Source of the DNA: a virus
Taxonomy: Duplodnaviria; Heunggongvirae; Uroviricota; Caudoviricetes
DNA: 64,000 nucleotides
Virus record (IMG/VR): IMGVR_UViG_3300010357_001332
Reading direction: 5' to 3' (one strand)
Shown here: positions 1-64,000 of the stretch, one piece after another
How the letters are laid out: each line of letters starts with the position of its first letter
How positions within the stretch are numbered: the first letter of the stretch is position 1
The notes under the pieces: model-generated
Seen by the model: only the letters and a program-made list of their open reading frames with translations
What the model was told of the DNA's origin: nothing
The model's database searches: none
Position numbers and translations under genes: made by a program

Positions 1-1
1 C

Positions 2-928
2 ATCTGCATTTTCTGTGTTTTCTAAAGTATTTTTAATAGATAAGGATTCCTTATCAGTATTTATTTTAGAAACAAGCTTATCTTCTTCTATTCCAGCAGT
101 TTTAAATAAAACATTCCATCCAGGAAGACCAGAATCTTTAAAGATATGTTTTAATGATTCTACTACTTCGTCTAGATTAAATGTTGTATGACTTGGATCT
201 TCTGCATTAATAATATCTTTTATTTTAGAGAAATACTTAGAAATTACATTTTCAGGATTTTCGCCTGGTGCATATGCTTTTTTCTCTGTATGTACAGATG
301 CCTGAACATTAGATTGTTGTGTCATCCTAGAATCAGGAGTTACATTAGTAGGATCTGAGAAATATTCTACAAGCTCATTCTTAATAAATTCTATTAATTG
401 TTCATTAGAAGTAATTTCTTCACCAGAATTATCTAATTGTATTGAAGGTGATTTAGGTTGTGTTGATTGCATTGCAGGATCTAATGCAATTTTTTCTTTT
501 CTTGGGATTTTGGGATCTTCTAAAGATGCAACTAAATTGTTTATTTTAGCTGCTTTTTCATAAAGAATTTGATCAATATCCATTTTTATTTCTCCTTGTG
601 AAGATCCTTGATGTTGAAAACCTTGACCACCTGGTGATTTATAAGTAACATGAAGCTTTAATTCTTCTTCAAATGCTTTATTAGTATTATATCTAGATTT
701 CTGTTCTTTAACAAGTTCCATAACCTGTTTTTTGGTTTGAACAAATCTTTCATCTACTTTTTGACCATAATCAAATATTTCTACAATATATCCTTGTCCA
801 AATTCTGAACCAGGAGCTACTTTCATAACATGAATATCTGTTCCTTGTCCAGTAGAATGAGGATTTGCAGCTGATTTAATAGGTTTGATTACTAAATACG
901 TATCTGCACTTATTTTTATAGTAAACAT
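2..928 (-). CDS. Partial ORF (>309 aa, runs off left edge); hypothetical, probably head-associated/scaffold
   Basis: Not in ORF track. ATG at 928-926; hand translation MFTIKISADTYLVIKP...FKTAGIEEDKLV... shows no stop down to the window edge. Directly follows the protease-like gene. Confidence 0.6.
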   Translation of the reverse strand, partial: MFTIKISADTYLVIKPIKSAANPHSTGQGTDIHVMKVAPGSEFGQGYIVEIFDYGQKVDERFVQTKKQVMELVKEQKSRYNTNKAFEEELKLHVTYKSPGGQGFQHQGSSQGEIKMDIDQILYEKAAKINNLVASLEDPKIPRKEKIALDPAMQSTQPKSPSIQLDNSGEEITSNEQLIEFIKNELVEYFSDPTNVTPDSRMTQQSNVQASVHTEKKAYAPGENPENVISKYFSKIKDIINAEDPSHTTFNLDEVVESLKHIFKDSGLPGWNVLFKTAGIEEDKLVSKINTDKESLSIKNTLENTENAD

Positions 929-933
929 ATTTA

Positions 934-1809
934 TTAAACAAGTTTTTCAAGATTAGAAATTATTCTATCAAATTGATTAGCTATTCTTCTCTTCTCTTCT
1001 GAAGTTTTTGCCCTATCAATCATTCCATATACTATATTAGAAATTTCTTTTGCATAAGTAGCATTTTCATCTGCTACTTTTAATAATCTACCCGGTACAA
1101 GTTCTGATATAGCATCTATAACATAGGCTTTGACTGCAGCGGGTGAAGTTACTACTGATAACTCAAAAAAATCAACACCCTTAAGAAGTTCTGCTACTTT
1201 TTTTCCGTTTCTTCTTCTACCGCGGTGATATTTTAAACATTCACAAATTTCTGCTTCTTTAAGTATTTCTTTTCCACATGCAGTACATACAGAATGAGTT
1301 ATGGAACAACCCATAGAAACAGGTACTCGAGTAGGGTACTTTATTAAATCTCTTGCTATTTTTGGTGCTTTAATGCTATCTATTCCAAATAAAGTTGTTA
1401 CATGCATATCTTCATAAGGTTTATTTATTAATACAGCGTCGAATACCAATCCAATTGAATTTTCTATTTTATCTGATTCATGATTCTTATACATTGCTGC
1501 TGTTCTGAATGAATAATACCTTTTGATATTTTTATCTGAATTTAGATCTTCAAGTTCTGTTATATCAAAGTAATCTGAATTTTTATTTACTGCATGTTCC
1601 CATAGCGCAGATTTATTTACTTTTCCATAATAATCACCTGCATCTAATGCCCGTGTAGTAGCATATACATAATCTTCTACTGCTTTAGAAATAATCATAT
1701 GATCTTTCTGGGATTCAATTATAGAAGCAATCTTTTCTTTATCTTTAGAACTAAATTGCTTAAATTCTTGCGGCTTTAATTCACCCATTTTGTACGTAGA
1801 AGTATTCAC
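934..1809 (-). CDS. Probable prohead (capsid maturation) protease with Cys-rich insert
   Basis: VSMGCSITHSVCTACG...C.CLKYH and FFELSVVTSPA motifs typical of large-phage HK97-type prohead proteases; GTG start with GGAG RBS; near the portal gene. Confidence 0.6.
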   Translation of the reverse strand: MNTSTYKMGELKPQEFKQFSSKDKEKIASIIESQKDHMIISKAVEDYVYATTRALDAGDYYGKVNKSALWEHAVNKNSDYFDITELEDLNSDKNIKRYYSFRTAAMYKNHESDKIENSIGLVFDAVLINKPYEDMHVTTLFGIDSIKAPKIARDLIKYPTRVPVSMGCSITHSVCTACGKEILKEAEICECLKYHRGRRRNGKKVAELLKGVDFFELSVVTSPAAVKAYVIDAISELVPGRLLKVADENATYAKEISNIVYGMIDRAKTSEEKRRIANQFDRIISNLEKLV

Positions 1810-1863
1810 AGTAATCTCCAGATTATAGAATATTAAAAAAATATAAAATTATATAAAATTTTT

Positions 1864-2229
1864 TTAAGTTAAGTTAATACATTGTTGAGCTAATTCTAGA
1901 AACTCAGAAATAATATCAGATGTTGTATTATTAGTTTCCAAAACTATAGCTACACAATCATCTAATATAGAATTTACTTCTTCGACAGAAGAGCTATTTA
2001 ATGCTAATTCTTTACTTATTTCTTTTACTTGAGTTTCTTGCTCAATAGAGAGACCATCTGGGAGGGCTTTATAGTAAAGTGTTTCTGCATGTTCAAAATC
2101 TAAATCGAACTTAGATTGTATAAAATCAAGAATATTATATTTATCATTATTGGAAGAAGGATCTTGTAATCTAATCCATACAATAATTTCTTTTTCTTTA
2201 TCTGATGATATAAATGCAATTCTTTTCAT
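1864..2229 (-). CDS. Hypothetical protein (head module)
   Basis: 121 aa ORF, co-oriented in operon. Confidence 0.6.
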   Translation of the reverse strand: MKRIAFISSDKEKEIIVWIRLQDPSSNNDKYNILDFIQSKFDLDFEHAETLYYKALPDGLSIEQETQVKEISKELALNSSSVEEVNSILDDCVAIVLETNNTTSDIISEFLELAQQCINLT

Positions 2230-2237
2230 GATAGCAA

Positions 2238-2714
2238 TTAAATAAAATTCATCACATTCAAAATGGCCAAAAGTTCCACTTCGCCTTTTTCTATCAAGAT
2301 GCTTGTCATTTCTTTAGTAATTTCAATATCGTATGTTGCTAATAGGTTTAAGAGTTCTTGTAGATATGCTACCAGTAGAAATCTTTCATAATATTCTGTT
2401 CCATTTAAAACATCTGCACATAATGTATAGTTCATAGTAGCAATGTATTCATTATGTTTTTCACATAACCACTCAGCTTTTTCAATATCAGTCATTTTAG
2501 AAACAAGTTTCACTTGTTCTTTAAGTTTTAATTCCTCTTTAGCTAATATTTCTATTAAATCTAATTCAGTATTATCTTCTTTTGTGGAAGATTCTTTATT
2601 AGATTTTTTATTTTTCTTCTCTTCCCTAATAAACTTTTTTAATTCTTTTTGAACTTGAAGTTGTAATTCTTCTTTGGAACTTAATTTGAAATCTTCATTT
2701 TTCTTCTTAGCCAT
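2238..2714 (-). CDS. Hypothetical protein
   Basis: 158 aa ORF, GGAGG RBS, Lys/Glu-rich N-terminus. Confidence 0.65.
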   Translation of the reverse strand: MAKKKNEDFKLSSKEELQLQVQKELKKFIREEKKNKKSNKESSTKEDNTELDLIEILAKEELKLKEQVKLVSKMTDIEKAEWLCEKHNEYIATMNYTLCADVLNGTEYYERFLLVAYLQELLNLLATYDIEITKEMTSILIEKGEVELLAILNVMNFI

Positions 2715-2729
2715 AATGCCTCCAATAGA

Positions 2730-3143
2730 CTACTTATGGGTATGCATATCCCTTAAATGTTTTTTAGCTTCTTCTTCTGTTTTATGAGAAGATATAATAT
2801 GTCCATCATTGTGATCTTTGATGCACCACTCAGCTTTTTCTCCTTGACTATTCTTATGTCCAGGGCAATGAGATACAAAACTATATTTATAAATTTGAGA
2901 TGTAAGATAAGCTATCTTTCTTTTTAGAAGATTTTCGTATACAGAAGCGTAATTATATTGAGTATCTTCTTTTTCCTTTATGAATTGATCTGTATTTTTT
3001 TGCATTTCTAAACCTTCCTCTAAATTAGTAAGAGAGATAGGCGATTGGTTAGAAGAAATAGGATTATTTTGCGGTTCTTCTGTTTGACTTATTTCTGCTA
3101 ATTTCTTGTATATCTTATTTACTAGATTAATATGATTATACAT
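2730..3143 (-). CDS. Hypothetical phage protein with C-terminal His/Cys motif
   Basis: C-terminal HCPGHKNSQGEKAEWCIKDH...EEAKKHL, a motif I recognise from head-region genes of large phages. Confidence 0.6.
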   Translation of the reverse strand: MYNHINLVNKIYKKLAEISQTEEPQNNPISSNQSPISLTNLEEGLEMQKNTDQFIKEKEDTQYNYASVYENLLKRKIAYLTSQIYKYSFVSHCPGHKNSQGEKAEWCIKDHNDGHIISSHKTEEEAKKHLRDMHTHK

Positions 3144-3504
3144 AATTTAAACAATATATGCTTATACTACCACTAGCGCTGCCGCTTACACCTTTTATAA
3201 GTAAATAAGAAGGTTGTGGTTCTAGAAATTCTTTTCCAATAAGATCTCTTTGTATAAAAAAATCATCATTTAAGATTCTAACACCTGCAAAATTAGTTTG
3301 GCTTGTTTGAAATTCTTTTAATTCTTGTCTAGTTATAAAATTGAATTCTACTGTTATACCAGAAGTATTTTTAAAATAAATAACAGTTGGTTTTGTACCT
3401 TGACTCCAACGACCAGTAGACGTTATTTCCATTTCGCAGTTGTATACCTGATAAGTATGAGTACTTAATCCTGTACTAGTAACAGTTATAATTTTATTCT
3501 TCAC
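3136..3504 (-). CDS. Hypothetical beta-rich protein, possibly virion
   Basis: 122 aa ORF tightly coupled to portal gene. Confidence 0.55.
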   Translation of the reverse strand: MKNKIITVTSTGLSTHTYQVYNCEMEITSTGRWSQGTKPTVIYFKNTSGITVEFNFITRQELKEFQTSQTNFAGVRILNDDFFIQRDLIGKEFLEPQPSYLLIKGVSGSASGSISIYCLNYV

Positions 3505-3506
3505 AA

Positions 3507-6500
3507 TTAATCTCCTAATCTATCGAATGATTCTTGAAGTTCTTTATCTAAAAGATGTGGGTAATCTATCCACTTGGTAAAATTTTCTCTAAATCTTTGT
3601 AATTGATCAGATCCTTCTTTATTTAAACATTTACCTTGATTATCCCAAACTTTCCCTTTAATAAGTTTGTCGTCTATACTTCCTTGTTTAATTCTTTGTT
3701 CATTTAATTCATATCCTACTATCTCTTGATTTGAATAAATAGGATATAATATTTGGTATAATTTATATGTATCTAATTCTTCAGAAGAAAGATTATAATC
3801 AGGTTCTTTAAAAGCTTTTCTGATCTTCTTCTCCAGATCTTCGTTTATAAACTCAAAATTCCTTAAAAAGATATTACTTATAGAATCGTTTTCTTGCGCA
3901 ATCCATTTAGATGCATATAATATATTATTATGTAAAAAGAAAGGAACATATCCTCTATATTTTATTTTTTCTTGCTGCATTCTAGCAGTTATTAGCATTT
4001 CTTGCAATTGAGCAGATTTAGATTCTTTGTCTTCTTCAGTAGAAGAAAACTGCTTTGCAAGTTTTTCTCTTTCTATTTTTTCCCATTCAGGAATATCAAT
4101 AATATCTGCAACAAATTCTACTTTATCAAATCTAGCTTTTTTATGTAACTTGGATATTTTAGATATTAATCGTCTAGTAGGATCTATTAAATCTACTGGA
4201 CAAGAACCAACTCTAATATCTCCAACATAAAAATCTTTATAACGTCTTATTTGAGAATCTAATTTATTGCCGAATTCTTCATCACATCCTTCAGTAGCTG
4301 GTGATAATAAACATACTTCTAAAGTAGGTGATAATAAAAATGCAAGATTTCTTCCTTTGCTTAATAATTCATCAGTTGGAAAGATTTGTCCTTCTTTTGT
4401 TAATATATTTTCTACTTTTACATTATAAATACCTTGTTCATTAAATCCTTTTAATTGCCCAAAACAAAAAGCAGTTACACCTAATCCTTTTATCTTAGAA
4501 CAAAAATTAGATTGTTTAATATCAGCTTGTTTACTAAAAAAGAATTCTTTTGCCCAACCTTCTAGTTCATTAGAGATTAATAAATCTGTAAATCCTTGAT
4601 ATTCTTTATTTTGTGTATACGGAACAAAACCTGTTTTTCCATATGCAAATAGTTTTCCTTGTATATATAGCTTTTTAAAATTATCAATAAGATCTTCAAC
4701 AGGTTTATTTTTAGATAGATTTTCTCCTATCTTATAAAAAAGTAAGGAAACAGGACCAGGAATTTCTTGTGCTTTTAAATTTTTATTCCAAGTTTCTTCT
4801 TCTACTGCATCCATATACTTAGAAGTAGATAACTCTATATTTGCTTCTTTCTGTCTAACTTGATCTGGATGTAATAATACTTCTTCTTGTATTACTTCTG
4901 CAGTTTTAGATTCGCTTATAAATTCATTATCTTGTGCAATATGCTCGATATCTAAATTAACTTGTTCTCTAGGTTTAGAGAGACCAAATTTATTTCTTAA
5001 TCCTTTAAAAGCTGAACCTAATGCTGACATCGGAGCACTTATACTACCAGCTGCAGGAGGTTGTGCATATATACCAATTCTTTCTTCTAATTCTTTTTGT
5101 TGTTTCTTCTTAATTAATTCTTCTTCTAGATCGAAACCCATTGATTGTAGTAGTGTTAATGCAGAAAGAGGACCTTTACCCTGTGCATAAACATTATTCA
5201 TAAAAGTTAAAAATGCTTGATCATCTCTAAGCATTAGTTTTTTATGCCAAGCTAATTTTGGTATAATTAAGCGCTCTTCTAATTCTTTTCCTTTTCTAGC
5301 TATTCTATATTGTCCGACAATTTCTCTTTTATCTCTTCTATACCAACCATTTCTTTTTGCCATTCCGCGTAGAAACTTATTCTGAATCCAACGAACTTCA
5401 AATAAATCTCTTTTAGCTTTATATCTAGCTAATTGTGTTTGTAATCCAACATTGGCAGAAGCATATGTAGCTTCTCCTGTCATAAATTGTTGACTTACAC
5501 CTAATGCTATCATTTTCTTTTTAGCAATTTCATCCCACTCTCTGTCTAATTTCATTACTTTATCTGCTACTGTAAGAAATTCTACATTTAGGGCATAATG
5601 ATAGATTAGAGCAAAGTTAGGATCAAAGGTAGCTTGTTGTAACATTTGAGCTAATGCCATCTGATGATCTGCACTTGGTATCCAACCTTTTTGTGGATCT
5701 CCTAATTTAAATAGCTTTAAAGGATAAATAAAATTATCAGCAATAGTAATCTGAGATTCTCGTAACTTATCCTCATACATGAGAAGCCTGAAAATGCGAT
5801 CTAAGATTGAAGTTCCACGTAAATCATACGGATTACTTCTTCTTGCTATATGCGTTATTTCGTCTGGATCTAATATTAAATTTTTACCAGATAATACTCG
5901 TTTAATGATTTCATGAGGTAATCTTTTCTTGAGTTCTTGGTCTTGGGGTTTAGTAGAATTTACTAGATGTTTTAATTCATCGTCAGGGATTAATTCTACT
6001 GAATATTCTTGATCTGCGAATGGGCTAGCAGATAATTCAACGAAATCAGGATTATGAATAATGATGTGTTTCCACATTCCTTTTTCATCATCCCAAGGTG
6101 TGTTAATAAATACTTCGCCTATCTTGAGATATTCAAGATCAATAGCAGGAAGCATAGAAAAGAATTGTGTTTGATCGAAGCAATCTTGTACATGTTGCTT
6201 AATAATTTTATCATCACAAACTACTTCTGCTTTAGAATACGGAAGCTCTGCATGCATGTCGAGAACAGCACCAACAACCTCATCATGATCATAAAACCAT
6301 CTACGCCATCTATTTTTTTGTTTAATAGATCTAGGTAGATAAATAGCAGTAGTAGTAATTTCTGGATCATAGAAACGTCTTGAGGAGTTTCTAAGAATAT
6401 TTAATCCGCCATTTGCTAATCCAGAGGATAGGCCTAATGTTGCTAAACTACCAAAATTAGTAGAATTATACGTAGCGGCAGTTTTCTCTCTAGCACCGGA

Positions 6501-6584
6501 TTCAGAAGAATCGCCTAACCAAGCTCTAGAGTTAATAGAGCTAGGATACATGCTTTCAAAATTCTTTTCGTAAGTTGAACTCAT
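3507..6584 (-). CDS. Portal protein with ~490 aa C-terminal extension
   Basis: N-terminal RRWFYDHDEVVGAVLDMHAELP, GTSILDRIFRLLMYEDKLRESQ, YPLKLFKLGD, GEATYASANV motifs of large-phage portals. Confidence 0.75.
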   Translation of the reverse strand: MSSTYEKNFESMYPSSINSRAWLGDSSESGAREKTAATYNSTNFGSLATLGLSSGLANGGLNILRNSSRRFYDPEITTTAIYLPRSIKQKNRWRRWFYDHDEVVGAVLDMHAELPYSKAEVVCDDKIIKQHVQDCFDQTQFFSMLPAIDLEYLKIGEVFINTPWDDEKGMWKHIIIHNPDFVELSASPFADQEYSVELIPDDELKHLVNSTKPQDQELKKRLPHEIIKRVLSGKNLILDPDEITHIARRSNPYDLRGTSILDRIFRLLMYEDKLRESQITIADNFIYPLKLFKLGDPQKGWIPSADHQMALAQMLQQATFDPNFALIYHYALNVEFLTVADKVMKLDREWDEIAKKKMIALGVSQQFMTGEATYASANVGLQTQLARYKAKRDLFEVRWIQNKFLRGMAKRNGWYRRDKREIVGQYRIARKGKELEERLIIPKLAWHKKLMLRDDQAFLTFMNNVYAQGKGPLSALTLLQSMGFDLEEELIKKKQQKELEERIGIYAQPPAAGSISAPMSALGSAFKGLRNKFGLSKPREQVNLDIEHIAQDNEFISESKTAEVIQEEVLLHPDQVRQKEANIELSTSKYMDAVEEETWNKNLKAQEIPGPVSLLFYKIGENLSKNKPVEDLIDNFKKLYIQGKLFAYGKTGFVPYTQNKEYQGFTDLLISNELEGWAKEFFFSKQADIKQSNFCSKIKGLGVTAFCFGQLKGFNEQGIYNVKVENILTKEGQIFPTDELLSKGRNLAFLLSPTLEVCLLSPATEGCDEEFGNKLDSQIRRYKDFYVGDIRVGSCPVDLIDPTRRLISKISKLHKKARFDKVEFVADIIDIPEWEKIEREKLAKQFSSTEEDKESKSAQLQEMLITARMQQEKIKYRGYVPFFLHNNILYASKWIAQENDSISNIFLRNFEFINEDLEKKIRKAFKEPDYNLSSEELDTYKLYQILYPIYSNQEIVGYELNEQRIKQGSIDDKLIKGKVWDNQGKCLNKEGSDQLQRFRENFTKWIDYPHLLDKELQESFDRLGD

Positions 6585-6638
6585 TATTTACCTTCAAAAA
6601 ATATTCATTTCATTTAATTAAAACAATAATTAGATAAC

Positions 6639-7346
6639 TTAGATAGTAGTACCATGTAGATTTATAATATCTTTTCCTTTTTCTACTATCTGACGTACTA
6701 ATTCTAGTTCGTCACCTTCGGTATAATCCATTGAATCATGCATATCTATTAAAGTTTTTGCATCATTATAAATAGCTTGTAGTTTACTAATTTCTTCTTC
6801 TTCGCTATATCCTTCTTCTTCTAATTCTTCATACATTTCTGCTACTTTTTTAAGACCTTCTTTAACAGAACTCATTTTTCCAGAAGCAATTTGTTCAGGA
6901 GTTAAATTACCATAAGGATTTGTAGCTTTAGTTTCACCAGTATAAGGATCTACATAAGTTCCTTCTTGTGCTTGAAATTCACCGGCTTGAAAAGGTGTTC
7001 CTGTTACCAAAGTCTCTTCTCCTTCTAATTGACTTTTAGCAGAAGAAAGTTCATTTTCTAGCATGGTTTTATAATCACCAGTTGTTCCTGGAATAGCTTC
7101 TTCTAGTTCTTGAATTCTAGCTTTTAATTGACCAGTTGGAAGACTACCTGTATCAATACCTTCAGAAGTTCCAATTCCTTCTGCTACTTTAAAAGATATA
7201 AATCCATTATCTTTTGTAACAGCTAATGAAGCTTGTTTAATATTACTAATATTATTTTCTTCAGCAATTTTAGTTATTACATTTTCTAGTTCTTTATAAA
7301 GATCTGATTCTTTTGCAAGAACTATTGTGTTTGAATTGATTTTCAT
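6639..7346 (-). CDS. Hypothetical acidic protein, probable internal head protein
   Basis: 235 aa, AAGGAG RBS, K-x-A motifs (FKVAE, KKVAE). Confidence 0.6.
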   Translation of the reverse strand: MKINSNTIVLAKESDLYKELENVITKIAEENNISNIKQASLAVTKDNGFISFKVAEGIGTSEGIDTGSLPTGQLKARIQELEEAIPGTTGDYKTMLENELSSAKSQLEGEETLVTGTPFQAGEFQAQEGTYVDPYTGETKATNPYGNLTPEQIASGKMSSVKEGLKKVAEMYEELEEEGYSEEEEISKLQAIYNDAKTLIDMHDSMDYTEGDELELVRQIVEKGKDIINLHGTTI

Positions 7347-7382
7347 GATAAAATTTCTCCTTTTGATATTACATAATAATAT

Positions 7383-7574
7383 TTAAATTTTTTTAAGAAG
7401 TTTTCCTAAAATAAAACTTAATGTACATGCTGAAAAAGTTATTAAACCTGCTTGTAAATCATATTGAACTGTTATACCAATACAAGCACTTAAACAAATA
7501 AGAATAAGAATTATCTTCAATGAATTATAAAGAAATTTAACAAATTTATGAAATTTACTTGCTGTTTCTTGCAT
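7383..7574 (-). CDS. Small membrane protein (two hydrophobic segments)
   Basis: LKIILILICLSACIGITV and AGLITFSACTLSFILG. Confidence 0.5.
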   Translation of the reverse strand: MQETASKFHKFVKFLYNSLKIILILICLSACIGITVQYDLQAGLITFSACTLSFILGKLLKKI

Positions 7575-8703
7575 ATTTTAATAACTCATCTATATTTTTA
7601 AACGTTGCTAAAGAAATATCTTTTTTCATTTTCTCTTCCATCGGAATAAGATAATCTTCATAATAATTAGGTTCTTCTGTATATTTCTCTGCTTCTGTTT
7701 CATGATCCAAAGCTATATCTTTTTGTGCGTCAAGAAGTTCAGTTTCTGAAGGATCTCGATTATCTAATTCATTAAAAATATCTGTTATAGTATTATCGTG
7801 CTCACTTTCTATTTCAATACCCTTAAGCAATTCATCTTTAGGTACATCTTCTTCTTTTATTTGATCTTCAATAGAGGATTTTCTAAATGTTTGTTTCTTT
7901 TCTGGTATCTTAACTACTTCTTTGGGTAGGTTTTTTTGTTCTTCATACCATTTAAGTTTACCACCTTCTGTTCTAGGTTCCGGATCTTTAATAGGTGATA
8001 TCTCTGTGATTCCTTCTGGTTTCCATTGCTCTCTACCTTCCCATCCACCGGCAGGAGTATTACCTTTACCCCAACCCTTCCAATCTGTATATGCACCAGA
8101 CCACTGTGGAGTTATTTTTTGCTTAGGTTTTTGTGGTAAACCTTTTTCTATGTTTTCTTGCTTGTAAAATTCTCTATATTGATCTAATTCATCATACCAG
8201 TTTTGTAATATTTCACGTTCTTCAGGTGAAACTAAAAGCATTCTTTTAGCAATTAAAGCTTGTTGTTTTGCTAATTCTTTAGTAGGATCCTCATAAAAAC
8301 TGAATTCTTGTGGATCGATATAATCTACACCTGCTACAGTTTCTGCGTATTTAGTTGTAAGATTAACTTCTGCTACAATATCTTTTTCATTTTCATCTAT
8401 AAGTAAATCAAATAAAGATTCTTCTTCTTCAGGATCAGCTTCTTCTGGATTATGCCCAATAATATCTAATATTCTTTCTACAACATTAAACATAGAATTA
8501 AGTTTTTTAGATACTCCGCCTTTACCAGAAAAATCTAGCATATCAAGATATAATTTACGAAATGATTCAGATTCTTTTTTAAATTCTTCTAAAGAAATAT
8601 TACCGTTTTCTTCTATAGCTTGAGCAATTTCTTCCCAAGTTCTGGGGTAAGGCATTTTTTCAATAATATCTAACCAGGATTGTGCTTGAGCAAATTTTTC
8701 CAT
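7555..8703 (-). CDS. Hypothetical acidic protein, probable internal head protein
   Basis: 382 aa; ends in FKNIDELLKYA, a motif shared with the upstream ORF. Confidence 0.6.
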   Translation of the reverse strand: MEKFAQAQSWLDIIEKMPYPRTWEEIAQAIEENGNISLEEFKKESESFRKLYLDMLDFSGKGGVSKKLNSMFNVVERILDIIGHNPEEADPEEEESLFDLLIDENEKDIVAEVNLTTKYAETVAGVDYIDPQEFSFYEDPTKELAKQQALIAKRMLLVSPEEREILQNWYDELDQYREFYKQENIEKGLPQKPKQKITPQWSGAYTDWKGWGKGNTPAGGWEGREQWKPEGITEISPIKDPEPRTEGGKLKWYEEQKNLPKEVVKIPEKKQTFRKSSIEDQIKEEDVPKDELLKGIEIESEHDNTITDIFNELDNRDPSETELLDAQKDIALDHETEAEKYTEEPNYYEDYLIPMEEKMKKDISLATFKNIDELLKYARNSK

Positions 8704-8720
8704 TCTTAGTACTCCGAAAC

Positions 8721-11048
8721 TTATTCTTTTGTATCTAAACCAGGTTGTTGTGTTTCTTCATTAGAAGTTTCTGTTGGGCCTAAATCGTTTTTTTCAGCCA
8801 GATTCCCAAACTCACCTGCGTGTTTAAGAAGATCATCTATACTTGTAAAAGAAGATATTCTAGTACCATCTATCATTGATACATCATTAGGATTCTGCTG
8901 TTCTTGAAGGGTAGATGTTACCGGTGGTTGATCTTGTTCGCTAACTTCATATGGTTGAAAAGGATGTGAAGTATTATCGTCCGCTTGCTTATTAACATTA
9001 GATCCTTTTTCTTCTTTAGAATGAAGTTTTCCTTCTTGATCATATACAGGATTAGATTTTGGTTTATTTTCTTCTTCACCATATTTTAAAAACTCATCTA
9101 GATTTTTAAATCTAGCATACATTCCTTTTGTTTGTACTTCGCTTACAATATTTAAATTCATACCATAAGGAATAAAATATTGTTGCAATTCGTCTAAAGT
9201 AGTAAATCCTTGTTGCATGTTGATTAGACTATTTAAAAGAACTTGAACTTCGTCATTAGATTGTGAAGGAATGGAATTATATACTCTAAATCTACCAAGA
9301 CCGACAGGTGCTGTTTTTAATAATCCCATCCAAATAACTGAAGGTTGTCCATTTGCATCCGGTCTTGTTATTTCTGCATTTAAGGATTGATCTCTATTGG
9401 GGTCTATTTCGATAGCATATTTATTTTTTAAAGAACTTTCACTTGTTCTTAAAAATTCTTTCGCTAGTTGAAATAATTCTTCTGTTAATTCAGAATATTC
9501 GCTTTCTTCAGGAATATCTTTAGAAGCATCTAATACTTCTATTATTGCAAATTCTTCTGGTTCTTCGCCACACATATCACAACAAGCAGCTTTTTGAAGA
9601 GCTTTAAGAAATTTAGCTTCTTTATCGCATAACTCGATGTCTAAAGCTTCTTTGCTAGTTTCGGGTAAGGTTTTTTCTTCTAGATCTTTTTCTTTAATAT
9701 ATTCTTCTGGAAGTTCTAGTTGATTAAAACTTTGATTATATAATCTATATTCTTCTTGGTTAATATTTGCAGATTTATCTAATTCTTTTGCTTGTCGTAT
9801 ATAAGCATTCATTATATTCACCTTTTGTCTTTTTATCCAGGTATCTACAGATTTTGCATAAATATCTTCATTTTCTTGTACTTCACCTGGATATTCTACT
9901 TTTGCAACACTATAAGGTATAATTTCTTTAAATTTACCAGTAGGTTTATTTTGTTCATCAAGTATTTCTACAATCATCCAAGGTACTTGAAATTTTTCTA
10001 ATTCATTATTATACATTTCTTTGGAAAGAGCATAGAAATCAAATTTGTTGGGACCTAATGCTTTTTCTATTTGATAAATCATTTTACTATTAATTACTTT
10101 ATTAGCTTCAACTTGAAAAGTATCAGGATCTAATTTCTTTTTAAGTTCTAATAATTGAGGTTTATTTTTTTCAATAATATCTTTTCGTAGTTGTTGCACA
10201 TCTACTTTGTAAAAATCTTGAAGAAGTTCATTATCTATTTGTTTTTTTAGATCTTTCTTGTAAGCTTCAAAATCTTGTCTTTCTTTTTCTTCAAAAATTA
10301 CTTCTGGATTAAAATCAGAAACAAAGTATCTTACTATCGCTCTCTTAATAGCAGAAGATGGGGCATTTTGAATTAAAGCTGAACTTACTTCTTCGTATGC
10401 TTCTTGTGGAACTAAACCGTGCGATATTAAAAACTCTAGTACAGAAATTAGATTAGGTAACGATCCTGTATTAGTATTAATCATTTCTGCTTTAATATCT
10501 GTATCTTCAGTAATACCATAATTGATAGATAAATAATCTGCTATATTTTTATTATATGTACCATTATGTTTAAGAACTTGTATTAAAGATTGTCCTGAAG
10601 TTACAAGATCAGATTTAACTTTATCATATGCTTCTGGTGCTATTAGATTTTCTGATACTAACTCTCCCACTATTAGCATAATATCGTCTAAAATAGATAT
10701 TTTAGTATTTATATCACCTTCTGCTTCTGTTTGTCTAGTAATACCAAAATATTTTTCAACAAAAGCTTCTACTTCTGGTGTAAGATAGCCTTTACTTTTT
10801 AATATTTGAAGAAGAGGTCTTGAAAATCTTTGAGTATAAGAAAAATCACCAATTAAATCTACAATATCACCTGCAACAATATCTTCTCCGTTTACATCTT
10901 GTACGGAAGTAATAGAATCATCTTCTTCAAAATATTTGTATTTACTTTCATCTTCGGGTGCTTGATCGTCTTTAACATAACCAGTATCTTCACCTGTTGG
11001 AAAGTAATTAAATTCGTAATCTAATGTTAATGCTATCTTAGTTTTCAT
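8721..11048 (-). CDS. Large acidic hypothetical protein with internal duplication, probable internal head protein
   Basis: 775 aa; duplicated helical units; two copies of the F[KT][NS][IL]D[ED][LF]LK[YH][AG] motif. Confidence 0.6.
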   Translation of the reverse strand: MKTKIALTLDYEFNYFPTGEDTGYVKDDQAPEDESKYKYFEEDDSITSVQDVNGEDIVAGDIVDLIGDFSYTQRFSRPLLQILKSKGYLTPEVEAFVEKYFGITRQTEAEGDINTKISILDDIMLIVGELVSENLIAPEAYDKVKSDLVTSGQSLIQVLKHNGTYNKNIADYLSINYGITEDTDIKAEMINTNTGSLPNLISVLEFLISHGLVPQEAYEEVSSALIQNAPSSAIKRAIVRYFVSDFNPEVIFEEKERQDFEAYKKDLKKQIDNELLQDFYKVDVQQLRKDIIEKNKPQLLELKKKLDPDTFQVEANKVINSKMIYQIEKALGPNKFDFYALSKEMYNNELEKFQVPWMIVEILDEQNKPTGKFKEIIPYSVAKVEYPGEVQENEDIYAKSVDTWIKRQKVNIMNAYIRQAKELDKSANINQEEYRLYNQSFNQLELPEEYIKEKDLEEKTLPETSKEALDIELCDKEAKFLKALQKAACCDMCGEEPEEFAIIEVLDASKDIPEESEYSELTEELFQLAKEFLRTSESSLKNKYAIEIDPNRDQSLNAEITRPDANGQPSVIWMGLLKTAPVGLGRFRVYNSIPSQSNDEVQVLLNSLINMQQGFTTLDELQQYFIPYGMNLNIVSEVQTKGMYARFKNLDEFLKYGEEENKPKSNPVYDQEGKLHSKEEKGSNVNKQADDNTSHPFQPYEVSEQDQPPVTSTLQEQQNPNDVSMIDGTRISSFTSIDDLLKHAGEFGNLAEKNDLGPTETSNEETQQPGLDTKE

Positions 11049-11051
11049 GCT

Positions 11052-11387
11052 TTAGCCTCTAGACTTTACTTGCTTTTTGATAACTATGGAATTTGAGTGT
11101 TGATTATACATTTCATCAGAAACTGCTTTACTGGTTTTTAATACCACATCAACAGTATGATCATGATTAAGCATGCATTTTTCCGCAATATGAATTTGCA
11201 TTTGCGGATATTTATCTTGATAAACTTTTGCAGCAGCATCTTGAAAGGGTGTGTCTAAAAGAAGACCTTTTTTTCCAATACCTTTAAATGATGTTCGTAT
11301 ATATCTATCTAGATTTAGATCTATTAGATCTTGAAAAGAGAACTTTACTAAACCTCTTTTAGAATTTATTTGAATAATTTCTGGCAT
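11052..11387 (-). CDS. Hypothetical protein
   Basis: 111 aa, GAGG RBS. Confidence 0.6.
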   Translation of the reverse strand: MPEIIQINSKRGLVKFSFQDLIDLNLDRYIRTSFKGIGKKGLLLDTPFQDAAAKVYQDKYPQMQIHIAEKCMLNHDHTVDVVLKTSKAVSDEMYNQHSNSIVIKKQVKSRG

Positions 11388-11488
11388 GATAATGCACCTC
11401 AGTTATAAGTATTTACTGAATATAATTTCTAAAGAAAAATTAAAAATATGAAGGTAGTTTTTAAGGTAATATCTAAAACAACAAAAAG

Positions 11489-13096
11489 TTATATAAAGTT
11501 GTAGAATATTACATTACTTTTTGAAGTTTGTAGTCTAAATTCTTTAAAATTATCTAAAGAATTCCTGTACTTACATTTGCAGGATTTGAAAAAATTAAAT
11601 GCTTTTTGCCAAGTTAAATCTTCAATTGCTAAATTTAAAATGTTTTTTGAATTACTTCCAGTCATATCTTGAACATCTCTCATTTGATTTTTAATCAAAT
11701 TACTCATAGTGTCAAGATCCTTGAAAGTTAATTCTGGAAAAAATTTACCTTTTTCAAACTTGTAAATTCCTCTTCTACAAATTTCCAAAGAGGCACTTAC
11801 AGGATCGAAAAAAGTATGTTGAATATTACCAATAAAGCTTGAATATGCAGGCATTACTTCTATTTTGTGAATTCCTAGTGAATTACAATATTTATTTATT
11901 AAACTAGTTGTTAATGTTCTGTGCCAAATATTTTTTATCTTTCTATTAAATTCTCTATTTTCTTGATTTATAGTTTTTTCGTTAAATTGTAATTCTTCAC
12001 AAACAAAATAAGCTACTTTATAGTGAATTGCTTTTTTAAATAAATCTTTCCAAACAATAGAAATTTCATATTTTCTTTTATTATTTTGATACTTTTGTTT
12101 TTCGTCTTCAGAAGATATTTTTAACTTTACAGAAAGTTTAGATAGATCATAACATCCCTTATTTATAATTTTAGTTGTATCTTTTAATTTATCACAGATA
12201 CACCAACCAATATATTGTGGATTTAAATCAACTGCAAGATATCTATTTCTTTTTTTATTCTTTAATTTTCTTTCTTTCTGTTCTTGATAAAATTCTTTTG
12301 TTATTTGTTTTCTTACTTCTTTATTTTCTTTTGGAATCTTGCTAAGTTCTCTTAACCAAGAATTTTTATTAAAAGCAAATCCATTTAACAACTCTTCATC
12401 AAAAGTTAACCAAATAAATTCAGTTGAAATTCTAACAGATATAGGAATTTTATTTTGATTTATTAAATACTGAAGTTTTGTTAATTCAGTTTTTTGTTTC
12501 TTAGAACATTTAAATTCGATCCAACACTTTTCTGCTAGTGTTGGTTTAAAAAGAATTTTTTGATTTTCAAGATCAAAATCTACCTTTTCATTCCCTGAAT
12601 GATATGCTGCTCCATGTAGATAAATTGATCGTATTCGATTTTTCTTATATTCTTCTTTAAGTAGATATATATCTTCTTTATTATTAGATTTTGTATCATT
12701 CGATAGAACTGATATTCTTTGAAGAAGAGTTTTTCCACCTAAAACTATATCTTTTGAAAGGGAGTTTTCTAATTCTTGAAGTTTTTTAGTTAGTTTAAAT
12801 TTTCTAGTTTTATTTGTACAGTTGTTTAGTTCTTCTTTAATATTTTCTTGTTTTTCTATATTTTGATTTTTAAAAGTAATAACTTGTTTAACTTTAGTTT
12901 CTATTTCTTCATTTAAACTAGAATAAATATAATCATTGATTTTAAACTTTTTCTTTATTTTATTTTTGAAATCTTTGTTAGTTAAAAGTTTATAATTTTT
13001 AAACATTTTTCTATAAGCATAGGAATATCTATTTTGATATTCTTTTATCAAATCTATATTATCTGTTTTATGTATTTTTAATTTATAAGTTATCAT
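11489..13096 (-). CDS. tnpB: TnpB-like (IS200/IS605 family) RuvC nuclease, solo, 535 aa
   Basis: RuvC-I YLAVDLNPQYIG, RuvC-II FVCEELQF, RuvC-III region VMPAYSSFIGN...DPVSASLEICRRG; no tnpA adjacent. Confidence 0.75.
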   Translation of the reverse strand: MITYKLKIHKTDNIDLIKEYQNRYSYAYRKMFKNYKLLTNKDFKNKIKKKFKINDYIYSSLNEEIETKVKQVITFKNQNIEKQENIKEELNNCTNKTRKFKLTKKLQELENSLSKDIVLGGKTLLQRISVLSNDTKSNNKEDIYLLKEEYKKNRIRSIYLHGAAYHSGNEKVDFDLENQKILFKPTLAEKCWIEFKCSKKQKTELTKLQYLINQNKIPISVRISTEFIWLTFDEELLNGFAFNKNSWLRELSKIPKENKEVRKQITKEFYQEQKERKLKNKKRNRYLAVDLNPQYIGWCICDKLKDTTKIINKGCYDLSKLSVKLKISSEDEKQKYQNNKRKYEISIVWKDLFKKAIHYKVAYFVCEELQFNEKTINQENREFNRKIKNIWHRTLTTSLINKYCNSLGIHKIEVMPAYSSFIGNIQHTFFDPVSASLEICRRGIYKFEKGKFFPELTFKDLDTMSNLIKNQMRDVQDMTGSNSKNILNLAIEDLTWQKAFNFFKSCKCKYRNSLDNFKEFRLQTSKSNVIFYNFI

Positions 13097-13135
13097 AAGT
13101 TTTATTTAGGAAATAATAATTCTTAAATAAAACTT
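13097..13135. promoter_or_regulatory. Inverted repeat immediately upstream of tnpB start
   Basis: AAGTTTTATTTA (13097-13108) pairs with TAAATAAAACTT (13124-13135); stem extends to 16 bp with one G-T; 7-nt loop. Confidence 0.5.
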
Positions 13136-13183
13136 TTAATATAGTTTTTACAGATTTTGTAAAATTTTAGATTGTTTAGATTA

Positions 13184-13846
13184 TTATGAGGGTATAATTA
13201 GCTGTTTAGAGGTATCACCTGAATCTATCCATTGTATTATTCTAGGTATTTTAGATCTAATTTCAAAGAAATTACACCAATCTTGTAATCTAAGTAATCT
13301 TCTCTTCACATCATTTATACTTTCTTGCGTAGGAGGAGTCATTCTGCATAAAGCACCTTTAGTGCCGTCTAGCTTTATCATTTTCCAATATCTACCACGT
13401 AATCTATTAGTAAGATGTGAAGGTTTAGTTATATCTTTAGGAAGCATAAATCTAATTAATTCAAAATCACATGAGAAACTATGAAAATTATGAATTGTAC
13501 ATCTTCCATTAGTTTTATCTAATTGTTCGCATCTATCTGAATATTTAACAGTTCTTTTAACAGCTTTAAGGGTATATGTTTTATTATTAAAATCTACTGG
13601 TTTATCTATTACTTCAATACTGGGAGGTGTTTGTTCTGAAGGTAGATAATCTATAGAAACAAATCTACAACATGCTCCGCAGTTTTCTGGGCAAGTAAAA
13701 CCGCGCAAAAGACCAGGAGAAACAGTAAGCGTAATAGGATGATATTCTTGTCCCTGATATACAAATGGAACTTCAGTTACAGAACTGAAAAATTGAGTTA
13801 TTATTCTAGGTATTGAGTCATTTTCTTTTGAATAATTTGAATTCAT
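13184..13846 (-). CDS. YkgJ-like cysteine-cluster (Fe-S/Zn) protein
   Basis: CPENCGACC...CEQLDKTNGRCTIH...CDF cysteine pattern. Confidence 0.6.
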   Translation of the reverse strand: MNSNYSKENDSIPRIITQFFSSVTEVPFVYQGQEYHPITLTVSPGLLRGFTCPENCGACCRFVSIDYLPSEQTPPSIEVIDKPVDFNNKTYTLKAVKRTVKYSDRCEQLDKTNGRCTIHNFHSFSCDFELIRFMLPKDITKPSHLTNRLRGRYWKMIKLDGTKGALCRMTPPTQESINDVKRRLLRLQDWCNFFEIRSKIPRIIQWIDSGDTSKQLIIPS

Positions 13847-13887
13847 TTCTTTTCCTTTAGTAAATAAATATATTATAGTAATATCAT

Positions 13888-13908
13888 CCTGCTTATAAAA
13901 TAAGCAGG
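13888..13908. promoter_or_regulatory. Perfect 9-bp inverted repeat in AT-rich tract
   Basis: CCTGCTTAT-AAA-ATAAGCAGG. Confidence 0.5.
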
Positions 13909-13959
13909 TACTATATTTTACTCTATATTTATATTCTCTATATATTCTCTATTATATAG

Positions 13960-14047
13960 AACCAAGGCGTTTGCCTTGTTTAACCAAGGCGGGCACGCTG
14001 TTTAACCAAGGCGTTTGCCTTGTTTAACCAAGGCGTTTGCCTTGTTT
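13960..14047. repeat. Four tandem 22-bp dyad-symmetric repeats (candidate replication-origin iterons)
   Basis: AACCAAGGCGTTTGCCTTGTTT x3 plus variant AACCAAGGCGGGCACGCTGTTT (unit 2); no spacers; GC-rich island next to an AT-rich tract. Confidence 0.8.
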
Positions 14048-14702
14048 ACATTGATTGTTCTTTATGATAAATAGATATAAGTTTATCATTCTTTTTTCTT
14101 TTTAATGTTAATTCTAAAGATTTTTTACGATCTTCTTCTATATCCTTTTCTTTCTGTAATTCTTGTAATTTTTTAGCTACTACTTCCTCTTTAATACATC
14201 TTTCTTTATCTAAACTCGATATGTATTCATCTTTAAATAACGATGGAAATAAATCTATATATACTTCTTCTAAAGGAAAATTAATAGTTAATAAACTTCC
14301 TATAATTCTTTTAATATTTACTCTATATTCATAAGTATTTTTACTTTGTGCAGAATACTGTTTAGATTTTCTTCTTTTAATATATCCTAAATAAGTTAGT
14401 TCTGTTAATTCTTTACGTATTGTTGCTTCATCAGACTTTAGCATAGTTTCTTGTTTAAATATATTACCTGATTTATGTATCCAGCAACATTCTTTGATTT
14501 CTTTATCAGTAAATTCCTCTTCAAGATATTCTTGTATTTCTTTTTCTTTAAATCCTCTATCTGTCCAATATAATAAATGATTTAACAAAATTGCTTTATT
14601 ATTAGACCCACTAATATCTATTAACTCTTTTCGTATAACGGTTACTGGCCATTTTTTAAAATGATTTTGTTGTAATTTTTTTGTTTTTTTCTTATCCTGC
14701 AT
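14046..14702 (-). CDS. Winged-helix protein resembling the N-terminal domain of phage replication initiators
   Basis: KAILLNHLLYW...WIHKS...TIRKELTELTYLGYIKRRK...YEYRVN pattern; stop codon overlaps the repeats. Confidence 0.55.
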   Translation of the reverse strand: MQDKKKTKKLQQNHFKKWPVTVIRKELIDISGSNNKAILLNHLLYWTDRGFKEKEIQEYLEEEFTDKEIKECCWIHKSGNIFKQETMLKSDEATIRKELTELTYLGYIKRRKSKQYSAQSKNTYEYRVNIKRIIGSLLTINFPLEEVYIDLFPSLFKDEYISSLDKERCIKEEVVAKKLQELQKEKDIEEDRKKSLELTLKRKKNDKLISIYHKEQSM

Positions 14703-14782
14703 ATACTCTCTCTTTTTATTATATGTATAGTATAAATATAAATATATAGAAAAACTATAAAATTCTATATATATTATACCAT

Positions 14783-15289
14783 ATGAAAACTATTACTACT
14801 GAATTTAAAGAATTATGTATTTCTAAGCTAGGTCAAAATAATGGAGAAAGAGTATACTTTTTTTATATGAAATTATCTAAAAAAAGTTATTCTACTGAAA
14901 AAGGTTTAAATTTAACTACAAGAAGATCTAAAAGCTTAAATTATTTATTAGATAATTATGGAGAAGAAGCTCTTTTAAAAACGATCGATATTTTTGAAAA
15001 GAAAATAGAGTCTGGTTCTGCTACGGTTTTAACTATACCTTATTTTAATAAATGTGTTGAAAATTACAAACCAGAGATTTCTGTTCAATCTAATCCTTTA
15101 TTTAATTCACAAGGATCACAAGAACAAATTTATCCTATAAAACTTAAACAACTATATGATAATCCAATTGAAGCATTAAAATGGTTATATAAATGCTCAG
15201 GATGTAATACAGAATTTGATGGATTTAATGAAACATGCCCTAGTTGTAAGAAACTAATTAATTGGAAACTGGTTATTAACAATGTTTAA
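14783..15289 (+). CDS. Hypothetical protein with DnaD-C-like helical segment and C-terminal zinc ribbon
   Basis: LLDNYGEEALLKTID...TIPYFNKCVENY; CSGC...CPSC. Confidence 0.5.
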   Translation: MKTITTEFKELCISKLGQNNGERVYFFYMKLSKKSYSTEKGLNLTTRRSKSLNYLLDNYGEEALLKTIDIFEKKIESGSATVLTIPYFNKCVENYKPEISVQSNPLFNSQGSQEQIYPIKLKQLYDNPIEALKWLYKCSGCNTEFDGFNETCPSCKKLINWKLVINNV

Positions 15290-15527
15290 AATCATCTCTA
15301 AAAGACAATATGAATTATATTCTAAGCTAGAACAAAGCATTGATTTACTCTTGCAACAACCACCAGATCCTTTACTTGCAGAAGATATGGATGAAGAACC
15401 TATTTCTACATCCCAACGAATAGATTTACTAAAAATTTTTTATAAGAGATTAACTCTTGGAATTTATGGAAGTTCTTTGAAAAATAAGTTATTTAATTCT
15501 TCTCCAAAATCTAAGGATATTAAATGA
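15282..15527 (+). CDS. Hypothetical protein
   Basis: 81 aa; overlaps both neighbours (translational coupling). Confidence 0.55.
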   Translation: MFKIISKRQYELYSKLEQSIDLLLQQPPDPLLAEDMDEEPISTSQRIDLLKIFYKRLTLGIYGSSLKNKLFNSSPKSKDIK

Positions 15528-16642
15528 TTTTATTCTTTGCAGATCTACATTTAGGTATTAAAACTTACTCTTCTTATGATAATAAAGGACTAACTACCGC
15601 TGAATACGAAGCTAGAAAAGTCTTAGAAGCAATTTATTCTAGATCACAAGCTTCTGATATTACATCAATTATTTGTGGTGGTGATTTCTTTCATACTAAC
15701 CAACCTAGTTCAGAAAATATAAGTTTTGCTATTTCTTGGTTTCTTAAAATGGATAAGTTAAATAAACCATTTTATATTATACCTGGAAATCACGATGCAG
15801 CACTATATTCTAATAGCTTAATATTCTTAAATTCTTTGAATACTAAAAATATTAAACTTATTCTTCAACCTACAGAGTATAAATGGAATGAATGGAATCT
15901 TAATTTTATTCCATATATTTATTCTGATACTATGAAGAGTAAAGAAAAAGAATTTGAATCTAATATTTTACAAGCTATATCTTCTGCAGATACTAAAACT
16001 ATTATAATATCTCACATTCAAGAATGTACTGCAAAAATAGGAACTGAATCTATAATGATATCAAAAGGTGTAGATATTATTGACATAAATAATATTCATT
16101 ATTCTAAAGATTTATATTTACTTTCTGGTCACATGCACAAACAGCAATCATATAAAAAAGGACATATGACAGTTGCTTATCCAGGAAGTTGTTTTTACCA
16201 AGACATAACAGATTGTAATATATTAAAAGGATTTTTATTATTTAATGCACAAGGTAATATTTCTTTTGAAGAAATATCTTCTATTAGAAAGTTTATTTCT
16301 ATTTATATTCCTAAAGATATGGATTATGAAAGAATTATTGAAATGCGAAGATTACAAAATAATTCTGTAATTTTTCTTTCTTTAGAACAAGAAAAAGATA
16401 TAAATACAGAAGACCATATTAAACAATTATTATCTATTAAGAATTGCTTACTTGGTAATATAAAGTGGAATCAAAGTGCTTCTTCAGATGAAATTATATC
16501 TTCTTTTTTAACAAATTGTGATCCCTATCTACTGCTAAAAGAAGATATTGATAGTAAAGAAGATTTATCTATGGATATAAAGAAAGATTTAATTAATAAA
16601 GGTTTTTCTTATCTAGATTTAATTACTGGTAATACACGTTGA
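15524..16642 (+). CDS. sbcD: SbcD/Mre11-family nuclease
   Basis: ADLHLG, GDFFH, PGNHD, GHMH motifs; adjacent to SbcC. Confidence 0.9.
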   Translation: MILFFADLHLGIKTYSSYDNKGLTTAEYEARKVLEAIYSRSQASDITSIICGGDFFHTNQPSSENISFAISWFLKMDKLNKPFYIIPGNHDAALYSNSLIFLNSLNTKNIKLILQPTEYKWNEWNLNFIPYIYSDTMKSKEKEFESNILQAISSADTKTIIISHIQECTAKIGTESIMISKGVDIIDINNIHYSKDLYLLSGHMHKQQSYKKGHMTVAYPGSCFYQDITDCNILKGFLLFNAQGNISFEEISSIRKFISIYIPKDMDYERIIEMRRLQNNSVIFLSLEQEKDINTEDHIKQLLSIKNCLLGNIKWNQSASSDEIISSFLTNCDPYLLLKEDIDSKEDLSMDIKKDLINKGFSYLDLITGNTR

Positions 16643-18732
16643 TTATACAAGAGATTATTTTAAAAGGCTTCGGTTCTTACCGTGATTTAACTCATATTAA
16701 AATACCACTAGGTTTAACTGGTATTGTAGGTTCTTATTGTAGTAATGAAGTTAAATCTGTAGGTGCAGGTAAAACTACTATTGTATCTGCTTTAAACTAT
16801 GCATTTTTTGGAAAAGGTGAATTTGATAAGATAGAAGAAATAATTAATGATCAATTATCACCTAAAGATGGATTTTTTGTTAAAGTTATTTTTTCTCAAG
16901 GTAATACTGTTTATGAAGTAGAAAGAGGAAAGAATCCAGATTCTTATTTAGAGTTTACTGAAAATGGAATTTCTAGAGGAGATCCTAAGATAGATAAAAG
17001 AACAGAAGAAATTCAGAAAGTAATTGGTATGGATTATCAAATGTTCACAGCTTCTATTTTCTTTGAACAAGATAGATTAAATAAACTTGTAGATACAGAT
17101 CCTTCTACTAGGAGAAATTATATTGAAAAAGTTTTAGGTATAGATATTTGGTCTTCTGCTTCTAAACTTATAATAAAAGATAAAAATTCTATTAAAAAAG
17201 ATCTAGAGTCTTTATCTGAATCTATTTCTTCTCTAAATCTACTTATAAATGATTATACTATTCAGATATCTAATTTAGAAGATATTGCTAAAGATCTTTC
17301 TTATAAAGAAATTAGAAAACAAGAATTATTAGAAAAGCTTACATCTTTACAAGATTTTAAAAATAATAGGGAATTATTAAGAGATTATACCTCAGAAAAG
17401 CATGTTATTGAAACTAAGAAACAATATTATTCTAGTAAATTAGAACAACTAGCTTTACAAGATGCTAATGACGCAAAAGAATTACTCCCTTTAGAAAAAA
17501 AATTAGTAATATGCAATCAGGATTTACTGAAAATAAAACAAGAAAGAAGTAAATTAAAAGTAGATTTAGATATAGTAAATATTGCTGTAGAAAAACTTAA
17601 TGAAGAAATTCATTCTTTAACTTCAGATTTAGCAGGGCATAATGTTGCATTAAATCATTTAAGGCAGTTAAAAAAAGAACTAAAGGAAGGTATTTGTCCA
17701 ACTTGTACTCAAGAAATCTCAAAAGAATTCATAATAGCTAAACATCTTTCCTTAGATAAAGAAATCCAGTGTATAGTAAATAATATTAATAATATTTTTG
17801 AAAAACAAGCATTTCTTAAACAAGAGATAGATAATTTAAATCAAAAAAATCTAAAGATTTTATTAACAGATAAAGATAAGATATTAGATAATCTTATTAA
17901 CGAGGAAACAATATTATCTAAACAAATATCTACTATAACTTCAAGGATTACAACTAAAGATTCTTTGCATCAAGAATTTTCTGAACATCTAAAAGAATTA
18001 GAAGAAAAAGAAAAATTCATAGATTTAAAAATTGCAGAACTTGAAAAATTACTTACTTCTTCTATTAGTATAGAAATACTTTCAGATTTAGAAAAAGAAT
18101 CTAGAGAAATAGAAGAAAGTATTAATAAATTACATCAAGATATAGGTAGATTAAATAAAATACGAGAAGATCTTGTTATATTACAAACAGAAAAAGATGT
18201 AAAAGAAAAAACTTTAAAAGAAAAAGAACAAGATTTTTCTATCTCCAAAATTCTAGAAGAAGAATTTACAAGAATACCAAGCAGTATTTTAACATCTTCT
18301 GTTTCTTGTATAGAAAAAGAAGCAGGTAATATTATTCATTCATTTTTTCCTGAAATGAATATTATAGTTCAAGAAGATCTAACTAAAGTTAATAAACCTC
18401 TTCAAGTATTTTTTACTATAGATGGAAAAAGAAGAAATTATAAAAGATTATCAGGTGGTCAACGTACTATAGCTAATCTGGCATTAAGGTTAGGTTTTTC
18501 TAAAGTTATTTCATCCAGAGTAGGTGTGCAATTAAATTTTCTAATTTTAGATGAGCCTTTTGCTTTTCTAGATAATCATAATAGAGAAATCGTGAAAAAA
18601 ATATTAATGGAACTTAAAAAATCGTTTTCTCAAATCATTGTTATATCACATGTGGATAATATCCAAGATTTTCCTAATTTGATAAAAGTAATGATGGGAG
18701 AAGATGGTGTGAGTAGAATATCTACTAATTAA
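16639..18732 (+). CDS. sbcC: SbcC/Rad50 ABC ATPase
   Basis: Walker A GAGKTT, coiled coil with CPTC hook, LSGGQ signature, LILDEPF Walker B; TTG start. Confidence 0.92.
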   Translation: MIIQEIILKGFGSYRDLTHIKIPLGLTGIVGSYCSNEVKSVGAGKTTIVSALNYAFFGKGEFDKIEEIINDQLSPKDGFFVKVIFSQGNTVYEVERGKNPDSYLEFTENGISRGDPKIDKRTEEIQKVIGMDYQMFTASIFFEQDRLNKLVDTDPSTRRNYIEKVLGIDIWSSASKLIIKDKNSIKKDLESLSESISSLNLLINDYTIQISNLEDIAKDLSYKEIRKQELLEKLTSLQDFKNNRELLRDYTSEKHVIETKKQYYSSKLEQLALQDANDAKELLPLEKKLVICNQDLLKIKQERSKLKVDLDIVNIAVEKLNEEIHSLTSDLAGHNVALNHLRQLKKELKEGICPTCTQEISKEFIIAKHLSLDKEIQCIVNNINNIFEKQAFLKQEIDNLNQKNLKILLTDKDKILDNLINEETILSKQISTITSRITTKDSLHQEFSEHLKELEEKEKFIDLKIAELEKLLTSSISIEILSDLEKESREIEESINKLHQDIGRLNKIREDLVILQTEKDVKEKTLKEKEQDFSISKILEEEFTRIPSSILTSSVSCIEKEAGNIIHSFFPEMNIIVQEDLTKVNKPLQVFFTIDGKRRNYKRLSGGQRTIANLALRLGFSKVISSRVGVQLNFLILDEPFAFLDNHNREIVKKILMELKKSFSQIIVISHVDNIQDFPNLIKVMMGEDGVSRISTN

Positions 18733-18748
18733 TTAAGGAGCAGTACAA

Positions 18749-20167
18749 ATGATATTAACTAAATTATATGAGGAGTTTCTTAAAAATACAAATCTAACAG
18801 ACTCTACTTATAAAACAACCTTCGTTAGAATTCAAGATATATTTGATTACCTAAATCAGATTTCTTTTAAAACATTTAAGTATACATTAAACGACGATTC
18901 TTTTATATATGATTTCGAAGAATCCTCGTCTAAAGTTCCTTCTTATGTGATTGAAACGATGAAGAATATGTTTGATAAATTCTTCTCTTTTCCTGTAGGA
19001 ACTTCCATAACTTTAGAAGTATACTACAACAATTTAGTTTATCGTGTGGTACACGAAGACGGTAGAATTATAATTCCACCACAATTAGAGTTTATGGAAA
19101 AATATAAGCTATTTCCTTTCTTTATTGCTACATTACAAGAAAAAGACGCATACGATACTTTTGAATATCTTTTTAGATTTTTATATATCAAAGAAGCACA
19201 AAAGAATTCATTTACACCTTTAAGAAATTTGTTTGAAAGAAAAGATGCAATACAGGAAATAGATGATGGAGAAATATCTGAAAAATCTATTAGTTCTTAT
19301 AGCCTAGTAATAGAAGATTTGCAAGATAATAAAGAAAAAATTATAAAACAAATAGAAAAGAATAAAAAGAAACGAGAAGAACTACGTGATTTGAAGAATA
19401 ATTTAATTCAATTCGCCCATTTTAAAGATAAGTACGAATTAGAGTATAATTCTCTAACAGACGATTTTAAATATCTTAAAGAACAAAAAAATAGTTATCT
19501 AAAAAAATATCAAGAAATCCTAGAACTTATTAAAGAAATAGACGGTCATTTATCTGATATTAATGCAGCAGAAGAAAAAGATAATACACAACTCAAATAT
19601 TACCTAGATCAAAAGAAATTTTTACAAGATAAAGGTGCTATGTTTACTAATACTATAAAAGAATTAGGAGATATGCAAGAAACAACTAAATTTAGATTAG
19701 AAGAATTAGATGTTACATTTCAAAAATATAAATCTTTTAATTTACAAGATTTAGATAAGCTTTCTAAAGATTTAGAAAAGTTGGAAATTAAAGAAGAAAA
19801 ATTACATATGTCTCTTATAGAAATAGACGGTAATATAAAACATGCAAAAGAAGCACAAAATGATACTGCAATAAAACTAGAAAAATCTAGTTATGCGGAT
19901 CACGTAGTAAATAGTAGTATGATACAAGCAATACCTGATTTTCTTGCTAAACCTGATTTTCCACAATCTGTAACAATTGTTAGAAACTATCTAAAACAAT
20001 ATTTTGTATATCTTTGTGAAAAAGCTATTCAAGAATTGGATATTAAAGAATTAACTACTTCTATTATATTTAATATATTAAGAGACAGTTTTGGATTTAA
20101 TCCTTTAATATTATTTTCAGCAGAAGAATTAAAAGGATTTTCTAATATAATTGAGATAGAAAATTAA
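18749..20167 (+). CDS. Long coiled-coil protein, possible degenerate Rad50/SMC paralog
   Basis: Globular ends with ~250 aa central coiled coil; no Walker motifs. Confidence 0.5.
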   Translation: MILTKLYEEFLKNTNLTDSTYKTTFVRIQDIFDYLNQISFKTFKYTLNDDSFIYDFEESSSKVPSYVIETMKNMFDKFFSFPVGTSITLEVYYNNLVYRVVHEDGRIIIPPQLEFMEKYKLFPFFIATLQEKDAYDTFEYLFRFLYIKEAQKNSFTPLRNLFERKDAIQEIDDGEISEKSISSYSLVIEDLQDNKEKIIKQIEKNKKKREELRDLKNNLIQFAHFKDKYELEYNSLTDDFKYLKEQKNSYLKKYQEILELIKEIDGHLSDINAAEEKDNTQLKYYLDQKKFLQDKGAMFTNTIKELGDMQETTKFRLEELDVTFQKYKSFNLQDLDKLSKDLEKLEIKEEKLHMSLIEIDGNIKHAKEAQNDTAIKLEKSSYADHVVNSSMIQAIPDFLAKPDFPQSVTIVRNYLKQYFVYLCEKAIQELDIKELTTSIIFNILRDSFGFNPLILFSAEELKGFSNIIEIEN

Positions 20168-20168
20168 C

Positions 20169-20555
20169 ATGAATTTTGAGATACGAAAAGCATTTTCTTT
20201 TCTAAAGAAGTTTAAGAAATTAAAAAATCAAATAGAAGTATCTAATCAACACACTCAAGCTATAAATGAACAAAAAGAAAAGTTAGATCTATTTGAATTT
20301 GAAATTCTAAAAGAAAAATCTGAAGAGTATTATATATCTTTTCAAGATTTTCTTTTCTTTATAGAAAACGAACAATATTCGTTAAGAGATATTTTGTCTA
20401 GATTTAAGCATATAGGCGAATTAGATAAAAAGAAATTTTCTTATCTTGAAGCTTATGCTATACCAACAGAAGATGGAATTTTATTAACAACTAATCAACC
20501 TGAGGGAAAGAAAGTAAACAAAGTAAAAATTGTTTCCTGTTCTACAAAACAATGA
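20169..20555 (+). CDS. Hypothetical protein
   Basis: 128 aa in operon. Confidence 0.6.
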   Translation: MNFEIRKAFSFLKKFKKLKNQIEVSNQHTQAINEQKEKLDLFEFEILKEKSEEYYISFQDFLFFIENEQYSLRDILSRFKHIGELDKKKFSYLEAYAIPTEDGILLTTNQPEGKKVNKVKIVSCSTKQ

Positions 20556-21379
20556 ATAAAGAATTAGAAGTTAAAGAAGCTGAAATTATTGAACAATCTA
20601 TAGATTCAACAGCTGTAGTACCTGCATGTTCTTCTGCAGTAAGTGTATCTAACTCACAAGATACACTAGAGGATCTATATGGATACTATGCAGGTGGTAA
20701 ATCGCATCTTTGTCCTATCTGTCAAAAATCTAATCATATGGAAATCAATCTTCTTCGTGCTAGAGATCATTTAAGTTATGATGAAATAGCTAGAAGAATG
20801 AAATCTGCTGCAGTAACACCTTCTAATCTAGAAAAACATTTTAAAAATCATTTTATAATTGCGGAAAGGCAAAGAAAACTTATAGCATTAAAAGAGGATA
20901 GCACTAGTTCTGCAGATCTTGCTTTGGTGAATAAAATCTTTGAAGGAGAAATGGATATCTTTGCTGCTACACAAGCAATTCTAGAATCTAAATCTAGAAG
21001 GCATTTAGCAGTAATGAATAGATTAGAATTTTTAAAAGCGCATTTAGAAGTAGATACTGCTGATGATATAGATAAACAAGAATTTATTCAATTAAATAAA
21101 ACAGCGGGTGAAATAGAGGATTCAATGGAGAAGATAGTCTCGTTACGAGATAAAAAATTATTTCCTGCTTCTCAAGTAGAATTATCCAATGCTATACTCA
21201 AATGGAAATTAAATACTTTTGCTAAATTAATAGATAGTTTGCAATTTGCACTTCTTAAACTAGAAAAAGATCCAAGACATACTTTAATTATTGCAGAAAT
21301 AAGATCAGAATTAGCAAAAAATTTAAGTCCAATAGAAGATGAAATATTAAGATCCGGTGGAATATTAGGTAACAAGTAG
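20552..21379 (+). CDS. Zn-finger/HTH protein (possibly terminase small subunit-like)
   Basis: CPICQ...LSYDEIARRM...NLEKHFKNH followed by helical domain; function is a guess. Confidence 0.4.
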   Translation: MNKELEVKEAEIIEQSIDSTAVVPACSSAVSVSNSQDTLEDLYGYYAGGKSHLCPICQKSNHMEINLLRARDHLSYDEIARRMKSAAVTPSNLEKHFKNHFIIAERQRKLIALKEDSTSSADLALVNKIFEGEMDIFAATQAILESKSRRHLAVMNRLEFLKAHLEVDTADDIDKQEFIQLNKTAGEIEDSMEKIVSLRDKKLFPASQVELSNAILKWKLNTFAKLIDSLQFALLKLEKDPRHTLIIAEIRSELAKNLSPIEDEILRSGGILGNK

Positions 21380-21388
21380 GTATTAATT

Positions 21389-21823
21389 ATGGCAAAGAAC
21401 TCAATTGATGCAATTATAAACGATGCTTCTATGGCTACTATATATCTTCAAGCTTTATTATCTAATAAATCCAAATCTGAAAGTCAAAGGTTGTCAGAAA
21501 GTATTGAAGAACTTTTAGCAGATATTCTTGTTCAAGCACAAATAGCACTACAACATCTTATAGACAGAGAAAACGCAATACAAAAACTTCAAGGTACTAT
21601 TATTGGTATAGAAGATGAATTAGATAGCGAAGAATATGCAGCAAAGGAAAGGCCTACACCTAGAAACAAAACTCCAAGAGTTGCTTCACCTGTAAGTAGA
21701 CCTAATTATTTTCAACAAGAATTTGTTGCTGAAGAACCCAAGCAAGAACAACAAGAAAACTCTACGAATAAACCCTCGTATTTAGTCAATATTTCTGAAA
21801 AAGAATCAACTACTAAACCTTAA
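21389..21823 (+). CDS. Hypothetical coiled-coil protein
   Basis: 144 aa. Confidence 0.6.
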   Translation: MAKNSIDAIINDASMATIYLQALLSNKSKSESQRLSESIEELLADILVQAQIALQHLIDRENAIQKLQGTIIGIEDELDSEEYAAKERPTPRNKTPRVASPVSRPNYFQQEFVAEEPKQEQQENSTNKPSYLVNISEKESTTKP

Positions 21824-21868
21824 TTTTTATCGAAACTATTTATTATTTTAAAACAGTAATGAATAGTT

Positions 21869-22507
21869 ATGAATATTCTTAATCTAACACAACAAAACTC
21901 TGAAAGAATCTTTATCGTTGGTGCTTTGGAAGGTGATTATAAAGCACTAATTAATATTCTGTATGAACAGAATTTTAATTATAAAGATATCTTAATACTA
22001 ACAGGTAATTTTATAGATAACGAGAACTATAAGAATTTGCTAGATATTATTTATTTTTTGAAAGATAATAAAAACTGTTATTCAGTAAAGGGAAAGAAAG
22101 AAATAGATTTTCTTGAAGATTATAATGAAGATAAATTACCTGATTTCTTAAAAGAACTTTGTACTTTAGAAGTAATATCTTATTTAGATAAATTACCCTT
22201 ATGTATTCAAATTAATGATTATATAGTTGTAAGTAAGGGTTTAGAGCCTAATATTTCGTTATCACAGCAACAAGAAGAAGCATTATATTTTATACCACAT
22301 TACGATAAAGAATCTAAATTTTATCAATTTGATAATCCAGAAAAGAAATCATGGTTTGATTTTGAATTTCAAGAAGGAAAGATTTGTTTCAGCGATATAG
22401 AATTAGAAGAAATTATAGTAACAGCAGGATATAATCTTAAGAATAGTGAAGCAATTTTATCTGCTGTAATCATATTAGATAATGATCAGCCAATAATTAT
22501 TAATTAG
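21869..22507 (+). CDS. Ser/Thr protein phosphatase (PrpA/PPP-like) homolog with degenerate active site
   Basis: RIFIVGALEG (for GDIHG), LTGNFID (for GDLID), VKGKKE (for RGNHE). Confidence 0.65.
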   Translation: MNILNLTQQNSERIFIVGALEGDYKALINILYEQNFNYKDILILTGNFIDNENYKNLLDIIYFLKDNKNCYSVKGKKEIDFLEDYNEDKLPDFLKELCTLEVISYLDKLPLCIQINDYIVVSKGLEPNISLSQQQEEALYFIPHYDKESKFYQFDNPEKKSWFDFEFQEGKICFSDIELEEIIVTAGYNLKNSEAILSAVIILDNDQPIIIN

Positions 22508-22516
22508 GAGAATAGA

Positions 22517-22813
22517 ATGAAAATAAATAAGGATATTGAAGATTTTTATAATAGATTAGCAGCGCAAGATGCATTACATTTATATCATGATGAACAACCC
22601 TTTGATATTGAATATGAAGGATATATTTCTGCAGAAGTAAATCTTTATTTCGTATTGGATAATCAAAGATTTATTGCAATATGTAATCCTTATGCTAATA
22701 CAGTAAAATATATTATGACAGATTCTGGAACTACTGTAGAGGATAAAGATATAATAGAAAAAATAAAAATTGCAGCTTCTCATTTGCTAGAAGCAGGTAG
22801 ATATTTAAAATAA
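22517..22813 (+). CDS. Hypothetical protein
   Basis: 98 aa, AGGAG RBS. Confidence 0.65.
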   Translation: MKINKDIEDFYNRLAAQDALHLYHDEQPFDIEYEGYISAEVNLYFVLDNQRFIAICNPYANTVKYIMTDSGTTVEDKDIIEKIKIAASHLLEAGRYLK

Positions 22814-22826
22814 CAGGAGAATTACG

Positions 22827-23369
22827 ATGGGAATTGAACAAGAATATTACGTACCTCTTTACAGGATAGCTATATCAAATATACCTGAAGAATACCGTCT
22901 TGAAAAAATGACAGAATGGTTAGCTAAAAACGCTCTAAAAGTTTCTAATCAAATGGTTAGAAGAACGCTTAAAAAAGCAGGAAGAGAAGATCTTGCAGAT
23001 TATTTTATACAACAAGAAGACATCGGCATTGGTGATAGTGTTAAATCAAGAATGACAGGAAGATTTGGTACTGTAGTAAAAGAACATTGGGATGGAGAAA
23101 CTGTTTGTGTGCAATGGGAAACAGGTGGAATGCAACCTATTTCTAAGGGTGCATTATTTAAAATGCATACAAAGAAAAGAGATGATTATGAGAAAAAAGA
23201 TTTTGCTATAGCTAAATCAGAAATGGATGAATATGAATCCATGACAGATAAAAAGAAGGTTATTCAAGAACCTAAAGAAACAGAAGAACCTTTAAAAGAA
23301 GGAAAAAAAGCTTCTACTGAAGAATATGAATCTTGGATAAAAGAAAAATTAGCTAAAACACAAGAATAA
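22827..23369 (+). CDS. Hypothetical protein with SH3/KOW-like segment
   Basis: IGDSVKSRMTGRFGTVV...VCVQWETG. Confidence 0.55.
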   Translation: MGIEQEYYVPLYRIAISNIPEEYRLEKMTEWLAKNALKVSNQMVRRTLKKAGREDLADYFIQQEDIGIGDSVKSRMTGRFGTVVKEHWDGETVCVQWETGGMQPISKGALFKMHTKKRDDYEKKDFAIAKSEMDEYESMTDKKKVIQEPKETEEPLKEGKKASTEEYESWIKEKLAKTQE

Positions 23370-23384
23370 AATATTTAGAATTTC

Positions 23385-24347
23385 GTGAAAAAATATAGTT
23401 CTATATTAGATTATCAAAAATCTATTCTTTCGCCAGAAATTTGGAATTCTGATTTTTCTTTGAAAGAAGAAGTTAAAGAATTTCTTGGTGCATGTTTAAA
23501 AAATTTTTTTGATTATCTTAATATTAAAGGTTCAAATAAGTGGATATTGGAAGCTATGATTGCTTCTTCTCTTGCCACCTATTTTTACACTGATTATTCT
23601 GATTTAGATGTTAAGCTTTTTATTGATATAGATTTATTTTTAGAATATAACCCAGATTTTTCTACTTTAAGTGACGAACAACTTCTTAAATGGTTAAAAG
23701 AAAAAGGAAGAGAATCTTACTGGTTAACCCAAAAAGTACCAAATACTGATCATAGAATAGATATTTATTTTTTGTCTGGCAAGCATTTAGAAAGATTAAA
23801 TACTATTAAATACGATTCTATTTATTTTCTTTCTACAGACGATTGGTTGAAATTACCTGAAAAGCCGGATTATTCTAATCCAAGTTTTATTTTAGAAATA
23901 GCGAAAAGAAAAGCACAACCATATTTAGATATAATAATAGATGATATAGAACAAACAAAACAAGATTGTATAGATTTTTTAGTTCTACAAGACTTTCTAA
24001 AATCTTTAGAAGCAGACGATTTATATAATCTTCAACAAGAATTTCTAACTCAACTAGACTATGTTCATAGAGATTTAGAACAATTAATTATAGATAAAAA
24101 TGCTATTAAACAATTAAGGGAAATAGCTTTTGATAAAAATTATCTAGATACAGAATTAGAAAAGTTAATGGGTTCTTTAAATTATTCAGATGGTAATCTT
24201 ATTTTTAAGCTTTTACAAAGATACGGATACTTAAGTATACTTGTAGAAGTTAGTAAATACTTCAAAGAAAAAGATACAGTTCCAAACGAAGTAGAAAAAC
24301 TATTGATGCTACTTAATCAAGTAAATGAAACAGAAATACAGTTATAG
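23385..24347 (+). CDS. Pol-beta-superfamily nucleotidyltransferase-like protein
   Basis: LSPEIW...LKEEVKEFL and ASSLATYFYTDYSDLDVKLFID (GS-x..DxD, with GS replaced by SS). Confidence 0.6.
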   Translation: MKKYSSILDYQKSILSPEIWNSDFSLKEEVKEFLGACLKNFFDYLNIKGSNKWILEAMIASSLATYFYTDYSDLDVKLFIDIDLFLEYNPDFSTLSDEQLLKWLKEKGRESYWLTQKVPNTDHRIDIYFLSGKHLERLNTIKYDSIYFLSTDDWLKLPEKPDYSNPSFILEIAKRKAQPYLDIIIDDIEQTKQDCIDFLVLQDFLKSLEADDLYNLQQEFLTQLDYVHRDLEQLIIDKNAIKQLREIAFDKNYLDTELEKLMGSLNYSDGNLIFKLLQRYGYLSILVEVSKYFKEKDTVPNEVEKLLMLLNQVNETEIQL

Positions 24348-25083
24348 TAAGATATCTACTTATTTAGAATGTCCTTTTAGATATAAAAAGCAATATATAG
24401 AAAAGATAAAAGAAAAACCTAAATGGCAGATATTCTTTGGTATAACAGCAGCAGATATTTTAGAGAAAGTATATAAAGAAGAAAGTTTTCATAATTCTCT
24501 TTTAGAAGATAGTAAATTAAAAGAACTAATAAATTATTACTGGATACCTAATCAATACAAGAAAGAATATTCAGAAATAAATCAAGAAAGTTATTTATTT
24601 TTAAACTATAAATCAAAGAAAGAAGAAGAAACACAAAAAGAAAATCTTTTTAAATATCTAAAATTTTACTTTCAGAATAATAAAATAGAAAGAAAATTTG
24701 GTATTGAAGTTCCTTTTGAAGTAGAATTTGATGATTTTTTATTGACAGGAAAAATAGATAAATTAGAACTTATTAATAATAAAATATATATTATTGATAA
24801 CAAAGTAACAAGTAATTTTTTAAACGATCTTTTTGAAAGTATACAGTTAGGAATCTATATATTTGCAATAGAAAATTTAATCAAAAGATTTTCTGTAGAA
24901 AAAATAGGATATTATTATATCAAACAAAGTAAAGAACAATTAATAGATAGAACAGATTTTAATGATTATAGTGTTCATCAAAAACTACGACAAGCTGTTA
25001 GTGGAATACGAGATAACATTTTTCCTGCTTGTTCTAATCAATTTTGTAATTGGTGTCAATTTAAGAAAGAGTGCGGGTTATGA
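24325..25083 (+). CDS. PD-(D/E)XK RecB/Cas4-like exonuclease with Fe-S cysteines
   Basis: YSYSKISTYLECP, GKIDKL, IIDNK, QLGIY, C..FCNWCQFKKEC. Confidence 0.85.
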   Translation: MKQKYSYSKISTYLECPFRYKKQYIEKIKEKPKWQIFFGITAADILEKVYKEESFHNSLLEDSKLKELINYYWIPNQYKKEYSEINQESYLFLNYKSKKEEETQKENLFKYLKFYFQNNKIERKFGIEVPFEVEFDDFLLTGKIDKLELINNKIYIIDNKVTSNFLNDLFESIQLGIYIFAIENLIKRFSVEKIGYYYIKQSKEQLIDRTDFNDYSVHQKLRQAVSGIRDNIFPACSNQFCNWCQFKKECGL

Positions 25084-26132
25084 GAAGTAAAATATTACAA
25101 GATTTTTATACAGAACTAAAATTTTCAGATATTATTTCCGATCTTCTTAAGAAGTATTCAAAATGGTTTACACAAGAAGAATTAACTCTTATTCAACAAG
25201 AAGTTCCAAGAAGTTATATTCCTTGGATATTTAAACAATATGAGGCTATGATTAAGAGTATTGATAGAATAAAAAATACTAATCCAAATCTTGCAAGAAA
25301 TTCATATATACAAGCTAAATTTACTTTTCTTGAGGATATACCTAATTATCTTCAATATCTTAAAGAATTTGAAAATCATAAACAAGATTTAAGAACTAAA
25401 GGATATTCAGCCGATATTAATGATTATTCAATTGAAAGCTTGAAAAATTTAATTAATTCTGAATATCAATCTAACGTAAAATACACAAAATATGTAGATA
25501 TAAATGAACTAAAACAAAATATACCAATAGCGTATGAAGATGAAAATTGGATCATTTTTACCCCACAAACAGAAGAACAAGCTTGTGAAGTAGGTAAGGG
25601 TACAGATTGGTGTACTACTAGAGATAGTTTTAATACATATTTTTCTAATGGTCCTATTTACAATCTTATTAATAAGAATGATAATAGAAGATGGCAATAC
25701 GATAAATTTTCTGGTATGTTTTTTACAGAAGATGATAATGATATAGATATTGAGAACTTTTTAATTAAATATGAGAATCAGCTTACGCAAGACTTATTCT
25801 TGTTTTTAACACAAACGTCTGGAAATTTATCTTTTCTATATTCAGATACAGATTCCCCAGAATTTATAGCATCTCAAGATTTTGATCCTGATGCAAATCA
25901 TCCGAGTGAATTACCTTATTATCTTTATAATAGTTATCCGCTTTTTCAAGAGAAAGGAGATACAGCTTATAAGAACTTTGTACTTACTGCATTATCTGTT
26001 GCAGATCTTTCTGTAGAGACAATTCAAGAATATTATTTACTTTTAAAAAATACACCAGAACAAGAAAGAAAAAAATATCAAACACTAGAACCTCTAGAAT
26101 TTATTTTATCTTTACTAGACGCATTACCATAA
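25071..26132 (+). CDS. PcfJ-like domain protein
   Basis: WIIFTPQTEEQACEVGKGTDWCT...GPIYNLINK...WQY. Confidence 0.5.
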   Translation: MRVMRSKILQDFYTELKFSDIISDLLKKYSKWFTQEELTLIQQEVPRSYIPWIFKQYEAMIKSIDRIKNTNPNLARNSYIQAKFTFLEDIPNYLQYLKEFENHKQDLRTKGYSADINDYSIESLKNLINSEYQSNVKYTKYVDINELKQNIPIAYEDENWIIFTPQTEEQACEVGKGTDWCTTRDSFNTYFSNGPIYNLINKNDNRRWQYDKFSGMFFTEDDNDIDIENFLIKYENQLTQDLFLFLTQTSGNLSFLYSDTDSPEFIASQDFDPDANHPSELPYYLYNSYPLFQEKGDTAYKNFVLTALSVADLSVETIQEYYLLLKNTPEQERKKYQTLEPLEFILSLLDALP

Positions 26133-26149
26133 CTTAACTAGAAATAGAT

Positions 26150-27187
26150 ATGAATAATTTATCTCTAAAAAAGAAAACAGCTATTCTTCCAGAGATTCTT
26201 GAAAACATAAATGAAAATATGTTTGAATCTCAAGATCCTGAAGAAAAAAAAGAAATATCTGCACCTGCAGAAGAATCTAAACTTCTTCCAATAGATCAAC
26301 CCTATCATAAACCAGAAGAAACAGGTTTACCACCTATACCTACAGATATTCATCTCTGGACATTACCTATTCCAGATGATTACAATATGAAAAATGATCA
26401 TTCTTATAATGTCTTTAAATATCTCGATTCATTAGGATACAGAGATGTTATTTGGCATCTAGCTGAATCCCATCCGAAAGTAGATGTTTGCGATGAATTA
26501 GAAGGTTTATCTTTTACTACTGATTGGTTACTATTTGCTTCTCAGCATAATCCTCCTTCACCTATTTTTAGTAGAAGTCACCCAGATTGTAGATGCTATG
26601 TAGAATGTCATCCTCCTTTTACTTATCAAGAAATACCAGATAATGCTCCTGGTTTACCTATCTATGCAAATCAAGATACTCTAGATGAATATAAACGACA
26701 AATATTTTCTAATTTGTTTGTTATTTATGTAGATTCTCAAACTCTTGCTCCACCGCAGGATACCCTACAGTTACCTATTTACAGTTATTTATATTCTAAT
26801 AGAACAAAATTTGCTAAAGAATCCAGAAAATGGGTAGAAGATATTAAACCTATTAAAACACTAAAAACATTTAGATTATTACAACCTTTAGGTATTTATA
26901 GACCTATGATAGATAGTTATGAAGGAATACAGATAAGTATTTCTGATAACATAAGTCAAATATTCTTTCCTTTATTAAACAGAACAGCACAAGTTCCTAC
27001 TGAGCTAGTAGAAGAACTTTCTTTAAAGCAATCTACTGAAGAACCCAAAGTAGATCAATATGTGTATGTAGATGAAGAGAAAACTATAGGTGTTATAACA
27101 AGAATATTAAATGATAAGATTTATTGCTACATTCCAGAATTTGATGATACTTTTGAAGTATCTTCTGTCACTCCTTTAAGTTTTTAA
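26150..27187 (+). CDS. Head morphogenesis (MuF/SPP1 gp7-like) domain protein with C-terminal SH3-like repeats
   Basis: VIWHLAESHPKVDVCDELEG...SHPDCRC. Confidence 0.55.
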   Translation: MNNLSLKKKTAILPEILENINENMFESQDPEEKKEISAPAEESKLLPIDQPYHKPEETGLPPIPTDIHLWTLPIPDDYNMKNDHSYNVFKYLDSLGYRDVIWHLAESHPKVDVCDELEGLSFTTDWLLFASQHNPPSPIFSRSHPDCRCYVECHPPFTYQEIPDNAPGLPIYANQDTLDEYKRQIFSNLFVIYVDSQTLAPPQDTLQLPIYSYLYSNRTKFAKESRKWVEDIKPIKTLKTFRLLQPLGIYRPMIDSYEGIQISISDNISQIFFPLLNRTAQVPTELVEELSLKQSTEEPKVDQYVYVDEEKTIGVITRILNDKIYCYIPEFDDTFEVSSVTPLSF

Positions 27188-27244
27188 AAAAATTTAAGAA
27201 TCTTTTTATTAGTTTATATTATAAGAACTAATAGAGGTATAATC

Positions 27245-27799
27245 ATGCCTAGAATTCCTATTAGTCAAGAAAAAGATCCTTTCTCTAGTTTTATAGAAGA
27301 ATTTAAGCAACCAGAAGATGGGCTGGATTATGAAGATCTGCAATCCTATGCAGTTAGCTTTGATTCAAAAGATATTCAATTAATAGATCCACATAATCTA
27401 GAACAGATTATACTCGAATTAAATAACATACCTAGAACTTTATTTAGATACAAAATGATTGCTGATACACAAACAAAACTTGTACAGCAATTAGAAGACG
27501 AATATAACAAGTGGTATGCAGAAAAATGGATAGAAATAGATAATGAAAAAGAACCTAAATATGATAGATCCGGTAATCAAGTAGGAGAGACAAAAGTAGT
27601 AAGAACAGAAGGTGCAAAAGAAAAGATTATTATTACTACATATAGCGAAGAATATTCTCTTTTTCAGCATAGATTAAGAGAAGAAAAATATAGATTAGCA
27701 ATTATACGATCAGCAGCTGCATCCATAGATAACTATTCTTATAAGCTGCATGCAATACTTGGATACCAAGAAATGCTCATACAGAGAAAGGTGCAATAA
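27245..27799 (+). CDS. Possible UvsY-like recombination mediator
   Basis: Size, helical pattern and context only. Confidence 0.35.
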   Translation: MPRIPISQEKDPFSSFIEEFKQPEDGLDYEDLQSYAVSFDSKDIQLIDPHNLEQIILELNNIPRTLFRYKMIADTQTKLVQQLEDEYNKWYAEKWIEIDNEKEPKYDRSGNQVGETKVVRTEGAKEKIIITTYSEEYSLFQHRLREEKYRLAIIRSAAASIDNYSYKLHAILGYQEMLIQRKVQ

Positions 27800-27800
27800 C

Positions 27801-28616
27801 ATGAATGGAAAAAATCTAAGAGAAAAATTTACAGAAAATAGCTTAGCAAGTAAAGTTTTAAGAGAAGTAGATCCATCTGGAAGTATATATTTCGAAAAAG
27901 ATAAGAATATACCTTCAATCAAAGCAATTCAACTAGAAGATAAAGTAATTAAAATTTGTGTAGAGGATAAAGAAAAAACTGTTTCATTTTTGGAAGATAT
28001 TATTTTAAGTACTTCGGGAACAACTGAAGAGGAAGCTTTAAAAAAAGTAATTGCACAAGAAGATAGAATATTCAAACACATGCTGCTAAAAGCAAGTGAA
28101 CAAAATAATGAAGTTATTTCTGATGATTTTACATATAAAGGAATTACCAAATCTAATTTAGAAACTGTGCAATACGAAGTAGAAAGACATCGACTTGTTG
28201 TAGATAAATTTTTAATGAGCACTTTGGCTAGTAATGACATACTAGAAAATAAAGAAAACTTTCCAGCACAGGATTTTGATAAAATAACAGAACAGATATT
28301 ACTAGATTATTCGTTGATAGGAAGTATTTGGGGTGTTAATATATTTGATATGGGTTTTGATCTTTTACCTTTAAGAGCTATATTCGCAGTGACAGACGGT
28401 AGATATTTAGGTGGTAAAAGAATTAATTCTATTACATCTACTACGTTAGATAATTCTAATGTTAAGGTAACTGTAAACGAAAGTTTATCCATAATTAACC
28501 CCAGAGCTGTAGCATGTTTGTTAGATGATTCCTATACAAGTAATCGCTTGCATTTAAAAAAGATTAAAGAAATAGATAAGAAATATAAAGAATTATATCT
28601 TAATAAGAAAGCATAA
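27801..28616 (+). CDS. Divergent, N-terminally truncated HK97-fold major capsid protein paralog
   Basis: VIAQEDRIFKHMLLKA, VERHRLVVDKFLM, LIGSIWGVNI, ESLSIINPRAVA match capsid-protein motifs; ATG at 27801 preferred over track start 27750. Confidence 0.55.
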   Translation: MNGKNLREKFTENSLASKVLREVDPSGSIYFEKDKNIPSIKAIQLEDKVIKICVEDKEKTVSFLEDIILSTSGTTEEEALKKVIAQEDRIFKHMLLKASEQNNEVISDDFTYKGITKSNLETVQYEVERHRLVVDKFLMSTLASNDILENKENFPAQDFDKITEQILLDYSLIGSIWGVNIFDMGFDLLPLRAIFAVTDGRYLGGKRINSITSTTLDNSNVKVTVNESLSIINPRAVACLLDDSYTSNRLHLKKIKEIDKKYKELYLNKKA

Positions 28617-28666
28617 CTAGCCATATAATAAGGCCAGATAGCTAATATAAATTAAGGAGTTTTAAA

Positions 28667-29770
28667 ATGACAGATGTAAATGATAAAATGAGTCGGTATG
28701 CCTCACAAATTGATGAATTTGATGGATCTAAAAAAACTGATTATAACATCAGGGAAATTAAAATTCAAAAAGAAGTACCTAATCCTATCAGATTAGTAGA
28801 TACACCTAATGGTGTTGAACGTTATTATGTATCTTGGATTATCTGCGATGATGATAAGAAAAGACCTTTTATTCTTGAAAACGATTTTGAAGGTAAAAGT
28901 ATTCTTCTTAAACTTTTAGGTGATAAAGAGAATTTTTATAAAGGCGGTATTCTAGAATCAGTAAAAGATCCTGTTACTAACAAAGGAAAATATGTATGGG
29001 AGGATAAAGATCCAGAGCTTCTACTCAGAGTTGCTTACAATAATGATCCTACCGGTGATGCAGGATCTTGGAAGCCCAGAGAAGAATATATTTTTAATGC
29101 TATTCAAAGAAATCCCGATAAAGATGAGAGTGGTACTCTTTATTTTTGGTGTAAAGAAAATAAGCAAACTAAGCTTCTAAAAATGGGAGTTATGGCATAT
29201 AAAAATCTACAAGATGTTCGTCTTAATGATGGTGAATTATCAGAATATGATATCAACTATCTTAAGAAAGGAACAGGTTATGGAACAAAACATAATATTC
29301 TAAAAGCCGGTGCAAATGTTCCTAATGTAGTTATCGGCCCATTAACAGAAGATGAAAAATCTTATACAAGAAATGATCTACAGAAAGAAGCAAAACTAAC
29401 ATCATCTTCTGATATCTTGAAGTATCTAAGAAATACAATATCCAGAATAGATACAATCAAAGGTACCAACTGGATTATGCAACTAGAATCTCTAGCAAGA
29501 CAACAAGAAGGACAAGTTGAAGTGCAACAACCTGCACCTCAAGTAGCAGTTCCACCTCAAGCAGCCACACCTTCTAGAGTAGCTTCTAGAGTAGCAGCCC
29601 CAGTAGCTAAGGAGATTTGTGGTTATTGTAAAAAAGAAATTCCAATGAATTCTGTAACTTGCCCTGCTTGTAATAATGTTCTTCAAGAACCTTGTGCTAA
29701 ATGCGGCACACTGTTTTCAGTTTTTGAAACAATATGTCCGAGCTGTAAAACAGAGTATAAAGTAGGTTAA
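28667..29770 (+). CDS. gp32-like single-stranded DNA-binding protein with C-terminal double zinc ribbon
   Basis: NPIRLV, SWKPREEYIFNAI, YDINYLKKGTG; tail CGYC..CPAC..CAKC..CPSC. Confidence 0.6.
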   Translation: MTDVNDKMSRYASQIDEFDGSKKTDYNIREIKIQKEVPNPIRLVDTPNGVERYYVSWIICDDDKKRPFILENDFEGKSILLKLLGDKENFYKGGILESVKDPVTNKGKYVWEDKDPELLLRVAYNNDPTGDAGSWKPREEYIFNAIQRNPDKDESGTLYFWCKENKQTKLLKMGVMAYKNLQDVRLNDGELSEYDINYLKKGTGYGTKHNILKAGANVPNVVIGPLTEDEKSYTRNDLQKEAKLTSSSDILKYLRNTISRIDTIKGTNWIMQLESLARQQEGQVEVQQPAPQVAVPPQAATPSRVASRVAAPVAKEICGYCKKEIPMNSVTCPACNNVLQEPCAKCGTLFSVFETICPSCKTEYKVG

Positions 29771-29774
29771 ATAC

Positions 29775-30329
29775 ATGTGCTATTATCTGGGGGCGGATCT
29801 TTCTTTGAATTCCAGTGGTCTAGTAATTCTAGATAAATCTGCAAACATAGTAAAACAATATCTTTTGACGCCTCCTGATGGTTCTAGAGGCGTTGAAAGA
29901 TTATTTTTTTTAGAACAATCTTTAATAGAATTTTTAGATCAGAATCATATATTATATTGTTGTATTGAGAGTCCCGCATTAGGCACAGAACAAGGTAGAT
30001 TATTTGATTTAGGTGAATGGGCTGGAATTTTTAAATTACATCTCTTTAAAAGAAACATAGAATATCTTTTAATAGCACCTAATCAGTTAAAAAAATATGC
30101 TTCTGGTCAAGGACAAAGTAGAAAAGATACAATAATGTTAGATATCTATAAAAATTACAATATAGAAATTAGACAGAACGATTTAGCAGACGCATATATT
30201 CTTGCAAGAATTTGCAGAGATTATCAGATATATAACACACCCAATTCGTCTTTAGAGCTTAAGAAATATCAAGAAGAAGTTTTATTATCTATAAGAAAAA
30301 AATATCAAGATATAAATCTTTTAATATGA
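29775..30329 (+). CDS. ruvC: RuvC-like Holliday junction resolvase
   Basis: LGADLSLNSSG, IESP, LKKYASGQG, DLADAY. Confidence 0.85.
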   Translation: MCYYLGADLSLNSSGLVILDKSANIVKQYLLTPPDGSRGVERLFFLEQSLIEFLDQNHILYCCIESPALGTEQGRLFDLGEWAGIFKLHLFKRNIEYLLIAPNQLKKYASGQGQSRKDTIMLDIYKNYNIEIRQNDLADAYILARICRDYQIYNTPNSSLELKKYQEEVLLSIRKKYQDINLLI

Positions 30330-30493
30330 AAAGATTCGATTTAACCTTAATTGTGGAAGGAGTAATTATAAGTTACTCCTTTTTTGATAGGGATAAGATG
30401 CTTTCTTATCTACAAACTGCCTTGGATACTGGAAAAGTAGAGACCCATTATATTTCTGAAGCAGAAGTTAGCCCAATAGGACCTAAGAGATAA
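30326..30493 (+). CDS. Small hypothetical protein (55 aa, not in ORF track)
   Basis: MKRFDLTLIVEG...PIGPKR; overlaps ruvC stop and abuts polA start. Confidence 0.5.
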   Translation: MKRFDLTLIVEGVIISYSFFDRDKMLSYLQTALDTGKVETHYISEAEVSPIGPKR

Positions 30494-33400
30494 ATGTATC
30501 ATAATAGTTTATGTGAAAAATGTGGATTATGGAAGGATGCTAAGCATCCTTGTGTTACAGGAAGAGGCGATCCATCAGCAAAATTACTTATTTTAGGAGA
30601 AGCCTTAGGAGAACAAGAGGACTTACAAGGATTACCTTTTGTAGGTTCTTCTGGACAAAGACTACAAGCATATCTCGATAGATTAAATATCAAATATTAT
30701 ATAAGTAATGCTGTAAAATGTAGACCTACTTCTAAAAGTTTAAATAGAAAAGGTGAAACTATTCTTCATAATAGAACACCTACTGCTAAAGAAATAAAAT
30801 TATGTTCAGCAAAAACATATCAGTTAATAGATAAAATAAAACCTACTGTAATATTAACTCTAGGATCTATACCTGTAACTCAATTATTACATTTGGGTCT
30901 AAGTATGACATCTGTTCGTGGAAGAACGTATTATCATCCACAATTAGAATGTCATATTGTACCTACTTGGCATCCTGCTTATTTAGGATACAGTGGAGAT
31001 AAACTTGTAGAAAAGCAATTTATGCAAGATCTTCATCAGGCTATAGAATTATTAAAAGCACCCAGAGTAAGACAAATTAACTCTAATCCGAGATCACTTC
31101 AGGATCCTGTAGAAATTAAGGAATATCTGGAGTATTTAAATACTATTGAAGAATGTGCCATTGACTTAGAAACAACAGGGTTAAATCCTAGAAAAGATAG
31201 GATAACAGATATCTCTTTATGTGCAAAATGCGGTGAAGGTGTACATATAAGATGGATAGATATACTTCCATATTTTGAGTGCTTAAAAAAACTTCTAGAA
31301 AAACCAGAATTAAAATGTGTATTTCAAAACGGCAAGTTTGATACTGCTTTTCTAAAAGCTATTGGTATTAATGTAGCAAATTTTTATTTTGATACCCAAT
31401 TGGCTTATCATACAACTACAATGACTTTTGAAGGTGAAGGAAAATCTCTTTATAGTTTGGAGGTTATGTCTTGGCTTTTAACAAGAGAAGGAAATTACAA
31501 AGCAATTCTAGAAGAATTTGGTGGAATAGCAGGTCATCAAAATGGAATATTGCAGAAGAAAGCAGAGAAGAAAGAAAAGGAGATAAAGAAGGAACAAGAG
31601 AAGAAGGAAGAAAAGAAAAAAGAACAGAAGTCAGAGAAAACTAAACAAGTAATCAGAGTTCCAGTAGTAGAATGTAATTCTTTATTTGATGATATGGCAG
31701 AACCAGTAGTTAAAACTAATATCGCAAATGAATATTTTTCTCATTTATCTACTGAAGAAGATGGTAAATTTCTTGAAAAGTTTACACCAGCAAAGAAATT
31801 AAGAAGAACATTATTAGAAGAAGATCCAAATATTTTTATAATAAATGAAGAACAAGAAAAAGAATTACAGACTTATGTAACCTTTGTTTCAGACAAGCTT
31901 AAAAAGAAATTAGAATCTACAAAACTAACAGCTTTAGAGTATTATTCAGCAATGGATGCGGATGTTACCTTTCAAATTTATAAGAGATTGAAACCACAGA
32001 TAGATTCAGAATTTAAAGAGGTATTTTATGATTTAATTATGCCTCTTTCTTCTACACTACAACGATTAGAACAGAACGGTATTCTTCTAGATACTCCTTA
32101 CATAGATATGCTTTTAGACGAGAATCGTGCTAGAACAGCAGAAATAAAAAATTCTTTTTTTAAGAAAGTAAAGAAAGAATTTAATATGGATTCACCAAAA
32201 GAATTAAGAGAAGTTATTTATGATCATTTAAGAATTCCAGTAGAAGAAGAATATATGACTAATGGTGGAAAAAGTGGAGTAAAAATGCCTTCCACCGATA
32301 AAAATGCTATAGAGTATTTAGCTAAAAAACATCCTATTTTAAATGGAATTGTAGAATACAGAAAACTCGAGAAAGAAAATTCTACATACTTGGATGGATT
32401 TAAAAATCATGTAGATCCTGTTACTGGAAGAATTCATACATCTTTTTTGCAGCATGCTACCGCAACTGGCAGATTATCTTGTATAGCTGAAGGTACCAAG
32501 ATTGCTATAGTAGGAGAAGAAAAAAATATAGAAGATGTCCAACCAGGAGATTTTGTTTATAATTATGATAATGATGGAAATTTAACTATTTCTAAAGTAT
32601 TAAATAAATCATATAGCGGATACGGTGATTGTGTAAGAGTTAAATGGCAAAGTTCAGGAAATGGAAAAATAGGTGAATTAATTTGTACACCTGAACATAG
32701 AATACTACATAAGTATAATGGCTGGACAGAAGCTAAAGATTTAAAACATTATGATAAGGTATATCACCTAAGAAAAGGAAAAACTTACTCTTATGATCCT
32801 CGTCCACGACTATATGGTACAAATTCTTTTTGTGAAGACGAACAAAGATTTATAAAAAGAGTATATTTTAAGGCAGATCCTAAAAAGACACATATTCATC
32901 ATATAGATCACAATCCTTCTAATAACAGAATTTCTAATTTGGAAATTTTAGATAGTGCTGAACATAATAGATATCATTCTAGATTGCTATACGAAAAAGG
33001 AATAGTTAGTGAAAGGCACATGCATACATCAGAAGCGCATGCAAAACGATTACAATCTTTAAAATATGGTAAAGATAATCCAACATATATTTATAAAACT
33101 AAAGAAGAACTTATTCAAATGTTAAAGGATGCCAAAGGTATAGTTACGCATATTCCAATGGATTTTTTAACATATAAACAAAAATGTGAAACAGAAGGTA
33201 TCAATCTTAAAGAACTTTGTGACTGTTTCTCAAGAGGTAAGTTTTTTATTTCTCAAGAAGATGTTTTTAAAGTATGGGATAAATATAAAGATTATGAATA
33301 TCCTATATATAGATGTGCAGGTGAATTGCATATAAGTCAAGATAAGTTTAAAAGATTATTAAAGTATTATGATATATCAACTAATCATGTAATTCTATCA

Positions 33401-34270
33401 GTTAAACCTGCAGGTAAATATCATGTTTGGGATTTAGAGATAGAAAATTATCCAAATTTTATTGCTAATGAAATCTGTGTTCATAATTCTAGTGCACCTA
33501 ATACACAAAATATACCTAGAGATAACCGTATTCGTAATATGATTATTCCTAGAGAGGGATGCAAACTTGTAACTGCTGACTTATCACAAGCAGAATTAAG
33601 AATTCTAGCTATGATGGCAGACGATAAGAAAATGATAGATGCTTTTGCATCTGGATATGACTTCCATGCTTATACTGCATGTGCAATGTTTGGTATAAAA
33701 CCAGAGATATTTGATAAAGAAAATAATCCAGATCATAAAGCAAAACGATCTCTAGCAAAAAATATTAATTTCGGTATTGCGTATCAAATGTCAGCAAATT
33801 CATTAGCTTCAGATGTGAATATTTCATTAAAAGAAGCACAAGATTTTATTGACAAATTTTACAATACTTATTTTAATGTAAAAAGATGGATAGATAAAAC
33901 AAAATCTTTTGCTTTAAAGAATGGATATGTACAAACATTGCACGGAAGACGTAGATATTTGCCGTATGTACACAGTTCAGATCAAAAAGTTCGTGAAGGT
34001 GCATTAAGGCAAGCCGTAAATACACCAATTCAAGGCACTGCTAGTGATTGTGCTTGTTTTGGTCTTATTAGAATTCAAAAGTTTATAGACGAGAAACAGT
34101 TAAAAACAAAACCTATCATGATTATACATGATGAAATTGTTCTAGAAACGCCTTTTGAAGAAGTAGAGTTAATGGTAGAAAAATTACCATATTTTATGAC
34201 ACAAAATTTACCAAAAGTAACAATTCCATTAGTAGCAGACGCAGAAGTTTTAACGAGATGGAAGAAATAG
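30494..34270 (+). CDS. polA: Family A DNA polymerase with N-terminal family-4 uracil-DNA glycosylase domain, 3-5 exonuclease and an intein
   Basis: GEALG/PFVG/NAVKCRP/WHPAY (UDG); IDLETTG, NGKFD, YSAMDAD (exo); DLSQAELR, AKNINFGIAY, IHDEI (pol motifs A/B/C). Confidence 0.95.
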   Translation: MYHNSLCEKCGLWKDAKHPCVTGRGDPSAKLLILGEALGEQEDLQGLPFVGSSGQRLQAYLDRLNIKYYISNAVKCRPTSKSLNRKGETILHNRTPTAKEIKLCSAKTYQLIDKIKPTVILTLGSIPVTQLLHLGLSMTSVRGRTYYHPQLECHIVPTWHPAYLGYSGDKLVEKQFMQDLHQAIELLKAPRVRQINSNPRSLQDPVEIKEYLEYLNTIEECAIDLETTGLNPRKDRITDISLCAKCGEGVHIRWIDILPYFECLKKLLEKPELKCVFQNGKFDTAFLKAIGINVANFYFDTQLAYHTTTMTFEGEGKSLYSLEVMSWLLTREGNYKAILEEFGGIAGHQNGILQKKAEKKEKEIKKEQEKKEEKKKEQKSEKTKQVIRVPVVECNSLFDDMAEPVVKTNIANEYFSHLSTEEDGKFLEKFTPAKKLRRTLLEEDPNIFIINEEQEKELQTYVTFVSDKLKKKLESTKLTALEYYSAMDADVTFQIYKRLKPQIDSEFKEVFYDLIMPLSSTLQRLEQNGILLDTPYIDMLLDENRARTAEIKNSFFKKVKKEFNMDSPKELREVIYDHLRIPVEEEYMTNGGKSGVKMPSTDKNAIEYLAKKHPILNGIVEYRKLEKENSTYLDGFKNHVDPVTGRIHTSFLQHATATGRLSCIAEGTKIAIVGEEKNIEDVQPGDFVYNYDNDGNLTISKVLNKSYSGYGDCVRVKWQSSGNGKIGELICTPEHRILHKYNGWTEAKDLKHYDKVYHLRKGKTYSYDPRPRLYGTNSFCEDEQRFIKRVYFKADPKKTHIHHIDHNPSNNRISNLEILDSAEHNRYHSRLLYEKGIVSERHMHTSEAHAKRLQSLKYGKDNPTYIYKTKEELIQMLKDAKGIVTHIPMDFLTYKQKCETEGINLKELCDCFSRGKFFISQEDVFKVWDKYKDYEYPIYRCAGELHISQDKFKRLLKYYDISTNHVILSVKPAGKYHVWDLEIENYPNFIANEICVHNSSAPNTQNIPRDNRIRNMIIPREGCKLVTADLSQAELRILAMMADDKKMIDAFASGYDFHAYTACAMFGIKPEIFDKENNPDHKAKRSLAKNINFGIAYQMSANSLASDVNISLKEAQDFIDKFYNTYFNVKRWIDKTKSFALKNGYVQTLHGRRRYLPYVHSSDQKVREGALRQAVNTPIQGTASDCACFGLIRIQKFIDEKQLKTKPIMIIHDEIVLETPFEEVELMVEKLPYFMTQNLPKVTIPLVADAEVLTRWKK
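32480..33487 (+). mobile_element. Intein (336 aa) with HNH homing endonuclease in polA
   Basis: TGRLS|CIAEGT...CTPEHRI...HHIDHNPSNNRISNL...WDLEIENYPNFIANEICVHN|SSAPNTQNIP. Confidence 0.92.
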
Positions 34271-34283
34271 GAGGATATTTTAT

Positions 34284-35399
34284 ATGAAAGTTTTACTTGA
34301 AACTCAAAATCTAAGAAATTGCTTAAATTATATTAGCAAAATAACAACGAAAAGCAAGAAAAGTGGTGGATCACCTTTATACTCACAAGTTCAATTGGAT
34401 TTTAAGAATAATAATTTAACATTATACGCTTACGATTCAAGTTATGGTCTACAAATTTCATACGGAGAAGTAAATTGCGAAGATTCTCGTTATCTTATTG
34501 ATGCAGAAGGCATTTCTCATGTCGTAAAATATAGTGAACAAGAGAAATTAGATTTTGATTTTAAAGAAACTCGTTTAGTTGTAAAAGATGGTAATAGTTC
34601 TTATAAATTTAACTATTTTTCTTCTGAAAATTCTTTAAGTTACATTTTTGAAAATATATCAGAACAATCTGAAGTATTATTAACTACTAATGCAGCAGAA
34701 TTTAGTAAAATTTTTAAGTTTTTGGATCCTTGCATTGCGAATGATGCGGCAAGACCTTTTTTAAATGGCATTCAGTTTGATGGTAATTTTGTAGCAGCAG
34801 ACGGAAACATATGCGGGGTATATTCTAATGATATAAAGCAAGAAAATACAGTATTTTTACTGAGTGAGAGTCTTGATTTGATATCATCATTACCAGAGAA
34901 TAAAGATATTCTAATTTACAAAGCAAATAATCTTAATATTATAGAATGCGATAATTTAAAAATGATTACTCCACAAATCAATGGTGCTTTTCCAAATTAT
35001 AATAAAATCATAGATATAACTTCTAATTATTCGTACAAATTTGCAGTGGAGAAATCTAGATTGCAAAAAGTCAGTGAAAAACTAACACCATTTGCAGATA
35101 TACACCAACGATTAATGGCTTCTGCAGTATTTACTAAAGATGGTAATCTACAATTAGCAGCAGCTTCTGAAGGTACAAAGGAAGGATTAGAGATTATAAA
35201 TAGTATTGAAGCAGTTTCACCGAAAGAAGATATTACATTTTATTTAAATATTAGATTACTAGCAAGTTTGGTTAGATCCATACCTAGTGATTTAATTTAT
35301 ATCAAATATAGTGATAATGTAAAAGCACCATTATTAATTACGGATGAAGGACAATTTTCTAATTTTCTAAGTGTTTATAACTATATTAAAAATAGCTAG
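34284..35399 (+). CDS. dnaN: DNA polymerase sliding clamp (beta clamp)
   Basis: 371 aa; ARPFLNGI, VAADG, GAFPNY motifs; follows polA. Confidence 0.85.
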   Translation: MKVLLETQNLRNCLNYISKITTKSKKSGGSPLYSQVQLDFKNNNLTLYAYDSSYGLQISYGEVNCEDSRYLIDAEGISHVVKYSEQEKLDFDFKETRLVVKDGNSSYKFNYFSSENSLSYIFENISEQSEVLLTTNAAEFSKIFKFLDPCIANDAARPFLNGIQFDGNFVAADGNICGVYSNDIKQENTVFLLSESLDLISSLPENKDILIYKANNLNIIECDNLKMITPQINGAFPNYNKIIDITSNYSYKFAVEKSRLQKVSEKLTPFADIHQRLMASAVFTKDGNLQLAAASEGTKEGLEIINSIEAVSPKEDITFYLNIRLLASLVRSIPSDLIYIKYSDNVKAPLLITDEGQFSNFLSVYNYIKNS

Positions 35400-35448
35400 A
35401 AATATCTAATAGTTTTATATTATAATTAATTAATAGGATAAAAGTAGA

Positions 35449-35916
35449 ATGAAAATACAAAAAAAATTTACTACTGAAACAGCCCATATAGTAAGAGAAG
35501 CTTCATCGATTCGTTGCAAGAATAATATACATGGTCATAGCTATACTTGGATAGTAACAATACAAGGTGGTCTAGATCATGCAGGAATGATTATAGATTT
35601 TAAAGATTTAAAACCTATTAAGGATTTTATAGATCTTTTTGATCACGCAACTGTTTTTTGGTCTAAGGAACCGGATTGTGAAATTCTAGCTTTTTTTCAA
35701 GATAAATTTTCAAGAGTTCTTATCATGAAACAAAATCCTACAGCAGAAAATATGGCAAGATCACTTTTCAAATTTACTAAAGATTGGTTACAAAAAGATT
35801 ATCCTACACTTTCTGTTGCAGAGGTAGCGGTATGGGAAACCGCTACAGGATGTGGTATTGCTACCGAATGCAATGGGAATGATATTTTAGTTTACACTCA
35901 TTCAGATACTAACTAA
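35449..35916 (+). CDS. queD: 6-carboxytetrahydropterin synthase QueD
   Basis: CKNNIHGHSY, DFKDLK, FDHA, NPTAENMA, VWET. Confidence 0.92.
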   Translation: MKIQKKFTTETAHIVREASSIRCKNNIHGHSYTWIVTIQGGLDHAGMIIDFKDLKPIKDFIDLFDHATVFWSKEPDCEILAFFQDKFSRVLIMKQNPTAENMARSLFKFTKDWLQKDYPTLSVAEVAVWETATGCGIATECNGNDILVYTHSDTN

Positions 35917-35931
35917 GTGTGGTGATTTTTA

Positions 35932-36363
35932 ATGTCTTTTAAAAAGGCTAATTTTGTTAATTGGGATGATATTGCTGCCTATTGTAGAGAATTAAGAGTA
36001 CAAGAAACACCAGATGTAATTTTAGCAGTCCATCGTGGTGGTCTTCCTATAGGAGTTCTTCTAAGTCATAAATTTCATGTTCCAGTAGAAATACTATATT
36101 TTTCTAGATATGATAGTAATACAAAGATTAAATGTAATCTTTCTAGAAAAGAAGAATATAATAGAATATTAGTAGTAGACGATGTATCTGATAAAGGAGA
36201 ATCCTTAGAAAGAATTACAGAATTTTTATCAAAGAAGTATTATATTAAAGAATTAACTACACTTACATATGCAATAAAAAATAAAACACAATTTAAACCA
36301 AATTATTTCAAAAAAGAATATGACGATCATATTTGGTTAATCTTTCCTTGGGAGGCAATATGA
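35932..36363 (+). CDS. Type I phosphoribosyltransferase (Gpt-like)
   Basis: HRGGLPIG, PRPP loop ILVVDDVSDKGESL, C-terminal WLIFPWE. Confidence 0.88.
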   Translation: MSFKKANFVNWDDIAAYCRELRVQETPDVILAVHRGGLPIGVLLSHKFHVPVEILYFSRYDSNTKIKCNLSRKEEYNRILVVDDVSDKGESLERITEFLSKKYYIKELTTLTYAIKNKTQFKPNYFKKEYDDHIWLIFPWEAI

Positions 36364-37046
36364 CAGAAAAAGAATGGAATTTAGATATTACAGAAAGCTT
36401 CACGTCCATACAGGGAGAAGGAATTCATGAAGGGGTTCCTTCCCATTTTATTCGACTTGCAAAATGTAATGCTTCATGTCCTTTCTGTGATTCTAAATAT
36501 AGCTGGAAATCTGGAGATAAATATGATTATCAAGGTATTTCAGCACATTTAAGTATGATGTATATTGCAAATCCAAAAGTTAATATGCTAACTATAACAG
36601 GTGGTGAGCCAACTTTACAAGATTTAAACCCACTAACATCTTTAGTTAAAGATTTTTATAATTGGTTTATAGAAGTAGAAACAAATGGTTTGATTCATAA
36701 AGATAGAGAATTGGAAAAAGACGTAGATTTATGGATTGTTTCACCAAAACTATACTCAGAAGATATAATAAAAAGATATAATCAAGAAATTTTAGATAGA
36801 TTTTTATATACGAATCATATCTTTAAATTTGTTATAGGAACAGAAGAAGAACTAAGTATTGTTTTAGATTTTATAAAATCATATAAATTGGATCTAGATA
36901 ATAATATTTGGTTAATGCCTAAAGGTACTTCAATAGAAGAAATTAGAAAATCAAGCAAACTACTTGTCCCTGTTTGCCTAAGAAAAGGATGGAATTTATC
37001 TTCCAGACAACAGATAGTTATTTGGGGCAATAAAAAAGGAGTATAA
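36360..37046 (+). CDS. queE: 7-carboxy-7-deazaguanine synthase QueE (radical SAM)
   Basis: SIQGEG, CNASCPFCD, ITGGEP, VETNG, VSPK; ATG 36360 with GGAGG RBS. Confidence 0.93.
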   Translation: MTEKEWNLDITESFTSIQGEGIHEGVPSHFIRLAKCNASCPFCDSKYSWKSGDKYDYQGISAHLSMMYIANPKVNMLTITGGEPTLQDLNPLTSLVKDFYNWFIEVETNGLIHKDRELEKDVDLWIVSPKLYSEDIIKRYNQEILDRFLYTNHIFKFVIGTEEELSIVLDFIKSYKLDLDNNIWLMPKGTSIEEIRKSSKLLVPVCLRKGWNLSSRQQIVIWGNKKGV

Positions 37047-37050
37047 TGTT

Positions 37051-37281
37051 ATGAATTATTATTGTAAAAATGGTGCATATCATACCTATAAGTGCTGCAA
37101 TACATGCTGGAATTTACATCCAAAAGCAGAGAAAAATAAAATGTTTTTCGGTAGTGAGACCTTTAATAAAGTATTAGATCAAAATTTTATTCAAAAAGCA
37201 AAACAAGTAGGATTTACTGAGCAACAAATAGAATTCTTATCACAGATTATTTCTACAAGATTAAGTGTAGTTATGGAGTAA
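37051..37281 (+). CDS. Small Cys-containing hypothetical protein
   Basis: 76 aa, AGGAG RBS. Confidence 0.55.
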   Translation: MNYYCKNGAYHTYKCCNTCWNLHPKAEKNKMFFGSETFNKVLDQNFIQKAKQVGFTEQQIEFLSQIISTRLSVVME

Positions 37282-37286
37282 GAAGG

Positions 37287-37742
37287 ATGAAAATAATTAC
37301 AACTTCTGATGGTAAGTGTAAAATACTTTCTTTTCTTTCTGAAAAGAATATAGCAGCATTTACACTCGATTCTGGTGATTGTCATAATGCAGAACCTATT
37401 AAATTAACGTTAAACACATATATCTCCGATTTAGATATTATTGCAAGATGTGAGGGTCTTGATAAAGATTTAAGAATTTTTACTGTTTGTTCTTCTTGCG
37501 GTAAAACTTATAATGATTGTAGCTGTGATCATCTTCATTCTATTGCTTCTAATTATCAATTATGTGTTAGAGATCTAGAAGGAAAATCACCAGGTTATAT
37601 ACAAAGAATAGAAATTTTTGGTAGTGCAGATCAAGATAAACCTATTGTTAAAATATATAAATATGAAATAGATAATAGTAATACAGAAGATATAGTAGTT
37701 AAAAGAGATGAAAATGGACAACCTAAACTTTTTATATATTAG
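37287..37742 (+). CDS. Hypothetical protein with zinc-ribbon-like CSSC..CSC
   Basis: 151 aa within que cluster. Confidence 0.55.
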   Translation: MKIITTSDGKCKILSFLSEKNIAAFTLDSGDCHNAEPIKLTLNTYISDLDIIARCEGLDKDLRIFTVCSSCGKTYNDCSCDHLHSIASNYQLCVRDLEGKSPGYIQRIEIFGSADQDKPIVKIYKYEIDNSNTEDIVVKRDENGQPKLFIY

Positions 37743-37815
37743 AATTTTAAGGAAGAAATATCAACAGAAATGTTGTTTGACCGTTTCCTAATTTATTTTC
37801 TTAGGAGAAAAGATT

Positions 37816-38478
37816 ATGGGTAGAGATACAAATTGCGTAGTACTTCTTTCTGGTGGTTTAGATTCAACAGTTATGCTGTATTGGGTGAAAGAGAGATATG
37901 ATAAGGTATTTCCTCTTTATATTAACTATGGATCAAGTCATAAAGAAAAAGAATTTTATGCCGCACAACAAACATGTAAGGAATTAGGATTATTTCTAGA
38001 AGAAGTAAAGTTAACTGGCAATATACTTTCAGATTCTTCTCTAGTAGACAAATCTATTAGAACTCCAGATGATTTAAAAGATACAATTAATACAGTTGTT
38101 CCATTTAGAAATATTATGATGATTAGTATCGCAGCTAGTTATGCAGATAAAGTAAATGCCGGTGTAATTGCAACTAGTCCAACACGAGAAGATTTCGATG
38201 TTTTCAGAGATTGTAGAAGAGAATTTCATGATGCATTAGAAAAAACTTTACAGATTGCTGCAAAGTACGATCAACCCTATCAAATTTTAACACCTTTTAT
38301 TACTAATACTAAAGAAGATGTTATTCGTATCGGTGTTGATATGGATGTAGATTTTTCAAAAACCTGGTCTTGTTATAATCCACAAAGAGACGAACCCTGT
38401 GGTGTATGTCCAGCATGTAGGGTTAGAGAAAAAGGATTTATGCTAGCTGGTGTAAAAGATCCACTTAGGAGAAATTAA
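37816..38478 (+). CDS. queC: 7-cyano-7-deazaguanine synthase QueC
   Basis: LSGGLDST, VPFRN, DCR, TWSCY, CGVCPAC. Confidence 0.95.
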   Translation: MGRDTNCVVLLSGGLDSTVMLYWVKERYDKVFPLYINYGSSHKEKEFYAAQQTCKELGLFLEEVKLTGNILSDSSLVDKSIRTPDDLKDTINTVVPFRNIMMISIAASYADKVNAGVIATSPTREDFDVFRDCRREFHDALEKTLQIAAKYDQPYQILTPFITNTKEDVIRIGVDMDVDFSKTWSCYNPQRDEPCGVCPACRVREKGFMLAGVKDPLRRN

Positions 38479-39086
38479 TGCTTAGTTCATTAGATACGTT
38501 TTATTACACAGATGAAAATATAGATTATATAGGTGATCAACTTCATAGTCTATTCAATTTTAAAACTGCTAATATGATAGGAGATTCTGTTTTTGCTTTT
38601 GAAGGAAAAATGGATGTAAAAACTGATCATATGGTAGATATTGAAGATGTAAAAGAAAATGATTATATCTGGTCGCCTAAAGCTCTTAACTTTATTATAG
38701 AGATCTTTAACATCAATATAGAAACTGCAGTACTATATCAAAGAGCTTTTATGCAGATTTGTACAAATGTTCTTAAAGATATATTAGCAGAATCAAATAT
38801 TATAGTTTATTTAGTTAAACTGAAAGGTGATGATATTCTAGTTAAAACATTGGATGGAGAAGTTTGGAAGAAGCTTTCTGTATCTATTGCTACAGTAAGT
38901 CATATTTCTGGTTTAATCCACGTAGGTATTAATATAGATACAGATATGAATATACCTGTTCCAGCAATAGGATTACAAGAACTTATCGATTTGCATGTAT
39001 ACGAATTTGGTGTTCGTGTACTAGAACAATTTAAAGACTTTCATAAATCTATAAAATTTGCTTCAGTTAAAATAAAAGGTGTTTAA
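38478..39086 (+). CDS. DUF366-like protein (BPL/LplA-like fold)
   Basis: GDSVFAFEG..DV...HMVDIED...IWSPKALNFIIE, YQR, GDDI, KLSVSIAT, HVGINI. Confidence 0.65.
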   Translation: MLSSLDTFYYTDENIDYIGDQLHSLFNFKTANMIGDSVFAFEGKMDVKTDHMVDIEDVKENDYIWSPKALNFIIEIFNINIETAVLYQRAFMQICTNVLKDILAESNIIVYLVKLKGDDILVKTLDGEVWKKLSVSIATVSHISGLIHVGINIDTDMNIPVPAIGLQELIDLHVYEFGVRVLEQFKDFHKSIKFASVKIKGV

Positions 39087-39089
39087 TAT

Positions 39090-39734
39090 ATGGAAGAACA
39101 ACTAATTAAATTACTCCAAAAAGAATCGTTTAAGAAAATGGAAGAAGGAGCAAGACTTCTTCTTGAGGGTTTAGGTGAAGTAACAGCACCAGAATCTACC
39201 AGTCCCTTAACAACATATTCGACAATTTCTTTGGATGATCCTAATTTTAAGAAAACACCTTATAGGATAGCAAAAGCTTGGGTAGAAATGTGTATAGGTC
39301 TTTCGCAAAAACACGAAGTAACAAAAATATTAGAAACCAATTTTCCAAGTAATTATACAGGAATGATAATTATTGATTCAATTAATTGTTATTCAATGTG
39401 TCCACATCATGCACTTCCTGTAGCTTATCGTGTAGATTTTGGATATATACCTTCTGATAAAATGTTGGGTCTTTCGAAGATTCCTAGATTTATAAAACTC
39501 TTAGCTAAACAACCCATACTTCAAGAGGATTTTACTAAACAATGTATTGAACAATTTGTCGAACATGTTAAACCTGAAGGTGCTATTTGTGTGGTAAAAG
39601 GTGTACATAATTGCATGGTTTGCAGAGGCGTTGGTGCTATTAATTCAAGTGCTACTACGTCAGAAGTCTACGGAAGTTTTGAAAAACTAGAAACTAGAAC
39701 AGAATTTTTAAATTTAGTTAAAAAGAATACATAA
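39090..39734 (+). CDS. folE: GTP cyclohydrolase I
   Basis: TPYRIAKAW, SMCPHHALP, GLSKIPR, QE, HNCMVCRG. Confidence 0.95.
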   Translation: MEEQLIKLLQKESFKKMEEGARLLLEGLGEVTAPESTSPLTTYSTISLDDPNFKKTPYRIAKAWVEMCIGLSQKHEVTKILETNFPSNYTGMIIIDSINCYSMCPHHALPVAYRVDFGYIPSDKMLGLSKIPRFIKLLAKQPILQEDFTKQCIEQFVEHVKPEGAICVVKGVHNCMVCRGVGAINSSATTSEVYGSFEKLETRTEFLNLVKKNT

Positions 39735-40300
39735 TGGTATATACTAAACAACAAAATATAGAGATATCTAAAAAAAGATATCAGTATGTTCAACAAATCA
39801 TTAAACTGCTTCCTTCTAAAACTTATTTACATGAATGTTCTTTTGAAGAAGACAAGTTTGGTGGATCTGATTTTATAATCATTCAAAAAGCAATTAATGT
39901 CAGTTATGCATGTAGATTATTAAATGATAAACCGCATTGGGATCGTATAACTTTTCGTGTGCATACTTATGATCATACTGATGTACCTAATCAAAAATAT
40001 AGTGAATACTATAAAATTCAAAGAGATGAAGTAACTTGGGATAGGTATTTCTTTGGTCATATAAATACTAGTAATATAATAACAAAGTGGTTAATTTTTG
40101 ATAGAAGAAAAGCTATAGATAGTGGCATTTTTAATATGCCAGTTCAGCTTAATAACTTCAACTATCCCAGAAATCTAAAATGGAATGATTCAAAAAAAGA
40201 AGATGATAGAACAGGATTTATTTCTTGTAGGATGTCTGATTTTTTTAAAGTTGGTGCAGTATTACATAGTTACGATAAGAAAGGTACTTTAGATGTTTAA
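39734..40300 (+). CDS. Hypothetical protein, possible restriction-endonuclease-like fold
   Basis: EDKFGGSDF...YACRL...ITFRV pattern; weak. Confidence 0.4.
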   Translation: MVYTKQQNIEISKKRYQYVQQIIKLLPSKTYLHECSFEEDKFGGSDFIIIQKAINVSYACRLLNDKPHWDRITFRVHTYDHTDVPNQKYSEYYKIQRDEVTWDRYFFGHINTSNIITKWLIFDRRKAIDSGIFNMPVQLNNFNYPRNLKWNDSKKEDDRTGFISCRMSDFFKVGAVLHSYDKKGTLDV

Positions 40301-40529
40301 TAATTTTTTTAGAAAGAAAGAAAAAGTAATAATGGATACTATACGAGATGATGATACAGTACATTTTCTAACCACACAAAGAATTATTGAAATATTAAAT
40401 GATCCCAAACTGGCATCAGAAGATGAGATTAGAAATTTAGCTTATACTGTTTTAGAAACTTTAGATATTTTAAGTAATGCAATTATGCAAAGTATCACTG
40501 ATAAAGGTGATCCTTCAAATTTACATTAA
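40293..40529 (+). CDS. Hypothetical protein
   Basis: 78 aa, overlapping neighbour. Confidence 0.5.
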   Translation: MFNNFFRKKEKVIMDTIRDDDTVHFLTTQRIIEILNDPKLASEDEIRNLAYTVLETLDILSNAIMQSITDKGDPSNLH

Positions 40530-40539
40530 GGAAGTATGT

Positions 40540-41715
40540 ATGAGTAATATAATAGAATTTATATCTAAATGTTTTGCTTTTAAAAAACTCAGAAAAGCAA
40601 ATTATAAATGTGAATTTACTGGTGTAGAACTTTCAGGAAGTACTGGATTTGCAGTATATTCTATTTATAATATTGCAGAAATAGAAGAGTATGTAAAATC
40701 ATATGAAAATAAAGATGAGATTATTTACTGGGTTTTCGATAGAATGTGGGAAGATTGGCTTTTGATAATTTCAAAAGATGTTCACTTCGAGCAAGAAGAA
40801 AAGGTTAGACAATCAATTAAATCGTTAGATGACTATGCAAAAAAGATTATAGATAAAGTTATAGATAATCTAAAAACTCCTCTAGGTTCTAGAACAGCAT
40901 ATATTAATGAGTACGATCCTACTCTGCTTCTTCCAGTTAAAAGACAACCTACACGTGAAGCAATTGGATATGAGTATATTCCTTTTGTAGGTCTAGATGT
41001 ATGGAATGGTTATGAATTATCTTATCTGGATAGAAATGGAAAACCTGTAAATAAAATGATTCGTATTGCTTATGATTCAGATAGTGAATCTATTATAGAA
41101 TCTAAATCGTTAAAACTTTATTTTAATTCTTTTAATAACACTATAGTAGAAAAATTAGGTAAAGGTAATATAATAGATATTATTAAGCAAGATTTAAAAC
41201 AAGCAATTAAATGTAATTCTATAGAAGCATACTTTATAGAAACAAATTATATTCATGATTTTGCTAAGTATTACTATCCTATAGATCAATTACGTTGTGA
41301 TAAGTATTCATATGATTATGACCCAGATTTGCTTGAAATTCAACCTTCATTATATAATTATCCTATTTTTCTAAAGACAGATTTACTTAAATCTAACTGT
41401 AGACACAGTGGTTTACCAGATTGGGGAACTGCTTATATTTCTTATGAACCAAATTCTGCGCAATTGGATCCTTATTCTGTTTTAAAATATATAATTTCTT
41501 TCAGAAATCACAGAGAATTTCATGAAGAGTGTTGTGAAAGAATTATGCACGATATCATGTTTAAAATTAACCCAAAATGGTTACGTGTAGAACTTCGGTA
41601 CACACGTAGGGGCGGTTTAGATATCAACCCAATTCGTGTATTTGATTCAATAGGTGAGTATAATTATGATTTTCATGTTGAATTTTCTAGATATGCAAGG
41701 GAGATAAGGCAATAG
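40540..41715 (+). CDS. queF: Bimodular NADPH-dependent preQ0 reductase QueF with ~110 aa N-terminal extension
   Basis: YDPTLL, DVWNGYELS, ESKSLKLYFNSFN, LKSNC (catalytic Cys), PDWG, EFHEECCERI, YTRRGGLDINP; ATG 40540 preferred. Confidence 0.9.
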   Translation: MSNIIEFISKCFAFKKLRKANYKCEFTGVELSGSTGFAVYSIYNIAEIEEYVKSYENKDEIIYWVFDRMWEDWLLIISKDVHFEQEEKVRQSIKSLDDYAKKIIDKVIDNLKTPLGSRTAYINEYDPTLLLPVKRQPTREAIGYEYIPFVGLDVWNGYELSYLDRNGKPVNKMIRIAYDSDSESIIESKSLKLYFNSFNNTIVEKLGKGNIIDIIKQDLKQAIKCNSIEAYFIETNYIHDFAKYYYPIDQLRCDKYSYDYDPDLLEIQPSLYNYPIFLKTDLLKSNCRHSGLPDWGTAYISYEPNSAQLDPYSVLKYIISFRNHREFHEECCERIMHDIMFKINPKWLRVELRYTRRGGLDINPIRVFDSIGEYNYDFHVEFSRYAREIRQ

Positions 41716-42738
41716 ATGGAGAGATTAGTTCTTTCTGCTTTCATACGCTATTATCATATCTGCAAATACTTAGGAGCCAAGAACTTACTTGGCTCCAAGC
41801 ATTATCCAGAGCAGATAGTAAAAGCTTTGGATTATGTTCAAGGCACAGATGCTATTAATCCTATAACAGGAGAAAGAGATAAAGGTATAGATGGCGTAAA
41901 TCTTATTATAGATTCTGGAGCTTTTTCTGTTTGGAATGCAGGTGGTAAATTAGATGTAATGGAATATATTGAATTTTTACGAAAATTTGAAAAAGAACAC
42001 AGATCTAAATTTAATGAAGTATGGTATGTTAATTTAGACGTTATTCCAGGAAAACAAGGTGAATCACCTACTATGCAGCAAATTAATGATGCAATAGAGG
42101 AAGGATTTAAGAATTATGATATCATGCGAAATGAATTTGATAATGTAATTCATGTATTCCACCAAGGTGATTCAGAAGAAGCATTATTACGATTATTAGA
42201 TACAAAACCTGCTTATATTGGTATATCTCCTTCTAATGATGTTATGACACCTCAGAGAACCATTTGGTTGGACGAAACTTTTAAGAAAGTACCGAAGGAA
42301 GTTAGAACTCATGGATTTGCTGTAACATCTTTTGATTTAATGAAATCATTCGATTGGTTTAGTGTAGATTCAACTTCTTGGTTTATGATAGGAATGTATG
42401 GAAAGTTATCTATACCTTTTAATTCTAAAGGAAAGGTTGTGTTAGGTGACGACGATGTATATTCCAAAAAAGAAATTAGTGTTTCTGTAGAAAAAGCAAG
42501 TAAAGGTCCAGATGGATATAAATTTTTAATGCAATCACATAAAAAAGGTAATAAAGCTTTTCTTGAACAAGTAAATCAATATATAGAATATCTGTGCAAG
42601 AGATATCCATTTATAACACCTTCAGATTTATTTGGTGAAAGAAATCAAGCAAGAGTATTTGCTAATTTAAATGTGTTTTTAGATTTCGAAAGACAAGGTA
42701 AAAGAACCTGTAATGTAGAAGTAAATTCATTGTTCTAA
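41716..42738 (+). CDS. dpdA: DpdA-like (TGT-fold) 7-deazaguanine DNA base-exchange enzyme
   Basis: IIDSGAFS, NLDVIPG, VFHQG, HGFAVT, SVDSTSW; ends the que cluster. Confidence 0.8.
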   Translation: MERLVLSAFIRYYHICKYLGAKNLLGSKHYPEQIVKALDYVQGTDAINPITGERDKGIDGVNLIIDSGAFSVWNAGGKLDVMEYIEFLRKFEKEHRSKFNEVWYVNLDVIPGKQGESPTMQQINDAIEEGFKNYDIMRNEFDNVIHVFHQGDSEEALLRLLDTKPAYIGISPSNDVMTPQRTIWLDETFKKVPKEVRTHGFAVTSFDLMKSFDWFSVDSTSWFMIGMYGKLSIPFNSKGKVVLGDDDVYSKKEISVSVEKASKGPDGYKFLMQSHKKGNKAFLEQVNQYIEYLCKRYPFITPSDLFGERNQARVFANLNVFLDFERQGKRTCNVEVNSLF

Positions 42739-42753
42739 AGGAGAAGGATATTT

Positions 42754-42960
42754 ATGGTAATATATAATCCTCCACCTCAAAACCAGAGTAGAAAAAAAAG
42801 AATTCTTGGTAGAATAGTAAGATTATTATTTTGGATTTGGTTATTTGGAGCAATACCTATAGGTGTTCTTATTAATAGTACCGCTGCACTGTATTGGATT
42901 TTAAGCCCATTTATAGTTATAGTAATATTAGGAATCGCCAATCATATTTGGAATGGATAA
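42754..42960 (+). CDS. Small membrane protein
   Basis: Two hydrophobic helices; AGGAG RBS. Confidence 0.6.
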   Translation: MVIYNPPPQNQSRKKRILGRIVRLLFWIWLFGAIPIGVLINSTAALYWILSPFIVIVILGIANHIWNG

Positions 42961-42983
42961 TTAAATTAAAATTAGAGGAAAAT

Positions 42984-43289
42984 ATGGAGACACTTGGTAA
43001 AATAACATTTGAAAAGGATGTATTAAATAGTTTAAAATTTTATACCATGTTATCAATTTTTCTTGGTAGTCAGGGTATGTCTGAAGAAAGATGTTCTAGA
43101 GCTCTTACAGAATATATTCATATGTTAAAAGAAAATGATGATCATTTTAAAGATCCAGAAGTTATGTGTGCTTATTTACAAGAAGCTTATAATAAGTTAC
43201 CAGCTGATTTTCTAGAATTATTCGAAATACCTTCTGGGCTGGGTGATGGGATACGAATACTTGATAAAACCTATAATTGGATAAAATAA
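42984..43289 (+). CDS. Hypothetical protein
   Basis: ATG 42984 with GAGG RBS (track start 42894). Confidence 0.55.
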   Translation: METLGKITFEKDVLNSLKFYTMLSIFLGSQGMSEERCSRALTEYIHMLKENDDHFKDPEVMCAYLQEAYNKLPADFLELFEIPSGLGDGIRILDKTYNWIK

Positions 43290-43303
43290 CTTAAGGAGTA
43301 GAT

Positions 43304-44713
43304 ATGGCAGACGTAAAAGTTAAAGAAAAGAAAGAAAGTACATTTGTTGCGGATAAAGAACTATCTCCAGTAATTAATCAAATAAATAAAGAATTTGGTA
43401 CCACCAAAATTACTACTCTTACTAAAGCTAAATCTTTTGCAGTTAAAAGATATTTTAGTGGTTCTTTTGGTATTGATCACATTACTGGTGGTGGATATAC
43501 CTATAAAAGAATTCTTTTATTATATGGTCATAAAAGTAGCGGAAAGAATAGTCAGCTTTACCAAATGCTTGCTTATAATCAGAGACTATGCAGACATTGT
43601 AAAGGTGTTCTTCCTGAATATTTTGAAGCAAAAACATACGATAGATGGACAAATATTTTAGTTAATTATAAAAATATACCTGTGTGTAATTGTGGAAAAG
43701 CACAAGGTAAGATATTTCTTCTTCTAGATTATGAAAAGTCGCTAGGTGTAGAAGAACCAAGACCTACTATAGTTAGATCTATTACAAATAGAAATACTGG
43801 CGATGAAATCAATGAAAATGATTATAATCAACAGGTAGATATTCTAAAAGATCTTAAAGCTAAAGATAAACTAACAGATGTAGAACAATCTATGATAAAA
43901 AACATAGAAACTTGGCTACAAAATCTAGATATAAAAGAACAAGAAATTACTAAGATACCAGAAACCGATTATATGTCAGCTTGTGGAATTAATATCGATA
44001 ATCTTTTGGTTGCAGAACCCAAGTTTATGGACGAAGGTATTGATATTGTTAAGAAGATTGTTAAATCTAGAGAAGTAGATGGAATTATTTGGGATTCTAT
44101 CCAAGCTGCAATTCCAATGTATGTGGAAAAACGAGATGCAGAAGAAGCAACAATGGGTGTTGAAGCAAAATTAACAGGTCTTTTAATGAGACAGATTGGT
44201 GCAGCATTTGCAGCAGATGATCTTCTTGATCCTGGCGAAGCATATAAACCTACAGTATTTATTACTTCACAAGTTAGAAGTGAATTAGGTACAATGTATG
44301 CTAAACCAGATTCATACTCTGGCGGTAATGCTTTAGCTCATCATATTTCTCTTGCTCTAGAAGTTAAAAGAGATAAGTTTCTAGATCAAAACGGAAGAGA
44401 GGCTGCTTGGGGGACTGTTTATTATGGTCAGCAAACTAGAGTTAGAGCAGAAAAAAGTAAAATAAGTTCACCAGGTGAAATGTTCACATATGATTATTAC
44501 TTTAAGGCAACTCCACAATTTCCTGTTGGTACTATAGATCATATTAAAGAGATAATGGATTTAGGTATCGCTTTTTCACTAATAAAGCAAAGAGGACCTT
44601 ATTTCGATTGCAACGGAAAAACGTTTCAAGGTAAAAATGCTTTACGAGAAGCTCTTGCAATGGATCCTTCTTTCACTTCACAATTATATAATGATATTAT
44701 AAAAAGGTGCTAG
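43304..44713 (+). CDS. recA: RecA/UvsX recombinase with two insertions
   Basis: SGSFGIDHITGGG, Walker A GHKSSGKNS, IIWDSI, SQVR, GGNALAH. Confidence 0.88.
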   Translation: MADVKVKEKKESTFVADKELSPVINQINKEFGTTKITTLTKAKSFAVKRYFSGSFGIDHITGGGYTYKRILLLYGHKSSGKNSQLYQMLAYNQRLCRHCKGVLPEYFEAKTYDRWTNILVNYKNIPVCNCGKAQGKIFLLLDYEKSLGVEEPRPTIVRSITNRNTGDEINENDYNQQVDILKDLKAKDKLTDVEQSMIKNIETWLQNLDIKEQEITKIPETDYMSACGINIDNLLVAEPKFMDEGIDIVKKIVKSREVDGIIWDSIQAAIPMYVEKRDAEEATMGVEAKLTGLLMRQIGAAFAADDLLDPGEAYKPTVFITSQVRSELGTMYAKPDSYSGGNALAHHISLALEVKRDKFLDQNGREAAWGTVYYGQQTRVRAEKSKISSPGEMFTYDYYFKATPQFPVGTIDHIKEIMDLGIAFSLIKQRGPYFDCNGKTFQGKNALREALAMDPSFTSQLYNDIIKRC

Positions 44714-45217
44714 ATGAATTATAAGAAGATATCCACCAAGAGAGAAAAAGAAATTGCAAAAGATATTTCAGGACAAAGACATGTAGGTTCTGGAAATGTC
44801 TGGTTTAAAAGAGGCGATGCAAGTAATGAATTTCTTCTTATAGAAGATAAATTTGTTATATCAGATAGATACAGTATTAAGTTAGATATAATAGATAAAT
44901 TAACATCACAAGCACATAAACAAGGAAAATTACCTATTTTGAGATTTGGATTTAGTAATAGATCCATATTTCAGAACTATGCATGTATAGAATCTTGTTA
45001 TTGTAACCAAGAAGCAGAAGTAGGCTCTATTATGTTCTATACTTCTAGTAAGAAAAGTAAAACTATTAAATATAATGATTTATACGCTGCATTAACTACC
45101 TTTCAAGGTGATCCCATTGTATTAAAGTTGGTATTCTATGAAGAAAGAAGAACCTTCTATATAATAGAATGGCAAGATTTTTTAAAATCTCAAGAAAATC
45201 TTATTGTTTCTTTTTAG
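44714..45217 (+). CDS. PD-(D/E)XK Hjc-like endonuclease
   Basis: REKEIAK...GSGN..KRGD...IEDK. Confidence 0.7.
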   Translation: MNYKKISTKREKEIAKDISGQRHVGSGNVWFKRGDASNEFLLIEDKFVISDRYSIKLDIIDKLTSQAHKQGKLPILRFGFSNRSIFQNYACIESCYCNQEAEVGSIMFYTSSKKSKTIKYNDLYAALTTFQGDPIVLKLVFYEERRTFYIIEWQDFLKSQENLIVSF

Positions 45218-45272
45218 AAAAACTATATAATATAATATTATATAGTATAATACCATTTAAAGGGTTAATATA

Positions 45273-46001
45273 TTGAAATGTCCTTACGGAATCTGTAGCG
45301 GAACGGGCTTTATGCCAGTAATCTCTGCAACAGGTGAGCAAGAATTTACTCCGTGTAAATGCCGCCTGGAAAGAATACAGAAAGAATCGTTAAGAAAAAA
45401 AAGAATAGAAGCCAGAATCCCGGTTCGATACTGGGATTATTCTTTTGATAATTATAAAGCTCTAGCAAAAATGCTAGAGCCTAAGTTATTACCAGCAGTT
45501 ATTGCTTCAAATGCAGAATATCTTAAAGTTTTAGAAAATTATATAGATAACCCTCAAAAATTATTAGAAGGTCCTCAGGTTCTATGGATTTGGGGTACAG
45601 ATGATAATGCTTGTCATACAACCCTAGCTACTGTTTTAGCAGATAGCTTATTAAAAGTTAATGTGAAAGTTCTTTTTCTTGAATTTTATAAACTAATGGA
45701 GATGTTTACAAATTTTTCTTCAAGATCTGAATATTTTCAGCAATTACAAGGGTATCAAGTATACATTTTAGATGACGCATTCGATACCACTAGATGTAAT
45801 CCTACAAATTATAAACAATCTCAGTTATTTGGGTTTGTTAATGATTTATTAAATGATAATAAGCATATAATCTGTACATCTAATATTAGTGCTAAAAGTA
45901 TTGACAATATTTTTAGTCAATTAAGAATAATTATTAATAGATCTGTGGAAGAAGTTAGACTTCAAGGATCTTTTACACCTATTCTTCAACATCTTAAATA
46001 A
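45273..46001 (+). CDS. DnaC/IstB-like helicase loader with degenerate Walker A
   Basis: N-terminal CPYGIC..PCKC, IPVRY, LWIWGTDDNACHTT, YILDD, IICTSN; upstream of dnaB. Confidence 0.7.
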   Translation: MKCPYGICSGTGFMPVISATGEQEFTPCKCRLERIQKESLRKKRIEARIPVRYWDYSFDNYKALAKMLEPKLLPAVIASNAEYLKVLENYIDNPQKLLEGPQVLWIWGTDDNACHTTLATVLADSLLKVNVKVLFLEFYKLMEMFTNFSSRSEYFQQLQGYQVYILDDAFDTTRCNPTNYKQSQLFGFVNDLLNDNKHIICTSNISAKSIDNIFSQLRIIINRSVEEVRLQGSFTPILQHLK

Positions 46002-46003
46002 AT

Positions 46004-46225
46004 ATGGCAAAATTATTAACCTTCAAGTGTGAAGATGTAATTTTTGATGTTTATGATACTGAAAGAGTTCCTATGGACTCAAGTAAATATCAATATTTTA
46101 TCACACCAAGAAGATTTGCACGAATAGAAGCCTGGAGAATTCAAAATAACTTAAATTCTCCAATTTCTACTAAAGAACAATTAGATTATCTTATACAAAA
46201 TGATATGATAGGGACGTATAAATAG
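46004..46225 (+). CDS. Hypothetical protein
   Basis: 73 aa in operon. Confidence 0.55.
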   Translation: MAKLLTFKCEDVIFDVYDTERVPMDSSKYQYFITPRRFARIEAWRIQNNLNSPISTKEQLDYLIQNDMIGTYK

Positions 46226-46230
46226 AATCT

Positions 46231-47700
46231 ATGTCAGATACCTTTGCACTACCAGAATTGCCAATAGATTTAGATAATGAAGCATTAATTTTATCTAATG
46301 CTCTTAAAAATAAAAAGAATAGAGATCTTTTTATAAGAAAAACAGATTATCTTGATTTTAGATACAAAGAAAATCAAGTGGTAGCATGGGCAATTAAAGC
46401 AGTAGAAGAACAGAAGATGGATATTAATTCTGATGCTGTTTTATTAAAGTCAAAATCCTGTCCTGTAAGATATAATGTAGATTACAACTTTATTGATAGT
46501 TTAATTCAAAACTTTCCAGAAGTTGGTGAAGTAAACTATGACACTCATATTTCTAAACTACAATTAGATAAGATTAAATCTGAATTAGTAACAACATTCC
46601 ATAAATCCATATATACTGCATGTTTAAATCCTAGATCAGATTTAAACTTTTTAGCAGCAAGAATGCAAAACGTAAATGATATCCTTCAAAAAGGATATTC
46701 CTATAGTCAAGTTCAATTCAAAGATATGAAGCAAGTCGTAGACGAATATAGAGAATATCGCAAACATTCTCAAGGTTTTTATACTACTGGATTTACACAA
46801 TTGGATGCATATTTAACTGAAGGATATAAACCAAAGGGTATCTGTATTATTGCAGGTTTGCCTGGGATGGGTAAAAGCTCTCTGTGTTTAAGTTCAATGA
46901 ATAACCTTGCTAATCAAGGTATTTATTCTGCACAGTTTGCATTAGAAATGGATAATAATGCATTAGCCAGTAAACTAGCTTCTTACAATTCGAGAATAAG
47001 TGTAGAAAGAATTATAAAGCACTATGATAAATTAACAGATGAAGAAAAGAAACTATTAGAATATGAACTTGATAGATTAGCTACTAATAAGTATCTACGA
47101 TTTAATGATACGCCATCACAAAATCTGGATACTATTCGAGAACAAATAATGGTATTACAAGATCATTTGAAACAAGAATATATAGTAGTTTCAATAGACT
47201 TATTTGGTAAAATAAGAGAGTTTCAAGATAGTGATAGTTTTGCTACAGATTATGAAAAGAAATTAAATGAAGTACAGATTATGGCAAAGGAAACAGGTGT
47301 ATGTATTATACCTGTTGCACAGATACATAGATTAGAATCTGGAAGAAAATTTAAAAGACCAAAAATGAGTGATTTGAAAAACTCAGGTGCCTGGGAAGAA
47401 GTAGCAGATTTAATTTTAGCAGTGCATAGACCGTGGTATGACCCAGAAACAGCAATGAAGAAACAGATAGCTGAAAATGAATATAGATACGGAACAGGAG
47501 AAGAACCAGAAGAATTAGAGGACGATCCTAATGAATCTATTGCGGAAGTAATTATTCTTAAACAGAGGATGGGTGAAGGGAATAAGATTATTAATTTCTT
47601 TTTTGATAAAATAACAACTAGATATAGTGCTATTACACCAGAATTTCAAGATACTTTGAATGCCCAAAAAGATATAGATCCTGAGGACGTACCCATATGA
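46231..47700 (+). CDS. dnaB: Replicative DnaB helicase
   Basis: IAGLPGMGKSS, FALEM, AQIHR, PKMSDLKNSGAWEEVAD, KQRMG. Confidence 0.92.
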   Translation: MSDTFALPELPIDLDNEALILSNALKNKKNRDLFIRKTDYLDFRYKENQVVAWAIKAVEEQKMDINSDAVLLKSKSCPVRYNVDYNFIDSLIQNFPEVGEVNYDTHISKLQLDKIKSELVTTFHKSIYTACLNPRSDLNFLAARMQNVNDILQKGYSYSQVQFKDMKQVVDEYREYRKHSQGFYTTGFTQLDAYLTEGYKPKGICIIAGLPGMGKSSLCLSSMNNLANQGIYSAQFALEMDNNALASKLASYNSRISVERIIKHYDKLTDEEKKLLEYELDRLATNKYLRFNDTPSQNLDTIREQIMVLQDHLKQEYIVVSIDLFGKIREFQDSDSFATDYEKKLNEVQIMAKETGVCIIPVAQIHRLESGRKFKRPKMSDLKNSGAWEEVADLILAVHRPWYDPETAMKKQIAENEYRYGTGEEPEELEDDPNESIAEVIILKQRMGEGNKIINFFFDKITTRYSAITPEFQDTLNAQKDIDPEDVPI

Positions 47701-47894
47701 ATATAATTGATGTAGATATATGTAAATCCTGTAAAAATTTAAATCTCTTGACAAAAGAATTTCATCTTTATTATCTAGATTGCAAGATTAATGGAAATAA
47801 ATTTATTTTGGAAAAAGAATTATTTAACTGTGATTCTTTTAAACCCATCATAGAACAGAAGAAAGAAGGATTCTTTAAAAAATTATTTAAATAG
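47697..47894 (+). CDS. Small Cys-rich hypothetical protein
   Basis: 65 aa, coupled to dnaB. Confidence 0.55.
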   Translation: MNIIDVDICKSCKNLNLLTKEFHLYYLDCKINGNKFILEKELFNCDSFKPIIEQKKEGFFKKLFK

Positions 47895-47896
47895 AT

Positions 47897-48883
47897 ATGC
47901 AAAACTATAACGTAGAAAAAATACTTAAAGATCTTAATATAGCATATAAAAAATCTGGTAATAATGCTAGAATTAAATGTTTAAATCCTCATCACAACGA
48001 AAAAGAACCCTCCATGTTTGTTCATTTAGATGACGGAAAGTTTCACTGCTTTGGTTGCGGAACTAAAGGTAATATTTTTACTCTAGCAAAAATGGAATTA
48101 AAGCTAGATGATAATGAAGCAAAAAAATATGTAATTGAGCAGACAAAAGGTGGTAATACCGAAGAAGAGGTATACAATCATCTTATAGAAGAAATGTCAA
48201 AGAGATCTCAGAAAAAAGAATGCTCTGAATTTACAGAAGTTAGAGAATTAGATACACTACCGATTACTTCTAATTTTTATCTAGAATACCAAAGAGGATT
48301 TACTAAAGAAGAAATTCATAGATGGAATATACGGCAGGTTAATACTCCTAGACAACCCTATCATAACTGGATTTATATTCCTATTTATTATAAAGGAAAG
48401 CTAAGAACTTGGTTTATTAGAAGTCCTCTTTCTAATAGAAAAGTATATGGTTATCATAAAGAAGGTGATACAGTAGTAGGATATCCAAGAAAGGATATCT
48501 TATTTGGATACGATACAATTCCTTTTAATACGGAAGAAGTTTATGGATTTGAAGGAATTTTTGATAAAATTTGGTTTGAAAGAACCAGACGGCAATCTCT
48601 AGCGTTTTTGGGTAATAGAATTTCTAAAGAACAGCGAGAAGCATTAAAAAGATTTAAAACTCTAGTTTTAGGGTTAGACAATGATAATGCTAGTTTACAG
48701 TTAATAGAAGATGCATTACAGCTATCTTCTGTTTTAGAGGTACGAGTATGGTGCCCACCCGTATCTAAAAAAGATGCAAACGAATGCACACTAGAAGAAA
48801 TGCTAGAATCTATATTTAAAGAAGTAGATATAGCAGAATTTATAAAATCAGAGAGGTTTTTACAATGGTCCTTGAGCAAGTAG
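47897..48883 (+). CDS. dnaG: DnaG-type primase
   Basis: CHC2 finger CLNPHHNEKEPS..FHCFGC; TOPRIM FEGIFD, LGLDND. Confidence 0.9.
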   Translation: MQNYNVEKILKDLNIAYKKSGNNARIKCLNPHHNEKEPSMFVHLDDGKFHCFGCGTKGNIFTLAKMELKLDDNEAKKYVIEQTKGGNTEEEVYNHLIEEMSKRSQKKECSEFTEVRELDTLPITSNFYLEYQRGFTKEEIHRWNIRQVNTPRQPYHNWIYIPIYYKGKLRTWFIRSPLSNRKVYGYHKEGDTVVGYPRKDILFGYDTIPFNTEEVYGFEGIFDKIWFERTRRQSLAFLGNRISKEQREALKRFKTLVLGLDNDNASLQLIEDALQLSSVLEVRVWCPPVSKKDANECTLEEMLESIFKEVDIAEFIKSERFLQWSLSK

Positions 48884-49083
48884 ATTCATCTAATATCGAT
48901 GCAGCAGGATATGATTCAACTAGTAGCAAAATGATTATCAGATTCAAAACTGGTATATATTACGAGTATCTAAAAGTTCCAGAAGTTATTTATAACAGAT
49001 TTAAAGAAGCACAATCTAAAGGTAGTTTTTTTAATCAAAATATAAGAAATTCTTATAATTGTAATAGAATAGATACCTTATAA
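48865..49083 (+). CDS. KTSC domain protein
   Basis: SSNIDAAGYD...FKTG..YEY..VP..Y...A.SKGSFFN..IR. Confidence 0.88.
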   Translation: MVLEQVDSSNIDAAGYDSTSSKMIIRFKTGIYYEYLKVPEVIYNRFKEAQSKGSFFNQNIRNSYNCNRIDTL

Positions 49084-49144
49084 GTTTAAATGGTAGTTGT
49101 TGCATTATAAGAAATATATTATATTTAAATTACGGAATCAAATA

Positions 49145-49576
49145 ATGAAATTAAAAATAAATTTAGAAAAATTACCTCCTACATATGACTCACTTATTAT
49201 AGACAGATTAGAAAAGAAAAATCTACCTTCTTGTATGGGTGGAATGCTTCTTCCTATTTTAAATCAGATAGAAGAAATAGAAGACACAGATATTATAGCA
49301 CCTACTGAAAGTATACCAGAAATCAATCGAGCGAATGTAGATCTAACAGAAGTTTGTGCTAATTCTGACAAAGTCCTTACAGGAAATAGTATGACTGTTT
49401 CTGGTTTAAAACATATACTAGCATTTAAAGAATCTAAGGCAAATGCTTTTGTAGACCAATGTGAAAAATGCATTAATTGTACGTATATAGAAGTATGTAA
49501 TAATCTAACACGCAATACACTACAATCATTTGCAATAATGCAATCTTTATCAATTAAAGGAGTATCGAATGAATAA
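49145..49576 (+). CDS. Hypothetical protein with Cys cluster
   Basis: CEKCINC...C; ATG 49145 preferred. Confidence 0.5.
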   Translation: MKLKINLEKLPPTYDSLIIDRLEKKNLPSCMGGMLLPILNQIEEIEDTDIIAPTESIPEINRANVDLTEVCANSDKVLTGNSMTVSGLKHILAFKESKANAFVDQCEKCINCTYIEVCNNLTRNTLQSFAIMQSLSIKGVSNE

Positions 49577-50660
49577 ATTCTTTAGATTTATAGGTTTGGG
49601 TCAATGCGGTCTACGAATATCTCAAGAATTTGAAAAAATGGGATTTTATACGTCTATTATTAATTCTGACGAAATAGATGAAAGAGGATATGAGATAGAA
49701 TCCGATAGATTGCTTGTTTTAAAAGGAACAGGAACAGGTAAATCTTTAAAGATAGGAAAACAAATTATAGAAAATAATAAAAGTAAATTTGAATCCTTTA
49801 TCAGAAAGAATTGCAATAAGAATGGTGTTACAATCTTTATTGCAGGAGGTGGTGGAGGAACAGGTGGATCTTTTATTGCTCCTGCAGTAGAATATACAAA
49901 AAGTTTAGGGTATAAAGTAGGCGTAATTTATACTCTTCCACCTAAAATGCTAGGCATCGTAACAGCAAAAAATTCCTTGATTACTTTAAAAGAACTTTTA
50001 AAACTTGAAACAGATTTCTTTATGCTGGTAGATAATGAATTATTAATAGAAGAAGTAGGAAAAGATGATACTTGGTGGGGTAAGATAAATAGAATGATAT
50101 TATCTACTTTCTATTCATCTACTGAAATTATACGTGAAAATAAAACAGCTCAACAAGGTTTAGGTTCTATAGATAGAGGTGAGGTAATTAGAAGTTTAAC
50201 TTATGGAAAAGGTTGTACAGATATTAGAAGATACTATCTAACCACAGAAGATTGTGGAAAAAGTGAAGAGGAGCTAAGTACTTTACTTTTTCATCCTCAA
50301 CTTGTAGAAGGATATAATTATAAAGAATCCAAATGTTATTTGGTATCGATAGACGTACCACAATCTGGAAATTATAGCTTGATATCAAAGAAAATATTTG
50401 ATATTATAAAGCATCGCGTAGGTAATGCTATATCAATATTGGGTATGTTTACAGATCCACTTTTAAAAGATTCTGTTAAAGTAACAATTATAAATTCTGG
50501 ATTACAATTACCTAAAATACTCCAATCTAGAATAAAGAATCTAAGAAGAGATGAAAATGCTTTTCAACATAAACAAGAAAAGGAGGATCAAACTATTCAA
50601 GTTATTTCAGAATTAACATTTGATGAAGATCTCTCACTAGATAAAGACTTTCAACTATAA
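49569..50660 (+). CDS. Tubulin/FtsZ-superfamily GTPase (PhuZ/TubZ-like)
   Basis: IGLGQCG, INSD, GTGTGK, signature GGGGGTGGS, VDN. Confidence 0.85.
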   Translation: MNKFFRFIGLGQCGLRISQEFEKMGFYTSIINSDEIDERGYEIESDRLLVLKGTGTGKSLKIGKQIIENNKSKFESFIRKNCNKNGVTIFIAGGGGGTGGSFIAPAVEYTKSLGYKVGVIYTLPPKMLGIVTAKNSLITLKELLKLETDFFMLVDNELLIEEVGKDDTWWGKINRMILSTFYSSTEIIRENKTAQQGLGSIDRGEVIRSLTYGKGCTDIRRYYLTTEDCGKSEEELSTLLFHPQLVEGYNYKESKCYLVSIDVPQSGNYSLISKKIFDIIKHRVGNAISILGMFTDPLLKDSVKVTIINSGLQLPKILQSRIKNLRRDENAFQHKQEKEDQTIQVISELTFDEDLSLDKDFQL

Positions 50661-50688
50661 TAGCTATCAAATTATACGGAGGCTTTAC

Positions 50689-51303
50689 ATGAATTCTAAT
50701 GTAGAAACATTATATGTAGAATATACGCAAGAAAAAAATACTTTTAAGAAAGAAAGAATTCTAGGTAAAATATTTAAATGTTATGAACCTTTATCTAATA
50801 AACTTTCTTATAAATATTCCAGGATTTTCCCATCATATGAAGCAGAGGATTGGAAAATCTTGGTAAATCTAGGAATATGGGAAGGAGTTAATAAAACTCC
50901 TACTAAAGAATTAGTTAGAAAATATATCTACTTTAGAATAAAGCATCAAATTGCAAAAGAAATACAACTTATAACAGCTAGAAAGCAAACTTATTTTCAT
51001 GAGGTAGAATTAGATTCTGTTATTATTTGTCCAGAAAATTCTGAAGAAACTCGTAAGATTACTAAATTAGATATAGAAGCTGCTATAAATAAATTACCAG
51101 ATAAAACAAAACAGATTATTAAATTATGGATGGATGATGTTCCAGTATGTCCTGATTCAGCCAAATCATCTTTAATGCAAGCATCAATATGTGATGAAGT
51201 TAATCTTTCTTTTCCAGCAGTTTACTTTAGATTAGAAAGAGCATTTGAATTGTTGTATTGTTATCTATCAGATTATAAGGAAAGTATTTATGAGGAATGG
51301 TAG
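50689..51303 (+). CDS. Sigma-70/ECF-like RNA polymerase sigma factor
   Basis: Region 2-like LGIWEG...YIYFRIK; region 4 AINKLPDKTKQII...SFPAVYFRL. Confidence 0.65.
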   Translation: MNSNVETLYVEYTQEKNTFKKERILGKIFKCYEPLSNKLSYKYSRIFPSYEAEDWKILVNLGIWEGVNKTPTKELVRKYIYFRIKHQIAKEIQLITARKQTYFHEVELDSVIICPENSEETRKITKLDIEAAINKLPDKTKQIIKLWMDDVPVCPDSAKSSLMQASICDEVNLSFPAVYFRLERAFELLYCYLSDYKESIYEEW

Positions 51304-51502
51304 AAATATTTGTATCTATATGTCTGATTATAACCTTTATTGTTCTTTAGATAAAGAGGTTAGAGAACTATATTATAAAAAATATGGTCAAGCTCTTTCC
51401 AAAAGCGAAGTGATTAATAAAGGATTAGCAGTTTTAAAAGATACATTAACTAAATCAGAAAATCTTTCTGAGCTACCCAAATATAGCAGGATATTCAAGT
51501 GA
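51290..51502 (+). CDS. Ribbon-helix-helix-like DNA-binding protein
   Basis: NICIYMS strand...LSKSEVINKGL; ATG 51290 preferred. Confidence 0.5.
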   Translation: MRNGRNICIYMSDYNLYCSLDKEVRELYYKKYGQALSKSEVINKGLAVLKDTLTKSENLSELPKYSRIFK

Positions 51503-53952
51503 TAATTTCAGATAAAATATATATTCCATTATGTAAGTTAGGTGCTAAAGCAAATGATTTAGCTAAGATTTTTACCTATCAAAATCCAGAATATTTTGAA
51601 AAATCTAAAATGGGTTTTAGCACCACAAAATGCAGTCCTTTTCTTGCACATTATGCTTTTCAAGAATCCGAAACAAAGGAAAAATGCATAGTAGTACCTA
51701 GAGGTGCTATTAAGAAAGTTAAAACTTTTCTAGAAAAGAATAATATATCCTTACGCCACTTAGATAACAGAAATGAAGGTAAAGATATAGATATCGAGTT
51801 AACAGACACAAGATTAGAACCCCAGCAGTTAGAAATCATAGAGCTTTTAAAAGCTAATGAGGGTGGATTGATAGAAATGCTACCGGGCGGTGGGAAGACA
51901 ATTGCTGCTTTGGGTTTTATCTCAAAAGTAAAAAAATCTACTCTTATTCTAGTACATGAACATAGACTTAGAACACAATGGGAAGAAGAAATTAAAAGAA
52001 GACTTCAAGGAGATTTTACTTTAGGAAGATTAGATGGTGACGAGAAACGGGAAGGTGATATAACAATCGGAATTATTAATTCCGTTTATCTGATGTATAA
52101 AGAAAATAAAGATATCTTTTCAAAATATGGTGTAGTTATAGTCGATGAATGCTTTCCTTGGTATTCTAAAGTATTAACTAATTCTGGATATAAAAATATT
52201 AAAGATGTACAAAAAGGAGATATTGTTCTAACTACGAATGAGACTACTAAAGAATTAGAATGGAAATCTGTAGTTAACAATATACAAAAAAAATCAAGAA
52301 AAAATCTTATAAGTATAAAACTTAATAATGGTAAAAGTATTGTTTGTACAGAAGATCATAACATATATACTACTAAAGGATGGATATCAGCTAAAAATCT
52401 TGTATTAAATGATGAACTTATTACTGTGGATACTATTATTTATGGAAGAACTATCGAGAAGAAAAAAGAAAAACAAAGTGATTGCAATTATTCCCTGTTA
52501 CATTTGTGGAAAAGATGTGGAAATATTATCTGGAACTCAAACAAAGGAAACTTACAGACTGACAGGAAGAGCATATTGTTCAAGGGAATGTTCAAAAGCT
52601 TATGTCAGAAAAACGAGCAGCGAGACAATGACAAGAACAAATTTGAAATATCGAGATATTATTGTCAAAAGAATGTTGGAAAACAATCCTTCAAAGGATC
52701 CAGAGATAGCAAAAAAAGCTGTACAAAAAAATCGAGAAAATGGTACTTACGATTTAAATTGTTTCGAACATTGCGGAAATGGGCGGGCATGTTCAAAAGA
52801 ACATCAATCTTTATTAGATTCTCTGAATTTCATACAAGATATTTGGATAAAAGAATGTCCAGTTCCTACCAAAATGGGAAGAACTTCAGGATATCCAACT
52901 TGTTACAAATTGGATATTGGTTGCAAAGAATTAAAAATTGGAATAGAAGTAGATGGGGATACTCATTTAAACAAACAACAGATACAATTAGACAAAAAGA
53001 AGGATATATTCTTACAAGGATTGGGGTGGAAAGTATTACGCTTTACTCACTCGCAGATTCACGAAAACTTGACATCTTGCGTGGCGAAGATTATGTCTAT
53101 GATCTTACAATAGAAGATAATCATAACTATTTTGTGGAAAATATATTAGTACATAATTGCCATCATACACCAGCAAAAATGTTTGAATTAGTAGTAAATA
53201 ATATACCTGCTAAATATAGAATAGGTTTAACAGGTACTGTTAAAAGAAAAGATCAAAAAGAAATATTAATGTTCGATATTTTAGGCCCTGTTCTTATTTC
53301 TATAGGAGCAGAGGACTTGAAACATCGTGTTACTTCTTTTACCTATGAAATAGTAGAGACTAATTGTAAAATAGATGCACCTACAAGAAAACTATGGGCT
53401 GATGGTGCAAGAGTAACAAAAGTAGATTATGTTTCTCTTTTAAGCCTACTGGTTAAAAATCAGCAAAGAAATACTATAATTTTAGAAAAAATTATAGAAT
53501 CCATAAAAGAAGGATATAAGCCTTTAATATTATCAGATAGAGTAGATCATTGTAAATATCTTTATCAATATTTATTAGATTTAGGATATAATGTTGTATT
53601 ATTAATAGGAGCTACACGCAAGCAATCTAATTGGGAAGAAATCAGACAAGATAATAGCATACAAGCTATTGTAGCACAGCGAAGCATCGCTGAAGAAGGT
53701 CTAGATTACCCTTCTCTATCCGCACTGCATTTAACCTGTCCATCTACTAATTTACCAAAACTAAAACAAAGAATAGGACGTATTAGACGTGTAGCAGAAG
53801 ATAAGATATTACTACCTAAAGTATACGATTATGCAGATAATGCAGTACAATTAAAAGATCAATTTGGAAAGCTTCAGTTTCCATTAAAGAGATCGGCAAG
53901 ATCTCGTGAAAGTTTTTATAAAAAGTTACAAGAGGAATATGAAAGTGCTTAA
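51499..53952 (+). CDS. SF2 (UvsW/XPB-like) helicase containing an intein
   Basis: PGGGKT, VDE|CHH, GLTGT, EEGLDYP, QRIGRIRR; GTG start. Confidence 0.9.
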   Translation: MIISDKIYIPLCKLGAKANDLAKIFTYQNPEYFEKSKMGFSTTKCSPFLAHYAFQESETKEKCIVVPRGAIKKVKTFLEKNNISLRHLDNRNEGKDIDIELTDTRLEPQQLEIIELLKANEGGLIEMLPGGGKTIAALGFISKVKKSTLILVHEHRLRTQWEEEIKRRLQGDFTLGRLDGDEKREGDITIGIINSVYLMYKENKDIFSKYGVVIVDECFPWYSKVLTNSGYKNIKDVQKGDIVLTTNETTKELEWKSVVNNIQKKSRKNLISIKLNNGKSIVCTEDHNIYTTKGWISAKNLVLNDELITVDTIIYGRTIEKKKEKQSDCNYSLLHLWKRCGNIIWNSNKGNLQTDRKSILFKGMFKSLCQKNEQRDNDKNKFEISRYYCQKNVGKQSFKGSRDSKKSCTKKSRKWYLRFKLFRTLRKWAGMFKRTSIFIRFSEFHTRYLDKRMSSSYQNGKNFRISNLLQIGYWLQRIKNWNRSRWGYSFKQTTDTIRQKEGYILTRIGVESITLYSLADSRKLDILRGEDYVYDLTIEDNHNYFVENILVHNCHHTPAKMFELVVNNIPAKYRIGLTGTVKRKDQKEILMFDILGPVLISIGAEDLKHRVTSFTYEIVETNCKIDAPTRKLWADGARVTKVDYVSLLSLLVKNQQRNTIILEKIIESIKEGYKPLILSDRVDHCKYLYQYLLDLGYNVVLLIGATRKQSNWEEIRQDNSIQAIVAQRSIAEEGLDYPSLSALHLTCPSTNLPKLKQRIGRIRRVAEDKILLPKVYDYADNAVQLKDQFGKLQFPLKRSARSRESFYKKLQEEYESA
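52150..53157 (+). mobile_element. Intein (336 aa) in the DExH motif of the helicase
   Basis: VIVDE|CFPWYSKV...CTEDHNIYT...YVYDLTIEDNHNYFVENILVHN|CHH. Confidence 0.92.
52442..53113 (+). CDS. DUF559/Vsr-like endonuclease with N-terminal Zn finger, nested in the +1 frame of the intein
   Basis: PCYICG...YCSREC, NNPSKDPEI, YKLDIG..KIGIEVDGDTH..DKKKD..L..LGWKVLRF; ATG 52442 (or 52409). Confidence 0.85.
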   Translation: MEELSRRKKKNKVIAIIPCYICGKDVEILSGTQTKETYRLTGRAYCSRECSKAYVRKTSSETMTRTNLKYRDIIVKRMLENNPSKDPEIAKKAVQKNRENGTYDLNCFEHCGNGRACSKEHQSLLDSLNFIQDIWIKECPVPTKMGRTSGYPTCYKLDIGCKELKIGIEVDGDTHLNKQQIQLDKKKDIFLQGLGWKVLRFTHSQIHENLTSCVAKIMSMILQ

Positions 53953-53994
53953 TATATACATGAGCACATATTTGGAGAAGAGATCTATAATTAA

Positions 53995-54765
53995 ATGGAT
54001 ACGCAAGAACAACAAATTTCTCTCAATGAGAAATCATTAGATAAAAATGCAAAAGTAAGTAGAAATTTTGAAAATAGAACAGAATTGGAAACACAAGAGT
54101 TATATGATACAATAAAAGAAGCAGTATTGTGTGCTCAAGATCCTCAAAACGATGATTCTGATAAAGCACTGGCCTTTATTGTATTTGTATTTGATCCTCT
54201 TATCAGAAAGATAGCAGGAAAGATCTACTTTTATATCAAAGATTGTGAAGAATATGAGGATATTCTTCAAGAAACTTACGCTACCTTTATACGATTAGTA
54301 TATGGGTATAATCCTTCCATTTCCGCCTTCCCTTATTACATTAGAAATATGTTACCAAGACAAGTTAAAGCATGGAGTCAAAGAACAAAAAGAAAATCTT
54401 ACATTCCAGTAGATACTGTTATAGTTGATAATGCAATAGCAGATCCTTTTATGAATAGTAAGGATAGTGTTTATGAGAGATATAATAGCTATGTAATGCA
54501 AGAAGAATATAAAGAATTTATTATGCAAAGAGCAGAAAGAAAAACAAAGAGTAATACAGTAAAAGAAGTTTGCTATAATTACTTTTTGGGATCTTCCTCG
54601 TGTACTCAACTTGCAAAAAAATTAGGAATTTCATACCACGCAGTCTACGAAATTATACAAAGAATTAAACTGGAACTTCAAGTATTTTTAGAAGAAAATA
54701 CTCTTACAGAACTTGAAGCTAGCAGTATGTTTCAGGATGAGACAAAAATAGATATAGAAAAATGA
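53995..54765 (+). CDS. Sigma-70-family sigma factor
   Basis: DPLIRKIA, EDILQETY, AFPYYI, QLAKKLGISYHAV. Confidence 0.75.
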   Translation: MDTQEQQISLNEKSLDKNAKVSRNFENRTELETQELYDTIKEAVLCAQDPQNDDSDKALAFIVFVFDPLIRKIAGKIYFYIKDCEEYEDILQETYATFIRLVYGYNPSISAFPYYIRNMLPRQVKAWSQRTKRKSYIPVDTVIVDNAIADPFMNSKDSVYERYNSYVMQEEYKEFIMQRAERKTKSNTVKEVCYNYFLGSSSCTQLAKKLGISYHAVYEIIQRIKLELQVFLEENTLTELEASSMFQDETKIDIEK

Positions 54766-54917
54766 TAAAAAGTATATTAGTATTAATCTCCAGTGAAATT
54801 CATTGGAAAGTAAAACAAAAGTGTAAGCATAATAAATTGACTATTCAAGAAGTTACAGCTACACTCTTAGAAGAATTTTCTAAAGGAACTTTTGATAGTT
54901 TACTAAATATCAAATAA
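54762..54917 (+). CDS. Ribbon-helix-helix protein (51 aa, not in ORF track)
   Basis: MIKSILVLISSEIHWKVKQKCKHNKLTIQEVTATLLEEF...; ATGA overlap with sigma stop. Confidence 0.55.
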   Translation: MIKSILVLISSEIHWKVKQKCKHNKLTIQEVTATLLEEFSKGTFDSLLNIK

Positions 54918-54956
54918 TACCTTAAAGATTATATTTGTATTATTATTTTTATAACA

Positions 54957-56945
54957 ATGTCAGATTTATTAACTAGCAGATTATTAGATCCCTCGTATTC
55001 TCCTTCAACTACTACTCTACCCACGTTTTTAACTCCTAGTAAAAAAGAATGCCCAGTACGTTTTACTACAGATATTGTCGAATTCTGTGAGCACGAAGAA
55101 TTTTTGGGTACTAAGCTAAGACCACTACAAAAAAACTTTCTTGTCGATTTATATTCATTAGACGATTCCGGATATCCAAAATACGATACAGGTGTTTTTA
55201 TAGCAGGTATGCGTGGTGGTAAATCTGCTTTAGCAGCATTTATAGCTGCATTTCAAGTGCACAGATTACTATCTATGAAGGAACCAGCATTAGAGCTGCA
55301 TCAGATTAAAGGGCAACGTCTTACTATACAATTTATTGCTAACTCCGAAGCACAAGCGAAAGAAACGGCGTATGCTACCTTTGAAACACTTATTACAGAT
55401 TCATTTTGGTATCAAAAGTATATAGGATGGTTAAAAGAGAGAGAAAGAGAAGAACATCTTCCTGTAAATTCATTATTTGAACATAAAGCACAAAGTATAG
55501 AATTTTATGAAAAGAATGTTGCTATTTTATCGCTAAATTCTAACTCCGCAACTGCAGTAGGTAAAACTTCAGCATGCTGTATATTTGATGAGCTTTCTCG
55601 TTTTGATGTAGCGGAGAATGATATACAAGCTAAATCACAAAAGCGTGTTGCACAAGCTATTTATGACGGTGTAGCTAAAGCAGCAACATCTCTAATGCCT
55701 TTTTCTAAGGTTGTTACTATTACATCTCCTATGTATGAAGATGATTATGGCATGAGATTATTATATCAATCTGGTACATTTAAAGGCGGAGAACAAAGTG
55801 GTATTATTCATACTCTAAGAAGGCAATACCCTGATAAAGCAGAAAGAATGCTAGGATATCATTATACTACTTTTGAAATGAATCCTCTAAAGGATGCAAA
55901 TGGCAATATTATACCAGGTGGATTTAGCCCAGAACAAAGCTTTTTCAAGAGTAAAAGAAATGAGAGTCCAGAAGGTTTTAGAAGAGACTTTCTTGCTATA
56001 CCACCCTCAGCAGTAAGTCCTTTCTTTGAATATCCTGAAAGAATAGAATCCTGTATTGTCAAGAATTCACAAGCAGTAATTTTCTTTGATAGGGAATTTC
56101 AAGAATCTGTAGACAGAGATGGATTACCACTAAGTGTTAGACATTATATAGGTAAATCTTTGGAAATAGTTAAGCCCAATAAAATGAAAGATTACTATAT
56201 ATCATGTGACCAGGGTGAAAAGAAAGATGCGTTTGTTGTAGCAATGGCACACGGAGAAACTATAGCTTATAGAACAGTAAATACAGAAGGAAAAGAAATA
56301 GAATATACTAGATATAAAGTTATAATAGATTTTATTGAATGTTGGGTTCCAGATCGAGAAAAACGTGTAACAGTATACTTTCCTAATGTAGAAGAAATCA
56401 TATTTAAACTCCACCAAAATTTTAATATTAAGAAAGTAGTATTTGACCAGTGGAATAGTACAGAATCTATTCAAAGATTATTTAGTAAAGGAATAATGAC
56501 AGAAAAAACTAATCCTTCTGAAAATCTAAAGAAATATGAGATTCTTAAGACATTATTTTATAATGGTCTTATAGAAATGCCTCAAAACGATAGGCTACTT
56601 AAAGAATTACGACAACTTAATTTGATACGTGGTCAGAAAGTTGATCACAGTTCTTCGGGAAGTTCGGATGCCTCCGATGCTCTAGCTAGAGTCGTATTCG
56701 AAGTATATATAAATGTATTGCAACAAGCGGTGCAAGGTAATGTTATTACTAATCCTATGCAGGTAGGCTTGCCCACATTAAGGGGCATTGCAGGGATGCA
56801 AGAATATATGAAGTCTCCTATGATAGCACCTACTGCTGGTTTACCTATTAATAGAACGCCAGGTAGTATAGGAGTAAGCAGTGTTTTTAGTAAAGGAACT
56901 AAAGCCCCAGAACAAAATGTCTTCCCAAATTTTCTACTTAAATAA
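54957..56945 (+). CDS. terL: Terminase large subunit
   Basis: Walker A AGMRGGKS, CIFDE, coupling ITSP, nuclease SCDQG..DAF, FDQWNS, SDASDA. Confidence 0.9.
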   Translation: MSDLLTSRLLDPSYSPSTTTLPTFLTPSKKECPVRFTTDIVEFCEHEEFLGTKLRPLQKNFLVDLYSLDDSGYPKYDTGVFIAGMRGGKSALAAFIAAFQVHRLLSMKEPALELHQIKGQRLTIQFIANSEAQAKETAYATFETLITDSFWYQKYIGWLKEREREEHLPVNSLFEHKAQSIEFYEKNVAILSLNSNSATAVGKTSACCIFDELSRFDVAENDIQAKSQKRVAQAIYDGVAKAATSLMPFSKVVTITSPMYEDDYGMRLLYQSGTFKGGEQSGIIHTLRRQYPDKAERMLGYHYTTFEMNPLKDANGNIIPGGFSPEQSFFKSKRNESPEGFRRDFLAIPPSAVSPFFEYPERIESCIVKNSQAVIFFDREFQESVDRDGLPLSVRHYIGKSLEIVKPNKMKDYYISCDQGEKKDAFVVAMAHGETIAYRTVNTEGKEIEYTRYKVIIDFIECWVPDREKRVTVYFPNVEEIIFKLHQNFNIKKVVFDQWNSTESIQRLFSKGIMTEKTNPSENLKKYEILKTLFYNGLIEMPQNDRLLKELRQLNLIRGQKVDHSSSGSSDASDALARVVFEVYINVLQQAVQGNVITNPMQVGLPTLRGIAGMQEYMKSPMIAPTAGLPINRTPGSIGVSSVFSKGTKAPEQNVFPNFLLK

Positions 56946-56959
56946 AGGAGATTAAGAAA

Positions 56960-57931
56960 ATGAGCGTTTCCAAACAACGATTACAGGAAATAATGGAATT
57001 TTGCTTAGAACAAGGAGAAGAAAAAACTAGAGAATCTTTTAATATTACAGTATCTACATTGGAAAAGTATAAAAGATTATATAAAGAACAGGTAAGTGAT
57101 GATATAAATAAAAAGATTTATCTTGGACAGATTTTTGAAAGATTTAGCGAAGCAGAACTTAAATCTATAGCAGAAGGATCAAGGATTATACCAGGTGAAC
57201 ATTCATCTCCAAAATTAAATTTTGATGGTGAGAAAGTAACATTTGGTGCGATGGGTGATACACATATTGGAAGTGTCTATTTCAAAGAAGAATTACTAGA
57301 ACAAGCAATAGAGGAATGTGATAAGCAAAATTGTCAGTTTATTTGTCATACAGGCGATCTAACAGACGGAATGTCTAGAAGACCAGGTCATGTATACGAA
57401 CTCAAGGATATAGGATATCAAAGGCAGAAAGAAAGAGCTGTACGATGCTTTTCACAATGGAGAAAACACTGGTACTTCATAGATGGCAATCATGACCGTT
57501 GGTATGTCGAAAATAATAATTCTGGTGCAATTATAGCAAAAGATATTTGTAATGAATTAAATCACTTTGAACAAGGAGCCACTTTTCTAGGGCATGATGA
57601 AGGAATTATTACACTAGGTGATATTAAGATTATGTTATGGCATGGAATAGATTCTTCTAGCTATGCTACTTCTTATCGACTGCAAAAACTAGTTGAAGCT
57701 TTTTCTGGCGGTGAGAAACCTAATGTTTTATTGGCAGGGCATGTACATAAACAAGGATACTTTTTTGAAAGAAATATTCATTGTATTAGTACTGGAGCAA
57801 TATGTTTACAAAGCAGATGGATGCGAGGAAAGAGGCTGGCAAATCACAGCGGATTTTGGATCATTACGATGTGGATGAATGAAAAAGGAGTAAGTAAATT
57901 TCAACCAACTTGGTATCCATTTTACATGTAA
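56960..57931 (+). CDS. Calcineurin-like metallophosphoesterase with N-terminal HTH-like segment
   Basis: GDTHIG, GDLTDG, GNHD, WHG, GHVH. Confidence 0.85.
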   Translation: MSVSKQRLQEIMEFCLEQGEEKTRESFNITVSTLEKYKRLYKEQVSDDINKKIYLGQIFERFSEAELKSIAEGSRIIPGEHSSPKLNFDGEKVTFGAMGDTHIGSVYFKEELLEQAIEECDKQNCQFICHTGDLTDGMSRRPGHVYELKDIGYQRQKERAVRCFSQWRKHWYFIDGNHDRWYVENNNSGAIIAKDICNELNHFEQGATFLGHDEGIITLGDIKIMLWHGIDSSSYATSYRLQKLVEAFSGGEKPNVLLAGHVHKQGYFFERNIHCISTGAICLQSRWMRGKRLANHSGFWIITMWMNEKGVSKFQPTWYPFYM

Positions 57932-57941
57932 GTAATCTATA

Positions 57942-57977
57942 AAACAAAATGCAGTAGTTAACTACTGCATTTTGTTT
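57942..57977. terminator. Perfect 36-bp palindrome; likely bidirectional terminator at the convergent junction
   Basis: AAACAAAATGCAGTAGTTAACTACTGCATTTTGTTT; T-runs on both strands. Confidence 0.8.
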
Positions 57978-57981
57978 GTTT

Positions 57982-58066
57982 AGCATATCTTATCACAACT
58001 TGACGGATCTTATCTCAACCCAACCCAACGTAATAAATTGAAACTCATTATACTATACCTTATCTG
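57982..58066 (-). repeat. Pentamer array A (17 units; NN + degenerate GTT/GAT triplet)
   Basis: Minus strand: caGAT aaGGT atAGT atAAT gaGTT tcAAT ttATT acGTT ggGTT ggGTT gaGAT aaGAT ccGTC aaGTT gtGAT aaGAT atGCT. Confidence 0.65.
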
Positions 58067-58361
58067 ATATACAATTTTTTTCTAATAGAAAACTATTCTC
58101 GTTTATTTCTGACTCTTCTTGAAAAACAGGAATAGTAATAATCTTTTTCTTTCTTAAAGAAAGAAGATCCGAATCACTAATTTCAATAGTTTTAGAAACT
58201 ATTTTTGTAGAAAAGAAAAATCCTGGATATTTCATTCCATTTTCTGTTTCAAATACTTGAAGATAAACATTATCGTGATCTCTCCAGTAATATTCATCTT
58301 TATTGAGATTTAAATCTTTATAATCTTTTTTAACACTAAAACTAGCAGGAACTTTTTTCAT
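58053..58361 (-). CDS. Hypothetical protein between arrays A and B
   Basis: 102 aa, AAGGAG RBS at end of array B. Confidence 0.7.
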   Translation of the reverse strand: MKKVPASFSVKKDYKDLNLNKDEYYWRDHDNVYLQVFETENGMKYPGFFFSTKIVSKTIEISDSDLLSLRKKKIITIPVFQEESEINENSFLLEKNCISDKV

Positions 58362-58379
58362 TATTTTAACAATCTCCTT

Positions 58380-58499
58380 AACTTAATATAACTTAATATA
58401 ACTGAACGTAACCCAACGTAACTCAACTCAACTGAATTAAACATAACCTAACTCAACGTAACTCAACTGAATTAAACTGAATTAAACATAACCTAACTT
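58380..58499 (-). repeat. Pentamer array B (24 units; NN + GTT x19 / ATT x5)
   Basis: Plus strand AAY-NN x24 uninterrupted; begins in the stop codon of the RAMP gene. Confidence 0.95.
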
Positions 58500-59073
58500 A
58501 CTCTTCTATATACTCAATAGATTTAACATTAAATCTACCGTAGTATCCATTTTGACTTGGTCTGAATCTTAATAATCCTATAAATTTACCTGCTACATCT
58601 AAATGCCTTTCAAATACCTTTCCACCTTGGGTGGTAGCAATAGATTCATCAATTATAAAAAACTTTGCTTTTCCAGACCAAGATTCTATCTTTGGAAAAA
58701 TTCTAGGTACACGTGTTGTACCACCTCTTGTTCCATCTGCAGGAACAAGCAATCTTTCACCTTGAACATCCTCTTTCTTAATAGAAAGAACAATGGGATC
58801 TACCACCATAAGACCTGCTTCAAATTTCTTGGTCCAAGTCTTCTTACCTTCGCCTTCAATTCTTTCAGACAAATACTTTGCTGCATTTGTCAGACAGTTT
58901 TTTAGAGCCATTGGAGGAATAATTACATAACCTTCTTCATTGTAATGCATTCTTTCCTTCCAAGTTCTCTCTTCATAATCTGCATTCTTCTCTCCTTCTT
59001 TCTTTGGAACTTCATAATACTTTGAAAAACTTAAAGGACTTGCTCCTTCAATTTCAACTATTGCTGCTTTCAT
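58498..59073 (-). CDS. Stand-alone Cas7/RAMP-fold protein (Vipr-like candidate)
   Basis: N-terminal IVEIEGASPL strand, IIPPMALKNCLTNAA (cf. IPGSSLKG), C-terminal G-loop GKFIGLLRFRPSQNGYYGRFNV; flanked by arrays B and C. Confidence 0.75.
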   Translation of the reverse strand: MKAAIVEIEGASPLSFSKYYEVPKKEGEKNADYEERTWKERMHYNEEGYVIIPPMALKNCLTNAAKYLSERIEGEGKKTWTKKFEAGLMVVDPIVLSIKKEDVQGERLLVPADGTRGGTTRVPRIFPKIESWSGKAKFFIIDESIATTQGGKVFERHLDVAGKFIGLLRFRPSQNGYYGRFNVKSIEYIEE

Positions 59074-59105
59074 TTACTTTTACCTCATTTATTTTAAAAT
59101 ATTTT

Positions 59106-59190
59106 ACCTTACTATACCGAAATCCAACTCAACGTAACACAACCCAACACAACTTAACTCAACGAAACGCAACGCAACCAAACTTAATTA
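59106..59190 (-). repeat. Pentamer array C (17 units)
   Basis: Minus: taATT aaGTT tgGTT gcGTT gcGTT tcGTT gaGTT aaGTT gtGTT ggGTT gtGTT acGTT gaGTT ggATT tcGGT atAGT aaGGT. Confidence 0.92.
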
Positions 59191-59201
59191 GTTTATAAGT
59201 T

Positions 59202-59402
59202 CTAGTGCAAATACTTTACAGATTCTTTTTCTATTTTTGCTCTAACAATTTGACATTCTTCTATTTCTAAAGAATAATCATATTTAGAAAATAGAGAAGT
59301 AACATTAACATATATCCACCAAAAGAAATTTTGTATTCTTGTAGGATAGTATCCTTTATCTAACATATCTTTATAATATTGTAGTTTCTTTTTTATATTC
59401 AT
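59202..59402 (-). CDS. Small hypothetical protein between arrays C and D
   Basis: 66 aa. Confidence 0.6.
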   Translation of the reverse strand: MNIKKKLQYYKDMLDKGYYPTRIQNFFWWIYVNVTSLFSKYDYSLEIEECQIVRAKIEKESVKYLH

Positions 59403-59411
59403 ATAATTCTT

Positions 59412-59486
59412 ACCTTAACTGAACTCAACTCAACAAAACTCAACCAAACTCAACTCAACTAAACAGAACCGACTGCAACATATCAC
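59412..59486 (-). repeat. Pentamer array D (15 units)
   Basis: Minus: gtGAT atGTT gcAGT cgGTT ctGTT taGTT gaGTT gaGTT tgGTT gaGTT ttGTT gaGTT gaGTT caGTT aaGGT. Confidence 0.92.
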
Positions 59487-59487
59487 T

Positions 59488-60507
59488 TTATTTCTTTCTA
59501 GATAAAGAACTAGAAGAAATTTCTGGAAATTTAATCTCTTTCTTCTTTTCTTCTTTTCGTTTTTCTACTGCAATCGAAGGAAGAGAAAGATTTTGAATAC
59601 TATCTTCTTTTTTAATTTCTTGTCTAATTTTTTCTATTGTAACTTTTGGTATCTCCTTAAATTTTTTGGATAACTTTTCTACTTCTTTTTTATTTTGTTC
59701 CACTTCTATTTTTCTTAATTCAGTTTCTCTTTCTAAAGAAATATCTTCCCAATGTTGCATATCTTCAAATAATTCTTGGGGACGAATATATTCTATAAAT
59801 TCGTGTTTAATAGTTTTTTGATCGATATCTACTTGAATTAATGTAGCACCAATATCCACAGGGTTATCAGATCCCATAAATGCTGTTTCCCACTGCCAAC
59901 AGGGTGTATGAATAATTTTCACTCCATCATGCGCCTCATATATTCTATGAAGATGAGAAGCAACAATCATTCCTATTTTTGCAGTGTTAGTTTTATAATA
60001 TCTTTTAAAAGCAGCAGTAATTTCAGAAGATGGTGTTTTCCCTTGATGTCTGAAGTTAATACTTGGCATATTATATTTACTTAAGGATAAATTAAATTCC
60101 TTTTTATAATGATTTCCTTTTACATTATGTAATGTAATTAAATTTTGTGTAATTTGTCTATCTGCATCGAACCCCGTTCCTTTACCTGTATGATATCCTG
60201 AACCGCTGCATCCATAGATTATAGTATTTTTACCTACTAAAGGAGATAATAATTCTACAGCAGAGTTTACTTGATCCTCCATATCAGGAATACAGAGTGT
60301 AGTAGCATCTTTTCCACCAGGACCATCCACTATATCACCATTAAGAATTAGATAATCAGGATATTTATATTTTTGAATAAATTCTTCCCATTTGTTTATT
60401 GCCCATAATTGATAAGAATTTGTATGTTCATTAAAATACTTTCTAGGCGTTAGACCATAAATAGAACCCACATGAACATCTGCTAAAACTAGTAATTTAA
60501 TAATCAT
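59488..60507 (-). CDS. Calcineurin-like metallophosphoesterase with charged C-terminal tail
   Basis: ADVHVGS, NGDIVDG, GSGYH, RHQG, SHLH. Confidence 0.8.
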   Translation of the reverse strand: MIIKLLVLADVHVGSIYGLTPRKYFNEHTNSYQLWAINKWEEFIQKYKYPDYLILNGDIVDGPGGKDATTLCIPDMEDQVNSAVELLSPLVGKNTIIYGCSGSGYHTGKGTGFDADRQITQNLITLHNVKGNHYKKEFNLSLSKYNMPSINFRHQGKTPSSEITAAFKRYYKTNTAKIGMIVASHLHRIYEAHDGVKIIHTPCWQWETAFMGSDNPVDIGATLIQVDIDQKTIKHEFIEYIRPQELFEDMQHWEDISLERETELRKIEVEQNKKEVEKLSKKFKEIPKVTIEKIRQEIKKEDSIQNLSLPSIAVEKRKEEKKKEIKFPEISSSSLSRKK

Positions 60508-60537
60508 ATATACTTAAACCTCTTTTTAATATAATTT

Positions 60538-60622
60538 ACCTTAACATAATAAAACGCAGTATAACCCAACAAAACTCAACAAATCTGAACGTAACCCAAC
60601 GAAACGAAATATACCTTAATAA
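60538..60622 (-). repeat. Pentamer array E (17 units)
   Basis: Minus: ttATT aaGGT atATT tcGTT tcGTT ggGTT acGTT caGAT ttGTT gaGTT ttGTT ggGTT atACT gcGTT ttATT atGTT aaGGT. Confidence 0.9.
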
Positions 60623-60631
60623 ATATTCTTT

Positions 60632-60850
60632 TCATAATAATCTTCTCCTACATCTATTTAAAACTTTTATAATATTTTGTAAAGATAATTGTTTTAATAA
60701 TTGATATAAAGCTTTAGATACATAAATTCTATTTTTATAATACAAACCGTCTATATTTATAGCATATTCTATATTGTTAAAAGAAGAATTTATTAATATA
60801 AAAGTGTTTTCTTTATCTAGATGCATTATTTTATCATGTATTATAATCAC
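60632..60850 (-). CDS. Hypothetical protein, paralog family member 1
   Basis: YVSKALYQLLKQLSLQNIIKVLNRC. Confidence 0.6.
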   Translation of the reverse strand: MIIIHDKIMHLDKENTFILINSSFNNIEYAINIDGLYYKNRIYVSKALYQLLKQLSLQNIIKVLNRCRRRLL

Positions 60851-61173
60851 ATATTGCCTCTTTTCTTCATCAGTTTTGAAGCTTCGTCTTTCATATGTTC
60901 TAATATCATTTTAATTATAGAATCACATTGTGATTGTTTGACTCTATGAATACAAATAGAAGTATCAAAAGATTTTAATCTTCTTTGTTCAAATTCAAAT
61001 CCAGATATTTCTTTACATCTTTTTAGAACCTTTAAAATACTTTCGTTTGATAAATTATTACAGATATCATATAGTTCAACGGAAAGATATACACAAGGAT
61101 ATATACTACTCTGATTTTCATAGTATTCAGAATGTTGTAATAGTAGGCTACTAGTAATACTAAAAGGTTTCAT
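60847..61173 (-). CDS. Hypothetical protein, paralog family member 2
   Basis: YLSVELYDICNNLSNESILKVLKRC. Confidence 0.65.
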   Translation of the reverse strand: MKPFSITSSLLLQHSEYYENQSSIYPCVYLSVELYDICNNLSNESILKVLKRCKEISGFEFEQRRLKSFDTSICIHRVKQSQCDSIIKMILEHMKDEASKLMKKRGNM

Positions 61174-61196
61174 TAGTCATCTTTGTTGTAATACAA

Positions 61197-61730
61197 TTAT
61201 TTGCTTTTCCATCTTTCAAATGTTCTTGTCCAAACTTCATCCGCAATTTTTTGTAATCTACTTTTTTCTTTTCTTTTCTCTGCTTCTTTTTGTAAATCTT
61301 TTAAAATTTCTTCGTCTTCATGCTTTATCATTTCTCTTGTTACTATATCAAATTGTCTTTCAGCAATATCTTTCATAGATATATTAGGCATAGAATTAAC
61401 AGTAAATGTAGGAGGATATACTCTTTGTGCACATATACCTGTTGCACCTGTAGAACTCATAGTCCCAATAGGAGTACCTAGCTTTCTTCGGTCATAATCA
61501 ATTTTATGTATTTCTGTACATTTCTTTAAAAGATTTGTAATACCTTCTTTATTTAATTTTTTACATATTTTACTTAATTCAGGTGATGTAAGTATAATTG
61601 TATGATCATATCTATCACTATCTATATAATACTCTGAATTCTTTAATAATGTATCAGATATAACAGAAAAGTTATTTCTATCTGTAAGTGTAATATTAGT
61701 TAGATGAACACTAGGTAAATGATATGCCAT
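61197..61730 (-). CDS. Hypothetical protein, paralog family member 3, with capsid-like segment
   Basis: LTSPELSKICKKLNKEGITNLLKKC; later RVYPPTFTVNSMPNI...REMIKHED. Confidence 0.65.
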   Translation of the reverse strand: MAYHLPSVHLTNITLTDRNNFSVISDTLLKNSEYYIDSDRYDHTIILTSPELSKICKKLNKEGITNLLKKCTEIHKIDYDRRKLGTPIGTMSSTGATGICAQRVYPPTFTVNSMPNISMKDIAERQFDIVTREMIKHEDEEILKDLQKEAEKRKEKSRLQKIADEVWTRTFERWKSK

Positions 61731-61735
61731 TTTAA

Positions 61736-62206
61736 TTATACCTTTAACTTCTTAATTTTCTTTTTTGAAACTTTGTTTGATTTAAAAGTATCCCAGAATC
61801 CTTTAGAATTATTAACACTAGCTGATAACTGTGTATAAAAACCTGTTTGACCTGTTTGATTAGTAGAAACAGTATTTTGTGGAGTATACGAATTTGTAGA
61901 AACCCATACAGGTCCTATCATAGTTGTACCAGAAGCAGATACATTTGCAGGCTTGGTACCTGGAAGAGAAGTCCAGGTACGATTATCAAATATTCTAGAT
62001 CCAAGAATACTAGGACTTACCCTGATACACTTTCTTGGCAAGGTCTGCATTCCTTCCTTTGATAAGTGACTACATATATCATATAATTCTTTTGAAAGAA
62101 AGATAACACCATTATCAAAAATTGATGTAGCATCTATATTAATACAATATTCTTGTTGATATAAATGTTCTGAAATTTCAAGTTTTATTTTAAATGTTAT
62201 TTCCAT
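61736..62206 (-). CDS. Hypothetical protein, paralog family member 4
   Basis: FLSKELYDICSHLSKEGMQTLPRKC. Confidence 0.65.
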   Translation of the reverse strand: MEITFKIKLEISEHLYQQEYCINIDATSIFDNGVIFLSKELYDICSHLSKEGMQTLPRKCIRVSPSILGSRIFDNRTWTSLPGTKPANVSASGTTMIGPVWVSTNSYTPQNTVSTNQTGQTGFYTQLSASVNNSKGFWDTFKSNKVSKKKIKKLKV

Positions 62207-62763
62207 AATAGTTCAAGAATATAATAAATTAAATCTACCTGATCATCCGTGAATTTCCATCTTTTATTTATTCTGCTATCAGCCCATTCAAAAGGATTAT
62301 TTCGTTTCTCCTCTGACATAGCACACCAATCACAACACATTTCTGCTATATCTAATTCAGTCATATTAGTAGAATCTACTATTTTAGAAGGATTCTTATC
62401 ACGATCTTCTATATTTATAGTAGAAGAAGAATCAAAGTATTCCGGATGATGACTATTGGTATGAACGTGGTGTTCAGTAGCATCATTCATTTCCTTTCTT
62501 TGTGCTTTTGAAACTGCACATTCCTTTCCTTCATCTTTATCTTTATATTCCCAAGATATAAGAAGATACGGATCTAGCTCAGGTTCTTTATATTTACTTA
62601 AATCGTGATCTTCACCTCTTTTTGTCATTTCTTTAAAAGTAATAGGATCTATTTCAAATAACTTATTACAGTATTTTTGAACTAATTCTCTATGCAGATC
62701 TGTCCTTTTCTGAAAATATTTTAATAATTCTGATTTATCATTTGGAAACATTATTTTCCTCAT
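62197..62763 (-). CDS. DUF5662-like HD-superfamily protein
   Basis: HRELV, HDLSKY, HH..NSHHPEYF, MTELDIAEMCCDWCAMS. Confidence 0.75.
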   Translation of the reverse strand: MRKIMFPNDKSELLKYFQKRTDLHRELVQKYCNKLFEIDPITFKEMTKRGEDHDLSKYKEPELDPYLLISWEYKDKDEGKECAVSKAQRKEMNDATEHHVHTNSHHPEYFDSSSTINIEDRDKNPSKIVDSTNMTELDIAEMCCDWCAMSEEKRNNPFEWADSRINKRWKFTDDQVDLIYYILELLWK

Positions 62764-63028
62764 TTAAAGAATTTAAAAATGCTGTTAATTTTAATCTTTC
62801 TTCTTTTCTTAATAATATTTGATCAGACCAGGGTGTTCCTTTTGTTATAATATGCCAGATATGGCGTAATTTAGATCTTAATGGTCTTTTAAAATCATTA
62901 ACACCTAGATTATAAAAAGAGATATAAAGAAATCTATTATCAATCTCTTCATTTACTTCTTCTTCATTTTCAAATTCTAACTGTAGTAATTCTGTATGAC
63001 AATCACATTCAATATATTCTGTTTTCAT
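62738..63028 (-). CDS. Hypothetical phage protein
   Basis: 96 aa, ECDCHTE. Confidence 0.6.
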   Translation of the reverse strand: MKTEYIECDCHTELLQLEFENEEEVNEEIDNRFLYISFYNLGVNDFKRPLRSKLRHIWHIITKGTPWSDQILLRKEERLKLTAFLNSLNEENNVSK

Positions 63029-63360
63029 TATGTTTTATCCTCCATTCTTCTATATAATTGTTTTGGTCCTTTATACAATCTCCAGAATAAAATAGCCTCA
63101 GATTTTACTGCCTGTTTTTCTGTTAATTTCTCATCTACTATTTTATCGTTATTACGATTAAAAAGCGTAGCCCATTTTTTATAATCTTTTTGATATAATA
63201 AATTTCTCGCAGCCCATGTAAAATCGAACCTATTACAATACTTATCTATAACTGTCCTTGTTAATAATACTTGTTCACCGAAAGCTTTTTTAAATCTATT
63301 TAATTCTACTTGACAAGCATTTAGATGATTAAGCTGATCATAAGTGATATATTTTTTCAT
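63028..63360 (-). CDS. Hypothetical protein
   Basis: 110 aa, GAGG RBS. Confidence 0.6.
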   Translation of the reverse strand: MKKYITYDQLNHLNACQVELNRFKKAFGEQVLLTRTVIDKYCNRFDFTWAARNLLYQKDYKKWATLFNRNNDKIVDEKLTEKQAVKSEAILFWRLYKGPKQLYRRMEDKT

Positions 63361-63394
63361 ATATTATCCTCTACAAAAATATTTTATATTTTTA

Positions 63395-63598
63395 CTACAT
63401 ACCTTCTCCTGCATAAGGTCTTTCACCACAGTTTCTGCATTTTCCATAAATAAATTTATAGCTATGATATCCATGTTTGCAATCTTTTATATCACAATCT
63501 GTATAAATATAAAGTTCTTTTCCAGTATTCGGATCATAACCAGATTGAATTTTTTGTTTCTCCTTTCCACATATTGAACAATATCTAGAATAGATCAT
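63395..63598 (-). CDS. Small zinc-ribbon protein
   Basis: CSIC...C..C.H...CRNC; GGAGG RBS. Confidence 0.6.
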   Translation of the reverse strand: MIYSRYCSICGKEKQKIQSGYDPNTGKELYIYTDCDIKDCKHGYHSYKFIYGKCRNCGERPYAGEGM

Positions 63599-63609
63599 TT
63601 CTATCCTCC

Positions 63610-63999
63610 TTAAAGATAATTAGAACAAAAATATTTTATTAATTTTTTGGTATGTCTATCAAATGCCAAAGGAATTATTTTATATGTATCATAATATTTT
63701 AGATAATGCAATCCCCAAGTCATATATATTAGATCATAATTGCTTAACCTTACCAAGTTAAGATCTATATGATCTATAAAAACAGCATGCAAATTGTTTT
63801 TATCACAATAGCATCTAAGTTTTTTAATATAGCTTTTGGAAAAGCTATTACCTATTTGTATATAAATTCTATATATGTTACTTAAATCTTTAAATTGTTT
63901 TAATTGTCTTAAAATAGCTTTTTTTGGATCTAAACCTCCACCATATAAATATACTTTTATAGGTTTAAAAGAAGATTTTGTATAACATCTAATTCCTAA
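63610..63999 (-). CDS. Partial ORF entering from the right edge (track 60-aa ORF is its C-terminus)
   Basis: Frame open from 63999: LGIRCYTKSSFKPIKVYLYGGG...NNLHAVFIDH... Confidence 0.55.
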   Translation of the reverse strand, partial: LGIRCYTKSSFKPIKVYLYGGGLDPKKAILRQLKQFKDLSNIYRIYIQIGNSFSKSYIKKLRCYCDKNNLHAVFIDHIDLNLVRLSNYDLIYMTWGLHYLKYYDTYKIIPLAFDRHTKKLIKYFCSNYL

Positions 64000-64000
64000 T

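Follow-up and report, generated by a model that had tools for sequence, protein, structure and literature searches.

A phage helicase intein with a putative homing-endonuclease gene overprinted in its +1 frame

In a 64,000-nucleotide stretch of phage DNA (IMG/VR record IMGVR_UViG_3300010357_001332; hereafter the window), a helicase gene of the SF2 DExH type holds a predicted class-1 intein whose middle is coding-competent in two frames. The helicase frame stays open throughout, and the +1 frame of the same strand carries a gene for a predicted Vsr/DUF559-type nuclease with a zinc ribbon. This two-frame layout is real and is maintained by selection. Most probably, the intein is a mobile one and has its homing endonuclease encoded by a gene of its own, overprinted on it. 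The features of the region are as follows, where a slash marks a junction between intein and extein.

51499..53952, + strand: helicase gene, SF2 DExH type (ORF; Pfam ResIII, Helicase_C and DEAD; PHROG 'DNA helicase')
51499..52149, + strand: N-extein, ending ...VVIVDE in Walker B / motif II (sequence; junction table)
52150..53157, + strand: predicted class-1 intein of 336 aa in the helicase frame, in motif II at DE/CH (Pfam; invariant residues; AlphaFold2)
52150..52440, + strand: N-terminal splicing lobe, intein residues about 1-97 (AlphaFold2)
52409..53113, + strand: putative homing-endonuclease gene in the +1 frame (ORF; Pfam DUF559; AlphaFold2; Foldseek)
52496..52591, + strand: predicted zinc ribbon of the nuclease, Cys30, Cys33 ... 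Cys57, Cys61 (invariant Cys; model)
52519..53001, + strand: helicase-frame filler, intein residues 124-284, open, with little conservation and no predicted structure (AlphaFold2; conservation; Pfam)
52796..53110, + strand: predicted Vsr/DUF559-type catalytic core, nuclease residues 130-234 (Pfam; 3hrl alignment; invariant columns; fold matches)
53011..53113, + strand: doubly constrained overlap, about 34 codons in both proteins (both models; conservation; alignments)
53011..53157, + strand: C-terminal splicing lobe, intein residues 288-336, blocks F and G, ending ...ILVHN (AlphaFold2; junction)
53158..53952, + strand: C-extein, beginning CHHTPAKMF (sequence; junction table)

The helicase precursor is 817 aa long and its spliced form would be 481 aa. 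An earlier note on this DNA, made from the letters alone, had reported a helicase frame open across the intein, and the ORF is indeed continuous from 51499 to 53952, which rules out a fractured gene or split intein with two host ORFs. By blastn, the whole helicase gene has no match among GenBank phages. Pfam detects ResIII, Intein_splicing (residues 225-553) and Helicase_C in the helicase-frame translation, and no endonuclease family. As read from the sequence, the intein starts at 52150 with TGC (Cys1) and ends at 53157 with CAT AAT (His-Asn), after which TGC CAT CAT follows. The match of 52150-53157 to Intein_splicing (PF14890) scores 72.4 bits against a cut-off of 35.8, with E about 4e-19 to 4.7e-20. 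The motif residues comprise Cys1, a block B TEDH with His70, His335-Asn336 and Cys+1; C1, H70, H335 and N336 are invariant in an alignment of 20 inteins, and the VHN/CH junction is common to nearly all relatives. In the AlphaFold2 model both Hint lobes (residues 1-93 and 288-336) are all-beta at pLDDT above 90, with strands as far as residue 93, pLDDT of 91-96 at residues 1-90 and 94-96 at the end of the model. Profile, motif residues and predicted two-lobe Hint fold together identify a class-1 intein, from which protein splicing would be expected.

The nested ORF runs for 234 codons from ATG 52409, or for 223 from ATG 52442. Its start is offset by 910 nucleotides (3x303+1) from that of the helicase and it is therefore in the +1 frame. 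Its stop codon, TAG at 53111-53113, falls within intein block F (YDLTIED), where the earlier note had placed the end of the nuclease. The translation matches DUF559 (PF04480) over residues 166-231 at E 1.2e-10 (score 41.6 bits, cut-off 20.6) and is modeled by AlphaFold2 with a pLDDT of 91.2. Near its N-terminus the model has zinc-ribbon strands at residues 24-29 and 36-40, and the four zinc-ribbon cysteines are invariant across 27 sequences. The core contains YK.D169, E180-x-D182-G-x-x-H186, D195, K198, W207 and R211. Nucleases of this superfamily bear a composite EDxHD motif of acidic and histidine catalytic residues (Taylor et al. 2011, PMC3239194). Among the candidates for such a motif, E180 and D182 are invariant while D169, H186 and D195 occur in at least 90% of the 27 relatives; all five are present in the window. 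Indeed, every residue that is invariant in the alignment of the 27 relatives, K198 included, has been retained.

Fold comparison points in the same direction. The best Foldseek matches are 3r3p (I-Bth0305I), 3hrl (DUF559) and 1vsr (Vsr) at probabilities of 0.98-1.00, with TM values by target of 0.68-0.70 for 3r3p, 0.77 for 3hrl and 0.40-0.77 over the top matches. The Foldseek E-values are modest (5e-3 to 1e-2) because the match covers only the last ~110 residues. At the level of sequence, a phmmer comparison of PDB sequences with the single nuclease yields 3hrl as the sole match; with the family profile, 3hrl is matched at E 3.4e-7 and 3r3p at E 0.41, so that the link to I-Bth0305I rests on fold and not on sequence. 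Pfam, AlphaFold2, Foldseek and the invariant residues thus bear out the earlier description of a 223-234 aa protein with a zinc finger, a helical part and a DUF559/Vsr core, and support a conserved Vsr/DUF559-type nuclease that is confidently predicted to fold. Such a protein would be expected to cut DNA.

Read in the helicase frame, the middle of the intein is of a different nature. Residues 124-284 are modeled at pLDDT < 50 and without secondary structure, in keeping with the earlier impression of off-frame sequence that lacks LAGLIDADG and HNH. In a comparison among relatives, conservation of this filler does not exceed that imposed by the nuclease frame. A function for the helicase-frame filler was considered and set aside, as it has neither structure nor conservation of its own; it could serve as a mere spacer, which is indistinguishable from having no function at all. 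The exception to this division is the segment 53011..53113, which is structured in both the nuclease and intein models and where local conservation peaks in each frame. Here, the same DNA encodes the opening strands of the C-terminal Hint lobe (RIGVESITLY...YDLT) and, for the nuclease, its final strand and helices (LGWKVLRF...).

Selection acts on both frames, in different ways. A risk site may be defined as a dicodon in which a T-ending upstream nuclease codon would create a stop in the helicase frame. In the window none of the 75 risk sites ends in T, as opposed to 64 of 158 other sites (41%); at that rate, the probability of 0/75 is about 1e-17 by the author's own arithmetic. Across 28 loci, T is found at 0 of 1790 risk sites versus 28% of 3976 others. 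Synonymous shuffles of the nuclease ORF generate a mean of 14.2 helicase-frame stops, and not one of 2000 was stop-free. The absence of T at risk sites and the shuffles exclude a helicase frame that is open by chance, which the earlier note had considered very unlikely from length and composition. The nuclease frame, in turn, is selected at the protein level. Among relatives, differences amount to 0.49, 0.44 and 0.63 at the first, second and third positions of nuclease codons, so that the third varies most. The nuclease frame has an amino-acid identity of 0.38 and the helicase frame one of 0.21; the former is higher for all 378 of 378 pairs, as well as in every 10-codon bin with the sole exception of the closing 4-codon stub.

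The layout extends well beyond the window. With the single nuclease as query, IMG/VR and the GTDB genomes each returned one weak partial match, and a four-sequence alignment was needed to recover relatives. Other inteins with nested DUF559-type ORFs, which the earlier note had proposed to search for, do exist: the same +1 layout at DE/C...HN/CH is present in three isolate Vibrio phage genomes and in IMG/VR, where the 28 loci retrieved include duplicates and reduce to 24 distinct ones. The +1 offset recurs in IMG/VR loci at 30-50% identity. The host genes encode helicases, SNF2 ATPases and clamp loaders; in the clamp-loader relatives (L020, L024) the insertion lies in the Walker B region. Nuclease distances follow those of the splicing lobes (rho 0.57) more than those of the exteins (rho 0.22). 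Two metagenomic loci, L017 and L043, have N-extein, N-lobe and nuclease in one continuous frame; no in-frame form occurs among the best 150 of 951 strong family clusters. Relatives that are encoded as free-standing nuclease genes adjoin or overlap helicase genes (L011, L033), which fits the earlier proposal that a nuclease gene invaded a mini-intein out of frame, a history made plausible by these sequences and not proven by them.

An intein-free allele is also at hand, and the distribution of the element is sporadic. The syntenic sibling phage L042, the only intein-less relative found, has an uninterrupted 480-aa helicase that reads DE/VHHLPAHMF and is 68.6% identical to the spliced helicase (extein identity 69%). 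Its empty-site DNA is GATGAA followed by GTTCACCAT; this phage with the intein precisely deleted would read GATGAA followed by TGCCATCAT.

Less clear is how the nuclease is translated. The candidate +1 starts are ATG 52409/52412, ATG 52442 and GTG 52478, and a Shine-Dalgarno-like motif is absent before all four in the window copy. In the same phage such a motif precedes 30 of 53 long ORFs, and some clearly essential genes, e.g. terminase, lack one. Within the family, 18 of 28 loci have it ahead of the nuclease start, where the background is 0.11; this statistic is somewhat favorable since starts were picked by eye as the nearest one upstream of the first CxxC. The independent translation claimed in the earlier note is thus supported for relatives, as judged from their start regions, while in the window copy the lack of a motif tells against it; internal initiation would still be the route there, and expression may be weak or absent. 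Contigs from an RNA library (X15) cover 52274-52494 and 53011-53161; they are no proof of transcription, strand or starts, as DNA carry-over is possible.

In the favored account of a mobile intein with an overprinted endonuclease, ribosomes in the helicase frame would read the mRNA through the whole intein. Its two Hint lobes (residues 1-97 and 288-336) would fold together around ~190 residues of flexible, meaningless loop on which the only demand is that it contain no stop codons. Splicing at Cys1, Asn336 and Cys+1 would join ...VDE to CHH..., and Cys+1 would complete the DECH box and so restore helicase motif II. From the same mRNA, internal +1-frame starts would give a protein of 211-234 aa, depending on the start used, in which a zinc ribbon and a helical DNA-binding part precede the Vsr/DUF559 (EDxHD-like) nuclease. 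During co-infection the nuclease would cleave helicase alleles that lack the intein, for instance the DEVHH allele of the sibling, and repair off the intein-bearing copy would spread intein and nuclease gene as one unit.

Three other explanations deserve consideration. The layout may be real and the nuclease gene silent, so that the intein lasts by splicing and the +1 ORF has yet to decay. The homing cycle predicts decay of the endonuclease after an element becomes fixed, and the four motif-less starts, unlike those of many genes of this phage, would suit such a relic, as would the 10 of 28 family members that likewise have no motif. Yet the ORF is intact over its 234 codons, the residues invariant in relatives (the four cysteines, E180, D182 and K198 among them) are kept, H186 is also present and the predicted fold is a confident one. 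Moreover, terminase does without a Shine-Dalgarno motif too, and the intein-less sibling allele means that targets are available. A silent relic is accordingly unlikely, albeit the most serious of the three.

Considerably less likely still is a programmed +1 ribosomal frameshift that would yield N-extein, N-terminal intein lobe and nuclease as one fused protein, with no independent initiation. Apart from the missing motif in the window copy, this idea draws on L017 and L043, whose continuous frame means that genes can be arranged to encode such a fusion. Against it, a nuclease-frame stop (TAA 52406-52408) lies directly 5' of the first ATG, and similarly in L001, L003, L012 and others; the CxxC is closely preceded by a conserved start, which has its motif in 18 of 28 loci; and no shared slippery sequence was noticed in the start regions when read by eye. 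The last possibility, an ordinary in-frame endonuclease intein displaced by two compensating assembly or sequencing errors, is an a priori one for any metagenome assembly and was the refutation foreseen in the earlier note. It has next to no probability left. Contigs from three other studies span both overlap ends with 0 differences and 0 gaps (stretches without contig cover in single runs being uninformative), a stop-free helicase frame is not expected by chance, and the same +1 offset recurs in the isolate Vibrio phages and the 24 IMG/VR loci. The artefact is refuted by these observations. A bolder extension of the overprinted-endonuclease account, for which the chances seem slightly less than even, is an old and large lineage with the +1 overprint as a stable ancestral design. 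The ribosome-binding site of the nuclease would lie in conserved intein residues, its C-terminus would be co-encoded with block F, and recognition of the DNA for the DE-x-H Walker B box would allow jumps among unrelated ATPase families, namely SF2 helicases, SNF2 ATPases and clamp loaders.

Whether this architecture had been described before was left in doubt by the earlier note. The general architecture is already published, since the Gogarten laboratory described inteins with out-of-frame endonucleases in 2025-2026 (10.1101/2025.01.02.630785; 10.64898/2026.09.14.751524); the present combination is not. With an ORF between the splicing blocks and an uninterrupted extein frame, the helicase case belongs to the class of inteins with a separate-frame endonuclease. 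Gosselin, Arsenault and Gogarten (bioRxiv 10.1101/2025.01.02.630785) report 'non-canonical' actinobacteriophage inteins with the endonuclease in a separate frame or strand, and propose that a free-standing endonuclease gene invaded the intein; they also note a sporadic distribution, which the helicase element shares. Those inteins are likewise contiguous and presumably splicing, with the endonuclease ORF outside the intein frame. They differ in that their VSR-like endonucleases are antisense only, whereas here the Vsr-like gene shares the strand of its host gene and uses the +1 frame; their sole same-strand out-of-frame case is endonuclease VII-like, in 'frame 3', in polymerase, capsid, terminase and thymidylate synthase genes of actinophages. 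The site here is the DExH box, the host genes encode helicases, SNF2 ATPases and clamp loaders, and the carriers are Vibrio phages as well as uncultured phages of many habitats.

A second case is the dnaX intein of cyanobacteria, whose out-of-frame endonuclease is of the LAGLIDADG family (Phillips, DeSimone and Gogarten, bioRxiv 10.64898/2026.09.14.751524); it was first noted, as cited therein, by Gorbalenya 1998. Like the helicase element, it combines overlapping frames, a disordered extein-frame filler and a confidently folded other-frame endonuclease with frame-specific selection and coexisting intein-free alleles. The insertion lies in the Walker B region of a clamp-loader gene, a site shared with L020 and L024. 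The differences are a Vsr/DUF559 nuclease instead of LAGLIDADG, a +1 frame versus its '+2 ORF', and phage versus cyanobacterial hosts. In fractured genes, the halves of a split intein flank a free-standing endonuclease gene of the Vsr-like (EDxHD) or GIY-YIG type (Dassa et al. 2009, PMC2677866). Together with I-Bth0305I, whose catalytic domain is the top fold match (PMC3239194), they place the same nuclease superfamily with inteins of phage-type DNA metabolism genes. Common to both is an overlap between the 3' end of the endonuclease gene and the downstream part of the intein, by 6-69 bp in fractured genes and by ~34 codons here. The host frame of fractured genes, however, is split into two genes rejoined by trans-splicing, whereas here it continues through the nuclease gene. 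The N-terminal part also differs, in that a zinc ribbon is predicted here and NUMOD-like signatures occur in I-Bth0305I. Lastly, the ShiLan type (PMC11855218), a hidden HNH endonuclease inside phage methylase genes, is similarly an out-of-frame ORF within a host gene whose frame stays open; it has no splicing domain, whereas the ORF here is surrounded by a complete predicted class-1 intein.

Out-of-frame intein endonucleases hence extend beyond actinophages and cyanobacterial dnaX, and a Vsr-type family uses the overprint, at a constant +1 offset, in many phages that infect Gram-negative and anaerobic hosts. As for annotation, none of the three Vibrio phage records examined lists the nested gene, and such apparent 'mini-inteins with a long linker' are misread. 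The nuclease, with the DNA for the conserved DExH box as its presumed target, and the loop-tolerant intein may be useful as tools. As a model of overlapping-gene evolution, the element joins stop avoidance in one frame to what would be a working protein in the other, with ~34 codons serving two predicted folds. Since free-standing relatives sit beside helicase genes and one-indel variants exist, the routes among free-standing, nested, split and in-frame endonucleases become testable.

The helicase gene and the nuclease gene nested inside its intein occupy two registers of the same strand:

51499-53952, + strand: helicase ORF, 817 codons
52409-53113, + strand: nested nuclease ORF, 234 codons, inside the helicase ORF and one base out of register with it

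By Pfam, the helicase ORF consists of ResIII/DEAD, Intein_splicing (residues 225-553) and Helicase_C domains in that order, with no endonuclease family match in the helicase frame of the intein, while the nested ORF is a DUF559 match (41.6 bits, cut-off 20.6). Read directly from the sequence, the intein begins at TGC 52150, preceded by ...GTC GAT GAA (V-D-E), and ends at CAT AAT 53157, followed by TGC CAT CAT (C-H-H). These boundaries place the insertion within helicase motif II, where D-E-C-H would remain after splicing. The nested ORF stops (53111-53113) inside intein block F, and the earlier note is correct in its coordinates and description.

With a +1 offset, a helicase-frame stop needs a nuclease codon ending in T followed by a codon beginning with AA, AG or GA. 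In the window, T is absent from all 75 such risk places, as against 41% T-ending codons among the other 158 nuclease codons; at that rate, by our own arithmetic, the probability of 0/75 is about 1e-17. When synonymous codons of the nuclease ORF were shuffled, the helicase frame acquired 14.2 stops on average and was stop-free in none of 2000 trials, and across 28 pooled loci T occupies 0 of 1790 risk sites versus 28% of 3976 other sites. Chance is excluded as the source of the two open frames, as the earlier note had argued from their improbability. That note also raised the prospect of compensating frameshift errors that put the nuclease in frame. Twenty public runs contain the stretch; they belong to 11 studies that sampled digesters, sludge, biofilm and wastewater, and contigs from three of the 11 span both overlap ends with 0 differences and 0 gaps; this agreement rules such errors out.

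The model of the +1 protein, built from an alignment of 27 relatives, has a mean pLDDT of 91.2; in it a two-strand zinc ribbon is followed by a series of helices and then by an alpha/beta core (residues 130-234). The best PDB matches of the core by Foldseek are the I-Bth0305I catalytic domain (3r3p), a DUF559 protein (3hrl) and E. coli Vsr, and the family sequence profile also matches 3hrl (E 3e-7). All family-invariant residues are kept in the window copy (C30, C33, C57, C61, E180, D182, K198, W207 and R211), as are D169, H186 and D195, each conserved in at least 90% of family members. In the helicase frame, the intein model (20 relatives) folds into two beta-rich lobes with pLDDT above 90 (residues 1-93 and 288-336), while residues 124-284 fall below 50 and have no secondary structure. 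The zinc finger, helical linker and DUF559/Vsr-type core proposed for the +1 frame, and the off-frame filler without endonuclease proposed for the middle of the intein, are both borne out.

The layout is not confined to this phage. An alignment-based IMG/VR scan for the nuclease returned 36 loci, of which 28 (24 distinct without duplicates) hold the nuclease ORF within a same-strand ORF of 650-1150 codons, always at the +1 offset. In GenBank phages, tblastn of the +1 protein matched 40 records, most of them from Vibrio phages, with identity of about 36%; among the 30 listed, the gene overlying each match is annotated as helicase, or as hypothetical or similar protein. The match in CP-T1, 159E43-1b and 1.088.O is likewise in the +1 frame of a helicase carrying an intein; the search for further inteins with nested DUF559 ORFs, proposed earlier as a check, yielded these three Vibrio phages along with the IMG/VR loci. 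In their records (NC_019457, CP-T1 gp10; OZ196825; MG592463) the nested gene is unannotated, and the gene that carries the intein appears as helicase or P-loop NTPase, the intein itself going unmentioned; other matches overlap genes called 'hypothetical protein' or 'coil containing protein'. Across 1.8 billion representatives, a profile search gave 951 clusters at E <=1e-30. A nuclease in frame midway in a long protein is absent from the best 150 of these, which are all 158-496 aa; viewed in its contig, the top match likewise lies at +1 within a helicase intein.

Nearly all nested loci share the intein junctions DE/CF... and ...VHN/CH (slashes mark the junctions). Their exteins are ResIII-type helicases, SNF2 ATPases and clamp-loader AAA+ proteins, so in at least three ATPase families the intein and nuclease unit sits at the Walker B DE-x-H site. 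Clamp-loader genes (AAA + DNA_pol3_delta2) carry it in loci L020 and L024, with DE(AH)/C...VHN/C, and probably also in L025, L030, L039 and L040; SNF2-type ATPases carry it in L035, L038 and L041, with the junction VSN/CH. The clamp-loader and SNF2 loci look like extein switching via the common Walker B box.

Selection acts on the two frames unequally. Aligned by codon, the 28 nested genes show differences of 0.49, 0.44 and 0.63 at the first, second and third nuclease codon positions, making the third position the free one; position 2, which is the helicase-frame third position, is under the strongest constraint. In the nuclease frame, amino-acid identity is 0.38 versus 0.21 in the helicase frame, and is higher in the former for 378 of 378 pairs and in all 10-codon bins, the sole exception being a 4-codon stub at the end. 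Unlike the rest of the overlap, the last ~34 codons (53011-53113), where the final strand and helices of the nuclease (LGWKVLRF...) overlap the first strands of the C-lobe (RIGVESI...YDLT), are conserved in both frames. Pairwise nuclease distances correlate with splicing-lobe distances at rho 0.57 versus 0.22 with extein distances, and the element is better conserved than its exteins (identity 0.40-0.43 versus 0.31). This pattern fits joint inheritance of nuclease and intein, with some movement between hosts.

Two routes to the nuclease may be weighed, frameshifting from the helicase frame and internal initiation. A nuclease-frame stop often lies directly upstream of the start (TAA 52406-52408 in the window), which speaks for internal initiation and against frameshifting. 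A Shine-Dalgarno-like tetramer stands 4-17 nt upstream of the start codon preceding the first CxxC in 18 of 28 loci (background 0.11), a favourable count since the starts were picked by us. Five relatives have it in one form (coordinates local to each IMG/VR locus):

L001, 2322-2344: Shine-Dalgarno-like GA(T/C)GAGGT
L002, 2490-2512: the same motif
L003, 2349-2371: the same motif
L012 and L022: the same motif

Read in the intein frame, GA(T/C)GAGGT encodes the conserved D-E-V directly after block B, so the ribosome-binding site of the nuclease would be built into conserved intein residues. The window nuclease has no such motif upstream of its candidate starts (52409, 52412, 52442 and 52478), and 30 of the 53 long ORFs of the phage have one. 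Translation of the window copy is the weakest link in the argument for expression.

Turning to mobility, the 179-kb IMG/VR contig L042, from a sibling phage, shows synteny with the window across a tubulin-like gene, two small genes, the helicase gene and a sigma-like gene. The 480-aa L042 helicase, 68.6% identical to the spliced window helicase, reads ...IIDE/VHHLP... with no intein; empty target sites therefore exist among relatives of the window phage. Free-standing members of the nuclease family also occur, in L011 and L033 immediately 5' of a helicase gene or overlapping its start:

L011, 3459-5590: free-standing nuclease-family gene directly upstream of helicase gene
L033, 3294-5061: free-standing nuclease-family gene overlapping start of helicase
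L028, 1963-4034: free-standing nuclease-family gene downstream of terminase gene

The L011 helicase is itself interrupted precisely at the DE/HH motif (...IIIDE, then out-of-frame ...GHHAAAP). An origin by invasion of a mini-intein by a free-standing endonuclease gene fits, the direction of this history being unproven, and the overall interpretation in the earlier note, an intein with an overprinted nuclease, is supported. Two metagenomic relatives (L017:2853-5116 and L043:420-2890) are one base off the usual arrangement: N-extein, intein N-lobe and nuclease share one continuous frame (397 and 552 codons), and the frame that encodes C-lobe and C-extein stays open through the nuclease, yet begins only near the nuclease 5' end. 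Candidate explanations are an indel error, gene breakage, a form resembling a split intein, or the 'one-indel' intermediate proposed by Gosselin et al.

Around the helicase, a tubulin/FtsZ-family GTPase gene (49569-50660; Pfam Tubulin, E 1e-9) lies three genes 5' and is kept in the sibling phage (L042:1342-2430); its product may be a PhuZ/TubZ-like phage cytoskeleton protein. The flanking genes resemble divergent sigma factors: the downstream one (53995-54765) has weak Sigma70_r2 and PHROG sigma-factor matches, and the upstream one (50689-51303) has no family match and a homologue retained in L042. The terminase large subunit (54957-56945), whose gene has no Shine-Dalgarno motif, matches terminases of GenBank phages (those of Streptomyces and Erwinia among others) only at ~25% identity. 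The window phage is only distantly related to cultured phages.

In actinophages, Gosselin, Arsenault and Gogarten (bioRxiv 10.1101/2025.01.02.630785) described inteins whose endonucleases are encoded outside the intein frame, namely LAGLIDADG and VSR-like ones on the antisense strand and endonuclease VII-like ones on the same strand in 'frame 3'; according to these authors, VSR-like endonucleases are elsewhere known from split inteins only. Phillips, DeSimone and Gogarten (bioRxiv 10.64898/2026.09.14.751524) analyse the dnaX intein of cyanobacteria, whose LAGLIDADG gene is out of frame and which, like the present case, has disordered filler, frame-specific selection and empty alleles alongside. 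Also known are HNH genes out of frame in methylases without a splicing domain (Arsenault et al., Genes 2025, PMC11855218) and, from fractured genes and introns, the Vsr-like EDxHD homing endonucleases (Dassa et al. 2009, PMC2677866; Taylor et al. 2011, PMC3239194). Full-text literature searches found no published report of helicase inteins that carry a Vsr-type gene on the same strand at +1. The intein with an out-of-frame endonuclease is a recently described architecture, of which the window locus is a well-documented further case.

What the first reader, a model, noticed from the sequence alone, without database searches (positions are those of the whole stretch)
57982..60622. Candidate RNA-guided system: stand-alone Cas7/RAMP protein with five GTT-NN pentamer arrays (VIPR-like)
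Seen: five arrays (17, 24, 17, 15 and 17 units) with strict 5-nt period, a near-constant triplet (mostly GTT) and a variable dinucleotide. All are on the transcribed strand, each starting at or near a stop codon; B-E end just upstream of the next start codon. Arrays B and C flank a 191-aa gene with RAMP hallmarks. No cas1/2/3/6 or repeat-spacer CRISPR is in the window. NN positions are GC-richer than the genome (16 of 34 in array C), which fits information content better than slippage. From memory, unverified: VIPR systems pair a RAMP protein with GGY/NN RNAs whose NN bases read a gapped DNA target. The GTT triplet and five dispersed arrays would be a distinct variant. Inference: a programmable anti-competitor or gene-silencing RNP.
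Basis: partly seen in the sequence, partly recalled or inferred. Interest (0 to 1): 0.95.

Follow-up and report, generated by a model that had tools for sequence, protein, structure and literature searches.

The report
Phage VIPR system with GTT-NN guides
A large AT-rich phage carries a VIPR system (a recently described CRISPR-like RNA-guided gene silencer) whose guide arrays use G-T-T instead of the published G-G-pyrimidine, and two of its five guides spell conserved motifs of genes carried by rival sibling phages.

Summary
The 191-aa ORF (58498-59073, minus) folds with high confidence as a RAMP. Its five best-scoring named AlphaFold DB matches are the five seed Vipr proteins of the VIPR discovery preprint.

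Five period-5 arrays (RTT.NN on the minus, sense strand) fill the gaps between genes. They are the only such arrays in the 64 kb. Relatives carry GGC, GAC, CGC or GTT arrays on the vipr sense strand, which fixes the RNA strand.

A strain with near-identical genes (339-aa protein 99.7%, Vipr 95%) keeps GTT and the array ends, but its NN series are entirely different.

Read by the published NNx rule, array A spells IESFTGGEKPNV. This matches 24/24 bases in four phage contigs, in orthologues of the phage's own neighbouring phosphoesterase gene. The phage's own copy differs at three NN bases.

Array E best matches (21/24) a nucleoside deoxyribosyltransferase gene. A sibling phage (terminase 98% identical) carries that gene where this phage has its VIPR cassette.

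No targets were found for arrays B, C and D. Transcription and binding are not shown.

VIPR is in print (2026 preprints), and this scan has noted it on more than 100 other genomes. I class this as a new variant of a known kind.

The parts
58498..59073 (-). vipr: 191-aa RAMP (Cas7-like) protein, the presumed RNA-binding filament subunit
   Evidence: The AF2 model has pLDDT 93.5. The AFDB top hit is X1U2U4, and all five VIPR seed proteins are in the top six. Z is 12.2 to Csm3 6ifl_F. tblastn to the LESphi2 Vipr gives E 2e-6, and that protein is 37.6% identical to the SUSP1 Vipr. The family has 231 or more members.
57980..58054 (-). Array A: 12 guide units plus 3 trailing units, the last element before the terminator. 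Its NN series reads IESFTGGEKPNV by the NNx rule.
   Evidence: Units are listed. A 9-NN seed gave 15 viral-contig hits, 14 of them in frame in phosphoesterase orthologues. Four contigs match 24/24. The sibling phage L135 matches 22/24 and the phage's own gene 21/24.
58378..58497 (-). Array B: 24 RTT.NN units directly after the vipr stop codon, with an internal duplication (possibly two guides). It ends in GTT.aa GGA.ga, which doubles as the ribosome-binding site of the 102-aa gene.
   Evidence: No target was found.
59104..59188 (-). Array C: 14 RTT.NN units plus the end units GGT.at AGT.aa GGT.aa, upstream of vipr.
   Evidence: No target was found.
59410..59484 (-). Array D: 11 GTT.NN units plus edge units. 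It ends in GTT.aa GGT.aa, 9 nt before the start of the 66-aa gene.
   Evidence: Seeds gave 0 and 2 hits, which is chance level.
60536..60620 (-). Array E: about 15 units. Its 12 core NN read SSGT(H/Q)(F/L)(D/E)(F/L)G(I/M)A(F/L).
   Evidence: Units are listed. The best hit in sibling phages is the PF05014 gene motif STGTHFDMGVAF at 21/24, against a shuffled maximum of 18. The series is compatible with all 9 invariant residues of 99 homologues.
59488..60507 (-). 339-aa calcineurin-like phosphoesterase (N-terminus like the PolD DP1 / Mre11 nuclease core): candidate accessory (vap-like) gene.
   Evidence: Pfam Metallophos E 8.5e-4 for this protein, and 4 of 5 family members match (best 2.4e-6). 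PDB DP1 E 9e-6. The residues D10, H12, D58, D61, H106, H185 and H187 are invariant. Homologues lie beside vipr in L099, L094/95, L086, L096, L048 and L138.
59202..59402 (-). 66-aa ORF between arrays D and C; no known family.
   Evidence: It is conserved at 95% in strain L138.
58053..58361 (-). 102-aa ORF between arrays B and A; no known family. It is unrelated to the roughly 170-aa downstream gene that is usual in this Vipr family.
   Evidence: A 189-nt contig of a metatranscriptome run lies inside it.
57941..57978 (.). Bidirectional terminator hairpin (16-bp stem) closing the minus-strand unit after array A and the convergent + strand gene.
   Evidence: Fold (z -3.95).
57692..57727 (+). Near-target of array A inside the phage's own 323-aa phosphoesterase gene (VEAFSGGEKPNV), with three mismatches at NN positions.
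   Evidence: The allele is unique among 114 homologues.

Best explanation
This is a VIPR locus of a large AT-rich phage from digester and wastewater habitats. The minus-strand unit runs: array E, 339-aa phosphoesterase, array D, 66-aa ORF, array C, vipr, array B, 102-aa ORF, array A, terminator.

Inferred by homology to the SUSP1 system: Vipr protomers bind one per 5-nt unit, hold the fixed RTT triplet and expose the NN pair. The coated stretches survive as guide RNAs. The complex reads double-stranded DNA as NNx NNx, skipping every third base, so that a guide tracks codon positions 1-2 of a gene and ignores the wobble base. Binding blocks transcription. The linked DP1/Mre11-like phosphoesterase may add cleavage, but that is speculative.

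Shown here:
- The protein's fold and family.
- The arrays, their strand (by homology to relatives) and their complete turnover between strains.
- Guide A spells the consensus motif IESFTGGEKPNV of a phage phosphoesterase. It matches four phage contigs perfectly, while the phage's own allele differs at three NN bases.
- Guide E best matches the deoxyribosyltransferase gene that sibling phages carry at the VIPR cassette's position.

The most likely role is silencing of genes of co-infecting sibling and other phages.
For: Protein:
- AF2 model pLDDT 93.5.
- AFDB ranks 1, 2, 3, 4 and 6 are the five seed Viprs named in the discovery paper.
- Z 12.2 to Csm3.
- Sequence link to the LESphi2 Vipr, whose locus has canonical GGY.NN vrRNAs, and from there to the SUSP1 Vipr.

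Arrays:
- They are the only RTT.NN arrays in 64 kb, and all are on the gene strand.
- Among the 83 relatives tabulated, 50 have GGC as the dominant array on the vipr sense strand; others have GAC, CGC or GTT.
- The closest relative, L099, has about five tandem GTT.NN vrRNAs, four of them followed by a conserved tail and hairpin.
- The 3' end motif xxx.aa GGT is shared across the family.

Hypervariability:
- Strain L138 has the 339-aa protein 338/339 identical and Vipr 182/191 identical, yet every NN series differs while GTT and the array ends are kept. Read laying showed the same independently.

Code and targets:
- The NN series resemble codon positions 1-2 in the sense direction: +19 bits, against -1 for antisense.
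- The guide A seed gave 15 hits against 0-3 for five other seeds. Fourteen are in frame in one gene family, and four match 24/24.
- The guide A peptide equals the family consensus at all 12 positions, and the own allele is unique among 114 homologues.
- Guide E matches the NDT gene of L135, L136 and L138 at 21/24.
- Sibling L135 (terminase 98% identical) lacks the cassette and any RTT arrays.
- No self-target of 80% or more was found for B to E.
Against: - No RNA evidence. The one true metatranscriptome run holds only a 189-nt contig inside the 102-aa gene, which could be DNA carry-over.
- The fixed triplet is not GGY. In SUSP1, GGY substitutions abolish silencing, so recognition of GTT by this Vipr is inferred only.
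- There is no long conserved 3' tail or hairpin after the window's arrays, unlike SUSP1 and L099.
- Guides B, C and D have no target in anything I could search.
- Guide E has no perfect target. Its 21/24 match is of unknown functional value.
- Guide A matches the phage's own gene at 21/24 (87.5%). By the papers' 80% cut-off that would count as a self-target.
- The mismatch tolerance of VIPR is not given in the texts I read.
Confidence: 0.85

Rival explanations
1. The arrays act in cis or on the phage itself. Vipr coats the gaps between genes of its own mRNA to control processing or translation of the genes downstream. This would resemble TRAP, which binds triplets spaced 5 nt apart. Alternatively, guide A silences the phage's own adjacent phosphoesterase gene at a set time in infection.
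For: Arrays B and D end in AAGGAG / AAGGT, which serve as the ribosome-binding sites of the next genes. Guide A matches the own gene at 21/24 and lies about 50 nt from that gene's end (array 57980-58054; gene end 57931).
Against: The NN series change completely between strains whose genes are 95-99.7% identical. That is not expected of a cis-regulatory site. Guide A matches foreign alleles perfectly and the own allele imperfectly. The AAGGT end motif is also present where a hairpin tail follows instead of a gene.
Confidence: 0.08
2. The functional RNA comes from the + strand and reads AAY.NN, a purine-purine-pyrimidine unit like GGY. It would be antisense to the operon.
For: AAY has the same purine/pyrimidine pattern and the same degenerate third position as GGY.
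Against: Relatives have canonical GGC.NN on the vipr sense strand, as do LESphi2 and SUSP1. No + strand genes lie in the region. Array A lies after the terminator when read on the + strand. The promoter scan was uninformative. The target search cannot separate the strands, because NNx patterns are symmetric.
Confidence: 0.04
3. The arrays are DNA-level elements with no guide function: microsatellite slippage products, iterons or bent DNA.
For: The strict short period in an AT-rich genome.
Against: The 73 NN pairs tabulated use all 16 dinucleotides and are richer in G+C than the genome. Slippage would give identical units. The arrays sit beside a RAMP gene in about 70 of the 83 relatives tabulated. 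Two NN series match coding motifs at 21-24 of 24 bases.
Confidence: 0.02

Closest known systems
VIPR systems (Vipr + vrRNA + vap); type II exemplars are Escherichia phage SUSP1 and the Pseudomonas prophage clade (bioRxiv 10.64898/2026.04.26.720920, .720927, 10.64898/2026.10.15.759431)
   Same: A lone RAMP protein in a phage. 5-nt units of a fixed triplet plus a variable NN, on the vipr strand, with 11-24 units per array. Guides match coding DNA with every third base skipped, at the wobble position. Predicted targets are genes of rival phages. No self-target of 80% or more for four of the five arrays.
   Different: The fixed triplet is RTT, so G2 is replaced by T. The published variants keep G2 (NNNGG, YNNNG, NNNNG). 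There is no long structured 3' tail, only a short aa-GGT end. The arrays are spread through the gaps of a five-gene unit instead of forming a tandem block. The usual accessory gene is absent, and a DP1/Mre11-like phosphoesterase is linked instead. The G-loop reads GRFRP where SUSP1 has GDWRP.
Non-canonical VIPR arrays reported from a genomic language model survey (bioRxiv 10.64898/2026.10.21.760802): GAC/NN, CAC/NN, WGT/NN, TGH/NN
   Same: 5-nt period, an altered fixed triplet and a Vipr-like fold next to the array. The same reference protein, X1U2U4, is the best structural match.
   Different: GTT or RTT is not named in that paper's text. Its figure S10 could not be read, so priority is uncertain. 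That paper gives no targets.
Cas7 backbone subunits of class 1 CRISPR effectors (Csm3, type VII Cas7)
   Same: RRM core, thumb hairpin and glycine-rich loop. Z 11-12 over the whole protein.
   Different: About 10-19% identity. No CRISPR repeat-spacer array was found. No Cas family was detected among the eight ORFs of 54957-61173 scanned with Pfam and PHROGs; no dedicated scan for cas1, cas2, Cas5, Cas10 or a large subunit was run. The RNA period is 5 nt rather than 6.

Membership tests
VIPR system | Vipr protein: minimal RAMP with RRM core, thumb and G-loop, structurally closest to the seed Viprs | tested here: met
   pLDDT 93.5. X1U2U4 has TM 0.79/0.84 and E 3e-14. All five seeds are in the top six hits. 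Z is 12.2 to Csm3, where the discovery pipeline asked for Z of 6 or more. The beta-hairpin 104-129 and the loop GLLRFRPSQNGYYGRF hold the family's invariant residues.
VIPR system | Sequence homology to a Vipr of a characterised clade | tested here: met
   tblastn to the LESphi2 ORF gives E 2e-6 at 27.5% over 85% of the query. That locus has GGY.NN arrays, and its protein is 37.6% identical to the SUSP1 Vipr.
VIPR system | Tandem 5-nt units with a fixed triplet and a hypervariable NN, about 9-16 units, on the vipr strand | tested here: met
   The NN are completely different in strain L138, whose genes are 95-99.7% identical.
VIPR system | The fixed triplet is GGY or a published relaxed form that keeps G2 | tested here: not met
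   The triplet is GTT or ATT. This is the basis for calling it a variant. Other non-GGY triplets are in print.
VIPR system | Invariant, structured 3' tail after the repeats | tested here: inconclusive
   Only a short shared end (GTT.aa GGT.aa / GGA.ga) follows arrays B to E, then a ribosome-binding site and the next gene. The closest relative, L099, has a tail plus hairpin.
VIPR system | Guides match natural DNA targets by the 1-nt skip rule, with the skipped base at the wobble position | tested here: met
   Guide A matches 24/24 in L108, L110, L114 and L120, in frame. Guide E matches an NDT gene at 21/24. Guides B, C and D gave nothing.
VIPR system | vrRNAs are expressed and co-purify with Vipr; the complex silences targets | not testable with these tools
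   Only contigs of public runs were available. One 189-nt RNA-library contig lies inside the 102-aa gene.
VIPR system | Accessory vap gene next to vipr | tested here: inconclusive
   The family's common downstream gene of about 170 aa (43 of 81 loci) is absent here. A 339-aa phosphoesterase is linked to vipr in seven related loci, but no role is shown and its model was poor (pLDDT 52.8).
Class 1 CRISPR-Cas effector (type III / VII) | CRISPR repeat-spacer array plus Cas5, a large subunit or Cas10, and adaptation genes | tested here: inconclusive
   No repeat-spacer array in the window. No Cas family was detected among the eight ORFs of 54957-61173 that were scanned. No dedicated scan for Cas5, Cas10 or adaptation genes was run over the whole window.
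TRAP-type RNA-binding attenuation protein | Ring of small beta-sandwich subunits binding (G/U)AG triplets spaced by 2-3 nt | tested here: not met
   The protein is a RAMP, not a TRAP fold. The resemblance is limited to the 5-nt spacing.

The most novel reading that the evidence does not exclude
The cassette may serve rivalry between sibling phages at a single hypervariable locus. Between a 98%-identical terminase gene and a 95%-identical DUF5662 gene, near-identical jumbo phages carry one of two arrangements. One has a deoxyribosyltransferase gene plus a consensus-type phosphoesterase allele. The other has a VIPR cassette whose guides E and A spell exactly those two genes, together with a phosphoesterase allele that has escaped guide A through three amino-acid changes. 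Guide E sits where the intermediate strain L138 has the target gene itself. On this reading the cassette silences the alternative alleles of its own locus in co-infecting siblings, and so favours its own inheritance.
Probability: 0.3. Interest if true: 0.8.

Novelty: new variant of a known kind. Interest (0 to 1): 0.6.

Why it matters
VIPR was described only in 2026, and the experimental work rests mainly on one clade that needs GGY. This locus adds four things.

- **A relaxed constant triplet.** The fixed part of the guide can be U-rich (GUU), with only its last base nearly constant. Guide A's units AGT, AAT and GAT still carry NN bases that match the target. This suggests the protein and the guide scaffold co-evolve freely. 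A small β1 motif tracks C versus T at triplet position 3: SPYSQS in C-users against SPLS(F/M/W)S in T-users.
- **A natural test of specificity.** There is a perfect foreign target, a sibling target at 22/24 and an own allele at 21/24, all of the same gene. One reporter experiment could therefore measure the mismatch tolerance that separates self from non-self.
- **Direct evidence of guide turnover.** Two natural strains with almost identical protein genes carry entirely different NN series.
- **A candidate nuclease partner** of the DP1/Mre11 type.

For applications, a Vipr that accepts a different scaffold could be used alongside the GGY-type systems without cross-talk.

Tried and rejected
- **Target seeds (9 NN, 18 fixed bases) in viral contigs.** C gave 0 and 0 hits. 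D gave 0 and 2 (20/26, chance level). B2 gave 0. E gave 3 hits, in a Rep gene, an unknown gene and one NDT-like gene, which is chance level by number.
- **E 10-NN seed in genome contigs.** Three hits: two in ComM of Omnitrophota MAGs and one in a Myxococcales MAG. All had flanks that do not match (22/32), so I rejected them.
- **Scan of all guides against local sequence.** I used the window, about 1.7 Mb of fetched loci and four whole target-phage contigs. Only A, and E in the sibling phages, rose above shuffled guides.
- **Guides of strain L138 and of L099, L024, L072 and L089.** None matched the window or the sibling contigs.
- **P0056.** This turned out to be a frameshifted copy of the same protein, not a variant.
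- **RNA evidence.** Runs X17 and X19 are probably DNA. X20 covers only 58117-58305. There is no cover over the arrays, so nothing can be said about transcription.
- **Promoter and terminator scan.** It did not rise above shuffles in this AT-rich DNA.
- **Model of the 339-aa protein.** pLDDT was 52.8, so I did not use it for fold search.
- **Family vap gene.** Profile comparison of the roughly 170-aa family gene with the 102-aa and 66-aa ORFs gave no relation.
- **Residues covarying with triplet position 2 (G, A or T).** None were found.
- **Whole genome.** It is not held, so the other roughly 174 kb of this phage could not be searched for targets or further arrays.
Full report
**What is in the sequence**

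The window has 29% G+C. It belongs to a large phage. A terminase large subunit gene lies at 54957-56945, and identical copies of the locus sit on contigs of up to 237,933 bases from digester, wastewater and biofilm samples.

From 58053 to the window's end, all plausible genes lie on the minus strand. Five gaps between or after these genes are filled by arrays with a strict 5-nt period. On the + strand they read AAY.NN. On the minus strand they read RTT.NN.

Uninterrupted RTT runs have 24 (B), 14 (C), 11 (D), 5+4 (E) and 4 (A) units. No other run of 5 or more units exists in the 64 kb on either strand, and shuffles never exceeded 5.

Each array begins at or inside the preceding stop codon. B to E end shortly before the next start codon. 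A ends at a 16-bp terminator hairpin shared with the convergent + strand gene. The 73 NN pairs tabulated use all 16 dinucleotides at 44% G+C, so they are not slippage products.

**The protein**

The 191-aa ORF between arrays C and B has no Pfam or NCBIfam match. It has 231 or more homologues of 185-200 aa, all unnamed. With a 47-sequence alignment, AlphaFold2 gave pLDDT 93.5.

Foldseek against AlphaFold DB clusters ranked X1U2U4 first (TM 0.79/0.84, E 3e-14). A0A661D0E2, A0A0F9A1L0, A0A2D6XG06 and A0A1F4YLN4 followed within the top six. These are exactly the five proteins that the VIPR discovery preprint names as its seeds.

Against solved structures, the best matches are Cas7 subunits of type VII and type III effectors. 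Z is 12.2 to Csm3 over the whole chain.

At the sequence level the protein finds one named phage, Pseudomonas phage LESphi2 (E 2e-6). That ORF sits behind three canonical GGY.NN arrays and is 37.6% identical to the SUSP1 Vipr. The published contact residues H17, E71, M72, R138, C173, D177, W178 and R179 are all present in the SUSP1 ORF. Membership in the Vipr protein family is therefore well supported.

**Which strand is the RNA**

The target search cannot tell, because an NNx pattern is its own reverse complement in form. Relatives decide the question. Of the 83 Vipr relatives tabulated (viral-contig loci plus others fetched earlier), most carry period-5 arrays directly before and after vipr and after the next gene. 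On the vipr sense strand, 50 have GGC as the dominant triplet, which is the canonical unit. Others read GAC, CGC, GGT or GTC. L024 and L072 read GTT.

The closest relative outside the phage's own population is L099 (65% identical, 31% G+C). It has about five tandem GTT.NN arrays downstream of vipr on the sense strand, four of them followed by a conserved tail (GATAAGGTAAGGATTT) and a hairpin.

The window's arrays end in the same short motif, GTT.aa GGT.aa or GGA.ga. G+C-rich relatives end in xxx.aa GGT. Array A also lies inside the minus-strand unit, but beyond the terminator when read on the + strand. I therefore read the RNAs as minus-strand RTT.NN.

**Guide-like turnover**

A DNA run from another digester holds a variant whose genes align at 92-98% while arrays B, C, D and E are replaced by other letters. 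I recovered that contig as L138.

In L138 the 339-aa protein is 338/339 identical, the 66-aa protein 63/66 and Vipr 182/191. At positions D, C and B the arrays keep GTT and the terminal motif, but the NN series are entirely different. This is the behaviour expected of exchangeable guides.

**What the guides read**

In the sense direction, the NN pairs look like codon positions 1-2 of this phage's genes: +19 bits over background, against -1 for antisense. I made 9-NN seeds following the published 1-nt skip rule.

- Seeds from C, D, B2 and E gave 0, 0, 0, 2, 0 and 3 hits in the viral collection.
- The seed from A gave 15 hits.
- Fourteen of the 15 lie in frame in orthologues (38-49% identity) of the phage's own 323-aa calcineurin-type phosphoesterase, encoded at 56960-57931 right beside the locus.
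- Over the 12 guide units, four contigs match 24/24 and most others match 23/24.

The guide spells IESFTGGEKPNV. In 114 homologues collected without regard to the motif, this peptide is the most common residue at every one of the 12 positions. The phage's own VEAFSGGEKPNV is unique. The own gene matches the guide at 21/24. Its three mismatches are all amino-acid-changing first bases of NN pairs.

**The sibling phage**

The homologue with the guide's exact peptide and 63% identity led to contigs L135 and L136 (114.5 and 71.5 kb, 29% G+C). Their terminase is 98% identical to the window's, DUF5662 95% and the neighbouring small genes 79-94%. The phosphoesterase is only 62.5% identical.

The whole VIPR cassette and all RTT arrays are absent from these contigs. 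In their place stand three small genes and a 120-aa nucleoside 2-deoxyribosyltransferase, PF05014.

An earlier first-reader note on this window (e1-5384698) proposed that array E decodes to such a motif. I tested this. The 12 core NN of E have their best match in L135, L136 and L138 inside that gene (STGTHFDMGVAF), in frame on the coding strand. The match is 21/24, against a shuffled maximum of 18.

The series is compatible with all nine invariant residues of 99 homologues. The window encodes no such motif. In strain L138 the deoxyribosyltransferase gene lies exactly where the window has array E, and L138 has no array there.

So two of the five guides point at genes of sibling phages in the same variable region. 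No perfect target of E is known. The functional meaning of 21-22/24 is also unknown, because the papers' texts give no mismatch tolerance. An earlier checked note of this scan (e1-5205340) warns that matches near 80% may be tolerated by their carriers.

**Accessory genes**

The roughly 170-aa gene that follows vipr in 43 of 81 relatives is absent here. It has a weak winged-helix hint.

A 339-aa protein is linked to vipr, upstream or downstream, in L099, L094/95, L086, L096, L048 and L138. It carries the phosphoesterase metal-binding motifs, and its N-terminus resembles the PolD small subunit, a nuclease of the Mre11 type. It is a candidate nuclease partner. Its model was too poor to use.

**Specificity for the triplet**

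SUSP1's G-loop GDWRP aligns with GRFRP in this family. Relatives that use strictly C at triplet position 3 have SPYSQS in strand β1, the strand that carries H17 in SUSP1. Relatives that accept or use T there (WIN, L024, L089, L086, L003, L021, L068) have SPLS(F/M/W)S. L072 is an exception. This is a correlation only.

**Verdict**

This is a genuine VIPR system. It is a new variant by four features: its GTT scaffold, its placement between genes without a structured tail, its linked phosphoesterase, and its inferred targets. VIPR and other non-GGY triplets are already in print. This scan has noted VIPR-like loci in more than 100 other genomes. I could not read the figures that would show whether a GTT clade is already typed.

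Noticed in passing
window 56960-57931 (+), compared with L135:10001-10963: The 323-aa phosphoesterase is only 62.5% identical between two phages whose adjacent terminase is 98% identical. It is a sharply diverged allele exactly at the gene that guide A reads.
   Followed up: partly
L099:1853-2497: The closest relative carries about five tandem GTT.NN vrRNAs, four of them followed by a conserved tail and hairpin. This is the classical array layout that the window lacks.
   Followed up: partly
L007, L014, L027, L028, L067 (GAC); L034, L055, L071 (CGC); L024, L072 (GTT); L003 (GGT): Within one Vipr family (48-56% identical proteins), the constant triplet of the arrays changes repeatedly. Arrays usually end with several xxx.aa units followed by GGT.
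   Followed up: partly
Vipr residues 14 and 16 (window 59026-59034, minus): The β1 motif SPYSQS goes with C at triplet position 3, and SPLS(F/M/W)S with T. L072 is an exception.
   Followed up: partly
L103 (Pseudomonas phage LESphi2, OQ594955, 4891-5475 and upstream): The unannotated 'hypothetical protein' P21_9 is a Vipr. Three canonical GGY.NN vrRNAs lie between it and the sigma factor / CI-Cro region.
   Followed up: partly
L135:2802-3893 and 4732-6993: The sibling phage encodes a tubulin-family protein and a helicase with an intein just upstream of the terminase, as expected of a jumbo phage.
   Followed up: no
window 13960-14048: Four tandem copies of a 22-nt unit (AACCAAGGCGTTTGCCTTGTTT), each with a small inverted repeat. 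Unexplained.
   Followed up: no
L100 and L101 (Omnitrophota MAGs, 31-33% G+C): The guide E seed matches the ComM/YifB motif KKEGTHFDLGIA (20 of 20 seed bases), but the flanks do not match. I judged this to be chance.
   Followed up: yes

What the first reader, a model, noticed from the sequence alone, without database searches (positions are those of the whole stretch)
60538..60622. Array E decodes to a nucleoside-deoxyribosyltransferase-like motif: evidence for a skip-every-third-base code
The NN series between the boundary motifs is at tc tc gg ac ca tt ga tt gg at gc tt at. With one unspecified base after each pair it reads [IM]-S-S-G-T-[HQ]-[FL]-[DE]-[FL]-G-[IM]-A-[FL]-[IM], e.g. SSGTHFDLGMAFM. 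This matches the conserved SGTxFELGxA segment of nucleoside 2-deoxyribosyltransferase-family proteins at about seven positions. Inference: the guide targets such a gene in another phage or element, with the skipped base on the wobble position so that synonymous escape is ineffective. No such gene is in this window. This was found by eye, so post-hoc pattern bias is possible.
Basis: inference. Interest (0 to 1): 0.85.

Follow-up and report, generated by a model that had tools for sequence, protein, structure and literature searches.

The report
Phage VIPR guide aimed at deoxyribosyltransferase-like genes
Array E is one of five guide-RNA genes of a phage-borne VIPR system (a CRISPR-related system described in 2026), and read by the published "skip every third base" rule it spells the most conserved motif of a small deoxyribosyltransferase-like gene that close relatives of this phage carry at the very spot where this phage carries its VIPR genes.

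Summary
On the minus strand, 60538-60622 parses as 14 NN-GTT pentamers between two AA-GGT units, with exactly the NN series reported.

It belongs to a VIPR system:
- a stand-alone Cas7-like gene (58498-59073, minus strand) whose family profile hits the solved SUSP1 Vipr;
- five pentamer arrays that fill the intergenic gaps of one operon.

The skip code is already published (three 2026 preprints). The fixed triplet here is GUU, not GGY. This scan has noted GUU-type VIPR before, on other DNA.

It fits 12 of 14 residues of the motif S-x-G-T-H-F-D-L-G-M-A-F-[IM] of a phage PF05014 subfamily. The best natural DNA matches are 25, 24 and 23 of 28 read bases. Only the 1-base skip beats shuffled guides.

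A sister phage (terminase 98% identical) lacks the VIPR island and has such a gene in its place (21/28).

Guide A independently spells a motif of the neighbouring phosphoesterase gene as relatives encode it (24/26; own copy 21/26).

No perfect target was found, and matches of this size are near chance in databases this large. The target family is likely; the actual target is not identified.

The parts
60538..60622 (-). Array E: a vrRNA gene of 14 NN-GTT-type pentamers between two AA-GGT units. Its guide decodes to [IM]SSGTHFDLGMAF[IM].
   Evidence: Identical in other strains and runs.
59403..59487 (-). Array D: a vrRNA gene (at gc cg ct ta ga ga tg ga tt ga ga ca). It varies between strains.
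   Evidence: Variant in L347. Not alignable in other runs. The seed scan gave 1 chance hit.
59105..59200 (-). Array C: a vrRNA gene. Its central units decode to A-S-[DE]-[KN]-V-G-V-T, an FN3/Ig-like motif of large phage structural proteins.
58362..58500 (-). Array B: about 24 units with an internal duplication. A variant lacking 45 nt (9 units) exists in other samples.
57982..58061 (-). Array A: a vrRNA gene. Its guide decodes to E-S-F-T-G-G-E-K-P-N-V, a motif of homologues of the neighbouring phosphoesterase gene.
58498..59073 (-). vipr: a 191-aa stand-alone Cas7-like RAMP protein.
   Evidence: AlphaFold2 pLDDT 92.6. Foldseek top hits are type VII Cas7 and Csm3. The family profile hits PDB 36pp 'SUSP1 Vipr protein' at E 1.1e-7. 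Relatives are flanked by pentamer arrays.
59488..60507 (-). A 339-aa gene with a weak calcineurin-like phosphoesterase N-terminus. It is an island gene between arrays E and D and a possible accessory (vap-like) gene.
   Evidence: Pfam PF00149 at E 8.5e-4, below the cut-off. Homologues lie next to vipr in only 3 of 85 related loci.
59202..59402 (-). A 66-aa island gene of unknown function, between arrays D and C.
   Evidence: No homologue in the sister phage.
58053..58361 (-). A 102-aa island gene of unknown function, between arrays B and A.
   Evidence: No homologue beside vipr in relatives.
60632..61173 (-). Two small genes (72 and 108 aa) upstream of array E, at the inner edge of the variable island.
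   Evidence: They are weak paralogues of the neighbouring 177/156-aa genes.
56960..57931 (+). The phage's own 323-aa metallophosphoesterase gene, convergent with the VIPR operon. The site 57695-57733 (EAFSGGEKPNVLL) is the self-copy of guide A's target motif, at 21/26.
57946..57973 (.). An A-tract, hairpin and T-tract between the convergent phosphoesterase gene and array A. It is probably a two-way terminator that ends the VIPR operon.
   Evidence: Read from the sequence. The consensus scan did not list it.

Best explanation
Array E is a guide-RNA (vrRNA) gene of a VIPR system carried on a variable island of a large, AT-rich wastewater and digester phage.

By analogy with the published SUSP1 system (inferred, not shown here), copies of the 191-aa Cas7-like Vipr protein would line up along the transcript, one per pentamer. 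Each would hold the fixed triplet (here G-U-U) and present the two variable bases. The 14 dinucleotides would then pair with double-stranded DNA that reads NN-x-NN-x, skipping every third base, and the bound filament would block transcription.

Read this way, guide E has the sense of a coding strand. In frame, with every skipped base on a wobble position, it spells S-S-G-T-H-F-D-L-G-M-A-F-[IM]. That is the most conserved block of a 110-150-aa nucleoside-2-deoxyribosyltransferase-like (PF05014) family found in large phages. From general knowledge of this fold, the block lies at the position of the catalytic acid.

The likely purpose is to silence this gene in competing relatives during co-infection, because synonymous changes cannot break the match. 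A sister phage that lacks the VIPR island carries exactly such a gene at the same genomic position.

Shown here: the array, the protein family link, the in-frame family matches and the sister-phage layout. Inferred: transcription and processing of the array, binding, silencing, and which phage is the real target.
For: System:
- The Cas7-like fold.
- The family profile hits the solved SUSP1 Vipr at E 1.1e-7.
- tblastn links the protein to a Pseudomonas prophage protein that sits beside canonical NN-GGC arrays.
- 171 viral-contig homologues exist. Of 66 with scorable neighbouring arrays, the fixed triplet is GGC in 49, GAC in 5, GTC in 4, GTT in 3 and CGC in 3.
- The rule and its wobble logic are published: bioRxiv 10.64898/2026.04.26.720920.720927 and 10.64898/2026.10.15.759431.

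Guide E:
- A seed of its 8 central units returned 120 metagenome rows. Eleven fall in one protein family, in frame, at 21-25 of 28 read bases. The mean of the other 109 is 18.9.
- All 9 members tested have PF05014 as their best Pfam family, and sources name relatives 'nucleoside 2-deoxyribosyltransferase'.
- Protein-level fit is 12/14, against a maximum of 8 for shuffled guides.
- In 32 viral loci collected by protein similarity alone, the guide's best match is always at this motif.
- On those loci plus the sister phage, only the 1-base skip beats shuffled guides: 19.7 against 17.0, while skips of 0, 2 and 3 give 16.9.

Context found independently of guide E:
- The sister phage was reached through guide A's target family. 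Its terminase is 98% identical, DUF5662 95% and a 156-aa gene 89%.
- Where this phage has the VIPR island, the sister has a 120-aa PF05014 gene of the same subfamily. That gene holds the top hit of guide E in the 21-kb locus, at 21/28.

The rule works for other guides of the same operon:
- Guide A hits at least 19 phosphoesterase genes in frame at 22-24 of 26.
- 16 of guide C's 18 seed hits sit in frame on one structural-protein motif.
- All three decoded guides have the sense of the coding strand, so they would pair with the DNA template strand and not with the mRNA.
Against: - No perfect or near-perfect target was found. The exact 10-unit core gave 0 hits in viral and metagenome contigs.
- The best match (25/28) is in a phage contig from marine sediment, a habitat different from this phage's.
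- The sister phage's allele matches only 75%, below the 80% used in the preprint.
- Under a random-sequence model, 25/28 is expected about once in a database of this size. A 24/28 hit in a 58-codon non-gene frame was indeed seen.
- The metagenome scan was cut at 120 rows.
- No other guide hits the held parts of the NDT-bearing contigs. An apparent match of guide D to the family's C-terminal block did not beat shuffles.
- No related VIPR locus held here has a guide against this motif.
- Expression and processing of the arrays, and tolerance of GUU in place of GGY, are untested.
Confidence: 0.72

Rival explanations
1. Array E is a real VIPR guide, but its true target is an unsampled sequence unrelated to deoxyribosyltransferase-like genes. 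On this view the resemblance to the PF05014 motif is a coincidence, made likely by searching hundreds of gigabases and by reading the decode by eye.
For: Random expectation for 25/28 in about 600 Gb is of order one. A 24/28 hit in a non-gene frame and an exact 10-unit hit in an unrelated gene (comM) were both found. The best hit comes from another habitat. The sister allele is only 21/28, equal to the highest shuffled score on that locus.
Against: Eleven diverged family members (28-55% GC) match in frame at a block holding invariant residues of the family. The fit is 12/14 residues, against at most 8 for shuffles. A member of the same subfamily lies at the allelic position in a sister phage that was found by a different route. 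Guides A and C also resolve to in-frame conserved motifs.
Confidence: 0.17
2. Guide E targets the host's comM/yifB gene (Mg-chelatase-like competence helicase). The N-terminal domain of that protein carries a similar block, [KS]-G-T-H-F-D-L-G-I-A-L.
For: The only exact match to the 10-unit core in 596 Gb of species-representative genomes is in frame in comM of an Arcobacteraceae MAG, at 23/28. The locus held is 23% GC, and the family is, from general knowledge, common in wastewater. Three further comM genes appear among the metagenome seed hits, at 20-21/28.
Against: Only 1 of 184 Arcobacteraceae genomes matches within 3 mismatches over 12 units. About one exact hit is expected by chance. comM is far commoner than the phage family, yet it gives fewer and weaker hits (3 against 11; best 23 against 25). 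No DNA link between the phage and Arcobacteraceae was found. The flanking units fit the PF05014 block (A-F-[IM]) better than comM (A-L-G).
Confidence: 0.06
3. The pentamer arrays are not guides. Instead they are cis-acting operators in the polycistronic mRNA: the oligomerising RAMP protein coats the (NN-GUU)n leaders just upstream of each ribosome-binding site and tunes translation of the island genes, as TRAP does on GAG/UAG repeats spaced by 2-3 bases.
For: Every array fills an intergenic gap on the transcribed strand and ends a few to about 40 bases before the next start codon. In arrays B and D the terminal AAGG unit overlaps a Shine-Dalgarno-like sequence.
Against: This does not explain why the variable dinucleotides of three arrays spell in-frame conserved motifs of other phages' genes. 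Nor does it explain why relatives carry free-standing arrays with T-run ends and no downstream gene. The protein family includes the experimentally characterised DNA-targeting Vipr. The two roles could coexist.
Confidence: 0.04

Closest known systems
Type II VIPR of Escherichia phage SUSP1 (Vipr + vap1 + vrRNAs; bioRxiv 10.64898/2026.04.26.720920, .720927, 10.64898/2026.10.15.759431; PDB 36pp)
   Same: Both have a stand-alone Cas7-like protein of about 190-200 aa, detectable by profile (E 1.1e-7). Both have guide genes made of 9-16 five-base units with three fixed and two variable bases, in the intergenic DNA around vipr. In both, the guides fit targets by skipping one base in three, in frame with the wobble position, on conserved or active-site blocks of competitors' genes.
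   Different: The fixed triplet is G-U-U instead of G-G-Y. The arrays are interleaved one by one with protein-coding genes of a single operon. They end in a short AA-GG unit, and no long tail or pseudoknot was recognised. No vap1 homologue was identified. In the G-loop, the SUSP1 residues D177-W178 that read G1/G2 align with R-F, and four residues are inserted. The apparent targets are genes of sister phages, not of a satellite.
VIPR of Pseudomonas prophages (P. fulva clade in the preprint; here Pseudomonas phage vB_Pae_LESphi2, OQ594955.1)
   Same: It is the closest named relative by direct sequence (27.5% identity over 85% of the protein, E 2e-6). Its arrays lie directly upstream of vipr and each ends in an AAGG unit.
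   Different: Its triplet is the canonical GGC, and each array is followed by a GC-rich hairpin tail. It is a temperate phage, and the system sits next to cI/cro.
Cas7 backbone of class 1 CRISPR effectors (type III Csm3/Cmr4, type VII Cas7)
   Same: These are the best structural matches (Foldseek E 3e-8 to 1e-5). Both oligomerise along a guide RNA, with thumbs that break the duplex periodically.
   Different: There is no CRISPR array, no Cas5, Cas6, Cas10 or Cas14 partner and no spacer-repeat layout in or next to this locus. The period is 5 on the guide against 3 on the target, where CRISPR effectors use 6 against 6.
GUU-type VIPR loci noted earlier by this scan on other DNA (e1-3409710)
   Same: The same fixed triplet and the same layout of arrays punctuating a small operon.
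   Different: A different genome.

Membership tests
VIPR system (Vipr + vrRNA) | A stand-alone RAMP (Cas7-like) protein related to the characterised Vipr | tested here: met
   AlphaFold2 pLDDT 92.6. Foldseek top hits are Cas7 and Csm3. The family profile's best PDB hit is 'SUSP1 Vipr protein' at E 1.1e-7, and the next hit is at E 0.02.
VIPR system (Vipr + vrRNA) | Tandem five-base units, three fixed and two hypervariable bases, in the intergenic DNA beside vipr and on its strand | tested here: met
   39 matches against 0.01 expected, all on the minus strand. The NN bases and the number of units vary between strains while the period is kept. Relatives of the protein have such arrays beside the gene.
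VIPR system (Vipr + vrRNA) | The fixed triplet is GGY | tested here: not met
   The triplet here is GTT in most units, with GAT, ATT and ACT as variants. GGT occurs only in the terminal AA-GGT unit. In the same protein family, GGC occurs in 49 of 66 loci and GTT in 3. The preprint allows 'a related consensus' (NNNGG, YNNNG, NNNNG), none of which is G-U-U.
VIPR system (Vipr + vrRNA) | Guides fit natural targets by the 1-nt skip rule, wobble-aligned | tested here: met
   Guide A reaches 22-24/26 in at least 19 genes. Guide E reaches 21-25/28 in 11 genes. Guide C's seed hits are in frame in 16 of 18 cases. Skips of 0, 2 and 3 stay at background. These are family-level fits; no perfect target was found.
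VIPR system (Vipr + vrRNA) | A conserved structured 3' tail on each vrRNA | tested here: inconclusive
   Only a short conserved end was seen: (AA-GTT)n AA-GG, followed in relatives by a T-run. No pseudoknot was sought.
VIPR system (Vipr + vrRNA) | An accessory vap gene beside vipr | tested here: inconclusive
   The 339-aa phosphoesterase-like gene recurs beside vipr in only 3 of 85 loci. The 102-aa and 66-aa genes recur in none.
VIPR system (Vipr + vrRNA) | vrRNAs are expressed, are bound by Vipr, and silence DNA targets | not testable with these tools
   No RNA run holds the locus. Bench work is needed.
Nucleoside 2-deoxyribosyltransferase-like family PF05014 (the proposed target) | Match to the Pfam model | tested here: met
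   PF05014 is the best family for 9 of 9 proteins tested (E 4e-11 to 1.5e-4). One is above the gathering score and the others are 0.3-6 bits below it. PF05014 is precomputed for most of the 120 homologues.
Nucleoside 2-deoxyribosyltransferase-like family PF05014 (the proposed target) | The guide footprint lies on the family's conserved catalytic block | tested here: inconclusive
   The footprint covers the invariant residues S72, G74, F77, D78, G80 and F83 of the subfamily alignment. That this block holds the catalytic acid rests on general knowledge of the fold (Glu in classical enzymes, Asp here). It was not modelled here.

The most novel reading that the evidence does not exclude
The VIPR island may behave like an RNA-guided selfish allele. 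Its guides are aimed at the alternative allele of its own genomic site in sister phages. Guide E targets the deoxyribosyltransferase-like gene that occupies the island's place. Guide A targets the flanking phosphoesterase gene in the sister's version, while the carrier's own copy differs by two amino acids inside the footprint and is only 62% identical next to a 98%-identical terminase. In co-infection the island would silence the rival allele. If the island's phosphoesterase-like 339-aa protein acts as a nuclease, it would break the rival allele instead, and repair from the carrier genome would copy the island in, as homing endonucleases do.
Probability: 0.1. Interest if true: 0.85.

Novelty: new variant of a known kind. 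Interest (0 to 1): 0.55.

Why it matters
Three things are worth keeping.

- The 1-base skip rule appears to hold for a VIPR branch whose fixed triplet is GUU. That says the protein-RNA grip can change without changing the code.
- The guides point at conserved genes of near-identical sister phages, including the gene that sits in the VIPR island's own place and the gene next door. This suggests allele-against-allele competition within one phage lineage, whereas the published cases involve satellites or prophages.
- The locus offers a concrete, cheap test set for binding and repression assays: five natural guides, three with decodable target motifs, and one self-copy at 81%. That set could define mismatch tolerance and self-avoidance.

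Tried and rejected
- **Rfam** on 57-62 kb: nothing above noise.
- **Similarity to GenBank phages** (blastn of the locus): none.
- **Exact 10-unit core of guide E:** 0 hits in viral contigs and 0 in metagenomes.
- **Seed shaped on the classical NDT motif:** 25 viral hits, about chance level. Three look like classical NDT genes by motif and length (not checked by Pfam), at only 17/28.
- **Central-8 seed of guide E in viral contigs:** 13 hits, all chance-like.
- **comM of an Arcobacteraceae MAG:** considered as a host target and judged chance-level.
- **Host link:** blast of 20 kb of the window against 184 Arcobacteraceae genomes gave only short AT-rich noise, so no host link was found.
- **Self-targets in the window:** none above shuffles, except guide A on the phage's own phosphoesterase gene at 21/26.
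- **Convergence of guides A-D on the NDT-bearing contigs:** none in the about 33 kb held.
- **Guide D against the family's C-terminal block** (ARLLDEWE): looked good by eye, but 7/13 is within the shuffle range, so it was rejected.
- **Guides against the same motif in 85 related VIPR loci:** none.
- **Protein columns separating GGC-type from GTT-type relatives:** none at the 70% level.
- **Promoter and terminator scan:** at shuffle level.
- **Weak tblastn hits of NDT proteins at 47.7 kb:** no open frame there.
- **Other NDT alleles of the sister lineage:** all identical at the motif, 21/28.
- **Co-occurrence of carrier and best-matching target in the same runs:** not seen; the habitats differ.
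- **Whole genome of the window:** not held, so a self-copy of the NDT-like gene elsewhere in the roughly 238-kb phage could not be excluded.

Full report
**What is there.** The window is part of a large phage with 28.8% G+C. It encodes a portal, large terminase, PolA-type polymerase, DnaB and UvsX-like genes.

Genes between 57.9 and 61.2 kb run on the minus strand. Every intergenic gap there is filled by a tract of five-base units, read on that strand as two variable bases followed by G-T-T. A five-unit GTT pattern with at most one mismatch occurs 39 times, against 0.01 expected. All 39 lie on the minus strand inside arrays B to E, and no such array occurs elsewhere in the window.

Array E (60538-60622) has 14 units between two AA-GGT units.

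**What system it belongs to.** The 191-aa gene between arrays B and C (58498-59073, minus strand) has no Pfam family. It folds with high confidence (pLDDT 92.6) into a Cas7-like RAMP. Its best solved matches are type VII Cas7 and type III Csm3.

- It has more than a thousand 50%-identity cluster representatives.
- 171 relatives lie on viral contigs. Most have period-5 arrays directly beside the gene and on its strand.
- Among 66 loci with scorable arrays, the fixed triplet is GGC in 49, GAC in 5, GTC in 4, GTT in 3 and CGC in 3.

That led me to three 2026 preprints. They describe the following:
- Vipr, a stand-alone ancestral RAMP, coats a vrRNA made of GGY/NN repeats.
- The NN bases pair with DNA that skips every third base.
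- The skipped bases fall on wobble positions.
- One studied guide lies on the active-site block of a competitor's recombinase, so that escape needs amino-acid changes.

A profile of this window's protein family hits the solved 'SUSP1 Vipr protein' (PDB 36pp) at E 1.1e-7, and the next hit is at 0.02. The single sequence also hits a Pseudomonas prophage protein that sits behind canonical NN-GGC arrays next to cI/cro.

It differs in three ways:
- The fixed triplet is GUU.
- The arrays are interleaved with protein genes of one operon.
- The only conserved end is a short (AA-GTT)n AA-GG unit, which relatives follow with a T-run.

This scan has noted GUU-type VIPR loci before, on other DNA.

**Testing the decode of array E.** Scans for the classical motif did not help.
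- The exact 10-unit core found nothing in viral or metagenome contigs.
- In 596 Gb of genomes it found one hit, in frame in comM of an Arcobacteraceae MAG at 23/28. About one hit is expected by chance, and only 1 of 184 genomes of that family matches.
- A seed shaped on SGTxFELGxA gave 25 viral hits, about chance level. Three looked like classical NDT genes by motif and length, at only 17/28.

The unbiased seed of the eight central units was more telling.
- In viral contigs it gave 13 chance-like hits.
- In metagenome contigs it gave 120 rows, where the scan was cut. Eleven belong to one family of 110-150-aa proteins with the block S-[QT]-G-T-H-F-D-L-G-M-A-F. They are in frame, on contigs of 28-55% G+C, and score 21-25 of 28 read bases. 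The other 109 hits have a mean of 18.9.
- All nine members tested have PF05014 as their best Pfam family. Of 120 homologues, most carry PF05014 precomputed and several are named nucleoside 2-deoxyribosyltransferase by their sources.

The family block is K-S-Q-G-T-H-F-D-[LM]-G-[VM]-A-F-A, and S, G, F, D, G and F are invariant. At the protein level the guide fits 12 of 14 positions, while shuffled unit orders give a mean of 6.1 and at most 8. The family occurs in 32 viral contigs, many of 160-675 kb. In every one of them the guide's best gapped match lies on this block. On those loci plus the sister phage, none of them chosen by the guide's DNA, only the one-base skip beats shuffled guides: 19.7 against 17.0, with skips of 0, 2 and 3 at 16.9.

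**How much is chance.** The databases are huge.
- Under a random model, 25/28 is expected about once in roughly 600 Gb.
- A 24/28 hit in a 58-codon frame that is not a gene did turn up.
- L166 is a phage contig carrying T4-like topoisomerase II, NAD ligase and homing endonucleases. It comes from marine sediment, while the window's phage is found in wastewater, sludge, digester and biofilm runs of at least five other studies. L166 is therefore not the real opponent.

The case rests on three other points:
- eleven diverged members match in frame on the family's conserved block;
- the protein-level fit is an outlier;
- independent context supports it, as described next.

**Independent context.** I decoded the other guides to see whether the rule works in this operon.

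Guide A's central seed gave 35 viral hits. At least 19 fall in frame in one family of 320-340-aa metallophosphoesterases, on the motif E-S-F-T-G-G-E-K-P-N-V, at 22-24 of 26 bases. These proteins are homologues (38-51% identity) of the phage's own phosphoesterase gene (56960-57931), which lies right next to array A. The phage's own copy reads E-A-F-S-G-G-E-K-P-N-V, at 21/26. Among 105 homologues where the block could be located, both variable positions vary naturally. The closest relatives carry exactly the guide's version, and the carrier's EAFS combination is rare, at 4 of 105.

Sixteen of guide C's 18 seed hits sit in frame on A-S-D-N-V-G-V-T, an FN3/Ig-like motif of large phage structural proteins. 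Guide D gave one chance hit.

Fetching the closest phosphoesterase homologue brought in a sister phage:
- Its terminase is 98% identical, DUF5662 95%, and neighbouring small genes 79-94%.
- Its phosphoesterase is only 62.5% identical.
- Between the phosphoesterase and the conserved 177/164-aa gene, where this phage has the VIPR island, it has three genes. One is a 120-aa PF05014 protein of the same subfamily.

Guide E's best hit in that 21-kb locus is this gene's motif, at 21/28. Guide A's best hit is the phosphoesterase motif, at 21/26. The 75% match, identical in all alleles I could fetch, also shows that this particular sister is not a perfect target.

**Variation.** Array E is identical in all contigs and runs that cover it. 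Array D differs between strains, and in one strain it carries a block shared with array C. Array B has a variant lacking exactly 45 nt, or nine units. The period and the fixed triplet are kept while the guides turn over.

**Mechanism.** By homology with SUSP1, I take the following to be most likely:
- The arrays are transcribed with the operon and cut or trimmed at the AA-GG units.
- Vipr protomers bind one per pentamer.
- The filament invades double-stranded DNA with the NN-x-NN-x sequence and blocks transcription.

All three decodable guides have the sense of the coding strand. They would therefore pair with the template DNA strand and could not pair with the mRNA, which fits DNA targeting. 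Transcription, processing, binding, the reading of GUU and the biological outcome are all inferred. In the G-loop, the SUSP1 residues that read G1 and G2 (D177, W178) align with R and F, and four residues are inserted. No protein column separates GGC-type from GTT-type relatives.

**Verdict.**
- Observation: confirmed.
- Interpretation: supported at the level of the target family (about 0.7). The actual target is not identified.
- The code itself is already known.
- The locus is a new variant of a known kind: a GUU triplet, guides interleaved with genes, and guides aimed at sister-phage alleles of the island's own site and of its neighbour.

Noticed in passing
window 56960-57931 (site 57695-57733) and array A 57982-58061: Guide A spells the ESFTGGEKPNV block of homologues of the adjacent phosphoesterase gene, at 22-24/26 in at least 19 viral genes. 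The phage's own copy has two amino-acid differences inside the footprint (EAFS, rare in the family), at 21/26. This looks like self-avoidance.
   Followed up: yes
L343:10001-13463 (sister phage) against window 56960-62763: The sister phage has a 98%-identical terminase. Where this phage has the VIPR island, it carries r118, r65 and a PF05014 gene. The flanking phosphoesterase is only 62.5% identical, so the site is a variable hotspot with a sharply diverged edge gene.
   Followed up: yes
window 59105-59200 (array C): The central units of guide C decode to A-S-[DE]-[KN]-V-G-V-T. Sixteen of 18 viral seed hits lie in frame on the FN3/Ig-like motif (W)xAASDNVGVTGY of large phage structural proteins. 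The best match in an AT-rich contig is 22/30 (L289).
   Followed up: partly
window 58429-58475 (array B) and 59404-59474 (array D): Contigs of two other runs skip exactly 45 nt (nine units) of array B, which removes its internal duplication. Array D does not align in other runs. In L347 it carries extra units that repeat a block of array C.
   Followed up: partly
L111/L112 (Arcobacteraceae MAG, comM): The comM/yifB N-terminal domain carries S-G-T-H-F-D-L-G-I-A-L. It shares nine residues with the phage PF05014 block and gives an exact 20-base gapped match to guide E. I judged this chance-level, but it shows that decoded motifs need not be unique.
   Followed up: yes
L302 (Pseudomonas phage vB_Pae_LESphi2, OQ594955.1, record 4891-6329): An unannotated VIPR locus in a clinical P. 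aeruginosa prophage. A Vipr homologue, annotated as hypothetical, lies behind three NN-GGC arrays with hairpin tails, next to cI/cro and a sigma factor.
   Followed up: partly
L343:2802-3893, and probably window 49569-50660: The sister phage encodes a tubulin-family protein (PF00091) between the primase and the helicase. The window has a 363-aa frame at the syntenic place. That would fit a phage of the nucleus- or spindle-forming kind.
   Followed up: no
L113, L116, L075, L029 (relatives with GTT, GGT or GTC units): In relatives, each vrRNA ends in (AA-GTT or AA-GTC)n AA-GG followed by a run of T, then about 25-30 A-rich bases before the next array. In the window, the same AA-GG unit ends arrays B-E but is followed by a gene's ribosome-binding region.
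   Followed up: partly
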